A stretch of 64,000 nt of DNA from an uncultured Nitrospiraceae bacterium (lineage in GTDB: Bacteria > Nitrospirota > Nitrospiria > Nitrospirales > Nitrospiraceae). A program made the translations under genes and the position numbers. How positions within the stretch are numbered: position 1 is the first letter of the stretch; every line of letters starts with the position of its first letter. Shown here in pieces: positions 1 through 64,000 of the stretch. The notes beneath the pieces are model-generated. The model did not search any database, had not been told where the DNA came from, and saw nothing but the letters and a program-made list of their open reading frames with translations. The stretch spans positions 2,528,001 through 2,592,000 of the forward strand of contig CAWJWJ010000002.1 of assembly GCA_963846575.1 (NCBI GenBank). The letters run 5' to 3'.

Positions 1-779
1 TCATAGTCGCCCATCGAGACCCCGCCCGACAGCACAAGAATGTCGGCATTCAAACCCTGCGAGATTTTCTCAGTAAGCGCGGCGGGGGTGTCGCGCGCAA
101 TGCCCAGGAGAATGGGTATCCCCCCGGCTTCCTGCACAGCCGCGGCGATACCATAACTATTCGAGTTGATGATCTTTTCGTCGCTGAACGGCTCATCCAA
201 ATCGGCTAGCTCGTCTCCTGTCGACAGGATCGCGACCCGCGGGCGCTGATACACCAGCACGAAGGATTTTGCCAAAATGGCCAGCATCCCCGCCTCGCCG
301 GAACGAATCTGGGTGCCCTTAGAAATGATGCAGTCGCCTTTTGTGACGTCCTCACCTTGCGGACGGATATTCGACCCGCGAGGTTCCGCTTTAAAAACAC
401 GCACCGAATCAGGGGCATGTTCAGTATCTTCAACCTTGATCACCGTATCAGCCCCATGAGGAATCGGTGCGCCGGTCATGATACGTATCGCCTGCCCAGG
501 CCCGACCGACTTGGTCGGCATCTTCCCGGCCGGCACATCTTCGATGACCGCCAAGGTAACCGGCTTCGAGATCGCATGTTCCTGCGCGAGGTCCTCCGCC
601 CGCACCGCAAAGCCATCCATGGCTGAATTGTCCCACGGCGGATTCGATCGTGCAGCAACGATATCTTCGCCCAGCACGCGGCCCAGGGTATCCAGAATTG
701 AGACTTTCTCAAGCCCCAGCGTGGTCGCAGCTGCCAGCACGATACGCTGCGCCTCGTGGAGCGGGGTCAGTCCGGTCAT
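1..779 (-). CDS. moeA: Molybdopterin molybdotransferase MoeA (gephyrin-like), truncated by the window edge
   Basis: Not in the ORF track; translated by hand from ATG at 779: MTGLTPLHEAQRIVL...LGRVLGEDIVAARSNPPWDNSAMDGFAVR...IMTGAPIP...SGGVSMGDYD, all MoeA motifs. Confidence 0.93.
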   Translation of the reverse strand, partial: MTGLTPLHEAQRIVLAAATTLGLEKVSILDTLGRVLGEDIVAARSNPPWDNSAMDGFAVRAEDLAQEHAISKPVTLAVIEDVPAGKMPTKSVGPGQAIRIMTGAPIPHGADTVIKVEDTEHAPDSVRVFKAEPRGSNIRPQGEDVTKGDCIISKGTQIRSGEAGMLAILAKSFVLVYQRPRVAILSTGDELADLDEPFSDEKIINSNSYGIAAAVQEAGGIPILLGIARDTPAALTEKISQGLNADILVLSGGVSMGDY

Positions 780-810
780 CACATCAGGGGCTTTCACCAA
801 TTCACTCCGA

Positions 811-1767
811 TCAATGTTGCTGACGAGGCGCCACCTTGACCAGCGATCCGCTCTTCTTGCAGAAGGCTTCAACCTGGTTGGCAATGTCATGATAGGACTG
901 GGCAGTTGCCGAATCGGAATTGAACAGGGCAAAAGGCTCCCCCGCATCACTCTGCGTCACCACATCAGGATCCAACGGAATTCGGCCCAGGAACGGAACA
1001 CCCATATCTCCTGCCGAGGCTTCGCCCCCGCCCTTGCGAAACACATCCACCTGCTTATGGCAATGGGGGCATTCGAGTCCGCTCATGTTTTCTACGATTC
1101 CGATGATCGGCACTTCGCTGTCTTTACAAAAGGTGACGGATTTACGGGAATCGAGCAAGGCTACCTCTTGAGGCGTGGTGATGATCACCGCCCCGCTCAC
1201 CCCTCCCAACAAGTCGATAGTCGTGACGGACTCGTTCCCCGTTCCGGGAGGAAGGTCGATCAGCAGGAAATTCAAATCCTGCCATTCCACGCCTCCCAGT
1301 AGCTGATTGATGAACTCGTATTTATAGGCGTCGCGCCAAATAATCGGATCATCGGAATTTTGAAGGAGGAACGACATCGAAGCGATCTTCATATTGTAGG
1401 CCTGGAACGGAATGATGCCGCCCGATGTGCTGATTTTCAGCTTCTGCCCTTCCGCGCCCACCATCTTCGGGATGTTGGGGCCATGGATGTCCATGTCGCA
1501 AATACCGACATGCCATCCTTTAAGGGCAAGGCTGACAGCCAGATTGGTCGTGCAGGTGCTTTTTCCCACGCCGCCTTTGTTGCTCATCACCAGGACTTTA
1601 TATTCGATCCGTTCCATGCGTTTCGCGACGAGCCACCGGCTGTGGCCTTCCTTGTCTTTCTGGCATGTTTCGTTTTCGTCGCAAATGGCGCAGGCCCACA
1701 TGTAGGTGCAAGCATCCCCGCCACTGCTGGAACCAGGCTGTGAGATTACGTTTAACTCGCGTGGCAT
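811..1767 (-). CDS. mrp: Mrp/NBP35 (ApbC) Fe-S cluster carrier ATPase
   Basis: Deviant Walker A NKGGVGKST, D.DIHGP, DLPPGTG, TTPQ, ENMS..CPHC; GAGGAG RBS. Confidence 0.93.
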   Translation of the reverse strand: MPRELNVISQPGSSSGGDACTYMWACAICDENETCQKDKEGHSRWLVAKRMERIEYKVLVMSNKGGVGKSTCTTNLAVSLALKGWHVGICDMDIHGPNIPKMVGAEGQKLKISTSGGIIPFQAYNMKIASMSFLLQNSDDPIIWRDAYKYEFINQLLGGVEWQDLNFLLIDLPPGTGNESVTTIDLLGGVSGAVIITTPQEVALLDSRKSVTFCKDSEVPIIGIVENMSGLECPHCHKQVDVFRKGGGEASAGDMGVPFLGRIPLDPDVVTQSDAGEPFALFNSDSATAQSYHDIANQVEAFCKKSGSLVKVAPRQQH

Positions 1768-1842
1768 CCTAGACTCCTCGTAAAGCGTAAATCGTCATGG
1801 GTGAAAAGAAGACGGCCTCGTGTCGGTACTCCCTCTGTTGCC

Positions 1843-2793
1843 CTATCCACGACGGCCCCCCGTCGGTACACCGACATACTCACTATCTCCCCCGCCTGAT
1901 GGGGCGGGCGGAACGGTCTTGGCAGCCCCTGATGCCGCGGCCGCGGCCGTGACCGGCACGAGTGCTCCGTCAGGAGCCGCGGACTTTTTCTTATTGAAAA
2001 TCCCGGCGCTCACGATCCCGACTTCATAAAAGATGTACATGGGCAAGGCCATCAGGCACTGGTTGAACGGGTCCGGCGTCGGCGTCAGAATAGCGGCAAA
2101 AATAAACGCTGCGAGGAAAGCCCACTTTCGATAACGCTTCAGCAGCGGGGCGTCAACCCATCCCAGTTTGGCGAGAAGCGTAATCACTAAGGGCACTTCG
2201 AATATGAGGCCGAACACCAATAAAAACCACAGCGCGAATCCGACATACTGTGCAATCGATAATTGCGGAATAAAGCCGGCGTTCACGCCATAGGAAATCA
2301 AAAAATTCAGCGCAAAGGGCAGCACGAAGAAGAATGAGAACAACAGTCCGAGATAAAAGGCCAGAGTACTGAGAATAACGAACGGACCGACGAATCTTCG
2401 TTCCTGCGCATGCAGGCCCGGCACGACAAAATGCCAGAATTCGACCAAGATATAGGGAGTTCCCAGGACCAGCGCGAAGAGGCCCGCCACTTTCACGTTT
2501 TGCCAAAGGGCTTCAGCGGGAGCTAGAAACACGAAAGGAACTGTCGGCAAGTCTGTGGGGATCCAGGAGAGGGATCCGGGCACGAACATATTCTGTAACG
2601 GTACCCGGATCCACTTCACCAGCGTATCGGCATAAAAGAACGTGCCGACAAAAATCACTGCCGTCACAATGACAGCCCGCGTCAGCCGGACCTGGAGCTC
2701 CACCAAATGCTCCATGACCGGCATTTTCTTATCTTCGAGCGGCTTGAAGATCGTGTCCTGCAGCCACTCCTGAAGCTTGAACCCGTCAGCCAT
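1843..2793 (-). CDS. tatC: Twin-arginine translocase subunit TatC
   Basis: MPVMEHLVELQVRL, F..PGL...E, FEVPL, AAILTPTPDP motifs; about 6 TM segments. Confidence 0.95.
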   Translation of the reverse strand: MADGFKLQEWLQDTIFKPLEDKKMPVMEHLVELQVRLTRAVIVTAVIFVGTFFYADTLVKWIRVPLQNMFVPGSLSWIPTDLPTVPFVFLAPAEALWQNVKVAGLFALVLGTPYILVEFWHFVVPGLHAQERRFVGPFVILSTLAFYLGLLFSFFFVLPFALNFLISYGVNAGFIPQLSIAQYVGFALWFLLVFGLIFEVPLVITLLAKLGWVDAPLLKRYRKWAFLAAFIFAAILTPTPDPFNQCLMALPMYIFYEVGIVSAGIFNKKKSAAPDGALVPVTAAAAASGAAKTVPPAPSGGGDSEYVGVPTGGRRG

Positions 2794-2892
2794 GAGTATC
2801 CACGAAACTGGTGAGTCGTTGATCCGGTGCTTTGGTCATAGTTCCATCCAACAACCGGTCATACACTCAACAAATCACGTCCCCACCAATTT

Positions 2893-4422
2893 CTACTTCG
2901 GGTTGACGGCGACAAACAGATTGTTCCCTTGCCGGCTGAGCAAGAGCACCACCATTTCGTCCTTCTTTACCTTGGCCGAGGCCTTTTGATAATCCTCGAG
3001 GCTCTTGACCACCTCATGGTTGACCTCTTGGATGACGTCGCCCCGTTGCAGCCCAGCCGACTCGGCCGCGCTGCCCGCTTCCACGGAACTCACCACCACC
3101 CCGCTGGTCTTTGAAGGAATATTCAGCTGGCTCTGCATCGCCGCATCCAGCATCTGCACCCGAAGTGATGCAAGGACATTATCAGGTGGTTTCACTGTCT
3201 CGGCCGGGGGGCTCGCCGGACCCGGCTCGCGTTTGGCAAGCACCTCGTCCGACGGTCGTTCCGCGACCTTGACTTTCAAAACCTGCTCTTTTCCCTCGCG
3301 CAAGATCTTGATGTCCGCATCTTTTCCTACCGTTGTGCGCGCGACCAGGTTCCGCAATTGGCTGACACTCTGGACCTCTTTACCATTGAACGCGACTACG
3401 ACATCGCCGCGTCGCATCCCTGCCGCATGTGAGGGTCCGTTCTCATTCACGTCGCTGATCAACACACCCTTCCGTTGTTCCGGCAGTTTGAAAGACTTGG
3501 CAAGTGCAGGGGTGATCTCCTGAATCGCCACGCCCATCCAGCCCCGGACCACTTTGCCGGTCTTGGTCAGACTGTCGACGATGTCAGTTGCAATGCTGCT
3601 CGGGATCGCAAAGCCGATGCCTTCAGACCCGCCGGTTCGCGAGAAAATAGCCGTATTGATGCCGATCAACTTTCCCTGCATATTGACCAGTGCGCCGCCT
3701 GAATTCCCGGGATTGATGGCGGCATCGGTCTGAATGAAGTCTTCGTAGTCGGCGATTCCCACATTGCCTCGGCCTAAGGCGCTGATGATGCCAAGGGTGA
3801 CGGTTGAGCTGAGGCCGAAAGGGCTCCCAACTGCCAGGACGACGTCCCCGACCTGTAACTCGTCATAATCCGCCCACTTCATCGACGTGAGATCTTTTGC
3901 TTCGATCTTAATAATGGCCAAATCCGTCTTGGGATCCGTACCGACGATCTTGGCGGGAAATTCACGACGGTCGGACAGCGTCACGGTGATCTGAGTCGCG
4001 CCTTCGACCACATGATTGTTCGTTACAATGTACCCATTGGAATCCAACACGACTCCGGAGCCGGCGCTCTGATCCGGACGATGCGGACCGCCACCCGGAG
4101 GTCCAGGAGGCGCACCCGGAGGGCCCGGCGGTTCCATGCCGGGAGGTTCATCCCCGCCCGGGGGTGGTCCACCGAAGGGGCCTGGAGGAATCTGACGGCG
4201 TCCTTCGCGACGAGTCTCGCCTCCGCCCGTCACTGCGATGTTCACGACCGCAGGCGTCACGGCCTTGACGATCTCCGAGAAGCCCTGGGCGAATGCCGGG
4301 GGCACACCTGCCGCCTCAGCCTGGTAGTCGGTCTGTAATCCGCCGACGATGAGCAGGGCAGCAATCATTGTGATCGCTACGAGTACGGACAGCACCTTAC
4401 TGCGCGGATCTCGATACACCAT
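2893..4422 (-). CDS. DegP/DegQ (Do-family) periplasmic serine protease with two PDZ domains
   Basis: TNNHVV, DLA, IQTDAAINPGNSGGAL catalytic motifs; two PDZ regions; start chosen at ATG 4422 behind GGAGGAG. Confidence 0.93.
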   Translation of the reverse strand: MVYRDPRSKVLSVLVAITMIAALLIVGGLQTDYQAEAAGVPPAFAQGFSEIVKAVTPAVVNIAVTGGGETRREGRRQIPPGPFGGPPPGGDEPPGMEPPGPPGAPPGPPGGGPHRPDQSAGSGVVLDSNGYIVTNNHVVEGATQITVTLSDRREFPAKIVGTDPKTDLAIIKIEAKDLTSMKWADYDELQVGDVVLAVGSPFGLSSTVTLGIISALGRGNVGIADYEDFIQTDAAINPGNSGGALVNMQGKLIGINTAIFSRTGGSEGIGFAIPSSIATDIVDSLTKTGKVVRGWMGVAIQEITPALAKSFKLPEQRKGVLISDVNENGPSHAAGMRRGDVVVAFNGKEVQSVSQLRNLVARTTVGKDADIKILREGKEQVLKVKVAERPSDEVLAKREPGPASPPAETVKPPDNVLASLRVQMLDAAMQSQLNIPSKTSGVVVSSVEAGSAAESAGLQRGDVIQEVNHEVVKSLEDYQKASAKVKKDEMVVLLLSRQGNNLFVAVNPK

Positions 4423-4583
4423 GTGTACTCCTCCGGATGCCAAAAAAATGAGGGAACTCACTCCTCCTCGATCGATGAACGTGTCATTCTACACTATTCG
4501 TAAAGTCGCCTTCAAAGAGGAAAGTAGAACCGGATACAGTCCGGCTGTTGTAGCCATCTGGGCTTGGTGGTGTCTAAACAACC

Positions 4584-5360
4584 TCATCGATGCGCAGACG
4601 TTGCAGCCATGTCAAGATCGCGCTGGATGACCCAGGCCCGCTGCAGGTTGCCGGCCAATCGCCTGGCCGCTTGCTCCATCGACACCACGCGGAGAGTGAG
4701 TGGGGCTCCATCGAAGCTCGGTGGCCAAAGGCGACGCTCTGGGTCCTGCGGCCGCAAATAAATCACGGGGTACCATTGATTGATCCCGGGGGCCATTGGA
4801 CTGTCCAGCGTCGCCATACCCCGCCCCTCGGCCCGGAGAAGGGAATGACCCGTACTGACGTCGATCAACGCCGCCTCGGCGAGAGACCAGTTATCACGCC
4901 GGAATCCAGGCTGGTTGTGGGTCGTCCACCCTAAGAACAGCGACACTGGATATTGTTGCTCGGTACTCGACAGAACAACAACGACGAGATAGTCAACTCC
5001 CTGCTGCTGGGCGATCTTGGTCCAGTTGGGAACTGTCCCTGCCGGAACCTCGCCCAAATTCATCGCATGTTCAATGACAATAGGAAAACCCTGGTTGATT
5101 TGTTCACGCAGCCTCTGGGCAATTCCATCCTGCGCCGCCTCGGGAATTCCAGGAGCAGCGTCGTCAGCCGAGTTGTCTGCTAACACGATGAGCGCCGCTC
5201 GAACCGGACGGGTACTTGGAAGTTGTAGCTCCCTGTCATCAGCGGATGAAACAAGCGGGACATATTGCCCTAATCGACTGGGAGGACTGGCCGACGCGCA
5301 TCCCATCAGGAGCGCACCCACCAGAAACGCCACACCTGCTCGCCCCTTCCCCATCGCCAA
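4584..5360 (-). CDS. Hypothetical lipoprotein (possibly CsgG/TolB-N-like fold)
   Basis: 258 aa ORF with lipobox LLMG-C; fold is inferred only from the pattern GVDYLVVV...AALIDVSTG..L.RAEG. Confidence 0.65.
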   Translation of the reverse strand: MAMGKGRAGVAFLVGALLMGCASASPPSRLGQYVPLVSSADDRELQLPSTRPVRAALIVLADNSADDAAPGIPEAAQDGIAQRLREQINQGFPIVIEHAMNLGEVPAGTVPNWTKIAQQQGVDYLVVVVLSSTEQQYPVSLFLGWTTHNQPGFRRDNWSLAEAALIDVSTGHSLLRAEGRGMATLDSPMAPGINQWYPVIYLRPQDPERRLWPPSFDGAPLTLRVVSMEQAARRLAGNLQRAWVIQRDLDMAATSAHR

Positions 5361-5547
5361 TTCTCTCTAGATCCTTACCGAGGCTTAAAGGGTTTTCCCA
5401 TCAATACGATCACCTCCACCTGACGTTTCTGTCAAGGCCCCGAGAGCTTCCGCTTGCAATTCCACAGCCGGTCAGATACCGTTATCCACCATTCGTTCGA
5501 ACTGAACGAATCGGTCGCAGCACCTTCCGACACGAGGCTGTCCAGAC

Positions 5548-6360
5548 GTGACACCGTGCTCGACTCAAGCACCCTTCCTCTCAATTATCGTTCCAGCCTA
5601 TAACGAGGCTTGCCGACTTCCTCCTTTTCTACAAAGCACCCTGGCTTATCTGAACCGTCGTCGTCTCTCGCATGAAATTCTCGTGGTGGACGATGGCAGT
5701 AAAGACCAGACGGCACGAGCCGTTGAACAGCTCGCGCAACAGTTTCCCGCTGTACGGCTCCTGCAATTGCGCTGTAATACCGGCAAAGGGGCAGCGGTCC
5801 GGCGCGGCATGCAGGCGGCATGCGGAACACTCCAACTGTTTACGGATGCCGATGGAGCAACACCCATTGAAGAACTCGCGCGCCTGGAAGCTGCCCTTGC
5901 CGATGGGGCGGATCTCGCCATCGGATCTCGGGCGCTCGCGACTCGCGATGCGCGTTACACCGTGCATGCGCGGTGGTATCGCAGTGTATTGGGCACCATC
6001 TTCAACGGCATTGTGCAACGCCTGGGCCTTCGTCACATCGCGGACACCCAATGCGGGTTCAAGTTATTCCGCCGATCGGTGGCCCGAGATCTCTTTTCGG
6101 TGACCTGCGTCGACGGCTACGCCTTCGATCTCGAATTACTCTACATCGCCCGGCAACGTGGCTATCGCATCGCAGAGGTCCCCGTCAATTGGACGGATCA
6201 GCCCGGGTCCAAGGTTCGTCCCTGGCGGGATGGATTCGTCATGCTCCGGGAGTTGTGTGCCATCCGCAAGCGAGAGGCCCAGGGCCACTACCTGTCCCGC
6301 GCCAGATTGGCCCCCAACAATGTCGAACCGGCATTGACCTCCGAACCTACCCATTTCTAA
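5548..6360 (+). CDS. GT2 polyprenyl-phosphate (dolichyl-phosphate-type) glycosyltransferase
   Basis: SIIVPAYNE, VVDDGSKD, GKGAAV, DADG, DTQCGFKLF, FDLELL motifs. Confidence 0.9.
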   Translation: MTPCSTQAPFLSIIVPAYNEACRLPPFLQSTLAYLNRRRLSHEILVVDDGSKDQTARAVEQLAQQFPAVRLLQLRCNTGKGAAVRRGMQAACGTLQLFTDADGATPIEELARLEAALADGADLAIGSRALATRDARYTVHARWYRSVLGTIFNGIVQRLGLRHIADTQCGFKLFRRSVARDLFSVTCVDGYAFDLELLYIARQRGYRIAEVPVNWTDQPGSKVRPWRDGFVMLRELCAIRKREAQGHYLSRARLAPNNVEPALTSEPTHF

Positions 6361-6377
6361 CGATCACAGCCGTTCCC

Positions 6378-7922
6378 TTAGACCGATCGGCGAAGAATCA
6401 CCACTTTGGCATCGGTGTAAATGGTCCTCCAGGCAGGATGCCCATCCAGAGCCAGTGCCAATGTGCTTCCACGCGGGATCAGTGCCCAGTCGACCCCATA
6501 GCGATCCAAAATCGCCAGTTCCGGCTTTCCGCTTCGATTCAGGTTCATGTAATCCTGAAAGATGCGACGATCCCCGATCCGCCAGCCCGGCATGCGACCA
6601 TCGATAAAAATTTTCTCGCCGGGAAGCTGCCACAGAAGGAAGCCTCCATAGGCATAGTCATTGTAGAGCCGGGACCCCGCCTGTTCCCGATGATCGCGAA
6701 TCCACCGCACCGCCTCGATCGGATAATCGGTCTGTGTGAAATAGTCCTCCACAGCCGTTCCCGACTGCCACACATGAAGCACATGTTCGGGACCCAATCG
6801 ACCAAGAGCGGTCGACGTCAGCCCGATCAACACAAGAACAAGCATGTCCGAGGCGGCTCTGAGAAACGGTACCCGCTGAAGGACTGACGTCACAGCCAGC
6901 GCGAGAAGTTCCGCCGCCAACGGCAGGCTGACAACAAGGAACAGCGTGACATTGCGCCAATGCACCAGTGACAGCGCCAGCATGCTGACGAGCATCATCC
7001 AACGAACCGGCTCCACCCGTCGATACCATCCGATCACCAGGCCGGCGAGGCCGGTGAGATACAGGCCGTAGGTACGGCCTGCCCAGCCCTGAAAGGAGAC
7101 CGGCTGCCATTCACGCAGCGTCTCGATCATGAAACGGTCCGTCAGGGACTCGTAAATTTCGCTAAACAGTCTCCACCCATAGGGATTGAGGCAGGTGACC
7201 GCCAGGGCGATTCCCAGCACGAGTAGACAATGACGAAGGTCCCTCCAACTCAAGACTGGCTCTTCGCACCAGGCGCCAAGGAAGGGCCACCGATCCAGGC
7301 ACAGCCGTTCCAGGAGACTCCCTCCTACCATCACTCCAAAAAGAAAGAGGCCCGCCGTAAACCCTCCGTGCAGATTGGCCCAGAGCAAAAAAAATGGGGG
7401 AAGCATCCACATCCACGGGCGGCCGCGTTCTTGAATTTTCCGCCACAGCCACAGCAGGATCGCTACGCCAAGCAGACTGATCAGTTGCGTGCGAGCCCCG
7501 AGAAAGGGCAATGCCACCCACAAGCTCGCCACCATGACAATCAGTCGATAGGTCCGCGCTACTGCGGCCTGATCGGCCGCCACCCACCAGGCCAGAGCCG
7601 TCACGAGCCCGAAGAACACAATAAGTCCGAGTGCGCCGAAGGATCCCAGCGCGCGATACACCAGGGCCAACACTCCATCAGTCAACCAGGCATGTTCGAC
7701 CCACCGCCAATCCGGCATCGTATGCGAATAGGGATCGGTGTCCGGCAAGACCCATCCGTTGGCGAGCAAGTCCAAACCGGCTCGAAGGTGCCATCCTAAA
7801 TCCGGCTCGACGAGCGGTTGGAAGGTGAGGTTCAGGACAAAAACAAGCAGGAGGCAGTCAAAGAGCGAGTGGATAAACCGGTGAAAAGTAGAGACTGGCC
7901 TCCAAATGGCATCAGCCTTCAT
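6378..7922 (-). CDS. Polytopic membrane protein, putative GT-C-fold glycosyltransferase
   Basis: About 10-12 TM segments; acidic first loop EPDLGWHL..G...DPYS; LWANLHGGF, NPYG, EWQP, IFIDGR motifs; function is inference. Confidence 0.6.
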   Translation of the reverse strand: MKADAIWRPVSTFHRFIHSLFDCLLLVFVLNLTFQPLVEPDLGWHLRAGLDLLANGWVLPDTDPYSHTMPDWRWVEHAWLTDGVLALVYRALGSFGALGLIVFFGLVTALAWWVAADQAAVARTYRLIVMVASLWVALPFLGARTQLISLLGVAILLWLWRKIQERGRPWMWMLPPFFLLWANLHGGFTAGLFLFGVMVGGSLLERLCLDRWPFLGAWCEEPVLSWRDLRHCLLVLGIALAVTCLNPYGWRLFSEIYESLTDRFMIETLREWQPVSFQGWAGRTYGLYLTGLAGLVIGWYRRVEPVRWMMLVSMLALSLVHWRNVTLFLVVSLPLAAELLALAVTSVLQRVPFLRAASDMLVLVLIGLTSTALGRLGPEHVLHVWQSGTAVEDYFTQTDYPIEAVRWIRDHREQAGSRLYNDYAYGGFLLWQLPGEKIFIDGRMPGWRIGDRRIFQDYMNLNRSGKPELAILDRYGVDWALIPRGSTLALALDGHPAWRTIYTDAKVVILRRSV

Positions 7923-9645
7923 TGACGGATGCAGCCCCTCGGGAGGATTGTTTCACGAGCAGATTGCCCAGAACTAACCACTCCACCCGGGTACGTAGGA
8001 AGCACTGCACGGCCTCGTCGGGGGTGCAGACGATTGGCTCCTGAACGTTAAAGGAGGTATTCAGCAGCACCGGGACACCGGTCAGACGACCGAATGCGGT
8101 CAGGAGCTCGTAGAATCGTGGATTGGCCTCTCGCGTGACTGTCTGCACGCGCGCCGTCCCATCGACATGCGTCACGGCCGGAATCACCCCTTTGGCGGAC
8201 GCCTTCACAGGCACCGTAAACTGCATGAAGGGAGACGGGGCCGGCAGATCAAAATAATCCCGGGCCCGTTCTTCGATCACCGACGGCGCGAAGGGACGAA
8301 ACGCTTCCCGGCACTTGACCTTGCTATTGATCAGCTCTCGCATGTCCTCACGTCGAGGATCCGCCAGAAGGCTACGGTTTCCCAAGGCCCTGGGCCCCCA
8401 CTCCATTCGACCCTGGTACCAGAACACCAGGCGTCCTCGCGTCAGCTCGAGAGCAACCCGTTCGTACAGTTGAGGATCCGTCAGGTGCTCTGCCATTAAA
8501 CCCTCCCGCTCAAGCGCCAGGCGGCAGAGATTCTCGTCGAACTCAGGTCCCAGGTAGGCGGAGGGCAGGTGGGTTCTCGCACTGCCCCCTCCCCGTCTGG
8601 CTGACCACCATAAGGCCGCGCCGAGGGCCGCGCCCGAGTCTCCGGCAGCTGGAGGCACATACACATCCTGGAATCCGAGTTCAGCGCGCAGGCGACCATT
8701 GGCCACACAATTGTAGGCGACGCCCCCGGCAAGACAGAGAGACATTGCCCCCGTGAGAGATCGCACATGCCGACCGAGGTGCAACAACACGTCCTCAAGC
8801 ACCATTTGCGTGCTCGCCGCCAGATCACGGTGTCGCTGCGTGATGTCCTCCGATGAATGCCTGGGTGGGCCGAACAGGCGAACGAATTCCGGCATGAACA
8901 GACCAACTCTTGCGAGGTGGAAATCAAGGAGGCGAAAGTTCAATTCGAAGCGCCCTTGTGGAAGGAGTCGCATAATCTGCTGACGGAGGGTCTCAGCAAA
9001 GGTCGGCTCGCCGGACGCCGCCAACCCCATGACGATATATTCATCCTGGTCCGGGCGGAAGCCCAGAAAGGCCGTCATCGCCGCATAAAACTGCCCCAAG
9101 GAATGCGGAAGCGGGGTGCGGTCGAGCACGGTAATCTGAGCGCCGTCTCCCATCGCAATCAGCGTAGTATCCGCTTCCGAGGCGCCATCGACCACCAGGA
9201 TCGCAGACCGTTCGAAAGGCGAAACCAGGAAGGAACTGGCTGCATGGCAAAGATGGTGGTCGAGAAAAACAGGGCGCCGACCCACTGCAGCCACTCGTCG
9301 CGTTAACTCCCGCCGCAGAAAGAATAATTCTCTCCATTCCTGGCTGACACGCTCCAAGGACCGCGTCCCCTTCACACGGAACAGTTGTGGAGACCGTATC
9401 ATGGCCCCTAACGCGAGCCCGATGCGCCGTCCGACCATCCAGTACTTCCACGGGACGGCAATGGCCTCAACATCGCGAAGAGCGACACCGGCCTCTCGCA
9501 AGCAATACCCAATCGCGTGGACCGGCAGGGCAGTGACATGCTTCTGCCGGACAAACCGTTCTTCCTCCGCAGCCGCCAGAATTCGGCCATTAAACACCAG
9601 GGCCGCCGCCGCATCTCGCATATTGGAGAGTCCTAACACCAACAC
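7912..9645 (-). CDS. Carbamoyltransferase, NodU/CmcH family
   Basis: AAEEERF.R.KH, HHLCHAAS, MGLA, AGGVAYNC..NG, GRMEWGPRALGNRS, FRPFAP, HVDGTARVQTV, NTSFN. Confidence 0.93.
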   Translation of the reverse strand: MLVLGLSNMRDAAAALVFNGRILAAAEEERFVRQKHVTALPVHAIGYCLREAGVALRDVEAIAVPWKYWMVGRRIGLALGAMIRSPQLFRVKGTRSLERVSQEWRELFFLRRELTRRVAAVGRRPVFLDHHLCHAASSFLVSPFERSAILVVDGASEADTTLIAMGDGAQITVLDRTPLPHSLGQFYAAMTAFLGFRPDQDEYIVMGLAASGEPTFAETLRQQIMRLLPQGRFELNFRLLDFHLARVGLFMPEFVRLFGPPRHSSEDITQRHRDLAASTQMVLEDVLLHLGRHVRSLTGAMSLCLAGGVAYNCVANGRLRAELGFQDVYVPPAAGDSGAALGAALWWSARRGGGSARTHLPSAYLGPEFDENLCRLALEREGLMAEHLTDPQLYERVALELTRGRLVFWYQGRMEWGPRALGNRSLLADPRREDMRELINSKVKCREAFRPFAPSVIEERARDYFDLPAPSPFMQFTVPVKASAKGVIPAVTHVDGTARVQTVTREANPRFYELLTAFGRLTGVPVLLNTSFNVQEPIVCTPDEAVQCFLRTRVEWLVLGNLLVKQSSRGAASVNEG

Positions 9646-9809
9646 GATGCCTCAATGCTCCCGGTGGTTACTCTCCGTCCAAGCGTACGGCCGGTAGGAT
9701 AAACGAGCCCCACGACGGTCGCAACCGGCCGCAGGACTGCGGTTGCAATGCCCTCTCCATTCCTGTACCGTTCCCCATTCAAAATCTGCCCCAAAGAGGA
9801 GGCCTCTGC

Positions 9810-11660
9810 TTGAAGAATGCCCGTTTCCTTATTCTCGGACTGCTATTGTCCCAAGCGTTGACCTCCGCAGGCTGCGACACCATTAAGTCGCGTTTTGCCC
9901 GCCAGACATTGCCCGACCTAGGCCCCCCGATTGCGCTGACGGTCCAAATGGACATGGACCCGTCATTGTCCGAAGCCAAGACTCAATACCTGGATGGCTG
10001 CAGCCGTATCCAACAACTCTCCATTGGACCGACTCTCGAAGATCTGCTGGTGCAGGCCGCCCATCAAACATTTCGCACCGTGCTCGTTTCCGGCGGCCAT
10101 GTTACCACTTCAAAGCCTGACATGACCGTGCGGGTGCGGATGCTCAATCCTCGGCTGAACATTCAAGTCGACGGTCTCTATGATCGCAAGCCGGCTGAAC
10201 TCAGTTTGGATGCCTTCGCGGAGTTCTATGATGGGGCCGGAAAACTACTCGTCGAACGTCCTCTGCAGGCCACGCGAAAGGAGCGGTTGCAACTCGAGCT
10301 GACCCAACAGCGATGTGACTACCTCATGGATTCCATCTTGCAAGATACGTCCACCATGCTGGCGACTCAATTTATGCAAGAGTCGCGTGCACTTCTGGAC
10401 CCCGCCAAAAAGACCGTGGGGTCGCCAACCTCAACCGCGCCTGCCGCGGCCGCCGCACCCAATCCAGCAGGCTCTGCCTCGGGCGCTCCGGTCGCTTCAA
10501 CGCCCGCCCTCTCTTTTAAAGCCACGCTGTTAGACGAGAATAACAATCTGATGCTCGAGGCGGGCGAACGGGTACGCATCCGCGTGGACGTCGTGAACAC
10601 CAGCCCTCAAGCGGTACAGGATATCGTCGTTCTACTCGCTGCTCCCCCTGCTCTTCTCGCACAATTTCCGGCAAAAAAACTGTCAGCGGGCACCCTTGAG
10701 CCAGGTGGATCCAAATCTCTGGAATTTGTCGCCACCCTTCCCTCTTCAGTGAGCACGCCACAGGCCGAATTTCAGGTCTCCCTGGCAGGTGGAACCGGCC
10801 TCAACGTCCCCCCACCCCAAACCCTACTCGCCTCCGTACTTCCGACAGGCTCGGCGAGCGACGACGTTGATCAGGTTCCCGCAGTGAGCGCCGGGCTTGA
10901 ACGATCAGGTGACTACCTGCTTTCCATCGGCCTCAGCAGTTATCGGGACCCGCATATCGCCGCACGGAAATATGCCGCCCTCGACGCGGAAATGGTCGCG
11001 ACCTATCTCCAATCATTGGGTGGTTTACCAAAGCATAATGTGCGGCTGTTGCAAGACTGGAACGCTCTACGTCCCGACATCGAGGAAGCCTTGCTCGACT
11101 GGCTGCCTTCAAAGATCACGAGCGACTCTGTCGTCACGGTGTACTTCGCCGGGCAGGCCATCGTCTCTCCCGCCGGAGAAACGTTCCTGATTCCCTACGA
11201 CGGTACCTTGGAAGCCACCACACGCCTCTATCCGCTGAAAGACCTGGAGACGGCTCTGGGTAGACTGAAAGCCAAACAAGTCCTCTTCTTGTTCGATGGC
11301 ACGGTGCTGAAAAACGGAACATCCGGGCGGGCGAAAGTATCGTCACCCAAGTGGAATGGGGCAAGTGATTCCGTGCTTCATGTGATTGCGACCACGGGAT
11401 TCGGGAAGAGCTTGGAGTCCGATACCCTGCGGCATGGATTGTTCACCTACTACATCCTGCGCGGGCTGCGGGGTGAGGCGGACCAAAACCGTAACGGGGA
11501 AGTAACCATCGGTGAGCTGACGGCCTACGTGAATCAACAGGTTCCGACAGTCGCTCGGAGTGATTTCAAACAAGATCAACAACCGCAAGTCCTGCCGGTT
11601 CCGCGAAGTTCGGACAGACGCCTCGAGATCATACTCACCAAACCGCCGGTTGCGCGCTAG
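9810..11660 (+). CDS. Lipoprotein with Ig-like middle domain and C-terminal caspase-like (peptidase C14) domain
   Basis: Lipobox TSAG-C; IG.S.Y, YA..DA, YFAGQ, LIPYDG, HGLFTYY.LRGL.GEAD.N.NGEVT..EL..YV, QQP are typical of bacterial C14 domains. Confidence 0.75.
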   Translation: MKNARFLILGLLLSQALTSAGCDTIKSRFARQTLPDLGPPIALTVQMDMDPSLSEAKTQYLDGCSRIQQLSIGPTLEDLLVQAAHQTFRTVLVSGGHVTTSKPDMTVRVRMLNPRLNIQVDGLYDRKPAELSLDAFAEFYDGAGKLLVERPLQATRKERLQLELTQQRCDYLMDSILQDTSTMLATQFMQESRALLDPAKKTVGSPTSTAPAAAAAPNPAGSASGAPVASTPALSFKATLLDENNNLMLEAGERVRIRVDVVNTSPQAVQDIVVLLAAPPALLAQFPAKKLSAGTLEPGGSKSLEFVATLPSSVSTPQAEFQVSLAGGTGLNVPPPQTLLASVLPTGSASDDVDQVPAVSAGLERSGDYLLSIGLSSYRDPHIAARKYAALDAEMVATYLQSLGGLPKHNVRLLQDWNALRPDIEEALLDWLPSKITSDSVVTVYFAGQAIVSPAGETFLIPYDGTLEATTRLYPLKDLETALGRLKAKQVLFLFDGTVLKNGTSGRAKVSSPKWNGASDSVLHVIATTGFGKSLESDTLRHGLFTYYILRGLRGEADQNRNGEVTIGELTAYVNQQVPTVARSDFKQDQQPQVLPVPRSSDRRLEIILTKPPVAR

Positions 11661-11806
11661 CCGAACCGTACTGGCAAAAGGTTGCAAGCCCACGATCCTG
11701 CCGGATCAAGGGGGACCGGAAGAAGTTCACCCCGGTCATCGTCTGCTATGAGGAATTCTATTTCCTCTTCATCCAGATCCATTTCAGAGACAGAACGGGT
11801 TGCAAC

Positions 11807-11841
11807 AAAAAAAGGGCGGCGAGTTTACCTCGCCGCCCTTT
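11807..11841 (-). terminator. Intrinsic terminator of the cytochrome c gene
   Basis: AAAGGGCGGCGAG-tttac-CTCGCCGCCCTTT perfect stem, with a T7 run on the minus strand. Confidence 0.85.
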
Positions 11842-11871
11842 GCCGTTCAGCATGCCCGCTGAAATGCTCGA

Positions 11872-12321
11872 CTATTCTTCTGCCTTGCAGAAACTCCGCT
11901 CATAATTGATGATCGTCCAGGCTTCTTCTTCCGTGATCGCCGCAGGGACCAGGGACACCATGCCCGTGCCCGCGCTACCATTCTTGATCACCCAGAAGAG
12001 TTCGCCATCTTTCCGCTTCTTGTGGAATTTGCAGTTCGTGAAGTTCCGTGGGCTCGGATTCAAAATCGCGCCGGCAGGGCCATCGCCCTTCCCTTCCTTA
12101 CCATGGCAATTGAAACAAGTGCCCTTGCCCTCGTACAGTGCCTTGCCCTTGGCAATGCTTTCCGGGTTTGAAGCAACCGGGTTCTTCATCGCCTTCGCTT
12201 CCGCCATCTGATCTGGCGCAACACGAGGCTTCAAAGGATCCTTTTCCTCCGCACCTACCACCGTCACAGACAGCAAGGTGACGGCCGCACACACTCCAAA
12301 AAACTTAGAAAGATACCCCAT
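11872..12321 (-). CDS. Periplasmic monoheme c-type cytochrome
   Basis: Signal peptide, CFNCH heme motif, distal Met (GTGM); ATG at 12321 behind AGGAGGAG. Confidence 0.9.
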   Translation of the reverse strand: MGYLSKFFGVCAAVTLLSVTVVGAEEKDPLKPRVAPDQMAEAKAMKNPVASNPESIAKGKALYEGKGTCFNCHGKEGKGDGPAGAILNPSPRNFTNCKFHKKRKDGELFWVIKNGSAGTGMVSLVPAAITEEEAWTIINYERSFCKAEE

Positions 12322-12421
12322 CACTACTCCTCCTTTGTGTTGAACCCACCGCGTGAACGATGACGCTCTTTTGAGAAAACAAAAGGGCAAAGAAACGAAT
12401 ACAGGGCGACAAAGCAGGCGA

Positions 12422-12451
12422 ACTATATCAACGCATTTTCTGTCTTGTCAA
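12422..12451 (-). promoter_or_regulatory. Sigma70-type promoter for the cytochrome c gene
   Basis: TTGACA-N18-TATAGT on the minus strand, about 100 nt upstream of the ATG. Confidence 0.6.
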
Positions 12452-12492
12452 GGGAACCGACGGCCTGGACCTTCCGCTCACCACCCGGTTCC

Positions 12493-12515
12493 TGACCCCA
12501 ATGACATTGGGGTCA
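12493..12515. repeat. Perfect 11-1-11 inverted repeat, putative operator
   Basis: TGACCCCAATG-A-CATTGGGGTCA read directly. Confidence 0.7.
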
Positions 12516-12742
12516 CTCAAGGGGCGTGCCAGAAAATAAAAATCCAGAACTACGGGGATTCGGACCAGTTGCGGCGGGGATTACGCCCGACTACTACGTA
12601 ACAGACTATAAACGTGTCACCTTTGCGCCCCACTCACCAAGGCGCCGCATCCAACCTGGGGCACGTGAAGGAGTACGTGAGAACTAACACCGGGCAGGAG
12701 ACCATCGAGAGCAGAGGAAATAACCGCGTCCACACTACCGCG

Positions 12743-13687
12743 TCAGCGCTTGATCACCACGTCCCGGACGACCTTTCCGCTGGGCCCAAACGGTTTTTGG
12801 GGCTTCCCGTTCAGTTCAGCGCGAACCCCCCCCGCGTTGCCGAGCGTCACGGTAAACTGATCCTGAGCTTTCCACTGAGCTTTTTCACCAGGACGCAACA
12901 ATGCCTCCTGGGGACTGCCTGCGTCGATCTGGACCACGACCCAGCTTAACTCCGTCGCATCTAAATCGAGTACGAGAGGACCGTCAGACCCGGAAGGACC
13001 ATTCATCGCCAGACCCGCCAGGGGACCTTCGGATCCCATCGACGGAGGAGGGGAAACAGAAACGGGTTCCGTGGAAATGGGTGCCGTCGCCACGACGGAA
13101 GGAGCGGCAGCAAGCGGAGCAGATAACTTTTCCTGAGACGTCTTGGGGGGACCGGAAGCGGGCTCAACCTCCTTGCTCACCGGAGCAATGGGAGGTGGGA
13201 GCTCGAGTCCTTGACGGGGTGAGAAGTCCCGCGCGTCCTTGCCGAACGGCGCGCTTTTTTTGCTGGTCGTCGGCGCATCCGATCCGGAGCGGCGGACTAG
13301 AGTGGAAGACTGCTCCCGGCTCAGCAGAAAGATCAGCGTCGCGATGGCCACCGCAATGGCGATCCCGACCGCTTTACGGTTGGCTTTACGGCGCCGCTCC
13401 TCTTCTACCTGCCGCTGTCTCAGTCGTTCCCGTTCTCCCTGCTTGTCATAGAATGCTCCGGCCGACTGAACAAATCGATGAATCGCGTCTTCCTCGTCCA
13501 ACCCCAGCGAGCGCGCGTAGGACCGGACGAATCCGCGCGCGAAGACTTGATCGGGCAGTTTGGCGAAATTTCCTTCTTCGAGCGCTTTGACAAAGTCCGT
13601 GCGGATGCGGGTCTTTGAGGCGACCTCGTCGACGGTCAGTCCCTTCGCCTCACGCACCTGCCGAAAAAATTCACCCACTGATTCCAT
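12743..13687 (-). CDS. rodZ: RodZ-like cell-shape protein (HTH, TM, DUF4115)
   Basis: N-terminal HTH (GEFFRQVREAKGLT...RGFVRSYARSLGLD), single TM, C-terminal SWV...GNAGGV. Confidence 0.85.
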   Translation of the reverse strand: MESVGEFFRQVREAKGLTVDEVASKTRIRTDFVKALEEGNFAKLPDQVFARGFVRSYARSLGLDEEDAIHRFVQSAGAFYDKQGERERLRQRQVEEERRRKANRKAVGIAIAVAIATLIFLLSREQSSTLVRRSGSDAPTTSKKSAPFGKDARDFSPRQGLELPPPIAPVSKEVEPASGPPKTSQEKLSAPLAAAPSVVATAPISTEPVSVSPPPSMGSEGPLAGLAMNGPSGSDGPLVLDLDATELSWVVVQIDAGSPQEALLRPGEKAQWKAQDQFTVTLGNAGGVRAELNGKPQKPFGPSGKVVRDVVIKR

Positions 13688-13696
13688 GGTATCCGC

Positions 13697-14395
13697 CTAT
13701 GGTTTAAGCTTGCCCAGCAATTCCTGCGCTGCGGCCGCCTGTTCTCCGCCCTTGTCCAGCGTCGCGACTTTCGAAAGTGCCTCGCGTGCCCGTACATCGA
13801 ACCCAAGTCTGTGGTACACCCGGGCCAACTCCAGCTGCAGCATCGCGGGTGGAACGTTCGGCGGTGAGACGGTCGTCGCATCTTCCAAGACTTCCATCGC
13901 TCCCTGCAGTTCGCCCTCGTGCATTAGGGCTTTACCCAAATGATACCGCGCCAGATCGGGCGTGGGATATAAGGGGTTGCTAAGGGCCTGCCGATACGCC
14001 GCAATTCCTTCCTTCCAACGATCTTGATTGACCAGCACCTGCCCGAGATAGGTATAGGCCTCAGCGTAATCGCTGTCGATGCGAATGGCCTGTCGGAAGG
14101 CTTCCTCGGCCAGTTTGAATCGGCCCTGCGAGGAATAAATATGTCCCAAGCCGTAGTGCGCCTCCTTATTGTCAGGATTCAGCTTCACGGCTTTTTGAAA
14201 CGACACATAGGCTTGCTGTTGATCCGAATTCAGTCGGGCAATGCCTTCTTGGTAGAACCCCTTGGACTTGCGCAGATTCTCTTCATCCGCGCAACCGGAA
14301 AGCAGACAGAGTCCGACCAGTACAAGAAGCCAGCGCTCTCGGCAGATGAGCTTTCGGTGTACCCGCGGACTCAGAACCGGTCGAATTGCGATCAT
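13697..14395 (-). CDS. TPR lipoprotein, PilF/PilW-like
   Basis: Lipobox LLSG-C, TPR repeats, ALSNPLYPTP motif, located upstream of rodZ; exact start uncertain. Confidence 0.75.
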   Translation of the reverse strand: MIAIRPVLSPRVHRKLICRERWLLVLVGLCLLSGCADEENLRKSKGFYQEGIARLNSDQQQAYVSFQKAVKLNPDNKEAHYGLGHIYSSQGRFKLAEEAFRQAIRIDSDYAEAYTYLGQVLVNQDRWKEGIAAYRQALSNPLYPTPDLARYHLGKALMHEGELQGAMEVLEDATTVSPPNVPPAMLQLELARVYHRLGFDVRAREALSKVATLDKGGEQAAAAQELLGKLKP

Positions 14396-15309
14396 GCGCC
14401 GATGTCCTCGAAGTGTGTGAGCTGCCTGAACTCTTTGAATCGCGCTTCAATCTCTTTGTAATCCAGGATCCTCAATCGGTCAAGGCTAAAGGCTTCTACG
14501 GTAAAGGAGGCCATGACGCTTCCGAAAATGATGGCCTGCCGCATCGCCGCCGAAGACCGGTTCCCCGTTGCCGCCAAATATCCTAGAAACCCGCCGGCGA
14601 ACGTGTCGCCCGCACCGGTCGGATCCCGCACGTCATCCAACGGAAAGGCGGGCGCGCCGAAGATATGCTGCTCATTGAACATGAGCACCCCGTATTCCCC
14701 CCGTTTGACAATGAGGTGCTTGGGCCCCCGCGAGAGAATCTTCTTCGCCACCTTGACCAGATTCGTGTCTTCACCCAACGCCCGCGCTTCGCCGTCATTG
14801 ATGATCAGAATATCGACATGTTCCAGCACCTTCCAGAGCGCATCACGCTTGCCATTGATCCAAAAGTTCATCGTGTCGCACGCGACCAACGCCGGCCGCT
14901 TCACCTGCTGCAGCACATCGAACTGCAATTCGGGATCAATGTTCCCTAAGAACAGCACCTCGGGTGAGGCATAATGCGCGGGGATTTTCGGGCGAAAGGT
15001 TTCGAACACATTTAGACGGGTGTCGAGCGTCTGGGCTTCGTTCAGTTGATGCGAATAGGCCCCTTTCCAACGAAACGTCGCGCCTGGTCGCCGTTCCAGT
15101 CCGGCCAGGTCGATCTTCCGGCTCTTGAGAAACGTCACGTGCTGATCGGGAAAATCCTCTCCGACGACCGCGATAAGATCCACACTCGTAAAATAGCTGG
15201 CCGCCGTGGAGAAGTACGTTGCCGACCCTCCCAGGACCTCGGACACCTCCCCAAACGGCGTTTTCACAGTGTCCAGCGCGACCGACCCGACTACCAGTAA
15301 CTTACCCAT
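14392..15309 (-). CDS. PfkB/ribokinase-family kinase
   Basis: GGSATY, VKRGEYG, DPTGAGDTFAGG signature. Confidence 0.9.
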   Translation of the reverse strand: MGKLLVVGSVALDTVKTPFGEVSEVLGGSATYFSTAASYFTSVDLIAVVGEDFPDQHVTFLKSRKIDLAGLERRPGATFRWKGAYSHQLNEAQTLDTRLNVFETFRPKIPAHYASPEVLFLGNIDPELQFDVLQQVKRPALVACDTMNFWINGKRDALWKVLEHVDILIINDGEARALGEDTNLVKVAKKILSRGPKHLIVKRGEYGVLMFNEQHIFGAPAFPLDDVRDPTGAGDTFAGGFLGYLAATGNRSSAAMRQAIIFGSVMASFTVEAFSLDRLRILDYKEIEARFKEFRQLTHFEDIGA

Positions 15310-15312
15310 GAT

Positions 15313-16215
15313 TCACCTGGTTCCTTTCCGCTTTCGCACATAGGGCGCAATGAAGAGATTCAACCGGTTCCTCGTCGAAGCTGAAATGTGCTGCGGCGCG
15401 GTCACGATCGCATTCCGCAGGGCCTGCTGACAGGGACAGAGCCGATCGGGCGCCAGCATCGGCACGATAGTTGTTAACATCCGTTTGGCGAGCGCAACAT
15501 TCTGGTGCAGAGTGGCAAGGATGGCCTCAACGGTTACCGCCTCTTCCGTCTCATGCCAGCAATCATAATCCGTCACCAACGCCACCGTTGCATAACAGAG
15601 TTCCGCCTCGCGGGCGAGCTTGGCTTCGGGCATATTCGTCATACCAATCACATCCACTCCCCACTGACGATACAGCCGAGATTCCGCCTTGGTCGAAAAT
15701 TGAGGCCCTTCCATGCACACATACGTCCCGCCCCGCTGAAGACCAGCCCCCACGGATTGTCCCGCCTGTTCCAGCGCATCAGCCAAGGATCGGCAGACTG
15801 GCTCGGCAAACCCGACGTGAGCGACGATACCCTCATCAAAGAAGGTCGACGCACGACGCTTCGTGAGATCAATGAACTGGTCAGGCAGTACCACGTCGCC
15901 CGGATGAATGGATTCTTTCATGCTCCCGACGGCGCTGACGGAAATCACTTGTGTGACACCGACCGATTTGAGTGCGTAGATATTTGCCCGGTAATTGATG
16001 GCGCTGGGATTGATCCGATGCCCGCGACCGTGCCGGGACAGAAACGCCACCCGGACACCACTCAGTGTGCCGACCACCAGGGCATCCGACGGCGCGCCAA
16101 AAGGTGTGCGGACGCGCATCTCCCGAACCTTTTCCAAGCCGTCGATATCGTACAACCCACTGCCGCCAATAATACCGATTGCAGGTTGAGCGGCTTTTTG
16201 TTTCAAACTTGTCAT
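15313..16215 (-). CDS. mtnP: S-methyl-5'-thioadenosine phosphorylase
   Basis: GIIGGSG, RHGRGH, NYRANI, EGPQFST.AES, GMT..PEAKLARE, TDYDCW. Confidence 0.92.
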   Translation of the reverse strand: MTSLKQKAAQPAIGIIGGSGLYDIDGLEKVREMRVRTPFGAPSDALVVGTLSGVRVAFLSRHGRGHRINPSAINYRANIYALKSVGVTQVISVSAVGSMKESIHPGDVVLPDQFIDLTKRRASTFFDEGIVAHVGFAEPVCRSLADALEQAGQSVGAGLQRGGTYVCMEGPQFSTKAESRLYRQWGVDVIGMTNMPEAKLAREAELCYATVALVTDYDCWHETEEAVTVEAILATLHQNVALAKRMLTTIVPMLAPDRLCPCQQALRNAIVTAPQHISASTRNRLNLFIAPYVRKRKGTR

Positions 16216-16254
16216 GCAGTCGATTCCATTCCCATCGTGAGTGATGTTGGATGA

Positions 16255-17244
16255 TCAGGCCACGGGCACCCGGTTAGGTAACTGCTCCACGAACGTGTGA
16301 ATGAGGTCGCCGAGGCGTCCGGCAATGTCCTCAGAATTCTCTAGGGTATCCAACGACCACCACTGCAGGCCCGGCTCCTTCCGAAACCACGTTAGCTGAC
16401 GTTTCGCAAAATGGCGCGTGTCGCGTTTCAACAGGCGACGCGCTTCGGCTTCGTCGTATTCGCCTGCCAGACATCCTGCGATCTGGCGGTATCCCAGCCC
16501 CTTCATGGCCCCCAGATCCCGTCCGTACCCCTTCGCCAACAGCTGAGCAGTTTCCTCCACTACGCCACGCGCAAACATCGCATCGACACGCTGGTCGATT
16601 CTTCGGTACAGGCGCTCGCGATCCCGAATCAATCCGATCATCAACAACGTGAACGATTGTTCTGAAAACCGATGCTGTCGGTGGATTTCCGACAGACGCC
16701 GCCCGGATACGCGATGGACCTCCAGCGCCCGCACGATCTTGACTTCATCGTGCGGATGGAGACGCTCGGCAAGGTCGGGATCAACACGCCTTAGTTCGCC
16801 GTGTAGAAACTGTCGTCCCTCCGTCCGGGCCTGCTGCACCAATGAGTCACGATAGTGTTGATCCGCAGGCGGGGCATCACACAACCCGTGAATGAGTGTT
16901 CGAACATACAACCCGGTGCCACCCACGACCAACGGCAGTCGTCGTTCACCATAGAGTCGTTCGATGTCCTGCAGGGCGAGCTGCCGATAGTCCCCGGCAT
17001 TGAACGACTCATCAGGATCGACCAGATCGATGAGCCGGTGAGGCACCCGCGCGCGCTGTTCGAGCGTGGGTTTGTCGGTGGCCACGTCCATCCCGCGGTA
17101 GACTTGGCGGGAGTCGGCCGTTAAGACCTCCGTGTCGAGGGCCGCCGCCAGCCGAATTCCAATCTCGCTCTTCCCGACGGCCGTCGGGCCGACCAACACC
17201 ACCAACGGCCGCGAAGCCAAGACCGATTCTGACAGCCGCACCAT
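16255..17244 (-). CDS. miaA: tRNA dimethylallyltransferase
   Basis: GPTAVGKS, DSRQVYRGMD, VGGTGLY, RALEV, TRHFAKRQLTWF. Confidence 0.96.
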   Translation of the reverse strand: MVRLSESVLASRPLVVLVGPTAVGKSEIGIRLAAALDTEVLTADSRQVYRGMDVATDKPTLEQRARVPHRLIDLVDPDESFNAGDYRQLALQDIERLYGERRLPLVVGGTGLYVRTLIHGLCDAPPADQHYRDSLVQQARTEGRQFLHGELRRVDPDLAERLHPHDEVKIVRALEVHRVSGRRLSEIHRQHRFSEQSFTLLMIGLIRDRERLYRRIDQRVDAMFARGVVEETAQLLAKGYGRDLGAMKGLGYRQIAGCLAGEYDEAEARRLLKRDTRHFAKRQLTWFRKEPGLQWWSLDTLENSEDIAGRLGDLIHTFVEQLPNRVPVA

Positions 17245-17263
17245 GCGATTTCACTCCCTCTCC

Positions 17264-19063
17264 CTAGGCACGATCAAACATGCGGGCCAAATCGTCTGCC
17301 GAGAGACGAAACGCCACACGACGGCCATGCGGACAGGTCATGATGAGGCCCTCCGTCACCCAGTCCTGGACCAATTGCTTGATCTCAGGAAGCGCCATCG
17401 CCCGGCCGGCCCGCACGGCCCCGTGGCAAGCCAGCGAGGCCAGGATCGGTTTTACTTTCAATTCAAGTGAAGAGATGGAGTCCCACTGCTCGAGATCATC
17501 GACCAGATCTTGCACGAGCGCAACCAGATCGGCATGCCCGAGCATGACGGGAAGGCTGCGGATGAGAAACGAGGACGGCCCGAACGGCTCGATCAGTAAA
17601 CCCAGTTGTTCCAATTCTTTCAGGTGACGATGGAGAATGAGCGCTTGCTGAACAGGAAGTTCCAACGACTCCGGCAGCAGCAGCGGCTGCGAAGGAAGAC
17701 TCCTGCCCTGCCACCCCCGCCACAAACGTTCAAACAACACCCGCTCATGCGCCGTATGCTGATCGATGACTTGCAACTCGGTCCCGACCTGGACCACTAG
17801 AAATGTGCGGCTCAGCTGCCCCAAGGGAAGAATGTCCGGCCCCGGGGGAACATCGTAGGATCTCGTCGCCTCCCCGACAAAGGATACTTGACCATCGGCC
17901 GGTGCGGTCGCGCTCAGAAAATGAGGTGAGCGGACGATCAGAGGGGGGCGGTTGTTCGCTCCGTCACCATCGAGGTCCTCGCGATGCAGGGGCACGGCCG
18001 AAGAGGTCAGGGCTATCACCGGCGCATGGACTGAACCTGCCACGGAGGCTTCAACCTGTGCGCGCCCGAGGCTGTGACGTACTACCGAGCGCACCAGCTG
18101 ATGCACATGCTCCGTATCAGCAAACCGTACTTCGCGTTTAGTCGGATGCACGTTGACGTCAACTCGATGCGGCTCGACATCGAGGAACAAGACATACAGC
18201 GGACTATGCCCCTTGGCGAGGAATGAACTGTACCCGTCAATCACGGCGTGCTGCACGGTACTGTTTCGAATCGGCCGACGATTGACAAACAATTCCTGTG
18301 GCGTCCGTCCGGCACGAGCCCTCACTGGATCGATGATGAAGCCCTTGACGGACAGTCCATCACGGTCGGTCTCGACAGCCAAGGCCCGGTCGCTGAATAC
18401 GGCACGGTAAACCTGCAGGACACGATCACGATGCGAGGCCACTCCGGGGAAGTTAAACACCTCATACCCATTGTGGATCAGACGAACGTGCACATGCGGC
18501 CAAGCTAAGCCTGCTTGCTGCAAGACATGGCTGATATGGGAAAACTCAGTCGTTGTGGACTTGAGAAACTTCTTGCGGGCCGGGGTGTTGTAGAAAAGTT
18601 CCGAGACTTCGATGGAGGTGCCGGGAATGGCTGCCGCATCTTCCACCCGGTTGATGGCCCCCGACGTGAGCCAGATCTGCGACCCGATGTCGGCCTGCCG
18701 AGCCACCGTCGTCAGCCGGACCTTGGAAACGGCCGCAATGCTAGGGAGCGCTTCACCGCGAAATCCCATCGTGCGAATGGCACTGAGCTGCTGGTCCGAT
18801 TGGAGTTTGCTGGTCGCATGACGCTCGAAGGCCAAACAGGCGTCGGCGCGCGACATCCCTTCGCCATCATCCGTGACGCGAATCAATCCCAGGCCGCCGT
18901 CCTTGATCTCGACGGTGATGGAAGTACTGCCGGCGTCCAGGCTGTTCTCGACCAGTTCCTTCACGACTGCAGCGGGTCGTTCTACGACTTCTCCAGCCGC
19001 AATTCGTCCGATGACATCGTTCGGAAGAACGTGGATCTTTCCCAAACTACTGGCTATGTCCAT
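17264..19063 (-). CDS. mutL: DNA mismatch repair endonuclease MutL
   Basis: IAAGEVVERP, ENSLDAG, GFRGEAL, DVNVHPTK, DQHTAHER, CPHGR; start at 19063 or 19090. Confidence 0.96.
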   Translation of the reverse strand: MDIASSLGKIHVLPNDVIGRIAAGEVVERPAAVVKELVENSLDAGSTSITVEIKDGGLGLIRVTDDGEGMSRADACLAFERHATSKLQSDQQLSAIRTMGFRGEALPSIAAVSKVRLTTVARQADIGSQIWLTSGAINRVEDAAAIPGTSIEVSELFYNTPARKKFLKSTTTEFSHISHVLQQAGLAWPHVHVRLIHNGYEVFNFPGVASHRDRVLQVYRAVFSDRALAVETDRDGLSVKGFIIDPVRARAGRTPQELFVNRRPIRNSTVQHAVIDGYSSFLAKGHSPLYVLFLDVEPHRVDVNVHPTKREVRFADTEHVHQLVRSVVRHSLGRAQVEASVAGSVHAPVIALTSSAVPLHREDLDGDGANNRPPLIVRSPHFLSATAPADGQVSFVGEATRSYDVPPGPDILPLGQLSRTFLVVQVGTELQVIDQHTAHERVLFERLWRGWQGRSLPSQPLLLPESLELPVQQALILHRHLKELEQLGLLIEPFGPSSFLIRSLPVMLGHADLVALVQDLVDDLEQWDSISSLELKVKPILASLACHGAVRAGRAMALPEIKQLVQDWVTEGLIMTCPHGRRVAFRLSADDLARMFDRA

Positions 19064-19135
19064 GGGAAGAAGCGCCCCCTGCGGTATCAAACGAGGACGA
19101 ATCGGAGGAGAGGAGACGAAGCGGCGGCTCTGCGG

Positions 19136-19915
19136 TCATCGAATTTCGGCCATCTTTGCTTTGGCGAGCTTCGCTTCATCCGACGTAGAGTATTCCTCGA
19201 TGACCCGCTTGAGATATTTTCTCGACTTGGCTGTATCTCCGGTCTCGGCCGCCGAGAGGCCGAGTTTGAAGAGTGCGGCGGGTACTTTCTCATTTCCCGC
19301 ATACTCATTGACCACATGCTCAAACGCCTGCATCGCTCGAATGTAATCTTTCTGGCCGTAATAGGACTCTCCCAGCCAGTAATGGGCGTTGGGCGTGAGG
19401 GAGGTGGACGGAAAATCCTTGATGAAATGCTGGAAGCCGCTCACCGCTAGATCGAACTTGCCGTTGAGATAATCATTGTAGGCCAAGTTGAACGCTGAGG
19501 TCGGAGTAATCGAGGGAACACCCGGAACGATCGACGGCGCATCGAGAGGCCCGGACGGCTTGGACACGCGCGCTTGACGAGTCGCTTCCGCCGGGGCGAC
19601 ATCCGCCCGCGTGGAAGATGCCTGCGCGAGTTGCGCCTCCTCGAGTCTTGCGAGACGCGCTTCCAGTTTTTGAAGCCGCCCCTGGCCATCATCAAGCCTC
19701 AGCTTTCCCCCCTCCGGCTCACGCACCCGTTCGAGAGATTCCAGGCGGCGCTGCATGGCCTCAAAGCGTTTCTGCTCCTGATCCTGAGTCTTCGCGATGA
19801 TGGAAATTTGGTCCCGAATCTCCAAAAAGTCGGCGTGCTTCGCGCAACCTGACACGAGAAGCCCGCAAGCTATCCCTGCGGCCACCTGCAATGACACCAT
19901 GCATCGGAGGTTCAT
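19136..19915 (-). CDS. cpoB: Tol-Pal-associated CpoB/YbgF lipoprotein
   Basis: Lipobox, coiled coil, C-terminal TPR NAHYWLGESYY...KVPAALFKLG. Confidence 0.85.
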   Translation of the reverse strand: MNLRCMVSLQVAAGIACGLLVSGCAKHADFLEIRDQISIIAKTQDQEQKRFEAMQRRLESLERVREPEGGKLRLDDGQGRLQKLEARLARLEEAQLAQASSTRADVAPAEATRQARVSKPSGPLDAPSIVPGVPSITPTSAFNLAYNDYLNGKFDLAVSGFQHFIKDFPSTSLTPNAHYWLGESYYGQKDYIRAMQAFEHVVNEYAGNEKVPAALFKLGLSAAETGDTAKSRKYLKRVIEEYSTSDEAKLAKAKMAEIR

Positions 19916-21612
19916 CGTTCGTGCAACTCCTTTAATTGATTCAGCTTGTCGATCGCCTTATTGGCTTCCGGCGACCTCGGATAAAGATCGACGACCTGCT
20001 TCAAGGCCGAGGCGGCACGTTTCCGATCCTTCAATGCCAGATACGCATAGCCTTTTTTCAGCAGCGCGGCCGGCACTTTTTCACTCGCCGGATGATTCAG
20101 TTGCACTTGATCGTAGGCATCAATCGCCCGTGAATAATCCTTCTTGCCGTAATACGACTCACCCAGCCAAAATCTGGCGTTCGGGGCGAGGTCTGACTGG
20201 GGATGGTGCACGAGAAATTCTGCAAACCCCTGGCGTGCTCCGTCTAAATCGCCCTCTTTAAAACGAGCCAACGTTCGCTCATAGGATTCTCGATCCTGCA
20301 CGAGCCCGGCAGTGCGGTTCTCCTGGCGTGAGCTCCCTGCCGATTGGGCGCTAGACGGGGCCGATGTCGAAGCAGCTTCCTGTTTCGGCATAGTCTGCGC
20401 CTGAGCAAGCGGCGAGACCTCGGAAACCGCAGAAGCCTGCTCGGACCGCTGCGAGGCGTTGGCCCTGAGCATCGCGAGATGCTGTTCGACCTGCTTCAGG
20501 AAAGCGTGCTGATTTTCCAGGTTCTTGTCGAGAGTTTGAATTTGGGCCTGAACATGGGCCAACTCGCGCGCAGTCTCATCAAGTCGACGTTCCTGCTCCT
20601 CTCCGCGAGACACGAACTTTCCGCCGGCATTTTCCAGCGCCTTCGCCACCGACGCCACGCTCCGGTTCACTTCGTTCAGATGGTCCGCCGTGACCTTATT
20701 ATCAGCATCGATCTTTCCGGCCAGGGCATCCGTACGCCGACCCAGGGCCGTCGTGTCTTGATCCACGGAGGCCGCCAGTTGTTTGAGCGTTTGATCCTGC
20801 TGAACAACCCGTTCACCCAGACCGTTCAGGGCTTGTCGGAAATCAACCAATGCCTGATTGAGCTTTGTTACCTGGTCCGCGAGCGACTTGTTTTGAGCAT
20901 CGAGTTGGGCCACATTGTGCGACCTGGTCTCCAGCATATGGGCGAGTTTCTGCTGCTCATCCAATCGTTTTTGCTGGTCATCCAGCCTCGAGTCCACCTT
21001 TTGGGCAAGTGCCGTCGACGTCTTTTGGACGGCATCCAGCAAGTTCTTCTGTATGGCATCAATATGGGCTGTCACCTGATCCATGCGGGACGCCATGCTC
21101 GCCTGATCGGACTTGTTCCGGTCTCGTTCTCCCTTGAGCATGGCATCCTGGTCGACCAACTGCTTTTCGACCCAGCCCAATCGTTTGCTCTCTTCGAGCA
21201 AGCGTTTCTCGCTTTCGCCTAACCGCTGATTAAGTTTCGAGTCCTGGGAAGCCAGTTTCGCCATGAGGTCGTCCTGCTTCGCCTCGAGGCTCTGACTCCG
21301 ATGGATGGCTCTATCGACCTCTCCCCGCAAGGAGGGAATATCCTGTTCCCGAAGGGACACGATTTCCTGATTTTGACGAGCCCTGTTCTGGGCCTGCTCC
21401 TCTGTCGTTTGTTTAATGCGACGTTGGAGTTCACGTTCCGTCTGCTTGAGATCAGCCTGTTGAGCCACACAGCCCGAGAGCAGCGCAAGCCCCGCCCCGA
21501 CGAGCACCAGCACGACAGACCCGCACAGCGGCTCCGATCCGCGTGAGGCAGCCCGGCGCCCAATCGATCGTTGGTCCACCATCTCAGTTCGATGCATCCA
21601 TCCACCGTCCAT
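19912..21612 (-). CDS. CpoB/YbgF paralogue with long coiled coil
   Basis: Lipobox LLSG-C, about 330 aa heptad-rich region, TPR NARFWLGESYY...KVPAALLKKG; start uncertain. Confidence 0.8.
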   Translation of the reverse strand: MDGGWMHRTEMVDQRSIGRRAASRGSEPLCGSVVLVLVGAGLALLSGCVAQQADLKQTERELQRRIKQTTEEQAQNRARQNQEIVSLREQDIPSLRGEVDRAIHRSQSLEAKQDDLMAKLASQDSKLNQRLGESEKRLLEESKRLGWVEKQLVDQDAMLKGERDRNKSDQASMASRMDQVTAHIDAIQKNLLDAVQKTSTALAQKVDSRLDDQQKRLDEQQKLAHMLETRSHNVAQLDAQNKSLADQVTKLNQALVDFRQALNGLGERVVQQDQTLKQLAASVDQDTTALGRRTDALAGKIDADNKVTADHLNEVNRSVASVAKALENAGGKFVSRGEEQERRLDETARELAHVQAQIQTLDKNLENQHAFLKQVEQHLAMLRANASQRSEQASAVSEVSPLAQAQTMPKQEAASTSAPSSAQSAGSSRQENRTAGLVQDRESYERTLARFKEGDLDGARQGFAEFLVHHPQSDLAPNARFWLGESYYGKKDYSRAIDAYDQVQLNHPASEKVPAALLKKGYAYLALKDRKRAASALKQVVDLYPRSPEANKAIDKLNQLKELHER

Positions 21613-21677
21613 GACAAGTCTCCCTTGACCTGCGCCCGTTCCGGAGAATCATGTCACATCGTCCATGATCCGAACAG

Positions 21678-22469
21678 TTATTTCGATCGCACGACCACGT
21701 GGCCACGCCGATTCTGCTGGTAGCAGCTCTCCGTACGGTCATTGCAGAACGGTCGCTCCTTGCCGTACGACACCACGGACAGCCGGTTGGCGCCGACGCC
21801 GAGTTCGACCAGATAATTCCGCACGGCCTTCGCACGCTTCTCACCCAACACCAGGTTGTAGGCCAACGTGCCACGCTCGTCGCAATGACCTTCGATTTTG
21901 ACCAACGCTCCGGTATTTCCCTTGATCCACTGAGCATCCTGCGTCAACGATTGCCGGCCCTCTTCAGTGATGGTCCAGCTGTCATAGCCAAAAAATACAT
22001 CGCGCAACCCGGCTTCCGCCGAAGCCGCCTGCTCCTTAGCCTGCTCACGACGGATATCCTCAATCTGGCGCGCCGTGCTTTCCGATGGCTCCACCTTGGC
22101 CAGCATCGTGCCTCCGCCGCCAAGCCGTTCCTCGGATGGAGCCTTACCCCCGGATACCGAATCAAATCCGCGCAAGCCACCACTTTCGGGTTCATCTTGA
22201 GGCTTGCTCGAGAGTGACAAATCGGGGAAGGTCGCGCTGGGTGCGTCAAAGGCATTACCCGACCCCATTGAATCCGTCGAACCCATCGACCCTGTGGAGC
22301 CCATAGAACCCATCGCACTTGGCGCCGGACCTCCCGACTTCGCCATGCCGCGATCCGATGACTGGGCGTCCCCGCCTGATTGAATCGACTTTTTCGAACA
22401 CCCTCCCTGCATGACCAACAGCATCCCAAGGACTACTGTCAGACCAGTTGTCGCTACCCGTATCGTCAT
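21678..22469 (-). CDS. pal: Peptidoglycan-associated lipoprotein Pal
   Basis: Lipobox, OmpA-C domain IEGHCDERGT..YN..LGEKRA...SYGKERP...NRR; start placed behind GAGGAG. Confidence 0.92.
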   Translation of the reverse strand: MTIRVATTGLTVVLGMLLVMQGGCSKKSIQSGGDAQSSDRGMAKSGGPAPSAMGSMGSTGSMGSTDSMGSGNAFDAPSATFPDLSLSSKPQDEPESGGLRGFDSVSGGKAPSEERLGGGGTMLAKVEPSESTARQIEDIRREQAKEQAASAEAGLRDVFFGYDSWTITEEGRQSLTQDAQWIKGNTGALVKIEGHCDERGTLAYNLVLGEKRAKAVRNYLVELGVGANRLSVVSYGKERPFCNDRTESCYQQNRRGHVVVRSK

Positions 22470-22538
22470 ATCGTTACTCCTCATGGCTAGTGAATGGTTA
22501 ATATATCGTAGACCCAGTCGATAGTGTGATAGCCGCTC

Positions 22539-23870
22539 CTATAGCGCCGGTGACCAAGCCGGCGAACTGTTATGGGTGCCGCCAAAGGTGATGCGTTCTA
22601 AATTTTTCCCGTCCGTATCCACCATATAGATGTGGCTTTTTCCATCGACCGTCGAGCTAAACGTGAGGTGTCGACCATCAGGGGACCAGGAAGGAGAGTC
22701 ATCAATCCCTGACCCAGTCGTGACCTGAACCCGTTTCTGCCCATCCGGGGACACTATACAGAGTTTGTACAGCCGCTGAGAGGTTCGACAGACGTAGGCA
22801 ATCCAATTTCCGCGCGGTGACCAGGCTGGAGCCGCATTGTAGTCGCCCTCATAGGTCAATCGACGGACGTTTGATCCATCCGCACTCATGATGAATAACT
22901 GCGGAGCCCCGCCGCGGTCGGAGGTGAAGGCGATTTCCCGACCGGTGGGTGACCATGTCGGCGACAAATCGCCCCCCTGATTGACCGTCAGTCGATGAGA
23001 GGCTTTGGTCCGGGTATCCAGTTTGTAGATCTCCGAGTTGCCGTCCTGACTGCTGGCGAACGCCAGGAAATTGCCGTCGGGCGACAAAGCGGGTGTAATG
23101 TTCAGGCCCGACATTGAGACCAACGTCCATCGCTTACCGGTCGCAAGCTCCAGAATGTCGATGTCCTGGGTATTCCGGCTTCGATAGGCCGTGAACACGA
23201 TGAACCGGCGATCGGGCGACCATCGAGGCATCAGATTGAGAAACCCGTCCGCGGTAATCTGTTTGGGCTCGTAGCCGTCGTAGTCCATCACATAGAGTTC
23301 GCGGGCATTGCCGTGTTCCGCGACATACACAATTTTTGTCCTGGCAATACCGGGTTCTCCCGTGTAGCGGAAAACCAGCTCGTCGGCGAAACGATGGGCC
23401 ATCAACCGCACCACGGAGGTCGATCCCACATACCGTTTTCCACCGACGACTTCATCGCTCCCGCTGTCATAAACAAAGCCGTCCATCGAAAGCTCCGATT
23501 CGGCGCTGCCGTTTCGTGGCCCGGACTTTCCCCACACCAGCACCGACACTCCGTTCTCGGCCGCCTGCTTGAAGACAGCCTTGTCGGTGGTGCTCACCTC
23601 GCGGACCTTGACGCCGATCCCCGGAAGGTCTACCAGCGAAAACACAAGCGAGCGCTGCAGATCGGCTTTGAGTACCTCTTCGATGCGCCCCCCCAACCAT
23701 TCCGGGCCTCCCCCGTTTTGGAAGCCGAACACACCGATGGGAATTTTCTGAAAGTCAGGCCGGGTGGCTTCGAGAAACACATCGGTGGCTCGAGAGTCGA
23801 GGATACCGAACAACCCGGCTCCCACCACGATACAGACTGCGCACATGAGCCCGATAACAATTCGATTCAT
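22539..23870 (-). CDS. tolB: Tol-Pal beta-propeller protein TolB
   Basis: AHRFAD..V...TGEPGIA.TKI, repeated P.WSPDG (PD40) blades. Confidence 0.94.
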   Translation of the reverse strand: MNRIVIGLMCAVCIVVGAGLFGILDSRATDVFLEATRPDFQKIPIGVFGFQNGGGPEWLGGRIEEVLKADLQRSLVFSLVDLPGIGVKVREVSTTDKAVFKQAAENGVSVLVWGKSGPRNGSAESELSMDGFVYDSGSDEVVGGKRYVGSTSVVRLMAHRFADELVFRYTGEPGIARTKIVYVAEHGNARELYVMDYDGYEPKQITADGFLNLMPRWSPDRRFIVFTAYRSRNTQDIDILELATGKRWTLVSMSGLNITPALSPDGNFLAFASSQDGNSEIYKLDTRTKASHRLTVNQGGDLSPTWSPTGREIAFTSDRGGAPQLFIMSADGSNVRRLTYEGDYNAAPAWSPRGNWIAYVCRTSQRLYKLCIVSPDGQKRVQVTTGSGIDDSPSWSPDGRHLTFSSTVDGKSHIYMVDTDGKNLERITFGGTHNSSPAWSPAL

Positions 23871-25117
23871 CCTGCTGCCTCGCCTACGGAAAAGGTAAAG
23901 TGTGCATCGAAATAGGAGTCGGTCAGATCGGAAGGAAAGGGCGGCAGGGGCACTGCGCTTTGGACGGCTCGTTGCGCCGCCAGGTCATAATAGTCATTCC
24001 CCGAGGACTGCTCGATCGCCACGCTGCTCACGCGCCCGTCACGCTCCAAGCGAAATCTCACCATCACCGTCAAGGCTTTCCCTGACAAATCAACTGGGGG
24101 CGCGGTCCAGAATCCGCTGATTCTCGCTTGCACGCGGGCCAGATACTGGTTCGACCCGGCCAGCCCCGCAAGGCGTAATCGGGTGTCCGGTTTACTGCGA
24201 GGAATGCTTGCGGTCACCGGAGGGGCAGAGGCAGCGGGCTGAGGTTCGCGGAACATCGGCTTGACCTCTCGCACCGGTTCGGAAAACTTTACCGGCGGCA
24301 ACGTCTGAACCTTTTTCAGATCTTGCAACTCCTGGTCGAGGTCGCGACTCAACTCCTCAGACAACGACGCACGTTTGGGCGGCGCTACAGCCGGTTTCTG
24401 GTTTTCCGGCTGTGCCTCGGCAGGGACCGGCGCGGCGGCGGCCATTTCAGGCACTTTTAACCGCTTCAGCATGGCATCCAGGTCAGATCGTTCAGGACTC
24501 CGCTCCGGCTTCGCCTGCGCGGCTCGTTTCATGCCGGCTGGCTTCACAGGGGCGAGATCGCCGTACTGCGGTGCATTGGGCGGCAACTCGATATCCTTCA
24601 TCACATCCCGCAGCACATCATTCCGGTTCGGAACCGGCGCAGAAGAAGGCGACTTCGCCGCCTGAGGGATGGGCTGTGGGGCAGCGAGAGTCGGAGCCGG
24701 CAATCTGGGTGCCGGCACGGGAGCGGGAGCCGGCGCGGGAGCGGGGGTCATCGGCTTGGCAACCGGAGTGGTCTGCACTGGCGGTAGAGGGGTATGCGCC
24801 TGTACGGGCTTCGGCGGAACGGGGATCGGAACGGTCTGGACGGGCTTCGGCGCCGGTCGAGGAACCACTTTTTCAGCCTTCTCTACTTTCGGCTCCGGCT
24901 TACTCTCTGCGGCCGGGAGACTCACCAGCGACACTTCCACCGCAGACATCGGACGTTCCGTTTTCTTGAATAACTTGGCGCCCATAATCAGGGACAAGAG
25001 ACAGACATGCAGCAGCAGAGATACCACGACCGTCTTACGAAAACGGCCGCTCCCGGTTTCAACCAGATCCCCGATCAGAAACGGCGCAGTATGTCTTGGC
25101 AGGGCTTGGAACGTCAT
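23867..25117 (-). CDS. tolA: TolA/TonB-like energy transducer
   Basis: TM with SLLLH motif, Pro-rich linker, TonB_C-like domain SSGNDYYD.AA.RAV; lies between tolR and tolB. Confidence 0.8.
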   Translation of the reverse strand: MTFQALPRHTAPFLIGDLVETGSGRFRKTVVVSLLLHVCLLSLIMGAKLFKKTERPMSAVEVSLVSLPAAESKPEPKVEKAEKVVPRPAPKPVQTVPIPVPPKPVQAHTPLPPVQTTPVAKPMTPAPAPAPAPVPAPRLPAPTLAAPQPIPQAAKSPSSAPVPNRNDVLRDVMKDIELPPNAPQYGDLAPVKPAGMKRAAQAKPERSPERSDLDAMLKRLKVPEMAAAAPVPAEAQPENQKPAVAPPKRASLSEELSRDLDQELQDLKKVQTLPPVKFSEPVREVKPMFREPQPAASAPPVTASIPRSKPDTRLRLAGLAGSNQYLARVQARISGFWTAPPVDLSGKALTVMVRFRLERDGRVSSVAIEQSSGNDYYDLAAQRAVQSAVPLPPFPSDLTDSYFDAHFTFSVGEAAG

Positions 25118-25158
25118 GACTTGCGATCAGACCGTGCGGCGTGCGAGTCGCTGTGCCG

Positions 25159-25611
25159 CTACTTTTTGCGTGGTTGCGCGGGAGGCGTGACCGACTCACT
25201 CACGCGCTCGGCACTTGTGGGCTCCGTCACCATGCCCAGCTTTTCGATCCCAGCTTTTTTCACACTGTCCATAACCTGCACAACAATGCCGTACGGCACA
25301 TCCCGGTCCGCACGCAGGTAGAGCGAGACCTCGGGGCTCTGATCTTTCAGTACTCGAAGTTTCCGTTCGAGCTGAACCACACTGACTTGATCCTTATCCA
25401 AATACAATCGCTGATCGCGCTCAATGGACAAAACTGCTCTCGCTTCCGGCTTAATCGTATTGCTGGCAGACTTCGGGAGGTTGATATCCATCCCTCGATA
25501 CAACATCGGCGCGGTCACCATGAAAATCACGAGGAGCACCAGGACGACGTCCACCAACGGGATCACATTGATCTCCGCCATGAACCGACGGTGGCGCGTT
25601 TCCGACATCAT
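25159..25611 (-). CDS. tolR: TolR/ExbD
   Basis: EINVIPLVDVVLVLLVIFMVTAP, RADRDVPYG. Confidence 0.92.
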   Translation of the reverse strand: MMSETRHRRFMAEINVIPLVDVVLVLLVIFMVTAPMLYRGMDINLPKSASNTIKPEARAVLSIERDQRLYLDKDQVSVVQLERKLRVLKDQSPEVSLYLRADRDVPYGIVVQVMDSVKKAGIEKLGMVTEPTSAERVSESVTPPAQPRKK

Positions 25612-26330
25612 CCCTGCACCCCGACCGCAGTCTGCTTAAGGCGAGTCTGCAACGAACGCATTGCCTCGACCGTAAAGGATTCGATTCGAAACACCGTTTT
25701 ACGGATACGCGTCAGATAATAGTTGTAAAAGATCACCGCGGGTATGGCGGTAAACAATCCGGCGGCCGTGGCCACGAGCGCCTCAGACACGCCCGGCGCG
25801 ACCGCCGCGATGCTGGCCGTTCCCTGCAAGCCGATCTCGCGGAACGAATCAATGATGCCCAGCACAGTGCCCAACAAACCGATAAAGGGGGTGATATTGC
25901 CGGTGGTCGCGAGAACAGGCAGGTAGGACTCCAACTGTGACACCTGGTTCTGCACCAGGTAGGCGACGGTCTTGTCCATGTATTGGTGGTCAATGGCGGG
26001 CGCAGGCTCCCTCGATACACCAGCCGGCTGATGCAGGCTCATCGCGCCATCGCCGGAGAGCGTCATGACACGGTCCATAATGCCTTGAAAGACGCGTGCG
26101 CTCGGGCTACCGTCGGCTCGTTTGGATTGACGGTATAATTCGTCGAGATCACGAATCTTCGTGAAGGCATTGAAGAACCGTTGGTCCTCGCGATCAGCCG
26201 CCTTGAAACTCCGCCATTTGTAAAAAATCACTCCCCACGAAACTACGGAAGCTAGAAGCAGCAGCAAGAGAACAATTTTCGAGACCGCACCCAGCGATCC
26301 CACCAACCCCGTCACGCCTGATTGGAACAT
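25608..26330 (-). CDS. tolQ: TolQ/ExbB proton channel
   Basis: PFIGLLGTVLGI, VAPGVSEALVATAAGL..AIPA. Confidence 0.92.
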   Translation of the reverse strand: MFQSGVTGLVGSLGAVSKIVLLLLLLASVVSWGVIFYKWRSFKAADREDQRFFNAFTKIRDLDELYRQSKRADGSPSARVFQGIMDRVMTLSGDGAMSLHQPAGVSREPAPAIDHQYMDKTVAYLVQNQVSQLESYLPVLATTGNITPFIGLLGTVLGIIDSFREIGLQGTASIAAVAPGVSEALVATAAGLFTAIPAVIFYNYYLTRIRKTVFRIESFTVEAMRSLQTRLKQTAVGVQG

Positions 26331-26403
26331 GAGCCTAGACCTTTCCCTTCACATGGCGTCGACTGAAAACGATAGCATGGAATGTACCAAAAGACTGGGG
26401 GAA

Positions 26404-26482
26404 TGGCGGGGCCGACGGGATTTGAACCCGCGACCTCCAGATTGACAATCTGGCGTCCTAAACCAGGCTGAACGACGGCCCC
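26404..26482 (-). tRNA. tRNA-Asp(GTC)
   Basis: GGGGCCG acceptor stem, anticodon arm CCAGA-TTGTCAA-TCTGG, GGTTCAAATCC T-arm, encoded CCA. Confidence 0.95.
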
Positions 26483-26616
26483 ACGCAATCCAAGATGGCG
26501 GAAGAAGATTCCGAGTCTCAAGAATCTAACTGGCTAAATACGGTAGAGTGCTCACTTGTACATCACTACTAATGGATAAGGCAATGCCCCGCACTGCAAT
26601 TTCCTGTATTTCTTAC

Positions 26617-26692
26617 TGGTAGGCGGAACAGGGATCGAACCTGTGACCTCTGCCTTGTAAGGGCAGCGCTCTCCCAATTGAGCTATCCGCCC
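26617..26692 (-). tRNA. tRNA-Val(TAC)
   Basis: GGGCGGATAGCTCA..., anticodon arm CTGCC-CTTACAA-GGCAG, GGTTCGATCC, encoded CCA. Confidence 0.96.
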
Positions 26693-26721
26693 GATTTTCT
26701 AGTTCTCGGCAGATCTGCGGG

Positions 26722-26750
26722 ATGCTATCAACTCCACAAACTACTGTCAA
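26722..26750 (-). promoter_or_regulatory. Sigma70 promoter for tRNA-Val/tRNA-Asp
   Basis: TTGACA-N17-TAGCAT about 30 nt upstream of tRNA-Val. Confidence 0.65.
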
Positions 26751-26812
26751 CACAGAATCGCCTTGGACACTATGCGCTTCCAGAGGCGGAGAGGCGAGCC
26801 ATGGGTCGAACC

Positions 26813-27763
26813 TCATCGACGGGACTTGTTGCGGGGAAAACACACACTATGGACTTTTTTCAACTGCGAAGAGTCGACATGCGTATAAATCTGAGTCGTT
26901 GAAATATCCGCATGCCCCAGCATCGCCTGCACCGATCGCAAATCCGCGCCATGCTGCAAGAGATGCGTGGCAAACGAATGGCGCAGGGTGTGGGGTGATG
27001 GGAGCCTGGCGATGCCTGCCCGCTGCGCCCGTGCGCGAAGGAGCTTCCAGAATCCCTGCCGGGTGAGCGGCCTGCCCCGCCGGGTGACAAACACGTACGA
27101 TGACAACCGCTGTTTCAATAACAACGGCCGCGCGGCGAGGATATAGTCTTGCAACAACCTGACTGCCGGGCGTCCGATCGGAACGACCCGCTGTTTATCC
27201 CCCTTGCCCGTGATCCCGAGGTATCCCACTTCCATGTTGCATTGATCAATTCGAAGCGAGATCAGTTCCGAGACCCGCAAGCCAGCTGCATATAGTACCT
27301 CCACCATCGCGCGGTCACGACGATCTTCCGGCACCGGGCGAAGTGGAACGTCCAAGAGGTGCGTCACTTCCTCCTGACTCAGCGTTTTGGGAAGCCGCCT
27401 TGATCGAATGGTGCTGCGCAGACTCACTGTCGGGTTCGCCACGACCTTGCCCTCTTCTAACAAGAAGCGGAAGAGGCTGCGAATAGCGGCCAGCGATCGG
27501 GCGCGAGACGACGGCGCCAACCCGGATCGATACAGCTCTTCCAGAAATCCTGACAGCAGAGGTGGCGTCACCTCGTCCGCATTCCGCAGGCCTTGATCGC
27601 GGAGATACCGCTGAAAACAGCCGATATCGCGCCGATACGCCAGTACGGTGTTGAGCGACAAGCCGCGCGCAATCCGCAAATGGTCCCAGTACCGTTCGAT
27701 GAACGGTTCTAACGGAAGCCCGGGCGGACGGCGCGGCGCAGATTCTCTCGGCTCACGTTGCAT
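26813..27763 (-). CDS. xerD: Site-specific tyrosine recombinase XerD
   Basis: RGLS.NT..AYRRD, LYAAGLRVSEL, GKGDKQRVVP, TRQGFW, PHTLRHSFATHLL.HGADLRSVQ.MLGH.DISTTQIYTHV. Confidence 0.92.
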   Translation of the reverse strand: MQREPRESAPRRPPGLPLEPFIERYWDHLRIARGLSLNTVLAYRRDIGCFQRYLRDQGLRNADEVTPPLLSGFLEELYRSGLAPSSRARSLAAIRSLFRFLLEEGKVVANPTVSLRSTIRSRRLPKTLSQEEVTHLLDVPLRPVPEDRRDRAMVEVLYAAGLRVSELISLRIDQCNMEVGYLGITGKGDKQRVVPIGRPAVRLLQDYILAARPLLLKQRLSSYVFVTRRGRPLTRQGFWKLLRARAQRAGIARLPSPHTLRHSFATHLLQHGADLRSVQAMLGHADISTTQIYTHVDSSQLKKVHSVCFPRNKSRR

Positions 27764-27853
27764 CGAACATCCCCGCATGCAGCGAAGGGCGTCAGGCGGA
27801 GGCGACTATAACCAAGCCGTCGCATGAACACAACGCATTCACGGCGACTTGCC

Positions 27854-27882
27854 TTGACACCCCTGACCCTGTTTCCTATAGT
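27854..27882 (+). promoter_or_regulatory. Sigma70 promoter for the LpoA-like gene/trpS
   Basis: TTGACA-N17-TATAGT, 42 nt upstream of ATG 27925. Confidence 0.7.
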
Positions 27883-27924
27883 AGCTCCCATTGCGGCGAG
27901 ACTGTCCGCCATGCTCAGGAGTCA

Positions 27925-29919
27925 ATGGTTTTTCGATCAGCATCCCGCGCCTCGCAGCTCCGTGCGTGCGGCGTCGCCCTTGCGGTGGCGCTCCTCACGG
28001 GCCTTGCCACATCCGGCGAAGCAGCGCCTCCACAGAAATCCGCACCGGCAGCTCGCCCGCAAGATTCCAGGTCGCCGACGGGCCCCGGTCAATCCACCTT
28101 AGAACAAGCCAAACGCCTGATCGATTCCGAACAACCCGAGGCCGCAGCGGTCATGTTGCGGCGGTTCATTGAGAGCGGTCCCCCGCCCGAACTCCTTGAT
28201 GACGCCTATCTGCTGATGGCCGCCTCCATGTTCGGCATGAAGGAACAGGCGGAAACGATTCGCTACATCACCCAACTGCTCGGTGAATTCCCCACGTCGG
28301 AACTGGTCGACCGGGCAAAACTGCTCCTCGCCAGAACCCATGCCCGTGCCGGCAACCTCGATCTGGCTTTGCCGCTCCTGTCAGAAATCCGCAGCCTCAC
28401 CACCGATCCCAACACGAAACGGGAGGCTTTGCGACTGACGGGCGAATTTCAGGCCCAAAAAAAGGATTACCTTCGCGCGATCCAAGCCTGGCTCGACGAG
28501 ATCCCGCTGGATACCGGGGAGCAGGCACGCGAGACCGAGGGACAAATTCGAGAACTGCTCAACGAAAAGCTCGACGTATCGGCGCTGACGCGGGTTCGTG
28601 AGGCCTACCCGAAGGTGTTCCCGGGGGATCTGGCGTCCATCAGGCTCATCGAACTCCATACGGCAGCCGGGGAGGACCATCTGGTCGAGCGGGATCTTCG
28701 CTTGTTCTTGGCGCGCTTTCCTTATCACTCGTTCACAGCGAAGGCCGCGGAGTTGCAGACGATCCTGCGCACAAAATTCAAATCCTACCCCTATTCCATC
28801 GCAGCCATCTTTCCCATGTCAGGCAAGATGGCGCCATTTGGCACCGAGGTGCTGAATGGCATTCAGCTCGCCTTGGAGCGCCCGAAAGCCGGGGGAGAAG
28901 CGCCATCGGTCGGTCTCATCGTTAAGGATACGGAATCGGAACGTGCGGCCTTTCTGGAAGAGCTCTCCAATGTGCTGACTGACGATCGGCCGCTTGCCGT
29001 CATCGGCCCGCTCCTTTCGAAGAATCTCCCGGTCATGGCGGAGCTGGCGGACCGGGCGCACATTCCACTCATTACTCCCAGCGCGACCATGCCGAACCCG
29101 AGACGGCTCGGGAATTATGTCTTTAGCACGGCGCTCACCTACGGGCATCAGGCCAAACGGATGGCGGACTATGCCATCCGCGACCAGCATTACCAACGCG
29201 TGGCGATTCTCTACCCGGACACAGCCTACGGGCGTGAACTGACGCGCCTCTTCTCGCAAGAGATCCGGCAACAGGACGGTGAAATCATCGCCGCCGAAGC
29301 CTATAAGGAAGGAGACACGGATTTCCGCGCAGCGATCGCCAGACTCAAAGCGGAAGATTTGAAAAAATACGGTCTCGAAGTACCGGTTGAGAGTAATGCG
29401 GCAAAGCCTGCCTCGAAGGGCGGCAAGAAGACGAAGCGCATCCTCTATTCACCCGGCTTCGATGCAGTTTTTATTCCGGGGCGCTCGCTTGATGTGGGCC
29501 TATTGGCGGCCCAGCTGGCCTTCCACGATATCAGCGTACCGCTGTTAGGCACCAACGGATGGAATACGCCCGACTTCGCGCGCGTGGCCGACCGCAGCAT
29601 CGAAGGGAGTGTGTTTGTCGACGGGTTTTTTGCGGACAGCCCCGGTCCCGTCGTGCAGGAATTCGTGGAGCGATACCGCAAACGGTTCCAAGCCACGCCC
29701 TCTTTGTTCGCCGCTCAAGGATACGATGCCGCGCGGTTAGCCGTGGAAGCGATCAAGCACGGCGCAACGACCGGCGAAGCCATCCGCGACTATTTGTTGA
29801 TGCAGCATGATCTCCCGGCCTTGAGCGGCCCCAGCGGGTTCAGCCCCGACGGGACGCTCAACCGTCGTGTGTTTCTCATTCAGGTCAAGCAGGGCAAATT
29901 CGTGCCGCTAGACCAATAG
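27925..29919 (+). CDS. LpoA/LppC-like penicillin-binding-protein activator (TPR plus periplasmic binding-protein fold)
   Basis: Signal peptide, N-terminal TPRs, P.SG...G..V.NGI.LA, VIGPLLS, AAQGYDA. Confidence 0.75.
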   Translation: MVFRSASRASQLRACGVALAVALLTGLATSGEAAPPQKSAPAARPQDSRSPTGPGQSTLEQAKRLIDSEQPEAAAVMLRRFIESGPPPELLDDAYLLMAASMFGMKEQAETIRYITQLLGEFPTSELVDRAKLLLARTHARAGNLDLALPLLSEIRSLTTDPNTKREALRLTGEFQAQKKDYLRAIQAWLDEIPLDTGEQARETEGQIRELLNEKLDVSALTRVREAYPKVFPGDLASIRLIELHTAAGEDHLVERDLRLFLARFPYHSFTAKAAELQTILRTKFKSYPYSIAAIFPMSGKMAPFGTEVLNGIQLALERPKAGGEAPSVGLIVKDTESERAAFLEELSNVLTDDRPLAVIGPLLSKNLPVMAELADRAHIPLITPSATMPNPRRLGNYVFSTALTYGHQAKRMADYAIRDQHYQRVAILYPDTAYGRELTRLFSQEIRQQDGEIIAAEAYKEGDTDFRAAIARLKAEDLKKYGLEVPVESNAAKPASKGGKKTKRILYSPGFDAVFIPGRSLDVGLLAAQLAFHDISVPLLGTNGWNTPDFARVADRSIEGSVFVDGFFADSPGPVVQEFVERYRKRFQATPSLFAAQGYDAARLAVEAIKHGATTGEAIRDYLLMQHDLPALSGPSGFSPDGTLNRRVFLIQVKQGKFVPLDQ

Positions 29920-30012
29920 GTCGCGCGACCACGCCGTGACGCCGCCACCCCCACGGATGATGGCTTGCGGCAGGCCACCGGATGGCCACCTTCAGAAAAC
30001 AGGAGTGATCGA

Positions 30013-31002
30013 ATGACGACGGGTCGAAAACGGGTGCTCAGCGGAATGCAGCCCAGCGGACTGCTCCATCTTGGAAACTGGCTGGGCGCACTGGAGAACT
30101 GGAATCTGCTGCAGGAGCAATACGATTGTTTCTTCTTCGTGGCGGATTGGCATGCGTTGTCCACCAATTACGCCGACACCAGCCGCATCCGGGAATATGT
30201 GCGGGAATTACTCATCGATTGGCTGGCAGCGGGGATCGACCCGAAACGCGCCACGGTGTTCGTCCAGTCACAGGTACCGGAACATGCCATTCTCCATCTC
30301 CTGTTCTCCATGATCATTCCTGTCTCGTGGCTCGAACGCAATCCGACCTATAAGGAAAAGCAGGAGGAAATCAAGGAACGCGATCTGAGCACCTACGGCT
30401 TCCTCGGCTACCCGGTCCTGCAAGCCGCGGACATTCTCCTGTACAAACCTGATCTCGTGCCGGTCGGCAAAGACCAACTACCGCATCTGGAACTCACCCG
30501 GGAACTCGCGCGCCGCTTCAACAATCTCTATCGGCCGGTGTTCCCCGATCCGCAGGAGCACCTCACCAAGTTTCCGAAAGTCCTGGGTACCGACGGACGC
30601 AAGATGAGCAAAAGTTACGGCAACGCGATCAACCTGTCCGACGCGGAGCCCGTGGTCCGGCAGAAACTCAAGACCATGATCACCGATCCGGCCCGCGTCC
30701 GCCGCACCGATCCGGGCAATCCAGACGTGTGTCCTGTCTACGACTTTCACAAGATTTTTTCACCGCTGCCGGTCATCGAGCAGGTCAATCGAGAGTGCCG
30801 CACGGCGGCCATCGGCTGTATCGATTGCAAAAAGCTGGTGGCCGATCGCCTCGTGGAACGCCTCGCCCCGATCTGGGAGGCTCGCGCCTCCCTCACCCGG
30901 AATCCCTCCCACCTAAACGACATCCTCGAAGACGGACGGTGCCGAGCCAGCGCCGTCGCAACCGGGACCATGGACGAAGTCCGCGACGCGATGAAGATTT
31001 AG
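30013..31002 (+). CDS. trpS: Tryptophan--tRNA ligase
   Basis: SGMQPSG.LHLGN (HIGH), YPVLQAADIL, VPVGKDQ, KMSKS; ATG 30013 behind AGGAG. Confidence 0.96.
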   Translation: MTTGRKRVLSGMQPSGLLHLGNWLGALENWNLLQEQYDCFFFVADWHALSTNYADTSRIREYVRELLIDWLAAGIDPKRATVFVQSQVPEHAILHLLFSMIIPVSWLERNPTYKEKQEEIKERDLSTYGFLGYPVLQAADILLYKPDLVPVGKDQLPHLELTRELARRFNNLYRPVFPDPQEHLTKFPKVLGTDGRKMSKSYGNAINLSDAEPVVRQKLKTMITDPARVRRTDPGNPDVCPVYDFHKIFSPLPVIEQVNRECRTAAIGCIDCKKLVADRLVERLAPIWEARASLTRNPSHLNDILEDGRCRASAVATGTMDEVRDAMKI

Positions 31003-31049
31003 ATGGTCGCGCAAGGAACGCGGCCGACGAGGCCGGAGTCGATGAGAAT

Positions 31050-31373
31050 TCAGACAGGCATCGCAAGTATGCGCCACACGTCGGTCAGTTGGCGCTGCAC
31101 CGAACCACGGATCTTCGTGAAGGAGAGCCCGAAGGCATTCGGCTGACACCAGCGCACGATCGCGCCGTCGATCAAAATGGGATGCGCGTCATCACCGGGA
31201 AAGATGCAGAGTTCCACCTCAGTTCCTGGCAGGACCGACACGGTGCTGAGAATACGGCAGCCGCCAGGGGACAGGTCGCTCAGGTCGCCGTCACCAGCCA
31301 GCATCTTACCCTTCATGGAGAAATGACTGCGGAATTGAACCCGAACCCGCTCATGTTTGCGTTTGTTGTGCAT
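31050..31373 (-). CDS. Single-domain PilZ protein (c-di-GMP receptor)
   Basis: RKHER (RxxxR) and DLSPGG (DxSxxG) motifs, VRW...FGL.F. Confidence 0.85.
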   Translation of the reverse strand: MHNKRKHERVRVQFRSHFSMKGKMLAGDGDLSDLSPGGCRILSTVSVLPGTEVELCIFPGDDAHPILIDGAIVRWCQPNAFGLSFTKIRGSVQRQLTDVWRILAMPV

Positions 31374-31527
31374 GACCAGCGCCGCCCGCCCGTTTCATCC
31401 TGAGATCCCTAAGTACCGCACCTTCTGTACGATAGGTCAGAACGGCACGAAACGCCAGTCTTGCGCTGATTCCTGTCAGCATGGGCGTGGGGCCGTTCCT
31501 GGGCAGGAGCCAGTACGGCCAGTATCA

Positions 31528-32043
31528 CTACAGAATCTGCGGTTTCGACTCAGGTATCGACCGGCCGGCGGCATCCAGGACCGCCCGATCCACCAGAATC
31601 GGAGCCTTGAAGTGTATCGCCAACGCGATGGAATCCGAGGACCGGCTGTCGAAGACCTTTTCCTGCCCCTGAAAGGCCACCGTCAAACTTCCATAATACG
31701 TGCCAGCCTTGAGCGTAATGACCGTCTGCACCACCCGACCGCCCAACGCCTCAATGATGGTGTGCATCAAATCGTGAGAGAGCGGTCGCGGCAATTGCTC
31801 ACCGGTCAACGCGCCTTGTATCGAGCCGGCCACCGTGTGGTCGACGAAGATGGGAATCGTCTTGCCTTCGGCAGAGAGCAGCACCACCGGCCCATGGTCG
31901 GAAAGCCGAACGCGCACTTCTCCCACGGTCACCAGGGAGGGATCCCCGACCACTTCGGCTAGGGCGGTCGGGACCGCTGCCCATGGCACCAACAGCAATG
32001 AGAGGAGAGACAGAACCGACCACCATCGTGTCATCGCGCTCAT
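31528..32043 (-). CDS. Bifunctional nuclease (DUF151) family protein with signal peptide
   Basis: IPIFV...A.SI, RPLSHDL, D.RSSDSIALA motifs. Confidence 0.8.
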   Translation of the reverse strand: MSAMTRWWSVLSLLSLLLVPWAAVPTALAEVVGDPSLVTVGEVRVRLSDHGPVVLLSAEGKTIPIFVDHTVAGSIQGALTGEQLPRPLSHDLMHTIIEALGGRVVQTVITLKAGTYYGSLTVAFQGQEKVFDSRSSDSIALAIHFKAPILVDRAVLDAAGRSIPESKPQIL

Positions 32044-32089
32044 GGTGTCCTCCTAGGGCTGGCGTGGGACCCGCTGCGAGGTCCGTCAA

Positions 32090-32719
32090 TCAGGCTCGCA
32101 CGAAGGAATTCGTCTCGCGTTCCCTTTCGATTTCCGTGTCGGCTCCATGTCCGGTCACCACGATCGTTTGTCCATCGAGCGTGTACAGGCGCTCTTTGAT
32201 CGATTGTTCGATGGCATCGAAATCGCCCCCCCATAAGTCGGTGCGACCGATCCCACCACGAAACAACGTGTCCCCGGCCAACAACAGCTTGGCCTCGGGA
32301 AAATGAAAACACATGGAGCCTGGCGTATGGCCCGGCGTGTGTAACGCAATCGCTACCATGTCACCCACCTTCAGCCGCTCCTCGTCGCTCAGCCAATAAT
32401 CCGGCTGAGGCGCCGGCACATAGGGCACGCCGAACATGCGGCATTGCGTCTCCAGAATGTCCCAGAGGGGACGATCGTCGGGATGCAGGCACAGCACCGC
32501 ACCAGTGGCCTGCTTTATCGCGCCGGATGCGAGAAAATGATCGAAGTGCGCATGGGTGTGCACAATGCTGACCACCGTGAGGTCGTAGTCATGCACCTCC
32601 TGCAGTATACGCTCGGGCGCTCCGCCCGGATCGACCACGATCGCCTGCTTGCTCACCGGATCTCCGATAATCGAACAATTACACCCGAGTGGCGGCACTG
32701 AAAATGTTTTTCTGATCAC
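32090..32719 (-). CDS. MBL-fold metallo-hydrolase (glyoxalase II/GloC-like)
   Basis: THAHFDH, TPGHTPG, GDTLF..GIGRTD, GHG. Confidence 0.9.
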   Translation of the reverse strand: MIRKTFSVPPLGCNCSIIGDPVSKQAIVVDPGGAPERILQEVHDYDLTVVSIVHTHAHFDHFLASGAIKQATGAVLCLHPDDRPLWDILETQCRMFGVPYVPAPQPDYWLSDEERLKVGDMVAIALHTPGHTPGSMCFHFPEAKLLLAGDTLFRGGIGRTDLWGGDFDAIEQSIKERLYTLDGQTIVVTGHGADTEIERERETNSFVRA

Positions 32720-32771
32720 GCGTTCCCCTCAGAGACACATTGAATCACAATCGCCTCCCTCAATGCCCCGG

Positions 32772-33437
32772 TTAGCGAAGCTCCCTGGGACTGCGGTCGG
32801 TTTGAGCAATCCAGACCACCTCGGTATCGGAAAGCTTCCAACCGGCTTGGTGACGCACGAACCAGATCAGAAAACCGGCCCCGGTTCCATCACGTCGGTA
32901 ATTGGCCACATACAGTAATGCCTGATCATCTTTCAGTGTCCGCCCCACCCGGGAGAACGCCAGCCGGTCGATCGTCTCCAACTGACCTTCGAGGTCCTGA
33001 ACCGGCCTGGCGACCGGAACTACCAGCAGACCCGCCTCGGTTTCCGGAACCCCTTCGCCGGACACGAACCGGTAACGCACGCCAAAGGTAAACCGGGTAT
33101 CAAGTCTCGATGCCTGTTGATTCTTGAAGACAAAATCACGGACCAGGTCCTTTGGCAACCGGCCATCGAACCACCCTTGCCCGGTCAACCACGCGATGGT
33201 CGGCGTCGAAGTCTGATCGGGATGAAGCCGCGTCGTCGTCATCCGCTCGAGGACCACCAATCTGGTCTGTGACGTCAGGAACTTCGCATCGACCGCCAGA
33301 TCATAAAGGGGATATTCGTCGGCGGGAACAGACATGGAAGCGGGCTCTTCCGCCAAGGCTTGAGCGACTACTACGCCCGTCGACGGGTGGAGCAGTGCGA
33401 TACTTAGCAAGAATACACGCAGGCGCCAGGAACACAT
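32772..33437 (-). CDS. Hypothetical exported protein
   Basis: ORF trimmed to ATG 33437 (MCSWRLRVFLLSIALL, signal-like), which avoids overlap with the opposite gene; promoter directly upstream. Confidence 0.6.
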   Translation of the reverse strand: MCSWRLRVFLLSIALLHPSTGVVVAQALAEEPASMSVPADEYPLYDLAVDAKFLTSQTRLVVLERMTTTRLHPDQTSTPTIAWLTGQGWFDGRLPKDLVRDFVFKNQQASRLDTRFTFGVRYRFVSGEGVPETEAGLLVVPVARPVQDLEGQLETIDRLAFSRVGRTLKDDQALLYVANYRRDGTGAGFLIWFVRHQAGWKLSDTEVVWIAQTDRSPRELR

Positions 33438-33546
33438 GAGGACAGAATAGCCGCTTGCTTCACTGTGGTCAAACCGTCGTGGACGCGATTGATGATGGAC
33501 AAGGGGGGGCCAACTCTGGTAATGCTCTGACGGTGTTACCCAAACT

Positions 33547-34281
33547 ATGATCAACGCTCGCCAGCGATCGTTCTCGCCTCTTCTCAGCCTCGCAATACTA
33601 TCGTGGTGTGTCGGGTGCACTCCGGACGAGTCTCCCTTTCGGCAGGAAAACGAAGGCCTGCGGAAGCAACTCGCCAAACAGGAGTCGGTCATGAACTCGC
33701 TGCAGGACGGCAACAAGGTCATGCAGCAGCAGATCGATCTGCTCAATCAAGAGCTGCGGGATGCCCGGAAACAGGCGGAGCATGCGCAGGCGGAAGCGAA
33801 AGCGCTCGGAACGAAATTGGAATCCCAACTTGCCGAGTCCAAGAAGTTATCAGGAGAAATCCAACGGACCGCGGCCAAGGCGGCCCAGGCCGTAGACAAT
33901 ATTCGTGTCGAGGAGAAGGCCTCGCAGGTGGAAGATCTGCCTCGCCCGTTGGCGGCCGTCGGAAAAGCTGCCGAGGAGGCCCTCGCGCGGAACGGCTACC
34001 ATATCAGGGTCAGCGTCAAGACCGAGCAAAAAGCCGTCTTCGTCACTGAACGTAAAATCTCAACCCCGGCTTCGCTGGAAATGTCGGGGTTCCGTAATCA
34101 GTACGTGGTATCTCTCCACGCGTTGCCGGCCAATGTCACCCGACTGAGCGTCAAGGCAGACTTTGAAAAGTTGGTGCAGGGCGGGCGGGTCTCGCAAGTC
34201 AATGCCGAGGAAACGGCAGACATCGAACGCCGGCTCATTAATGAAATAGGAAAAGCCCTTTCCTCCCCGAGTAAGTTATGA
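33547..34281 (+). CDS. Hypothetical coiled-coil lipoprotein
   Basis: Lipobox CVG-C, heptad repeats; ATGA overlap with the next gene. Confidence 0.7.
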   Translation: MINARQRSFSPLLSLAILSWCVGCTPDESPFRQENEGLRKQLAKQESVMNSLQDGNKVMQQQIDLLNQELRDARKQAEHAQAEAKALGTKLESQLAESKKLSGEIQRTAAKAAQAVDNIRVEEKASQVEDLPRPLAAVGKAAEEALARNGYHIRVSVKTEQKAVFVTERKISTPASLEMSGFRNQYVVSLHALPANVTRLSVKADFEKLVQGGRVSQVNAEETADIERRLINEIGKALSSPSKL

Positions 34282-35216
34282 GGCTGCGGCCTCGGGTCCT
34301 GCCGAGAACGGCATCCCTCATGCGTTGCACGGTCCTCGTTACCCTGCTCCTGGTTTCAGCAGGACACTACACCGCCTTTCCCGCCACCGTACGCGCCCCC
34401 ACGCCGCCCGCCACGCCGGAGTTGGCCGCGCATCTGGCCTCCATCACCGCACTGGCCGTCAGCTCCCCCACCATCCGGATTCCCGCAGGATCGTTCCTGC
34501 TCGGCAGCGTGCGGGTGGATGACGATCCCTATGGGAAGGAAACACAATTCGACGATACCGAGCTGCCGCAACACCGCGTGTGGCTGGATACCTACGAGAT
34601 CGATCGCGACGAAGTCAGCCTCGGCGAATATCTAACCTACCTTCACAAACGCAAACTTCATCCCCCGGTGGAATTGCAAAAACTGATCTGGCACGTCATC
34701 ACCGTCCATTCCGTCGAGGACATGACCTTGGCACAATGGCCGGCCCTCTACGTCACCTGGAAAGAAGCCGACGGCTTCTGTCGCGCACAGGGCAAGCGAC
34801 TACCGACTGAGGCAGAGTGGGAAAAAGCGGCGCGCGGACCGGACGGGAATCTCTACCCCTGGGGACAGCAACTGCCGGACAGTTCGCTGGCCATGTTCGA
34901 TCAACACCATGTGCATGAGATTCCCATCCTCGCTGCCGTCAGCGACGGGGAAGCGGGGAAGAGCTACTACGGCCTGCATCACATGGCGGGTAACGTGGCC
35001 GAATGGGTCAACGACTGGTTCGGCTTCGATTATTACGCCTACATGCCCGAACGCAACCCGCCTGGGCCGACGAGCGGGCGCTACAAAAGTCTCCGTGGAG
35101 GGTCCTGGAAGAGCAAGCGGATCATGTTGAGAACCGCCACCCGCAGCGGCTCGCGGGCGAATCAACGCTCGGCTACGGTGGGGTTTCGTTGCGCCAGGAC
35201 GGTCTCCGCGCACTGA
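34278..35216 (+). CDS. FGE-sulfatase/SUMF1-fold protein, probably non-catalytic
   Basis: P.H.V....F/Y.ID, RLPTEAEWEKAARG, YPWG, GL..MAGNV.EW, RGGSW, GFRCA; FGE catalytic Cys pair absent. Confidence 0.88.
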   Translation: MRLRPRVLPRTASLMRCTVLVTLLLVSAGHYTAFPATVRAPTPPATPELAAHLASITALAVSSPTIRIPAGSFLLGSVRVDDDPYGKETQFDDTELPQHRVWLDTYEIDRDEVSLGEYLTYLHKRKLHPPVELQKLIWHVITVHSVEDMTLAQWPALYVTWKEADGFCRAQGKRLPTEAEWEKAARGPDGNLYPWGQQLPDSSLAMFDQHHVHEIPILAAVSDGEAGKSYYGLHHMAGNVAEWVNDWFGFDYYAYMPERNPPGPTSGRYKSLRGGSWKSKRIMLRTATRSGSRANQRSATVGFRCARTVSAH

Positions 35217-35280
35217 TGGACCATTCCTGCTCGCCAGGCCTTTGGCGAGTGGAGATATGGAGACTCGGGGCGCGTCAGGA

Positions 35281-36405
35281 TCACGCACACCTCATGATGA
35301 CCTCCGACAGAAACGCCATAGATTGCTCTGCCGTTCGAAAGAGTTCCGGAAAGTGAACCAGGAGCTGCTCCTGCAATTCAGGCAGCGTCCGCTCTCCGTT
35401 CAATAAACCCAAGAGAAAATATTCTGCCCGCCCCTGGTCGGACATGCGGGGGGTCGTATCGGGCAGGAGTTTGTGCCGCTGCTCCGGCAGTTGTGCGAAT
35501 CCGTAGAGCGTCGATTGCGCGAAATCCCTGCCATTGGCTTCGATGTGCCAGTTCCAAACCGAGGCATTGTTGTCCATCGACAACGACACTCTGATGCCGG
35601 TTCCCCGCTGAACGAAGACAGGCGTTTCAATAGGAAAGAAGGCCAGTCCCCAGTGAGATTCTTCCGAAGGTGCGTTGGTCAAGGAAAGCCCCGGCAAGAG
35701 GTCGGCCACGAACCAGCCCGCGAGACCGTGCAACCATCCTCGTCTGCCTGCGAAGTAGGAGGCTCGGTATTCGAAATCAGCGCGGTCGGCCTGCGGAAGC
35801 AGCACCTTCTGGACTTGCCGTGGCTCGGACAGGAACGCCTGCTGGTGGAGCTTGAGCGGATGGAGGTTATTGGCGGCATACCGGCGTACCGGAGAATAGT
35901 CGACACCTAAGGGACGATTGGCCCAGAAATCGACCATGTGTTGGTAAAAACCAGGCAGTTCAACGGGAACCATGAAGAGTTCCAATGAATGCGGGATGAT
36001 TTTGCCCGCGGGTTTGAGGAACCGCTCCCTGGCATCAATCACTGAGCCCAACATGCCTTCGTCAAAACCGAACGTGCCGATCGTCTCGGTCAACAGCACG
36101 TCCGTCTTCTCGGGAAGGTCGACACGGAACGACGTGTTGTTGATGAAAACAATACGATCTTGAAAGCCGTTCTGGAGCGCCACCTGCCGGGCGATTTCAA
36201 TGACCTCTTCCGACTCGATCGCGTAGACTTTTCTCGCACCGGCCTGGCAGGCAAAAAAGGAGAGCACTCCCGACCCGCATCCAAGGTCGACGACGACATC
36301 ACCCGGTCGCACCGTTCGAAGAATGGCTTGGCGGTAGCGCTCGACACGAACCTGATCCGTCAGCATGGACAGGTTGTAGTTCACGAAGTCCGTGTATTTC
36401 ATCAC
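35281..36405 (-). CDS. Protein arginine N-methyltransferase-like SAM-dependent methyltransferase with C-terminal PqqD-like helical domain
   Basis: MLTDQVR...Y, VVDLGCGSG, VYAIE, double-E loop TETIGTFGFDE, ARERFLKPAG.IIP, HGLAGWF, SHW loop. Confidence 0.8.
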   Translation of the reverse strand: MMKYTDFVNYNLSMLTDQVRVERYRQAILRTVRPGDVVVDLGCGSGVLSFFACQAGARKVYAIESEEVIEIARQVALQNGFQDRIVFINNTSFRVDLPEKTDVLLTETIGTFGFDEGMLGSVIDARERFLKPAGKIIPHSLELFMVPVELPGFYQHMVDFWANRPLGVDYSPVRRYAANNLHPLKLHQQAFLSEPRQVQKVLLPQADRADFEYRASYFAGRRGWLHGLAGWFVADLLPGLSLTNAPSEESHWGLAFFPIETPVFVQRGTGIRVSLSMDNNASVWNWHIEANGRDFAQSTLYGFAQLPEQRHKLLPDTTPRMSDQGRAEYFLLGLLNGERTLPELQEQLLVHFPELFRTAEQSMAFLSEVIMRCA

Positions 36406-36480
36406 GGTGCACCTCTTTTACCATCAAGAGCTGAAGGTATGAAGCGAGTGCAGGGCGTAAAGAAGCACGAGTTGCGCGGA

Positions 36481-36509
36481 ATCATATGCCGATGAGGGAA
36501 ACGGTGCAA
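36481..36509 (-). promoter_or_regulatory. Sigma70 promoter for the PRMT-like gene
   Basis: TTGCAC-N17-TATGAT on the minus strand; AAGAGG RBS before the start. Confidence 0.55.
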
Positions 36510-36613
36510 GACCCTAGGGCGTTTTCCCGATTATTTCACGGGGTCACCCTGGCGCCTCCGGCAGGCTTTCAAGTTCCACGCCATCATGGCCAATTCCCGT
36601 TGCAGAACAAGGC

Positions 36614-37744
36614 TTATGGCGACTTGGTCGAAGTCGGGTGAGAGGCCACTTCGTGAGAAAACCTCCTGGCCAGGCACATGTCAGCGACGGCCAGGCATTC
36701 CAACCCAAATGGAAGATACCCGGCGTAACCCAGCAGCGGCATATGAAACAATTCAAACCGTTGCACGAAAGGCACCGTATATTCCCAATGAGCAAGACTG
36801 TAGAAATTCCATAGTTCCCAAAAGAATCCACAGATCAGCGCCGCAGGTGCCATGGCCCACAAGAGCCGCCGGCCGGTGGTATCCGTGGCATCAAAAATAG
36901 TCGGGTCACCCCGTATCAGCTGAATCGCGATGATCAGCAGCAGCGGCGCCACCCACACCAGAAAAAACAGATAGTCCGGCCATAGACCGAGTCCCAGCAG
37001 TCCGCCGGCCGCCCCACCCAATAGTCCCCACCCCCACCTCGCGCGATGGTTCAATACAACTGCTGGACCGGACTCGGGCCCCACTGGAATTCGTCGGGAG
37101 GTAGACAGGAGTTCAGCCGTGCCGAGCACGGCCGGCAAAACGGTGGCGAAGGGCAACGTCGCTTGCCACAGGTATTCCCAGGCAGTCAGCTCCTGGCCTC
37201 CCAGATAGTGCCAGTTTTGCACAAATCGATTCAGGTACTCGAAAGACCACCAAAAGGCAGCGCTCAAGGGAAAGAGCGACAGAAAATAGCCGGGACGATG
37301 GCGCATCATGCAACGGCCAATCCGACGACACGTCAGCGCATTCACCACGACAATGTAGCCCAGCCACAGCGGGGTAAATGTCAGGGATTGAACGGAGCGC
37401 ATCCATTCAAACCTGGTCCAGGCCAGTACCCAAGCGAAGAGCGTCCAGACAACCGCCAGCCATCCCCACCAGGGGAATGTGCCCTCTGCCGGTTTTGCAA
37501 GGGTAAAACGAGAGGTGAGACGCGAACGGCTGGCGAGATAGATTCCAATCACGCCGGCGGTCACCAGTGACAGGCACGAGAATGCCAACCAGGAAAATGG
37601 TTCATGAGTAACGGGGTGAGTGATCGGAGGGAACTCGAGATAGGGCTGGGCAGACCGTCCCGCGAGCCAGATGCCAACCAGTGGAAACAGAATGATCGCA
37701 ATCAAGACCAGCACGATGGTCATACTGCGTCTGTGCCGATGCAT
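36614..37744 (-). CDS. Hypothetical polytopic membrane protein (Trp-rich, internally duplicated)
   Basis: About 10 TM segments; repeated motif FWWSFEYLNRFVQNWHY / FFWELWNFYSLAHWEY; start uncertain. Confidence 0.7.
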   Translation of the reverse strand: MHRHRRSMTIVLVLIAIILFPLVGIWLAGRSAQPYLEFPPITHPVTHEPFSWLAFSCLSLVTAGVIGIYLASRSRLTSRFTLAKPAEGTFPWWGWLAVVWTLFAWVLAWTRFEWMRSVQSLTFTPLWLGYIVVVNALTCRRIGRCMMRHRPGYFLSLFPLSAAFWWSFEYLNRFVQNWHYLGGQELTAWEYLWQATLPFATVLPAVLGTAELLSTSRRIPVGPESGPAVVLNHRARWGWGLLGGAAGGLLGLGLWPDYLFFLVWVAPLLLIIAIQLIRGDPTIFDATDTTGRRLLWAMAPAALICGFFWELWNFYSLAHWEYTVPFVQRFELFHMPLLGYAGYLPFGLECLAVADMCLARRFSHEVASHPTSTKSP

Positions 37745-38002
37745 GGAAATTGTTTCACCCTGCGACATGGTCGGACGATTCACCGAAATAGGCGGACGCC
37801 CAGGGGACAGTTTGTCCTCCCCGGACAAGATGCGCGTCGGAACCGTACGTCCCTTCCGTCGATTATTCAAGACTGTGGTTTGTAAATGTATGGAACTTCG
37901 ACGGATCCTGGCCCCGATGATTCGTCTCACATTCCAGGCTCGTTGCTTGAAGAGCAGACGGACGGGCGCTTCGTCTTTGTATCAACGGAAAAAGGAGGTG
38001 GC

Positions 38003-38296
38003 ATGATGAGGCCTTTCATCCTGACCGGCTTTCTCGCTCTATCCGGCATAGCCCTGTCAGTTGTGGACCCCGGGAGCAGCCTGGCTTCGCTGGCCTACAC
38101 GCGGGTGAGTATCGAGGCGGTCGATGAGGCAGCTCCCAGTGTGACCTTCAGGACAACCGAGGGCCAAGTGTGGACACTTCCTGCCAGCTCGGCTGATATC
38201 CTGAAAGGGCTTCGAAAAGGTGATACCTGCAGCGTGGAACTGGATCTGGACAACCGAGTCACCAAAATCGTGCGGGTGGGCTCCCCTTCACCGTAA
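38003..38296 (+). CDS. Small exported protein (OB-fold-like)
   Basis: AAGGAGG RBS, signal peptide, I.AVD....VT...GL.KGD.C.VEL pattern. Confidence 0.6.
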   Translation: MMRPFILTGFLALSGIALSVVDPGSSLASLAYTRVSIEAVDEAAPSVTFRTTEGQVWTLPASSADILKGLRKGDTCSVELDLDNRVTKIVRVGSPSP

Positions 38297-38398
38297 GTGG
38301 GACCTCGGGCTTGGCGCCCGGAATCGAAAAATGTTACACCAAGGTCGTTACACCACAAACTAGTATTAACTGGTCGAAACTTTTACAAGAGGTGCTCC

Positions 38399-38893
38399 AT
38401 GTCACGATCATCGGTTCTGTGTCTGGCCGCGGCCTTGTTAACTGGCGCCATTCTGAGCGCGCCTCTCCACGCACAAACGAACGCTCAGTTGATAGAGAAC
38501 GGCTCAAAGGTCACACTTGAAATGACGATCAGCGTGCCCAGCGACCGTCTCATCATTCCCCCGCATAAAAGCGAATATACCCATGGCGCCAACCAGCTGA
38601 TACCAGGACTGGAACAGGCCCTCACGGGGCTGCATGAGGGTGATAAGAAACGGATTGAACTGGATGCGGACCATGCCTTCGGTCAGTACGACGCCAGTAA
38701 AAAAACCACCATCTCCCGCGCCCAGCTTCCGCAAAATATTACGGCGGGAGAAGTCACCGCGACTCCGGAGGGCCGTCCCTTTACGGTCGTTTCATTAGCA
38801 GACGATTCCGCCGTGATCGACTTCAACCATCCCCTTGCAGGGAAACAAATCGTGCTGGATGTGGTCGTGCTCGCCGTGAAGCCGCGCGCGTAA
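38399..38893 (+). CDS. FKBP-type peptidyl-prolyl isomerase (SlyD/SlpA-like) with signal peptide
   Basis: LIPGLEQALTG...GD, AFG.YD, DFNHPLAGK; GAGG RBS before ATG 38399. Confidence 0.85.
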   Translation: MSRSSVLCLAAALLTGAILSAPLHAQTNAQLIENGSKVTLEMTISVPSDRLIIPPHKSEYTHGANQLIPGLEQALTGLHEGDKKRIELDADHAFGQYDASKKTTISRAQLPQNITAGEVTATPEGRPFTVVSLADDSAVIDFNHPLAGKQIVLDVVVLAVKPRA

Positions 38894-38909
38894 ACCCATC
38901 ATCGGCTAA

Positions 38910-38957
38910 GCCGGGCGGAACCATCACAAATGGTTCTGCCCGGCCTTTCCGATTTTT
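38910..38957 (+). terminator. Stem-loop terminator after the FKBP gene
   Basis: GCCGGGCGGAACCAT-cacaa-ATGGTTCTGCCCGGC followed by a T-rich tract. Confidence 0.65.
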
Positions 38958-39309
38958 CCGGTTTCTGCTCTGCCGCCTTCCGTGAATCTCATAGCTTGAT
39001 GTTCGATACACAGCACTGGGAAGGCACCGCGCGGGGGTAGCTTCCGCTGCCAAATTCGTTGTGGTGCCGAAGCTGGAGAGGTCGAGAACGCCATTCAGCC
39101 CGGAGTCCGTCATTACCTCAGCGGCACGGGCCACACCCGTTGTTGTAGAGACTCCGGGAGCGCTCGGAGGATGTCCGGCGGTGTCGATACAGGCGGGGAA
39201 GTGCGAATCGGGATTGTCCGTCCGTACCTCCTCCCGTACGGTGGGCTTCAGTCACAATGTGCCGGCTGGATTGGAATACCGATCAGAATCGGTCCCCGTC
39301 TCCGTACCG

Positions 39310-39747
39310 TTACATCCGGCCTTCATCAATTTCGATCACATCGGCCCAGGTGGCTGCGTGGGGGAGAGAGGCCAGCGGCAGGCCGCGCTTCGTCGCGATG
39401 TCCTGGAGACGACCCTGAAAACGCTGCTTGGCCGCGTCGTCTTTCGGACCTCCGGTCAGGAGCCCCTGGGACCATTGCGCGATCTCCTGGTCGGAAGGAT
39501 TCCGTCCGTTGGCCTTGACCCAGGCTAACAACGCCTCATCGCTCCCGCCTGTCAACACCTGCGCCTCAAAGGCCTTGGCATCGATCTGCAAAAAGTCGAT
39601 CAGGTACTTATCAAACCCGACCGTGACGTAGTTGTAATCCTGAATCTTGCCCGCGTGCCGCAGGCGGACTTTATCGATAAATCGCCCGAGATGCGCGATG
39701 CCGCCAAGGAGCACTTTGGGACTGCGGGGGTACTGTTGGTTCGACAT
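39310..39747 (-). CDS. DUF5069-like protein
   Basis: YPRSP...LGG..HLGR.IDK.RL...G....Y, FL.ID, C-terminal DEGR. Confidence 0.7.
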   Translation of the reverse strand: MSNQQYPRSPKVLLGGIAHLGRFIDKVRLRHAGKIQDYNYVTVGFDKYLIDFLQIDAKAFEAQVLTGGSDEALLAWVKANGRNPSDQEIAQWSQGLLTGGPKDDAAKQRFQGRLQDIATKRGLPLASLPHAATWADVIEIDEGRM

Positions 39748-40098
39748 CAATACAATCCTTCTCAAACCTTTTCAAGATGAAACATGAAGTGGCCTGTATT
39801 CTCTACTACGGAGGATACCCCCTCCAGCTGCTCTATCAATTCGGCCCCCTGCGAGCCGCTCCTCCCTCGACATCGTGCCCAGATCAGGGAAGGCGGACTG
39901 TGACTGACGTACCGGTTTTGTTTCATGAGCGTACCGCAGCTCGTGACTTCGTACACGTTACCTGCCTGTCGTGGAATGAAGAGGTTGCACTTGAAGACTA
40001 CGACCTAAAGAATTCCAGAAGGCCCATGTCAGTCAGTAGGAGAAAGCGGTGCGCTGCGAGCGCCGCAGACGGGAGAGAAACTGACTCATCGGTCAGGT

Positions 40099-41535
40099 TT
40101 ACGAAACTGACTTCTTCGCCAACTTATTGGCCTGCAGGTACTTGTCGACCCCTGCCGCCATCTTCCGTCCTTCGGCGATGGCCCAGACGATGAGCGAGGC
40201 GCCCCGCTTCGTGTCGCCGCCGGCAAAGACCCCGTCGAGGTTGGTCATGAAGTTGTCATCGACGGTCACACAGCCGCGCACATCATAAGTGACGCCAAGA
40301 CTGTCCAGGAAACCGTTTCGCACCGGCCCGGTGAAGCCCATGGCGAGCAACACGAGATCCGCGTCCATCTCAAACTCCGTGTTCGGCATCGGCACAAACT
40401 TCCCGCCTTCGAACTTGACCCGATTGGCATGGAGCTTGGTGACATGGCCGTTGTGGCCGGTAAATCTGGTAGTGGACACACTCCACTGCCGATTGCAGCC
40501 TTCTTCATGGGCATGCGACGTGCGGAGCTGCATGGGCCAGAGCGGCCAGGGTGTGGATGTCGCCCGCGACGGCGGCGGCTCGGGCAATACTTCGAACTGA
40601 TGCGCTTCGGTGCAACCCTGGCGATGCGCCGTGCCTAGACAGTCAGATCCGGTATCACCGCCGCCAATGATAATAACCCGTTTGCCTTTGGCAGTAATCG
40701 GTTCGTCGGAGACGGAAATGCCGGCCGTACGCTTATTTTGCTGGGTGAGATATTCCATGGCGTAGTGGACACCCTTCAGCTCGCGTCCGGGCACGGGCAG
40801 GTCGCGCGCCAATTCGGCACCCATCGTCAGACCAACCGCATCAAATTGCGCCCGTAGTTGCTCGGCGGTGAGGTCCTTACCGACGGTGACACCGCACTTG
40901 AACTCGACGCCCTCGGCCCTCATCTGCTCCAGCCGCCGGTCGATGACCCACTTTTCCATCTTGAAGTCGGGAATGCCGTAGCGTAGCAACCCGCCGATGC
41001 GATCGCCCTTTTCGAACACCGTCACGCTGTGACCAGCCCGCGCCAGCTGCTGGGCAGCGGCGAGGCCGGCGGGACCGGACCCGACGATCGCGACGGTTTT
41101 ACCGGTCTTTCTGACCGGCATGGCCGGCTCGACGAAGCCTTCGTTGAAACCACGGTCGATGATGTTCCATTCGAGCACGCGGATCGAGACGGGATCACTG
41201 TTGATCCCCAACACACAAGCCCCTTCGCAGGGAGCAGGGCAGAGGCGACCGGTGAACTCGGGGAAGTTATTAGTGGTGTGCAGGGCTTTCAGGGCATCTT
41301 TCCAGCGCCCTCGATAGACCAGATCGTTCCATTCGGGAATCAGGTTGACGACGGGACAACCGGTATTGCCTTGGCAAAACGGCACGCCACAGTCCATGCA
41401 ACGAGCGCCCTGGATCTTGAGCTTGTCCTCCGGAATGGGCTCGTACATTTCCTTCCAATCGAGCACTCGCAGCTCAACCGGTTTCCGCTTCGGTCCCTCA
41501 CGCGCGTATTTTAAAAAGCCCTTTGGATCACCCAT
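40099..41535 (-). CDS. gltD: Glutamate synthase small subunit
   Basis: RCMDCGVPFC...GCP, NNFPEFTGRLCPAPCEGAC, GSGPAGL, GGGDTGSDC. Confidence 0.96.
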   Translation of the reverse strand: MGDPKGFLKYAREGPKRKPVELRVLDWKEMYEPIPEDKLKIQGARCMDCGVPFCQGNTGCPVVNLIPEWNDLVYRGRWKDALKALHTTNNFPEFTGRLCPAPCEGACVLGINSDPVSIRVLEWNIIDRGFNEGFVEPAMPVRKTGKTVAIVGSGPAGLAAAQQLARAGHSVTVFEKGDRIGGLLRYGIPDFKMEKWVIDRRLEQMRAEGVEFKCGVTVGKDLTAEQLRAQFDAVGLTMGAELARDLPVPGRELKGVHYAMEYLTQQNKRTAGISVSDEPITAKGKRVIIIGGGDTGSDCLGTAHRQGCTEAHQFEVLPEPPPSRATSTPWPLWPMQLRTSHAHEEGCNRQWSVSTTRFTGHNGHVTKLHANRVKFEGGKFVPMPNTEFEMDADLVLLAMGFTGPVRNGFLDSLGVTYDVRGCVTVDDNFMTNLDGVFAGGDTKRGASLIVWAIAEGRKMAAGVDKYLQANKLAKKSVS

Positions 41536-41595
41536 CGCTTATTCGTCTCTCATTATTCTGCCTTCGTCTCTCGCGGGCCCGTGGTCTCTTCTGTT

Positions 41596-44500
41596 CTACT
41601 TCGCAACCTTGGCGGCGGCCGCCTTGCGCTCCGCCAGTACCCGCTTGTAATCGATCGGCATGACCTTCACAAATTTCGGCAGCATGAGATCCCACGTATC
41701 GAGAATGCGTTTCGCGTTCCGACTACCGGTGTAGAGGAAATGCGAGGTGATCATTTCGTGTAGCAGCTTCTTGTCGTCCTCGGTCGTGACCTGCTCCAAT
41801 TCGACCATGCCGAGGTTGCACCGCGACTGGAATTTATCCAACTCGTTGAGTACAAATGCGACGCCGCCCGACATGCCCGCGGCGAAATTCCTTCCGGTCC
41901 GGCCCAAGACCGCCACGACCCCGCCGGTCATATATTCGCACCCGTGATCGCCCGTGCCTTCGACGACCGCACGCACGCCGCTGTTCCGTACGGCAAACCG
42001 TTCGCCCGCCATACCGTAAAAGTAGGCTTCGCCTTGAGTCCCGCCGTAGAGCGAGGTGTTCCCGACCAGGATGGTCTCCTCCGGAGTATAGATAGCGTTC
42101 TTCGGTGGGTACACAATGATCTTCCCGCCCGACAAACCCTTGCCGATGTAATCGTTCGACTCCCCTTCGAGAATCAAGGTCATGCCGCGCGAGAGAAATG
42201 CCCCGAAAGACTGTCCAGCCGAGCCGGAGAACTTGATGGTGATCGTGTCGGGCGGCAACCCGTCCAAGCCGTACTTCTTGGCGATCCTGCTGGACAACAT
42301 CGTTCCGACCGTCCGGTTGAGGTTCCTGATCGGCAGGTCGAGCGTCACCTTTTCACCGCGATCAATCGCCGGCTGGCAAAGTTCGATCAGCTTGCGATCC
42401 AGGATCTCCGCGATACCGTGATCCTGCTTTTGCACACAATACCGCGGCACTTCCGGGCCGACCTCGGGCATTCTGAGGAGCGGCGTCAAATCGAGCCCCT
42501 TCGCCTTCCAATGCTCCACGGCTTTTTGAATCTTCAGTTTATCCACGCGGCCGACCATTTCATTAATGGTGCGAAATCCGAGCTTCGCCATGATCTGCCG
42601 CAATTCTTCAGCGATGAAGAAAAAGAAGTTCACGACATGTTCCGGCTGCCCGTTGAATTTCTTGCGCAACAGCGGATCCTGCGTCGCGATCCCGACGGGG
42701 CAGGTATTGAGGTGACACTTCCGCATCATGATGCAACCTTCGACGATGAGGGGTGCGGTCGCAAACCCGTATTCTTCAGCGCCCAGGAGCGCCGCGATCG
42801 CGACATCGCGCCCGGTCTTCATCTGTCCGTCGGTTTCAACACGGATGCGGCCCCGCAAGTCATTGAGCACCAGCGTCTGATGCGTTTCCGCCAATCCCAA
42901 TTCCCACGGCACCCCGGCATACTTGATAGACGACAAGGGAGAGGCGCCGGTTCCGCCTGAGTCACCGCTGATCAGCACTTTGTCCGCATGGGCCTTCGCC
43001 ACACCGGCCGCAACCGTGCCGACGCCGACTTCTGACACCAGCTTGACCGACACCGCCGCGTCGGAATTGGCATTCTTCAAGTCAAAGATCAATTGTGCCA
43101 GATCTTCAATGGAGTAGATGTCGTGGTGCGGCGGTGGCGAAATGAGCTGCACGCCGGGCGTCGCGTACCGGAGCCGCGCGATGTTTTCATCGACCTTGTG
43201 GCCGGGCAGCTGACCGCCTTCACCCGGTTTGGCCCCCTGCGCCATCTTGATTTGCAGTTCCTTGGCGTTCACCAGGTAATGGCTCGTGACTCCGAACCGC
43301 GCTGACGCGACCTGCTTGATGTAACTGTTTCTCGAATCACCATTCGGAAGGGCCTCGAACCGTTCGGGATCTTCGCCCCCTTCGCCGGTGTTGCTCTTGG
43401 CCCCCAACCGGTTCATGGCAATGGCCAGCGTCTCGTGCGCTTCCTTGCTGATCGACCCGAACGACATGGCGCCGGTGGTGAATCGCTTCACGATATCCTT
43501 GGCTGACTCCACTTCCTCCAGCGGAATCGCCTCGGGCAAAAACTTGAAATCGAGCAGACCGCGCAGGTTCGACCGCCGCTTGCTCTCGTCGTTCACTAAT
43601 TGCGAGAACTCGGCGAAGGTTTTCGGGTCATTTTTCTGAGTCGCATGCTGGAGTTTATAGATTGTGTCGGGATTCCAATTGTGATGTTCACCCTGAATGC
43701 GATAATGGATCTCGCCGCCGAAATCCAACTGCCGGATCGGGGCGGGCTCGTAGGCCACCCGATGCCGCCGCAACGATTCTTCGCCGATCTCGCGGATGCT
43801 GATCCCTTCCAGCCGCGACGGGGTCCCGGTGAAATAACGATCGACCAGTTCATGGTTCAGTCCGATGGCTTCGAAAATCTGCGCGCCGCAGTAGGACTGA
43901 ACGGTCGAAATCCCCATCTTGGAGAAAATCTTCAGGAGGCCTTTGTTGATCGCCTTGATGAACTTGCCTTCCGCGGTCGGCGCATCCAGACCTTCAGGGA
44001 AATAGCCGTCACGCTCCATGTCCACGAGCGACTCGAATACCAGATAGGGGTTCACCGTTCCGGCGCCGAAACCGATGAGGCAGGCGAAGTGATGCACGTC
44101 GCGCGGCTCGCCGGTTTCGACGGTTAGTCCCACTTCGGTTCTCGTGCATTCGCGCACCAGATGATGATGCACCGCCGCCACGCCGAGCAGGCTGGGGATC
44201 GGCGCGTAGTCTTCGTTGACACCCCGGTCGCTGAGGATCAGGAACTTATACCCTTCGCGAATCGCCTGTGACGCCTGCCTGCACAAATCGTCCACCGCCG
44301 CGCCAAGACCCTCCGGCCCTTCGGCCACGCGGAACAGCATCCTGAGCGTCTTGCTCTTGAAATTGGGATCGTTGATCTCGCGGATCTTCTGCAGATCGGC
44401 GTTGGTCAGGATGGGCTGCTTCACCCGGATGCGTCGGCAGGACTCCGGATGTTCGTCCATAAGATTAGGTTTCGGGCCGATGCTGGTCGTGAGCGACATC

Positions 44501-46116
44501 ACGAGTTCTTCGCGAATCGGATCGATCGGCGGATTGGTCACCTGGGCAAAGAGTTGCTTGAAGTATTTGAACAGGAGTTGCGGCCGTTCGGACAGGACTG
44601 CGAGCGGCGTATCCGTGCCCATGGAGGAGATGGCTTCCTGCCCTTCCACGACCATCGGCGTGATCACCATCTTCAGCTCTTCCACGGTATAGCCGAATGC
44701 CTGCTGACGCTGTCGTATCGTGGGATGGTCCGGCTGCGGCACATTGATGGGATCCGGCAACTCATCGAGCGAGATCCGGTATTGCGCCACCCAGGAACGG
44801 TAGGGTTTGCGCTGAACGATATCCGCCTTCACTTCTTCATCGTCGATGATACGGCCCAGTTCGGTGTCCACCAGAAACATGCGACCCGGCATCAAGCGGC
44901 CCTTCTGACGAATTCTCTGCGGATCCATCGGAAGGACGCCCGCCTCGGAAGCGAGCACCACGAGGCCGTCGGTCGTCACCTGATAGCGACAAGGACGAAG
45001 TCCATTTCGATCCAGCGTCGCGCCGATCAGCTTGCCGTCGGTAAAACAGACGGCTGCGGGCCCGTCCCAGGGTTCCTGCATGGCAGCGTGATACTCGTAG
45101 AATCCTCGACGATCCAGATCCATTTGCGAGTTGGCCACCCAGGGCTCAGGGATCAACATCATCATGGCGTGAGGCAGCGACCGGCCGCCGAGCACCAGAA
45201 ATTCCAGGGCATTGTCCAGACAAGCCGAATCGCTTTGATTCTCGGACACGATAGGAAATAGTTTCTGCATGTCCTCGCCGAACAGCTCGGTGTTCAGCCG
45301 GCCTTGGCGCGCACGCATCCAGTTCACGTTCCCCTTTAACGTATTGATCTCGCCGTTGTGGCAAATGTACCGATAGGGATGGGCCAACGGCCAGGTGGGA
45401 AACGTGTTCGTGCTGAAGCGGGCATGCACCAGTGCCAGCGCGCTGGTCAGGTTGCTATCGGAGAGGTCCTGATAATACTGCGGAATCTGATGCGGGAGCA
45501 GCAGCCCTTTATAGACGATCGTATTGCTGGAGAGGCTCGAGATATAGAAGTACTCACGTCCTTCGATGGCGGATTCGCGGATGGCCCGCTCGACACACTT
45601 TCGAATGACGTAGAGCCGCCGCTCGAATTCCTCGTCCGTAAAGATCCCCCGCGCGATGAACACCTGCCGCATGAAGGGTTCGGTGGTGCGTGCCAGGTCA
45701 CCGATCGCGTCACTCTTGACCGGCACATCGCGCCAACCGAGGAGCTTGGCGCCTTCGGCTTTGATCACGCGGGCGAAGACGGTCTCGCACTGTTTCCGGG
45801 CATCGGCATCAGGCGGCAGGAACAGCATGCCCACGCCGTACTCTCCGGCACCGGGCAACTTGATCCCGATATCCTTCGCAACCCGCTTGAAGAACTCGTG
45901 CGGGACTTGAAGCAGAATACCGACGCCGTCACCGGTGCAGGGATCACAACCTTGCGCCCCGCGATGAGCCAGGTTTTCCAAGACCTGCAGCCCCTGCTGC
46001 ACGATCAGATGGGACTTCTGTCCCTTGATGTCGACGACAAACCCGACCCCGCACGAATCTTTTTCATGCTGCGGATCGTATAACCCCTGTTTGGAGGGAA
46101 GCCCTGGTATATTCAT
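41596..46116 (-). CDS. gltB: Glutamate synthase large subunit
   Basis: EKDS-CGVG propeptide/Cys1, [49 protein letters not shown]; start trimmed to 46116. Confidence 0.97.
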
Positions 46117-46353
46117 GGCACGTATTCTCGTCTTAATCAGGCAGGTAATGACCCGGGGAACAGAATCCCCACAGGGGGGCGTTGCAGCTGGCAAACGACC
46201 ACAGTGACTACTACCACTCTTGTGAGGAAATAAATGAGAAGTCACCTTACTGGATGAGCCGCGAAACTGTCAAGAGAACGGCGATCCGATCAGCGTCCCA
46301 ATTGATAGACCGGCGCTTGACTTAGTAGAGTTTCCTGCCCTACTATCCGCCCC

Positions 46354-47358
46354 ATGTCGAACGGACCGACCACCCTTACTCTCCACAGCATGGCCGATGT
46401 GTGGGATGTCTATCGCGAGGAGTTGGAGGGGGTCGAAGAACAGATCAAAAAAAACCTCGACTCCAGCGTCGCCCTGGTCAATACCGTCGCCGCCCACATA
46501 CTTAACAGCGGCGGCAAACGCATCAGACCCCTCTTCGTGCTCCTCAGCGCCCATCTGTGCGGATACGCCGGACGCGATCATCAAACTCTCGGCAGCCTGG
46601 TCGAATTCATACATACCGCCACTCTCTTGCACGACGATGTCGTCGATGAAGCCGATCTCCGTCGAGGCCGCCGGACGGCGAGCAAAGTCTGGGGCAACCA
46701 GATCAGCATCCTGGTCGGGGATTACCTCTACTCACGAGCCATCTGCCAGATCGTCGACTTCCGCAATCAAGGCATCAACGAAGCACTCTCCGAGGCCTGC
46801 CGGAAAATGGCCGAAGGCGAAGTCCTGCAGTTGTACTACAACGGCAATCCCCTGATGCCGGAACCGGAATATCTGCGCATCATTGAACATAAGACGGCCG
46901 GATTGATTGCGGCATCCTGCAAAATCGGCGCGATCGTCGGTGGGGCCACGGAAGAGTTACAGGAGGCGTTGTTCCGGTTCGGGCAGCGACTGGGCATTGC
47001 GTTCCAACTGGCGGACGATACCCTGGACTATGCCGCCAACGGCGAGCACCTGGGCAAGACGCTCGGGCAGGACCTGCGGCAAGGGAAAGCAACCCTGCCG
47101 TTACTGCATCTCTTGCAGCATTGCTCGGAGCACGATCGGCAGTTGATCAAGGATCGAATGGAGACCCGGACTTTGAGCGACGAAGAACTTCGCCGCATCG
47201 TTACTCTGATGCAGGAGTATGGGTCCATCGCCTACGCCATGGAGCGGGCACGCGCCTTCGTCGCGGCAGCCAAGCGCGATCTCGACCTCTTCCACGACAA
47301 CACTGCGAAGCGAGCTCTGTCCATCGCCGCCGATTACATGGTGACTCGCGACCGCTGA
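46354..47358 (+). CDS. ispB: Polyprenyl diphosphate synthase (IspB-like)
   Basis: GGKRIRP, LHDDVVD..RRG, GDYL, KTA, FQLADD.LD, GK..G.DL..GK.TLP. Confidence 0.88.
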   Translation: MSNGPTTLTLHSMADVWDVYREELEGVEEQIKKNLDSSVALVNTVAAHILNSGGKRIRPLFVLLSAHLCGYAGRDHQTLGSLVEFIHTATLLHDDVVDEADLRRGRRTASKVWGNQISILVGDYLYSRAICQIVDFRNQGINEALSEACRKMAEGEVLQLYYNGNPLMPEPEYLRIIEHKTAGLIAASCKIGAIVGGATEELQEALFRFGQRLGIAFQLADDTLDYAANGEHLGKTLGQDLRQGKATLPLLHLLQHCSEHDRQLIKDRMETRTLSDEELRRIVTLMQEYGSIAYAMERARAFVAAAKRDLDLFHDNTAKRALSIAADYMVTRDR

Positions 47359-47485
47359 GTCGCCGCCGCTCGACTTCACAACGCCCACGTTATGCTGATA
47401 GACACACTGGTGCAGCGACAACTCGGCTCGCCGCCGGGCGGACAGGACCACACCGCACCCACGAGAGAAAAGGACAACAATCTGT

Positions 47486-48808
47486 ATGGCACACGTCATT
47501 CCCTTCCACGGTACGTTATACAACCCCGCGACGGTCGGCGACGTTCGGCAGGTGGTTGCACCGCCCTACGACATCATCGACAGCACGTTGCAGAAGACGC
47601 TGCATGATCGCCACCAGAACAACGTGATCCGCCTGGAACTCGGGTATGAACAGCCCGGCGACAGCCCCGGGAACAACAAATACAGCCGCGCCGCGAGTGC
47701 GCTGAAAGAGTGGCTGAAAGCCGGCGCGTTGCGCCGCGACAGCCAGCCGGCCATCTATTACCATACGATCGAGTACCGCCCGCCCTATTCGGCTCCTGGC
47801 ACTCCGACCAAGCTGTTTAAAGGCTTTCTTTCCACGGTGGAGTTGGAGGAATTCGGCTCGGGGAAGATTTACCCGCACGAGAACACGCGCGCCGCAGCCA
47901 AAACGGATCGGCTGAATCTCCTGGAAGCCTGCGGGGCGAACTTCAGCCCGATCATTTCGCTCTATTCGGACCCTCAGAATGAAATCCTGACGCTGATCGA
48001 AACGGCCATCGCCTCCGAGAAGCCCCGCATTGATTTCCAGGACGACGAGGGGTTCCGGCAGCGGCTCTGGAGCGTCACCGATCGGGTGGTGCTCGACCGG
48101 GTCGTTCAGATCATGAAGGACAAACTGCTCTTCATCGCCGATGGGCACCACCGGTACGAGACGGCGCTGAACTATCGCCGCACCAGACGGCAGCAGGCCG
48201 GCGCACCGTCCACGCCCCAGCCCTACGACAACGTGTTGATGTTGTTCGCGAGCCTTGAGGACAAGGGATTGACCGTGTTGCCGACGCACCGCATCCTGAC
48301 CACAGAGTTGCCGAAGCCCGCGGAGGTGGTGCGCAGGCTCGAGTCAATCTTCGACATCACACCGCTCCCCTTCCAGCCATCCACGGAACCGCAGGTGCGC
48401 GGACAGTTCATCGACATGCTGCGCAGCCGCGGACAGTCGATCCCGATGTTCGGCCTCGCGCTGAAAGAAGATTTGCAATATTACCTGCTGGCGTTAAAGA
48501 CGGCGCACCGCCCCTCGGCCGCGGCTTCGCCGCGCGATCGGTTAGACGTGTCCCTCTTGCAACAACATGTGGTTGCCACGCTCTGTCCGACCCAGCAGGA
48601 GCAGGAAGCGATGCGTTACTCCAAGGACGATCACGAATCTTTGAACTGGGTGCGCGAGGGAACCGGTACCGCGGCCTTGTTGCTGAATCCGACCAGAGTC
48701 GCCGAAGTGCAGGCCGTGGCCTCAGCAGGCGAACGGATGCCTCACAAGTCGACCTATTTCTTTCCCAAGCCGCTTACCGGGCTGGTCATGAACGTGATGG
48801 AAGGATGA
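47486..48808 (+). CDS. DUF1015 family protein
   Basis: PPYD, PHE.T, IADGHHRYETA, MP.KSTYFFPKP..GL. Confidence 0.88.
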   Translation: MAHVIPFHGTLYNPATVGDVRQVVAPPYDIIDSTLQKTLHDRHQNNVIRLELGYEQPGDSPGNNKYSRAASALKEWLKAGALRRDSQPAIYYHTIEYRPPYSAPGTPTKLFKGFLSTVELEEFGSGKIYPHENTRAAAKTDRLNLLEACGANFSPIISLYSDPQNEILTLIETAIASEKPRIDFQDDEGFRQRLWSVTDRVVLDRVVQIMKDKLLFIADGHHRYETALNYRRTRRQQAGAPSTPQPYDNVLMLFASLEDKGLTVLPTHRILTTELPKPAEVVRRLESIFDITPLPFQPSTEPQVRGQFIDMLRSRGQSIPMFGLALKEDLQYYLLALKTAHRPSAAASPRDRLDVSLLQQHVVATLCPTQQEQEAMRYSKDDHESLNWVREGTGTAALLLNPTRVAEVQAVASAGERMPHKSTYFFPKPLTGLVMNVMEG

Positions 48809-48850
48809 GTTGCACTGTGGCATGAGGGCGATCGAATGAGCGGACCTGCG

Positions 48851-50227
48851 ATGAAGGCTAAGGTGCTGATTGTTGATGACGACCAGGACATCGTCACCAT
48901 GCTGCAGGATCGCCTCGACGCCAGCGGGTACAGAACGTTCACCGCCAGTGACGGTCAACGCGGTATCGAACTCATTGAGCAGGAATCCCCCAACCTCGTA
49001 CTCCTCGATCTATACCTCCCGCGCCTCAAGGGCATGGACGTGCTGAAGCGCATGGCGCAAAACCGGCAAATCGACGACATCCCGGTCATTGTCATGACCG
49101 CCGCAGGCACGATCCCGGATGCGGTCGAAGCCATGCGCCAGGGCGCCTACGATTTTTTGACGAAGCCCCTCGAAAAAGACCATCTGCTCATCGTGATTCA
49201 AAAAGCCCTGGAGCGGGACTCGTTGAAGCGGCAAGTGGCCGCCCTCAAATCCGACATCCAAAACCGGTATGCCACCATTGTCGGAGATAGTCAGAAAATC
49301 AAAGCGATCATCGAATCGGCGCAACGCGCCGCCAACTCGGATGCCAGCATTCTGCTACTGGGGGAGAGCGGAACCGGCAAGGAACTCTTCGCACGCTCTA
49401 TCCACCAATGGAGCCCTCGTCAGGGCATGCCTATGGTCGTGATCAACTGCGTGGCGCTGACGGAAACGTTGCTGGAGAACGAACTCTTCGGTCATGAACG
49501 CGGGGCCTATACCGGCGCGGACCGGATGCAAAAGGGCAAATTGGAGATGGCTGAGGGAGGAACCGTCTTTCTCGATGAGATCGGGGACATGCCCCTGCCG
49601 TTACAGGCCAAACTCCTGCGGGTGCTGCAGGACAGGGAATTCCAGCGGGTCGGAGGAACACGCCCGGTCTCCGTCAACATTCGCTTCGTGGCCGCGACCA
49701 ACAAGGATCTCAGACAGGCGGTAAAGGCCGGGCAGTTCAGAGAGGATCTGTTCTTTCGGCTGAACGTCGTGACCTTTACACTCCCGCCCTTGCGGGACCG
49801 CAGTGAGGACATTCCCCGGCTGGCCGAGTTTTTTCTCACCCGCCACGCCTATGAAGCCAAACGTCCGGGCGTCACGCTCAGTCCCGCGGCGCTGAACACC
49901 TTGACCCATTACCCCTGGCCCGGCAACATACGGGAACTCGATAATGTCCTCTCCCGGGCGGTCGTGCTCAGCCCCAGCGATGTCATCGAACCTGATTCCT
50001 TGGCCTTGTCGGCCGATGAGACGGCGGGAAAGGGTACGGCGGAGAGCACGCTGCCCTACATCAATCTCACCTACCATGAGTCGATGGAGGCACACAGCGC
50101 CTATATCATTGATCGGGCGCTGGAGCGGGCGGCAGGCAATCAAACCAAGGCTGCCGAGTTTCTCGACCTTCAACGGACCTATCTCGCCCGTTTGATCAAG
50201 CAACGGAAACCAGCTGCCGGTGAATAA
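48851..50227 (+). CDS. Sigma54-dependent response regulator (NtrC/AtoC family)
   Basis: REC domain, GESGTGKE, ENELFGHERGAYTGA, FLDEIG, WPGNIREL, Fis-type HTH. Confidence 0.93.
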   Translation: MKAKVLIVDDDQDIVTMLQDRLDASGYRTFTASDGQRGIELIEQESPNLVLLDLYLPRLKGMDVLKRMAQNRQIDDIPVIVMTAAGTIPDAVEAMRQGAYDFLTKPLEKDHLLIVIQKALERDSLKRQVAALKSDIQNRYATIVGDSQKIKAIIESAQRAANSDASILLLGESGTGKELFARSIHQWSPRQGMPMVVINCVALTETLLENELFGHERGAYTGADRMQKGKLEMAEGGTVFLDEIGDMPLPLQAKLLRVLQDREFQRVGGTRPVSVNIRFVAATNKDLRQAVKAGQFREDLFFRLNVVTFTLPPLRDRSEDIPRLAEFFLTRHAYEAKRPGVTLSPAALNTLTHYPWPGNIRELDNVLSRAVVLSPSDVIEPDSLALSADETAGKGTAESTLPYINLTYHESMEAHSAYIIDRALERAAGNQTKAAEFLDLQRTYLARLIKQRKPAAGE

Positions 50228-50297
50228 TTCAGCCGAAGGCTCGTTTCGTCACCTCCCGGCATCTTTTCGGGGAGCTGCACTCAGCCTGCGGCGAGCC

Positions 50298-51035
50298 TTA
50301 CGCATCTTTTCGTGCGGATAAACTGAGCATCCCCGCAGCGGCATCTCGCTCAACCTGCGCATACCGTTCCGGCGTCCCGACGTCGCTCCAGTACCCATCG
50401 AACTCGTAGCCCATGATCCGCTCCCCCGTTTGAATGCCCTGGACGTATGCATCAATGATTGAGCATTCCTTGCCGGCCGGAAGGAAACGCAGCAGACGCG
50501 GGTGCAGAATATGGATACCGGCAAACATCCGCCCCGACGTGGGCGAGGAGACGGAGCGACCGCGTCCCGTAATCCGAACCACTTCCCCTTGGCCGGTGAG
50601 TTCGATCAGGCCCCAGCGAGCAGCTTCAGGATCCTGACGCAAGACCAGAGTGGCCGCCGCATTGTGCGCGTGATGGAAGCTGATGAGGGCCGTGAGATCC
50701 AGCTCGAAGAGGGTGTCGCCGTTCAGTATCAGCACCGGCTCGCTGCGGAACTGGGTCTCGGCCTGTTTGATTCCGCCCCCCGTGCCCAGAATCACGGGCT
50801 CGCACGAATAGGTTATTCGCACACCGAAACGGCCGCCATCGCCCAATGCAGCCTGGATCATCGCCCCCAGATGATGGACATTGATGACGATGTCCTGAAT
50901 GCCGTGACGCTTCAGGAGCAACAGATTCCAGACAATCATGGGAGTGCCGGCGACAGGCAGGAGCGGCTTTGGCGTCACATCGGTGAGGGGCCTTAACCGG
51001 GTTCCGAACCCCGCTGCGAGAATCATGGCCTTCAT
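50298..51035 (-). CDS. murU: Nucleotidyltransferase, MurU-like
   Basis: MKAMILAAG.GTRLRPLT...PKPL, GTGGGI, NGD, W.DVGTPER; directly downstream of an amgK homologue. Confidence 0.7.
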   Translation of the reverse strand: MKAMILAAGFGTRLRPLTDVTPKPLLPVAGTPMIVWNLLLLKRHGIQDIVINVHHLGAMIQAALGDGGRFGVRITYSCEPVILGTGGGIKQAETQFRSEPVLILNGDTLFELDLTALISFHHAHNAAATLVLRQDPEAARWGLIELTGQGEVVRITGRGRSVSSPTSGRMFAGIHILHPRLLRFLPAGKECSIIDAYVQGIQTGERIMGYEFDGYWSDVGTPERYAQVERDAAAGMLSLSARKDA

Positions 51036-51062
51036 AGCAGAGTGCTGGCTGTTATCCCGGCG

Positions 51063-52163
51063 TTATTGCAACTCAGCGACGTACGGTGCCAGGTGTCGGC
51101 GAAGGGTGGCCAGTTCGGGATATTTTAGAAGATTGCGCTTCACGTAGCCCAAGACACGAGGGATATCGGCAAGAAATTTGGGATTGTGTTTGACCTGATC
51201 GATATAAACAAACCGGCCGGCCGCCTTAAGGTTTCGCTGAATGCTCGTGAGGTCGAACAACCGCCGAAATGCCACCCGATCAGTCCAACCCTGCCCCTGG
51301 GCGGCGACACCATCCAGAAAATGATCGATCAGCCCATTCACCAAGACCTCGTCCAACTCGATGTAGGCGTCCTTGAGCAACGAGGCCAGATCGTAGGTGG
51401 CCGGTCCCATCAGAGCATCCTGAAAATCAATGATGCCGATCCGCGATCCGTCTACCATGAGGTTACGAGAATGGTAGTCGCGGTGGACGAAGACCTGAGG
51501 CTGCCCCGCCAGCAACTCGGCGATAGTTTGGAACTCGGCTCGGATTGCCGCCGCATCAGCCGGATCCATCGGCCTGCCCAGGCGGGCCGCGATACCGTAT
51601 TCCAGGAAGTGGTCGAACTCCCACATCAGCAGCGGCACGTCGAACCGGCGATGGAAAGCGATGCATCCCAGGTCAGGCGGCGTGGTGCCTCTGACTTGGA
51701 ACTGGACCAGCTCCTCGATCGCCTGCCGATAGAGGGACTCCACTTTGGCGCGCGGTGCCGCACGACAGGCTTCTGCCAGCGTAAGGTCGCCAAAATCTTC
51801 CAGATAGAGCAGACCGGCTTCGCGATCGTAGTAATGCAGCTGCGGCACCGTCACGCCGGTGCGCTGCAGATGCGCCAGAACGTTGGTAAACGGGAGCTCC
51901 GTGATCTGGGCTGAAGCTCCACTCACTGCTTCCTCGGACTTCTTGAAACCCTCGGGGTCGGCCAGCTGCATCAGAATCAAAGAGGCCGGCGCAGTCTGAA
52001 GGGTGAGTCGAAAATACCGGCGATTGGATGCGTCACCGGCCAGCGGCGTCAGTGCGGCTGATTCTCCACGAAACGGAAGGTGATTGGCGACGGTCCGGGC
52101 GATGCGCGATGCATCGGGAGGCGCGAGGGGCGTCGCAGGCGCAGCAGGATTTGTCGTTGTCAT
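51063..52163 (-). CDS. amgK: Anomeric MurNAc/GlcNAc kinase AmgK-like phosphotransferase
   Basis: GDAS.RRYFR, EDFGD, HRDYHSRNLM, IDFQDA..GP..YDL.SLL.D, QRNLKA.G.F. Confidence 0.8.
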   Translation of the reverse strand: MTTTNPAAPATPLAPPDASRIARTVANHLPFRGESAALTPLAGDASNRRYFRLTLQTAPASLILMQLADPEGFKKSEEAVSGASAQITELPFTNVLAHLQRTGVTVPQLHYYDREAGLLYLEDFGDLTLAEACRAAPRAKVESLYRQAIEELVQFQVRGTTPPDLGCIAFHRRFDVPLLMWEFDHFLEYGIAARLGRPMDPADAAAIRAEFQTIAELLAGQPQVFVHRDYHSRNLMVDGSRIGIIDFQDALMGPATYDLASLLKDAYIELDEVLVNGLIDHFLDGVAAQGQGWTDRVAFRRLFDLTSIQRNLKAAGRFVYIDQVKHNPKFLADIPRVLGYVKRNLLKYPELATLRRHLAPYVAELQ

Positions 52164-52341
52164 ACGATGCGCATTATAGCCAAACCATCCTGAACTGCCA
52201 GTACAAAGTCACCTCCTGCACAAGAGTCGCGAACATTGCGGACACCGTCTGTCGGCGGCATGACCGCTCGCCACGGAAAACCTCGGTTGTCAGCCGTCAG
52301 CCTCAGCCGGTATCCTGAGTCATCAACGAAGGAGGCGCCCC

Positions 52342-53313
52342 ATGCAGTATGTTCATCTCGGCCGGTCAGGAGTTCGAGTCAGCCGTCTCTGTCTCGGCAC
52401 GATGAACTTCGGGCCACTGACCTCCGAATCCGACAGCTATGCCATCATGGACCAGGCGTTGGAGCGGGGCATCAATTTTTTCGACAGCGCGAACGTCTAT
52501 GGATGGAAAGTCGGCGAAGGTATTACCGAACAAATTGTCGGCCGCTGGCTGGCCCAAGGAGGCGGGCGGCGCGAGAAGGTCGTACTGGCCACCAAGGTCT
52601 TCGGCCGCATGGGGGATTGGCCCAACCAGTCGAGATTATCGGCATTGCACATCAAACGCGCCTGCGAAGAAAGCCTTCGCCGTCTGCGGACGGACCACCT
52701 TGATCTGTATCAAATGCATCATATCGATCGTGCCTGTCCCTGGGAGGAAATCTGGCAGGCCATGGAGCAGCTGTGCCGGGAAGGTAAGGTGCTCTATATC
52801 GGCAGCAGCAATTTCGCAGGCTGGCACATTGCCCAGGCACAGGAGCTCGCCAGGTCGCGCCATTTTCTCGGTTTAATTTCCGAACAGAGCCTCTACAATC
52901 TCCTCGAACGCACGGTGGAACTGGAAGTCGTGCCCGCCTGTCTGGCCTATGGAGTCGGCCTCATTCCCTGGAGTCCCCTGGCGCGTGGCCTGCTTGGCGG
53001 GGCCCTGCTTGCGAGCACAGCCGGTCGGAGAGCGGATGCTGAGGTCCGGAAGGACATTGAGACCCACCGCATCAAACTCGAAGCCTACGAAGGGATTTGC
53101 AAGACGCTGCAGGCCACGCCGGCCGCCGTGGCGCTCGCATGGCTGTTACATCAACCAGCCGTGACGGCTCCCATTATCGGACCCCGCACCATGGAACAAC
53201 TCACCGGTGCCCTGGAGAGCCTCGACCTGAGATTGGCTCCGGAGATACTGAAGGCGCTGGATGAAATTTTCCCCGGCCCCGGAGGAGCCGCCCCCGAAGC
53301 CTATGCCTGGTGA
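52342..53313 (+). CDS. Aldo/keto reductase
   Basis: LGTMNFG, FDSANVY, LATK, SLRRL.TD..DLYQ.H, WSPLA.G. Confidence 0.93.
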   Translation: MQYVHLGRSGVRVSRLCLGTMNFGPLTSESDSYAIMDQALERGINFFDSANVYGWKVGEGITEQIVGRWLAQGGGRREKVVLATKVFGRMGDWPNQSRLSALHIKRACEESLRRLRTDHLDLYQMHHIDRACPWEEIWQAMEQLCREGKVLYIGSSNFAGWHIAQAQELARSRHFLGLISEQSLYNLLERTVELEVVPACLAYGVGLIPWSPLARGLLGGALLASTAGRRADAEVRKDIETHRIKLEAYEGICKTLQATPAAVALAWLLHQPAVTAPIIGPRTMEQLTGALESLDLRLAPEILKALDEIFPGPGGAAPEAYAW

Positions 53314-53614
53314 AGAGTAGGCACCAATGACCAGGGCCCGGCAAAAACGTCCCGGCTCGATCGTGAGGGGGCCCTGTGCCACCGGCAAATGTTCGGGCCG
53401 GGAGCGTTGATCTCTGCTCCACCCGATCTGAATTCTTCCCGCGTTGCAATCTGCCTCCCGCGCTTTCAGCAGACGTTCAACCTGCTCCATCCACGGTGGG
53501 GTTCATTCCGAGCGGGCTTTCGACCACGCTCGATTGTGGCCTGGCTCCGGCCCTGCACTCCTCGCGACATCCATAGGCCGAGCCAGACCTGCAGGCTCAC
53601 AATTTCCTGGCTGC

Positions 53615-53630
53615 AGGCACTCTCCTTGCT
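53615..53630 (+). promoter_or_regulatory. Sigma54 (-24/-12) promoter
   Basis: AGGCAC-TCTCC-TTGCT (GG-N10-GC), 60 nt upstream of ATG 53691. Confidence 0.6.
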
Positions 53631-53690
53631 CTCTCCATTGCTCATCACAATCCGCCAGGTCAGACCCCGCTCGCATCAGGAGGAGGATCC

Positions 53691-53993
53691 ATGAAGCAGA
53701 TTGGCAACGACAGAGCCCTCAGCCCCGCGAAAATTCTTTCGCGCCCCAATGGCCATGCCCCGCTGACCTGCGCCACCTGTCAAGGCCACCTGGTTGCCGA
53801 CCTGTACATCGACACGGTCGATGCCGGTGGCCATGTCTGGGTCAGGGCGTTACGTTGCGTAGGCTGTCGGAAACTAGCCGATGTCGAACTGCAGGGGTTC
53901 AGTACTCCGGCACAGGCGGGAAGAATCGGACGGATACCGCGCGAGTTACCTGAATGGGGATTGAGCGATGAGATGACCGCCTTAGGCACCTAA
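53691..53993 (+). CDS. Small zinc-ribbon-like protein
   Basis: AGGAGG RBS; CATC...CVGC pair of CxxC motifs. Confidence 0.6.
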   Translation: MKQIGNDRALSPAKILSRPNGHAPLTCATCQGHLVADLYIDTVDAGGHVWVRALRCVGCRKLADVELQGFSTPAQAGRIGRIPRELPEWGLSDEMTALGT

Positions 53994-54476
53994 CAAGGAC
54001 GCTGAACTCCGCAGACTGCGCCACTCCACCCATCGCCAGACCCAGGCCCCTAACATGGCTCCCATGGTATCGGCGACGAGATCCAAGGGATCCCCTTCGC
54101 GAAAGGGCACGAACAATTGATGCACCTCATCACTCAAGCCGTACAATGCACAACCGGCCACTACCACGGTCATGGCATGCCGCGCCACCAGGGGGCCGGC
54201 CGCATGCCGGCAGGCCCGATAGGTCAATGCCCCCAGCACGCCATATTCACAGAGGTGCAAGACCTTATCGGAGATGGCATGCAGAACCGACTCAATGGCC
54301 GCCGGCGGATTCGACACGGAGGAACCTCCGAATATCAGCGCGGCATAGAGTCCCACCGGAACCCAATAGCGCACTCTCGATCCGGCGCCGTTAAACGATT
54401 CAAGCGGCATATTCGCCGAGATGCTCGGTTCCACTTCCATACCGTTCGGCTCCTCGCTCCCCTGAACGACACTCAT
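53982..54476 (-). CDS. VanZ family membrane protein
   Basis: DKVLH..EYG.L, DE.HQ.FVP.R, D..AD..G; start uncertain. Confidence 0.82.
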   Translation of the reverse strand: MSVVQGSEEPNGMEVEPSISANMPLESFNGAGSRVRYWVPVGLYAALIFGGSSVSNPPAAIESVLHAISDKVLHLCEYGVLGALTYRACRHAAGPLVARHAMTVVVAGCALYGLSDEVHQLFVPFREGDPLDLVADTMGAMLGAWVWRWVEWRSLRSSASLLGA

Positions 54477-54590
54477 ATCATCCGGCCAGGAGGCTGAACC
54501 AAACTCTGCGTTGAGGAAGAATCCCGTTCATTCATTGCAACCCATATACCCCTATGACATACTGCCCTCGAGTCCGCAAGAAACTTCCCG

Positions 54591-56795
54591 ATGAAAACCA
54601 TTCAGCTCTGTTTCCTTTGGCATATGCACCAGCCGTACTACACGGACCCCCTCACGGGATCCGCCAGTATGCCCTGGGTCCGCCTGCATGCCACGAAGGC
54701 CTACTACGATATGGCCTTCCTGCTGGACAAGCTTCCGCAGGCCCGCTCCACTTTTAACTTCACCCCGTCCCTGCTGCTCCAACTCGAAGAATTTTCCGAA
54801 GGTCGGGTCCGCGACCTCTTTCTCGAATATGCCCAACGCCCGGCCGCCGACCTCACCCCGGAGGAGAAGGCCTTCATCATCCGTCATTTTTTCTCGGCGA
54901 ACTGGGCCACCATGGTCCGCCCCTTCCCGCGTTATCAGGAACTGCTCGTGAAACGCGGGCTGGAGGTGCATGGCCAGGACTTACTTCGCCTCGCCAAGCA
55001 ATTTTCCACCCAGGAGTTGCTTGATCTGCAAGTGTGGCACAACCTGGCATGGTTCGGGTACGGCAGTCTGCGACGGTATCCACGCCTGAAAGAGCTGCGC
55101 GGAAAGAATCGTGGATTTACGGAGGAAGAAAAGCAGGAGGTTCTTGTCCTCCAGCAGGCGGCCATCCGTCAGATCGTTCCGATGTACAAGGCACTCCAGG
55201 ACCGGGGTCAGATCGAATTGACCACCACCCCCTTTTTCCACCCCATTCTTCCCCTCGTCATTGATTCGGAATTCACCCGGCGTGCCAGGCCGGATTTGCC
55301 CCTACCCGCTCGGTTTCATGCGCCGGCCGACGCGGAGGCGCAGATCCAATTGGCCATCGACTATCACACCAAAACCTTCGGCCGGGCGCCTGTCGGACTG
55401 TGGCCCTCAGAGGGATCGGTCTGTCCGGAAATGTTGCCCATGCTGGAAAAAGCCGGAATCCGCTGGTTGGCGACCGACGAAGGCAATCTGTACCGATCGT
55501 TACAGGTCACGCAACATGCCTGGAATCGTCATTACCATCTCTATCAACCCTACTCCGTCGGCAAGCCGAACGGTCCCCTCTCCATGGTCTTTCGAGACCG
55601 GGACATTTCCGACGCCTTCGGCTTCGTCTACCATAAGACGACCCCGGAATCGGGAGCCGAGGATGCTCTCCGGCGGATACGCGGCCTGGCTTACGATATC
55701 CCGATGGAGCAAGGGATCATCTCGGTCATTCTCGACGGCGAAAACCCCTGGGAACATTATCATGACGGGGGTGAACGGTTTCTCACGCAGTTATTCCGCG
55801 CCTTCGAACAGGACGAGTTTCAGACCGGGCCAGGCACCCGTATCCGGATGGAAACGATGAGTCGTGCTCTCGCGATCGTCCCTCCCACTCACCACCTCGA
55901 TCACGTGCATTCCGGCTCGTGGATCAACCAGGATTTTAAGATCTGGATCGGCCACCAGGAAGACAATCGAGGGTGGGACCTCCTCCAACATACCCGGTCG
56001 CGACTCGTCGAGTTGACACCGTCCCTCACTCAGGAGCAGGCGAAGGCGGCCTGGGGAGAACTCTATGCCGCCGAAGGAAGCGATTGGTTCTGGTGGTACG
56101 GCGACGACTTCGAGACCGACTATAAGCAGGAATTCGACCGCCTGTTCCGGACGCACCTCCGCAACGTCTGGACCTATGCCGGCGTCACGCCGCCTGACAT
56201 CTTGAACCAGCCCCTGGTGGAAGCTCGCGTCCCGCAGGGGTTGGATGGAATCCAGGTCCCGCTCGCCTTCATTTCTCCGACCATCGATGGCCAGATGTCG
56301 AACTTTTTCGAGTGGCGCGGAGCCGGTTCCATCAATCCGGCTCCCCCGCTGGGCGCGATGTGGAAATCCGAAGGACTGTTTACGGCCATTTTCTTCGGAT
56401 TCGACCTGGAGCAGCTCTACTTCCGGCTGGACTTCGACGATCGCTCCCAAACTCGACAGGAGGATTGTGCTGTCGAGCTACACATCGCATCGGGGATTCA
56501 GCAATACAAGCTGTCCTTCGCCCTTGCGCCGACCGGCACCGACACGTTTCTTCTCGCCCGTGCGGAGGAGGCGGGGGCCTATCATGAGATGAGATCCTAC
56601 AGCAGCATCTGTCGTCGGAAAATTCTCGAGTTGGCGGTACCGTTCAAAGACCTCGACATCCACGTCGGAGATGAACTCCGGCTGACGTTGACAGTGTCGG
56701 AACATCGGATTGAGATCGCCCGGTATCCTCACCACACCCCGGTCACCTTCAATCGGCCGGACGACGATTTCGAAGCCACCATGTGGCGGGTATAA
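54591..56795 (+). CDS. Glycoside hydrolase family 57 (amylopullulanase-like)
   Basis: WHMHQP.Y, PWVRLH, HPILPL, WPSEGS, LDGEN.WE.Y, AEGSDWFWW. Confidence 0.92.
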   Translation: MKTIQLCFLWHMHQPYYTDPLTGSASMPWVRLHATKAYYDMAFLLDKLPQARSTFNFTPSLLLQLEEFSEGRVRDLFLEYAQRPAADLTPEEKAFIIRHFFSANWATMVRPFPRYQELLVKRGLEVHGQDLLRLAKQFSTQELLDLQVWHNLAWFGYGSLRRYPRLKELRGKNRGFTEEEKQEVLVLQQAAIRQIVPMYKALQDRGQIELTTTPFFHPILPLVIDSEFTRRARPDLPLPARFHAPADAEAQIQLAIDYHTKTFGRAPVGLWPSEGSVCPEMLPMLEKAGIRWLATDEGNLYRSLQVTQHAWNRHYHLYQPYSVGKPNGPLSMVFRDRDISDAFGFVYHKTTPESGAEDALRRIRGLAYDIPMEQGIISVILDGENPWEHYHDGGERFLTQLFRAFEQDEFQTGPGTRIRMETMSRALAIVPPTHHLDHVHSGSWINQDFKIWIGHQEDNRGWDLLQHTRSRLVELTPSLTQEQAKAAWGELYAAEGSDWFWWYGDDFETDYKQEFDRLFRTHLRNVWTYAGVTPPDILNQPLVEARVPQGLDGIQVPLAFISPTIDGQMSNFFEWRGAGSINPAPPLGAMWKSEGLFTAIFFGFDLEQLYFRLDFDDRSQTRQEDCAVELHIASGIQQYKLSFALAPTGTDTFLLARAEEAGAYHEMRSYSSICRRKILELAVPFKDLDIHVGDELRLTLTVSEHRIEIARYPHHTPVTFNRPDDDFEATMWRV

Positions 56796-56908
56796 TAAGC
56801 GGTGCCGTGCTCACCATCAGGGATGGATGGCGACGGGATGTCATCCGATCCCTCAACAGAGACGATACCCCACAGACATAGACATGATGTGAGAGGTAAG
56901 GAGTAGGA

Positions 56909-57910
56909 ATGCCTGAGTTACGCAGAGACCCGATTGTCGGCCGCTGGGTCATTGTTTCATCCGAGCGGAGTGGACGCCCCCATGACCTCCTCTTGCCGGC
57001 CGCGCCGCTCCCCTCCTCGTCCATGTGCCCGTTTTGTCCCGGACAAGAGCGGTTGACGCCGAAAGAAATCTTAGCCTACCGGCCTCAGGCCTCAGACCCC
57101 GATAGTCCCAATTGGACCGTTCGGGTCATCCCGAATAAATTTCCCGCCCTGCAGGTGGAAGGGGATATGGGGCGCGAAGGACTCGGCCTCTATGACCGGA
57201 TGAACGGGATCGGCGCCCACGAGGTAATCATCGAAACGACCCACCATACGGATAGCCTGGCGGACCTTCCGGCGAAGCGGGTGGAAGATGTGCTGTGGGC
57301 CTATCGCGACCGGATTCTGGACCTGAAGAAGGACCTTCGATTTCGTTACATCCTGATTTTCAAGAATCAAGGCGCCGCTGCCGGTGCGACCTTACAACAC
57401 AGCCATTCCCAACTCATCGCGCTCCCGGTCGTGCCCACCAGCGTGATCGAGGAGATGGACGGCTGCCGCCAACATTTCCAACAGAAGGAGCGCTGCATCT
57501 ACTGCGACATCCTGCGGCAGGAACTGGCCGAGGGGACGAGAGTGGTGCTGGAGAATCCCGAGTTTGTCTGCCTCGCGCCCTACGCCCCCCGGTTCCCGTT
57601 CGAAATGTGGATCCTGCCGAAGCGCCATGCCGGTTATTTTGAAGAGAGTCAGCGCTCACAGTTCGAGTTTCTGGCGCCGATCCTCGGAGAAGCCCTGCGG
57701 CGGATGAATGCCGTGCTCGCGCGCCCGGCGTACAACTTCATGCTGCACAGCTCACCGCTTCACGAAAAAACAGGGGATTTTTATCACTGGCATATCGAGA
57801 TCATTCCTAAATTGACCCAGGTGGCCGGATTCGAATGGGGCACCGGCTTCTATATCAACCCCGTCTCCCCCGAAGAGTCTGCCAAATGCTTGAGAGATGC
57901 CATTCTGTAA
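56909..57910 (+). CDS. galT: Galactose-1-phosphate uridylyltransferase family protein
   Basis: ELR.DP, CPFCPG.E, NKFPAL, GA.L.HSHSQ (HxHxQ), HWH.EI.P. Confidence 0.88.
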   Translation: MPELRRDPIVGRWVIVSSERSGRPHDLLLPAAPLPSSSMCPFCPGQERLTPKEILAYRPQASDPDSPNWTVRVIPNKFPALQVEGDMGREGLGLYDRMNGIGAHEVIIETTHHTDSLADLPAKRVEDVLWAYRDRILDLKKDLRFRYILIFKNQGAAAGATLQHSHSQLIALPVVPTSVIEEMDGCRQHFQQKERCIYCDILRQELAEGTRVVLENPEFVCLAPYAPRFPFEMWILPKRHAGYFEESQRSQFEFLAPILGEALRRMNAVLARPAYNFMLHSSPLHEKTGDFYHWHIEIIPKLTQVAGFEWGTGFYINPVSPEESAKCLRDAIL

Positions 57911-57997
57911 CTCGGATGAACACATCATCCGCGATCGCGAAACCCGCCATGGCCGATCGATGAGTCACGCCCGGCGATAGGATCCGGGTACCTGCCG

Positions 57998-59128
57998 ATG
58001 CGCCGTCTGCGACAGGCCACCTTGCCGCTGATCAGTCTCTGGATCGGACTCACGCTGCCACTGCTCGGCATGGAAATCCTATTGAGGTTCCTGCCGGTCA
58101 ATGAAGGTGCGCGACCGCAGGCCGTCACTCAGGATGATCCCGTCCGCCGTCTGGAGCCGCAGCGAACCTTTCTCTGGTCCAAGGGCTGGGACTTTGACAT
58201 CGTCAACCGCGTGCACACCAACAACTACGGATTCGTCAACGACCAGGAGTATGACCCCGCCGCTTCATCGCCGCTTCTAGCCCTCATCGGAGACAGTTAT
58301 GTGGAAGCGCTGATGGTCCCGTTTGCCGATAGCGTGGCAGGTCGGCTAGCCCGCGCCGCCACTCCCATGAAACGGGTCTATTCATTCGGCACGTCGAGTT
58401 CGGCGTTGAGCAGCTACTTAGCCTATGCCGCCTATGCAGAGAGGCAGTTCCGGCCTCAGGCTATGGTCTTTCTGATCATCGGAAACGATTTCGATGAGAG
58501 CCTGCTCAAATATAAGAACGAACCGGGGCACCATTACTTCGTTGAAGACGCCAGCGGCAATCTCGAACTCACCAGACTGGACTATGAGCCCGGACTCTGG
58601 CGCATCATCATCAGACGTTCGGCTCTTGTACGTTATCTGACTCTCAACACCGGCCTCCTTGACTTGCTGCTCAAACGGCAGCATTTGCCATTCGGTCGAC
58701 CGTCCAATGAGCCGGGTTTTGTCGGAAATACCAGCGCCACCGTCACACCCCTTCGCATGAGGGACTCACAACGCGCGGTCGATGCATTCCTGGCCTCACT
58801 TGCAGGAGCCTCGGGCCTGCAGTCTGAACGTATCTTGTTCGTAATGGACGGAATGCGCCCTCACCTGTACGACACATCGCTGCATCAGCAGGCGGCCGAC
58901 TCCTACGTCGGTCAGATGCGTCGCTATTTCATGGACCGGGCGACAGAGAAGGGTTTCGAAGTCGTCGATCTGCAAAGAGACTTTTCCGAGCATTACGAAC
59001 AACACCATCAGCGGTTCGAATTTTCGATCGATAGCCATTGGAACTCGTTAGGCCATGAATCGGCTTTCGATGCCATCACCCGATCAAAACTCTACGCCTG
59101 GTTTCATTCCGACGCTCCAGCCCGTTAA
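57998..59128 (+). CDS. SGNH/GDSL-like membrane-anchored protein (AlgJ/AlgX-like)
   Basis: N-terminal TM, GDSYVE, GND, D.HWN..GH motifs. Confidence 0.65.
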   Translation: MRRLRQATLPLISLWIGLTLPLLGMEILLRFLPVNEGARPQAVTQDDPVRRLEPQRTFLWSKGWDFDIVNRVHTNNYGFVNDQEYDPAASSPLLALIGDSYVEALMVPFADSVAGRLARAATPMKRVYSFGTSSSALSSYLAYAAYAERQFRPQAMVFLIIGNDFDESLLKYKNEPGHHYFVEDASGNLELTRLDYEPGLWRIIIRRSALVRYLTLNTGLLDLLLKRQHLPFGRPSNEPGFVGNTSATVTPLRMRDSQRAVDAFLASLAGASGLQSERILFVMDGMRPHLYDTSLHQQAADSYVGQMRRYFMDRATEKGFEVVDLQRDFSEHYEQHHQRFEFSIDSHWNSLGHESAFDAITRSKLYAWFHSDAPAR

Positions 59129-59433
59129 GCCCGATTCAGAAAATTCCTGTCGCTCCTCGAGCCATTCCTATTCGGAAAGCCAGCGGTCAGACGACTCTCT
59201 GCATGTGCGATGGGAACGTTTCCGGACGATGCCGTACCGGGAAAGTGACCGCTAATACGTGCATTGCCTCCCGTACCTTCACTTGCAATCCACAGGTAGG
59301 CAGCGGTATATATTCCTCGCTCTTTATCTAGGGCCATCCGGCTATAGCCTCGCCAGCAACCGGTCACTGTATTGAATCGATACATGCACTCAGAGGAGTG
59401 GGGGGAGAATCCACTGGAAGGAACGAGGGAATC

Positions 59434-59586
59434 ATGAAAGAGCAGAATGTCGTCTGGAAGCCATCACCATTCAGTGATCTCGACCTCCACAACAGGAAAT
59501 TTAAGCGTCTCGCCATCGTCTCCGCACTGTTGTTCCTCGGGGTCATCAGCCTGCTCATATTCCAGATCGTGGAGGGAATGAAGTAG
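59434..59586 (+). CDS. Small single-pass membrane protein (50 aa)
   Basis: GAGGGA RBS; basic stretch followed by hydrophobic helix [18 protein letters not shown]. Confidence 0.5.
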
Positions 59587-59706
59587 TCACTGCCGTCTCG
59601 TCCGCCTGTCCCTACGGCTTCCGGCAGCACGCGCTGTGTTCCGCGAACCAGCCGTCACCATTCTCCGGGTTTGCAATACCGACCAACTCAGCCGTATCAT
59701 CGCCAC

Positions 59707-59901
59707 ATGATCATTCAGCTGAGCCATCCGCAACGCCAAGTCGAAATCAAAGGCCCCAAGCGCACGAAGGAATTGCTGCGCGAACTGAATCTCGTGCTTG
59801 AGGCGCATCTCGTGATCCGTGGTGACGATCTGGTCACGGAGGACGAAATGCTGGCCGATGCCGATCAGATCGAAATACGTCCGGTCATTTCCGGCGGCTG
59901 A
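59707..59901 (+). CDS. ThiS/MoaD-like sulfur carrier (TtuB-like)
   Basis: 64 aa, ends IEIRPVISGG; directly upstream of a TtuA homologue. Confidence 0.85.
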   Translation: MIIQLSHPQRQVEIKGPKRTKELLRELNLVLEAHLVIRGDDLVTEDEMLADADQIEIRPVISGG

Positions 59902-59940
59902 TCGAACCATTCCTAACCGCTCTCCGTCTATGGGTCACTC

Positions 59941-60948
59941 ATGAATTGCGGGAAGTGCAAAACCAAGGCCGTGATCAGTTTACCGCGGCACAATGCCGCC
60001 TTCTGCAAGGGCTGCTTCACGGGCTTCGTGCATGAGCAGGTGGCGCGCGCCATTAAAGCTTTCAAGATGTTCAAACCAGACGATCGTATCCTCGTGGCAG
60101 TCTCCGGCGGCAAAGACAGCCTGGCGCTGTGGCACATCCTGCTCAAACTCGGGTATCGAGCCGACGCGCTGTACGTAAACCTCGGCATCGGGGCCTACTC
60201 CGAGGAGTCGCACCGGAAAGTCCGGGCCTATGCAGACACGATGGCCGCGGAATATGGCGCCACCCTGCTGGTCCATGTCGTCGAACAAGAGGCCGGGGCG
60301 GGCATTCGCGAGTTGGCGACCATTCTGCATCGTCCGACCTGCTCGACCTGCGGCACCATCAAACGGTACCAGTTTAACCGCGCCGCGGTGGAACAGAACT
60401 ATGATGTCATGGCCACCGGACACAATTTGGATGACGAGGCTGCGCGGTTGTTAGGCAATGTCCTGCACTGGCAGGAGGAATATCTGGACAAACAGAGTCC
60501 CACCTTACCGGCGTCCGTCGACGGGTTCGCAAAAAAGGTTAAACCCCTCTGCCGGCTGTCCGAACGCGAGATTGCGGCCTATGCGGTCGTGAATCGCATC
60601 GATTACATCGTCGAGGAGTGCCCCATGGCAAAAGGCTCCAAGATGCTCCTCTACAAAGACGTCTTGAACAAGCTGGAGACGGAATCACCGGGGACCAAGC
60701 AGCGTTTCTATTGGGGGTTTCTGGACAAGCAAATGAAACCGGAAGCGGCCCCGGAAACCATGGCGGAGAAAGACCAGCGCACCCTCTCGCCCTGCCTCTC
60801 TTGCGGACAACCCACCACCGCCGAAACCTGCTCGTATTGCAAAATGATGGCCAAGGCCAAGGTGCTCCCGCCCAGCCCAGGGCCTGAACATCACTTCGAG
60901 ATTCGGGCCTGCAGCAGAGCAATGGCCGAGGAACGAGGGGATCATTGA
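59941..60948 (+). CDS. ttuA: tRNA 2-thiolation protein, TtuA/Ncs6 family
   Basis: N-terminal CxxC-H-C zinc finger, SGGKDS PP-loop, CSTC, GHNLDD, ECP, C-terminal CxxC/CxxC. Confidence 0.8.
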   Translation: MNCGKCKTKAVISLPRHNAAFCKGCFTGFVHEQVARAIKAFKMFKPDDRILVAVSGGKDSLALWHILLKLGYRADALYVNLGIGAYSEESHRKVRAYADTMAAEYGATLLVHVVEQEAGAGIRELATILHRPTCSTCGTIKRYQFNRAAVEQNYDVMATGHNLDDEAARLLGNVLHWQEEYLDKQSPTLPASVDGFAKKVKPLCRLSEREIAAYAVVNRIDYIVEECPMAKGSKMLLYKDVLNKLETESPGTKQRFYWGFLDKQMKPEAAPETMAEKDQRTLSPCLSCGQPTTAETCSYCKMMAKAKVLPPSPGPEHHFEIRACSRAMAEERGDH

Positions 60949-61112
60949 TAAGGGAGCGGCGATTTCATTCCCGCCGACAAGCGCCTCGCCATAGATCGCG
61001 GCGTATGAATTCCTATTGAACAGTCTGTTCGGAAAATGCAGGCTTGCAATCCATGCAACGTCGGGAGAGCTGACAGCGAACAGGGTCAACGGGATTCCAA
61101 CGAGGAGTATCT

Positions 61113-62411
61113 ATGAGAAACAACCGACCCGCTCGTACCGCTCTGCGAATCCACTTGAACGCTGCCGCTGTGGTGATGGCCGTGTTATTGGCCGGTTGCG
61201 ATTACGGCCATCAACAGTTTCGTCCGTCATCGGAAGCGGCTTCTCTCCCCGGTCCGTTGGTGGTCGAGGTGGATGATTATGGCCGCTTCTGGGACCGCGA
61301 GGCGGCTGACGCAGCGCTGAAGGCGATCGCCGACGCTTCAGAGAATCAGAATACTATTCTGTCGGTCTTCATTCATGGCTGGCATCACAATGCCGATGAA
61401 TCGGACGATAACTTTCGAAATTTCAAAACCTCTCTTGAGAGGCTGCTTAGCAAGGTAGAAGAACCTCAGTCCGTCATGGCTCGACAGCAGCTCGGACTGA
61501 AGGAACACGTCACGGTGATCGGCTTATATGTGGGATGGCGAGGGCGTTCCCTGCCTGGGTGGCTGGACTATGTCACGTTCTGGGGACGCAAATCCGCCGC
61601 CGAACGCGTGGGCGACGGGGACCTGAGAGAATTCTTCGTCAAACTCCAGAAGTTATATATGCGTCGCAATCACGACTCTTCCAAGCAGACCTTTATGGGG
61701 TTGCTCACCATAGGCCATAGTTTCGGCGGACAGGTCCTTTTCAAAGTGATCTCGGGAGCCTTCGAGCGGGATCTGCTGAATGCCGTAGCCAATGCAACAC
61801 CGCAGCCGGCCGGCCCACCAAAACTCGTGGAGATCGTGAGCGGTCTCGGCGACATGACCGTACTGCTGAATCCGGCGCTGGAAGCGTTTCAGTACGAGAG
61901 GATAGATCGGCTGACGAGCGGGATCTCCTTTATGGACATCCAAGCGCCCGTGCTCTTGACGGTATCCGCCAAAGACGACAGCGCGAGAAAATACTGGTTT
62001 CCCGTGGCACGCAACCTCAACGTGTTGTTCCGGCCAAAGTTTCAGACCGATGAAATCAAGGAATTGTGGACGACGGCCCTGGGTGAGTATGAACCGCAAC
62101 AGACCCATGACCTCGAAGCCTCCAATGAGACGCAGCCGGCGAAGGACTCTGTCTACAGCAACTGCAAGATCCTGAAGCAGGACCTGACGGGCCGTCCGGT
62201 CCTATCGGGAGGCGCTGAGCTGTCCCCCAAGACTCGTGGAGAATACTCCCATAGTCCCGTCGTCATCGCGCATACCAGCAACAAGTTGGTTCAGGAGCAC
62301 AACGGCATCTTCGGGGAAAACTTCGGCGACTTCTTGATCGACTACGTGAGTTTTGTACAAGGCAAACGTCTGTGTTTGATTCGGGGCGGGCCTCCGGCTC
62401 CCACGCAGTGA
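61113..62411 (+). CDS. Lipoprotein, putative alpha/beta-hydrolase
   Basis: GAGGAG RBS, lipobox LLAG-C, FIHGW.HNA, GHSFG nucleophile elbow, LLNPA, C-terminal H. Confidence 0.7.
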   Translation: MRNNRPARTALRIHLNAAAVVMAVLLAGCDYGHQQFRPSSEAASLPGPLVVEVDDYGRFWDREAADAALKAIADASENQNTILSVFIHGWHHNADESDDNFRNFKTSLERLLSKVEEPQSVMARQQLGLKEHVTVIGLYVGWRGRSLPGWLDYVTFWGRKSAAERVGDGDLREFFVKLQKLYMRRNHDSSKQTFMGLLTIGHSFGGQVLFKVISGAFERDLLNAVANATPQPAGPPKLVEIVSGLGDMTVLLNPALEAFQYERIDRLTSGISFMDIQAPVLLTVSAKDDSARKYWFPVARNLNVLFRPKFQTDEIKELWTTALGEYEPQQTHDLEASNETQPAKDSVYSNCKILKQDLTGRPVLSGGAELSPKTRGEYSHSPVVIAHTSNKLVQEHNGIFGENFGDFLIDYVSFVQGKRLCLIRGGPPAPTQ

Positions 62412-62633
62412 CGCGAGGGGCGCCACACGGCTTCGTGGAATGTGTGGGTCCCACCCGACAGATAGGGCACGCCGATCACTCGGCGCTGCGTGAGCCTCAT
62501 AAACGGTCCGCCCTTGTTCTTCCATGCATCTCCCCGTGACCGGTCCGGGCGCTCCTTGCCCACGACGACCCTGCCCTCCATTCGAAAAATCCCTGGTACA
62601 ATGACCTCGTTGCGATGAGAGGACGAGACTCGC

Positions 62634-63626
62634 ATGGGGGACATGATTCGACTGCAGTCCGACGGATTGGTCGGACCCGACAGTACCTTTCACATCGATG
62701 CGTGGGGCAAAGCGGACATCAACCTGATCACACATGCCCATGCAGATCATGCGAGGTCGGGAAGCGAAGAATACTGGTGTGCCCGGGAGTGTGAGCCGAT
62801 TCTCCGGCATCGGCTCGGCCCGGCCATTCGAGTACGCTCCTTCCCCTACCGTCACCAGGTGCGCCTTGGTAATTCCTGGATCTCCTTTCATCCCGCAGGG
62901 CACATCCGGGGGTCCGCCCAAATCCGCATCGAACAGGGGTCATCAGTCTGGGTCGTGACAGGAGACTACAAACGCGACGCCGATCCGACCTGTGCAGAAT
63001 TTGAAGCAGTGCCTTGCGACACCCTGATCACGGAGGCCACGTTCGGTCTGCCTATCTTTCGCTGGACTTCTACAGCCAGGGTGGCCGAGCAGATCGTGGA
63101 GTGGTGGCAGGAGTGCCGCCGCGACGGCACGACCGCCCTCTTGTTCTGTTATGCCTTGGGCAAGGCGCAGCGGATTCTGTCGGAACTGGGCCGCCTCACA
63201 CAGGACGAGGTCCTGGTACATGGCGCGGTCGCCTCCCTCACGCAGATCTATCGGGACCAGGGTGTCCCGATGGTGCCGACGCGGCCGGTTAGCGATGCAG
63301 ATGGGCCGATCGAAGGGCGGCTCGTGTTGGCCCCCCCTTCCGCCCACCGCAGTCCCTGGATGAAGCGCTTTCGCTCCGTCTCCACGGCGTTCGCCTCCGG
63401 ATGGATGGCCGTGCGAGGGATCCGGCGGAGACGAGGATATCAGCGCGGCTTCGTCCTGTCCGACCATGCCGACTGGAGGGGACTGTTACAGACAGTCAGG
63501 GAATCCGGCGCCTCCCGGGTGCTGGTGACGCACGGAAGCACCGACACCCTTGCCCGATTCCTGCGCGAGGCGAAGACTGTTCGGGCCGAGCCCCTGGCGA
63601 CCGAATTCGGTGAGGGAGAGGACTAG
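62634..63626 (+). CDS. Ligase-associated DNA damage response exonuclease (MBL/beta-CASP-like)
   Basis: ITHAHADH, PAGHIRGSAQ, GDYK, ITEATFGLP, YALGKAQR, ASGWM, LSDHADW, THG. Confidence 0.9.
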   Translation: MGDMIRLQSDGLVGPDSTFHIDAWGKADINLITHAHADHARSGSEEYWCARECEPILRHRLGPAIRVRSFPYRHQVRLGNSWISFHPAGHIRGSAQIRIEQGSSVWVVTGDYKRDADPTCAEFEAVPCDTLITEATFGLPIFRWTSTARVAEQIVEWWQECRRDGTTALLFCYALGKAQRILSELGRLTQDEVLVHGAVASLTQIYRDQGVPMVPTRPVSDADGPIEGRLVLAPPSAHRSPWMKRFRSVSTAFASGWMAVRGIRRRRGYQRGFVLSDHADWRGLLQTVRESGASRVLVTHGSTDTLARFLREAKTVRAEPLATEFGEGED

Positions 63627-63627
63627 A

Positions 63628-64000
63628 GTGGAGGCCTTCGCCGCGTTATTCGAACACATCGACCAAACGACCTCGACCAACCAAAAGGTCTGGATCATGG
63701 CGGAGTTTTTTCGCCGGCAAGATCCTGAAACCTGCGCATGGGCGCTATTCTTCCTGTCCGGCCGGAAACCCAAACAGATAGTCGGCTCGGCGAAACTGCG
63801 GCAGTGGGCACAGACTCTGGCCGGCTATCCGGACTGGCTGATGGAGGAATGTTACGCGGCCGTGGGAGATACCGCTGAGATGGTCGCCCTCGTATTGGCG
63901 GGGGCCGGACACACGGGTTCGCGTCAGCCCACCGAAACCGTGTCGCTCGCTGAGTGGATGACCGAACGACTCTTGCCGCTGGCCGGCATGGACGCCGACG
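63628..64000 (+). CDS. ATP-dependent DNA ligase, 5' part (runs off the window)
   Basis: Hand translation from GTG 63628: MEAFAALFEHIDQTTSTNQK...AWALFFLSGRKPK...WLMEECYAAVGDTAE; follows the exonuclease as in Lhr-MPE-ligase-exonuclease clusters. Confidence 0.85.
   Translation, partial: MEAFAALFEHIDQTTSTNQKVWIMAEFFRRQDPETCAWALFFLSGRKPKQIVGSAKLRQWAQTLAGYPDWLMEECYAAVGDTAEMVALVLAGAGHTGSRQPTETVSLAEWMTERLLPLAGMDAD

Follow-up and report, generated by a model that had tools for sequence, protein, structure and literature searches.

According to the accessible text of one account of the family (PMC8619983), the core of a protein arginine methyltransferase (PRMT) is formed by a Rossmann fold, a β-barrel and a dimerization arm, and carries motifs I-III, the double-E loop and the THW loop; two methionines (M48 and M155) set asymmetric dimethylation, with a phenylalanine at the first of these positions leading to the symmetric product, and RGG sequences are the usual target of the type I enzymes. 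Catalytically dead PRMT homologues also exist, and homologues that are dead or remodelled can be told by their missing double-E and THW residues (PMC8226133). In bacteria, sister groups of the PRMTs have been identified computationally in secondary-metabolite operons (accessible part of PMC3417536, citing Aravind et al. 2011), and arginine methylation of PhoP is reported in a paper whose title names CheR (PMC8546571), so that bacterial arginine methylation by other enzymes is already in print. The term “PRMT” has 0 occurrences in the available portion of a review on RiPP methyltransferases (PMC11285071), as have “bacteri” and “prokaryot” in that of a 2026 meeting report (PMC13208669). In the literature searched (with few subscription papers and no supplements) we met with no PRMT-fold enzyme from bacteria that had been assayed biochemically, though such an assay may exist. 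On PRMT writers in bacteria, an exact-phrase search of that literature gave a single paper, and its statement is a computational one.

The gene studied here lies in a window (the whole stretch of DNA that was analysed) of 64,000 nucleotides from an uncultured Nitrospiraceae bacterium, and its features are collected in Table 1. A first-pass annotation of this DNA had proposed that the gene encodes a PRMT homologue and not a PrmA-type enzyme, and both the sequence and the predicted structure bear this out. Pfam places PRMT_C (PF22528) on residues 142-282 (43.2 bits, cut-off 27) and PRMT5_C just above its threshold (31.4 bits, cut-off 30.3), and a phmmer search against solved structures matches PRMT2 over residues 9-289 (E 2e-34). 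PRMT2, PRMT6 and CARM1 head the solved matches both in sequence and in fold (TM about 0.7-0.8), the identity to solved PRMTs being 24-30%, and of the best 60 of the 78 solved-structure sequence matches every one but 8rbk bears the name of an arginine methyltransferase. The AlphaFold model (mean pLDDT 91, from a 65-sequence alignment) was submitted to Foldseek, and the matches listed are PRMT6, CARM1, PRMT2 or PRMT3 throughout; the C-terminal β-barrel is recognized both by Pfam and by Foldseek (target TM 0.69-0.85). No NCBIfam model reached its cut-off among the matches listed (25 of 29). The suspicion that automated pipelines could label such proteins PrmA was also well placed, since NCBI calls relatives “50S ribosomal protein L11 methyltransferase”.

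Table 1. Positions, in window coordinates, of the gene, its signals, the encoded protein elements and the insertion site.
Feature	Position	Strand	Remarks
Left flank, gene with FGE-sulfatase domain	34278..35216	+	Conserved in genus; no sign of functional link
Single-gene insertion (approximate extent)	35217..36641		Where two convergent genes meet; ten junctions read out
PRMT-fold methyltransferase gene	35281..36405	-	Start GTG 36405 (374 aa) or next ATG 36402 (373 aa); Pfam, phmmer, AlphaFold, Foldseek
C-terminal three-helix tail	35284..35469	-	About residues 313-374; HTH/winged-helix-like in the model
SHW loop (THW-equivalent) in β-barrel	35650..35658	-	Residues 250-252
Helical dimerization arm	35869..35961	-	About residues 149-179; W161, D169, S171 conserved; alignment and model (helices 151-178)
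Double-E loop (E107, E116, M118)	36052..36087	-	Residues 107-118; aligned to PRMT2/PRMT6
Post-I motif with E64	36214..36228	-	Residues 60-64; alignments
Motif I, SAM-binding glycine loop	36268..36294	-	Residues 38-46; alignments
Shine-Dalgarno-like AAGAGGT	36411..36417	-	Sequence; 5 nt before GTG
Candidate sigma-70 promoter TTGCAC-17-TATGAT	36481..36509	-	8/12 match; looser hand search
Right flank, hydrophobic protein without Pfam match	36614..37930	-	Conserved in genus; start uncertain; no sign of functional link

The series of PRMT motifs read earlier from the sequence is present and in order (the M14-Y24 helix, motif I, post-I, E107/E116, motif III at residues 130-134 and H251-W252), and the Rossmann SAM domain contains motif II as well. 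S250-H251-W252 aligns to the THW loop of PRMT2 and PRMT6, while M14, D17, R20 and E64 are further core residues identified by alignment. Both product-determining positions of PRMT1, M48 and M155, are methionine here (M14 and M118), with no phenylalanine at the former. Among 90 near-clade sequences (partly redundant), E107 and W161 occur in all 90, H251-W252 in 89, E116 in 88 and M14 in 86. Position 118 is isoleucine or leucine in 87/90 near-clade members, and position 11, an asparagine in the window protein, is histidine in 66/90, a divergence that leaves the product type uncertain. The helix αX of the peptide pocket is absent: the protein begins at the αY helix, with the PRMT6 alignment running from residue 4, and the open frame of 378 codons has no room for it, for which reason we do not file the protein as a type I PRMT. 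Neither an N-terminal extension nor a signal peptide is visible in its sequence or model.

Judging from the comparison with two relatives (pN 0.27; pS saturated, at 0.77-0.79), this is a real gene under purifying selection. A promoter and ribosome-binding site of its own had been predicted; the latter stands, as a Shine-Dalgarno-like sequence, whereas the former is at most plausible: the standard sigma-70 scan returned 0 promoters, and the candidate found by hand is a pattern picked post hoc, for which 9 of 1000 shuffles were as good. The gene does not sit in an “accessory patch”, as had been thought, but is a lone insertion of 1.4 kb between two genus-conserved genes, and its GC content is unremarkable (0.566, against 0.585 for the genome). 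A profile search detected the gene in 0 of 38 congeneric species, of which 28 have genomes that are 90% complete or more, and the gene is therefore dispensable in the genus; in 36 of these congeners the site is empty, with the flanks 25-66 bp apart, and for the other two only one flank was listed. Inspection by eye of the two ends of the insertion showed no target-site duplication. The insertion has altered the final codons of both flanking genes, which are convergent and nearly abut in the congeners (35205-35216 and 36614-36656).

With a family of this size, and one already on record, finding a PRMT-fold gene is not in itself surprising. The rarity implied by the first-pass annotation gives way to 812 matching proteins at E≤0.001 (120 of which were listed) and to 357 relatives confirmed in 8 of the 64 parts of the genome collection scanned, besides the published sister groups and the JGI label “protein arginine N-methyltransferase 1” carried by some relatives. 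The best 80 of these 357 relatives, on which the locus analysis is based, come from many phyla. Among the matches listed, the nearest relatives are all bacterial (with the names Nitrospira, Nitrospirota and Nitrospirales), so that the description “eukaryote-type” holds for the fold but not for a recent eukaryotic origin. FastTree gives the clade of the window protein a support of 1.0, both with 153 and with 79 sequences (these trees omit redundant near relatives and one truncated locus, and the family alignment omits L085). Of 251 genomes sampled from the order, 67 gave a match, including 37 of the 38 genomes of one small-genome genus (hereafter g2), where a tail-less form of the gene is near-core and keeps a conserved setting, with an MFS transporter on one side and LysM/coiled-coil genes on the other (eight read out, plus L002). 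The window's own taxonomic family gave 12 matches, and of the 11 read, ten are of the degenerate lasso type discussed below and one is a distant double-E form. At 58 stand-alone loci, the 109 genes closest by are not conserved and point to no common pathway. Small SHOCT-domain genes directly adjoin stand-alone double-E members at 6 of these 58 loci, in several phyla (L009, L028, L032, L035, L064, L073). Additionally, PRMT-like domains lie within NRPS modules in three of five longer matches (P0122, P0124, P0125), and another is found in a 2133-aa open frame of genome G144 (L171).

Based on the pocket residues, we infer on good grounds that the window protein would methylate arginine. By analogy with the eukaryotic enzymes the double-E pocket would bind a guanidinium group, which does not place the arginine in a protein. 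With no partner gene beside the window gene and a near-core relative elsewhere, a cellular target reached in trans is the simplest reading, and we lean towards a protein-arginine N-methyltransferase that is cytoplasmic, depends on SAM and modifies the cell's own proteins in trans. In the mechanism that we propose from eukaryotic PRMT chemistry, the protein would dimerize through the arm and bind SAM in the Rossmann fold, the guanidinium of a peptidyl arginine would be gripped between E107 and E116 and against H251, and methyl transfer would give monomethylarginine and then probably asymmetric dimethylarginine (position 14 is Met rather than Phe, alongside Met118 and His251). The tail could act as an optional substrate-binding module, inherited from a peptide-tailoring branch of the family. 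The targets may be guessed to be Gly/Arg-rich tails, such as those of small RRM RNA-binding proteins, whose methylation would tune RNA binding; we hold this identification of the targets as possible but doubtful. A scan of the own genome for Gly/Arg-rich stretches gave 12 six-frame matches, two of which look real by reading (one an RRM protein, the other a DEAD-box helicase); three of the four RRM matches in this genome were read out, all three with Gly/Arg-rich tails (the RRM proteins lie at C2:746057-746458 and near C2:2523.0 kb and C2:2384.2 kb), and each of the five g2 genomes examined (5/5) has at least one RRM protein with such a tail. These sequences make the RGG-tailed RRM proteins a candidate substrate only. 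A wider proposal, somewhat unlikely in our view, is that in some bacteria a stand-alone PRMT dimethylates the RGG tails of RRM proteins, and that a dimethylarginine-clearing DDAH removes the product in some lineages; if true, a writer-substrate pair thought to be typical of eukaryotes would exist in bacteria, and might predate the eukaryotes.

The alternative that survives best, itself unlikely, is that of an orphaned or trans-acting RiPP/NRPS tailoring enzyme, which would methylate an arginine of a short precursor peptide recognized through the C-terminal tail. The bacterial PRMT relatives of PMC3417536, in the accessible part of that paper, do lie in peptide secondary-metabolite operons, and among our best 80 of 357 relatives, 20 loci have a lasso context (taken as the presence of one or more homologues of a cyclase, an RRE, B2, a kinase or a nucleotidyltransferase), the tail being present in 15 of these 20 and in 6 of the 60 others. 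Nevertheless, the same loci differ in the pocket: both glutamates are kept in 3/20 lasso-context loci and in 59/60 of the others, and 14 of 24 predicted lasso cores (8/14 and 6/10, predicted by a leader motif and the Thr(-2) rule) have no arginine. The glutamate pair thus appears to be lost where the substrates often have no arginine, and is kept in the window protein. Moreover, no RiPP gene was found near the window gene or at its relatives L101, L102, L001, L002 and L104-L111, nor any PqqD/RRE in the five g2 genomes examined (5/5).

In one clade of the degenerate lasso-cluster proteins (L011, L026, L031, L033, L037, L038, L046, L052, L075, L078 and L152-L161), which adjoins kinase-like and nucleotidyltransferase genes, the double-E is replaced by Asp plus Ala, Ser or Tyr and the THW loop by an Arg-rich loop, and the predicted cores are often Met-rich, with a Cys-Leu end and no arginine, which suggests that the methyl mark goes to another residue. 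Another lasso-type locus (L074) has two PRMT-fold matches, the first of which keeps the double-E and HW.

The tail, which the first-pass annotation did not mention, is the part through which a tailoring enzyme would recognize its precursor. In the model, the barrel leads through a linker into three helices (323-334, 341-351 and 359-373), and the tail folded alone gives the same three helices and, unlike an RRE with its three strands and three helices, no β-sheet. It is an HTH-like module that might represent an RRE's helical half. It has no Pfam match, is missing from many near-clade members, and gave no Foldseek match at E≤0.001; a word-based search with it found the window protein only. Two lasso RREs (5v1u and 6jx3) are near the top of its structural matches (Z 4.6, rmsd 2.6-2.9, 52-53 aligned residues), but tied with homeodomains, and at Z 4-5 the tail ties among lasso RREs, PqqD, homeodomains and other winged helices. 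The comparison of its profile with ten RREs from the loci is likewise weak (HHalign probability 4.5%, score 16.9 against at most 13.8 in 30 shuffles), which, like the missing β-sheet and the tie with homeodomains, counts against the tailoring reading. The top Atlas matches of the tail are unnamed, and a PKMT winged-helix cluster at 0.79 is a lead only.

The own genome also contains a cluster with B2-, RRE-, kinase- and nucleotidyltransferase-like genes (C2:648.5-652.4 kb, labelled by tblastn) and a 39-aa candidate precursor (C2:649803-649922) with one core arginine, which would favour peptide tailoring in trans. It lies, however, 1.9 Mb away, and a link to the PRMT-fold gene is not supported: the kinase-like gene of the cluster is found in 28 of the 38 congeners, which lack the window gene. 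This cluster (L180, C2:648535-652375) has no adjacent lasso cyclase and is inserted after purF-like genes. With a lasso cyclase as query, matches of the asparagine-synthetase kind came up at seven places of C2.

Quite unlikely is a small-molecule guanidino methyltransferase, which would convert free arginine or a similar compound to methylarginine in a cycle with DDAH. A DDAH gene (L101:1148-1975, minus strand; E 4e-40 to solved DDAH) stands divergently beside a 61%-identical relative, and in the order sample DDAH occurs in 33 of 44 genomes with a near-clade gene and in 2 of 207 without one (by hand count), but these 33 genomes are largely one lineage, and the own genome gave no match to DDAH. 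In a comparison spanning phyla, 17 of 62 loci with an intact double-E and 5 of 18 degenerate ones had a DDAH, with no enrichment (genome completeness not being known), and we therefore rejected a PRMT-DDAH coupling as a general rule; as an adjoining gene DDAH appears once in about 100 loci. Its presence fits protein methylation too, as it would clear methylarginine freed by proteolysis, and the window protein retains the barrel and arm that bind peptides. Within g2, DDAH occurs in 31 of the 38 genomes.

A SAM-dependent enzyme whose acceptor is Lys, His, Cys or Met, or an inactive passenger, would be in line with the remodelling of the pocket seen within this family, with the absence of αX and with the existence of dead PRMT homologues. 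We regard it as improbable, since the double-E and THW residues that such homologues lose (PMC8226133) are kept in the window clade, and the gene is under purifying selection.

Very improbable, in turn, is an enzyme aimed at foreign proteins, either those of a eukaryotic host or predator or, in defence, those of a phage. The gene is patchy and inserted, it is near-core in a small-genome genus, and the clade relatives include the “Nitrospira sp. SB06xx” bins, which we take to be host-associated. Against this, the N-terminal region shows no extension or signal peptide, PADLOC gave a partial match to the SAM fold only (mad2, residues 23-145), and the search found 0 matches in 50,697 phage records and two distant ones in plasmids. 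A PRMT effector of Legionella was also sought, and was not found in the literature, where the lysine methyltransferase LpDot1 turned up instead. Finally, an ordinary PrmA (L11 lysine methyltransferase), as the database label would have it, deserves next to no credence and is refuted already at the level of the fold, since its Pfam match (37.6 bits, residues 27-106) spans the shared SAM fold only, TIGR00406 is far below its cut-off (34.9 bits against 183.15) and the PRMT barrel is present.

Returning to the preferred reading, a protein-arginine methyltransferase acting on the cell's own proteins, the window protein is, as a candidate, compact, modelled with confidence and complete in its pocket, and nature provides controls in the empty-site congeners, the tail-less core orthologue of g2 and the degenerate lasso-cluster cousins; with these at hand, the question of bacterial PRMT writers becomes directly testable. 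If the protein is confirmed as a PRMT, a widespread PrmA mislabel would be corrected, and the result would bear on the bacterial origin of the eukaryotic PRMTs.

Compared with the systems already described, the window protein shares with PrmA, the usual database label, the class I SAM fold, whereas PrmA itself has no PRMT barrel, arm or double-E. The proteusin Asn N-methyltransferases AerE and PoyE are, likewise, bacterial peptide side-chain N-methyltransferases, and had been considered as the closest known enzymes through a supposed PRMT link that proved wrong: AerE is GenN/PrmC-like and uses a Tyr-Asp pair and a metal (accessible text of PMC9060474), and it is not among the PDB matches of the window protein. 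The bacterial sister groups of PMC3417536, as far as the accessible text goes, are PRMT-domain proteins as well, and NRPS-fused relatives were found here, but those groups belong to secondary-metabolite operons, while members of the window clade stand alone and, in one genus, are near-core. The lasso-cluster proteins have the same fold and usually the tail, with 33-37% identity within the same bacterial family; unlike the window protein, whose double-E and THW loops are not degenerate, they have mostly exchanged the two glutamates for Asp and a non-acidic residue and have no HW, and they sit beside cyclase, RRE and kinase genes, whereas the window gene has no adjacent cyclase, RRE, peptidase, kinase or precursor. 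The closest likeness in the core is to the eukaryotic type I PRMTs (PRMT2, PRMT6, CARM1/PRMT4, PRMT3, PRMT1/Hmt1 and PRMT8), with which it has in common the Rossmann fold, the β-barrel and the dimerization arm, motifs I, post-I, II and III, the double-E spacing, the xHW loop and a methionine at both product-determining positions; it differs from them in its low identity, in having neither αX nor an N-terminal extension and in its additional three-helix tail, and, known here from its sequence and model, it is bacterial, stand-alone and patchy in distribution.
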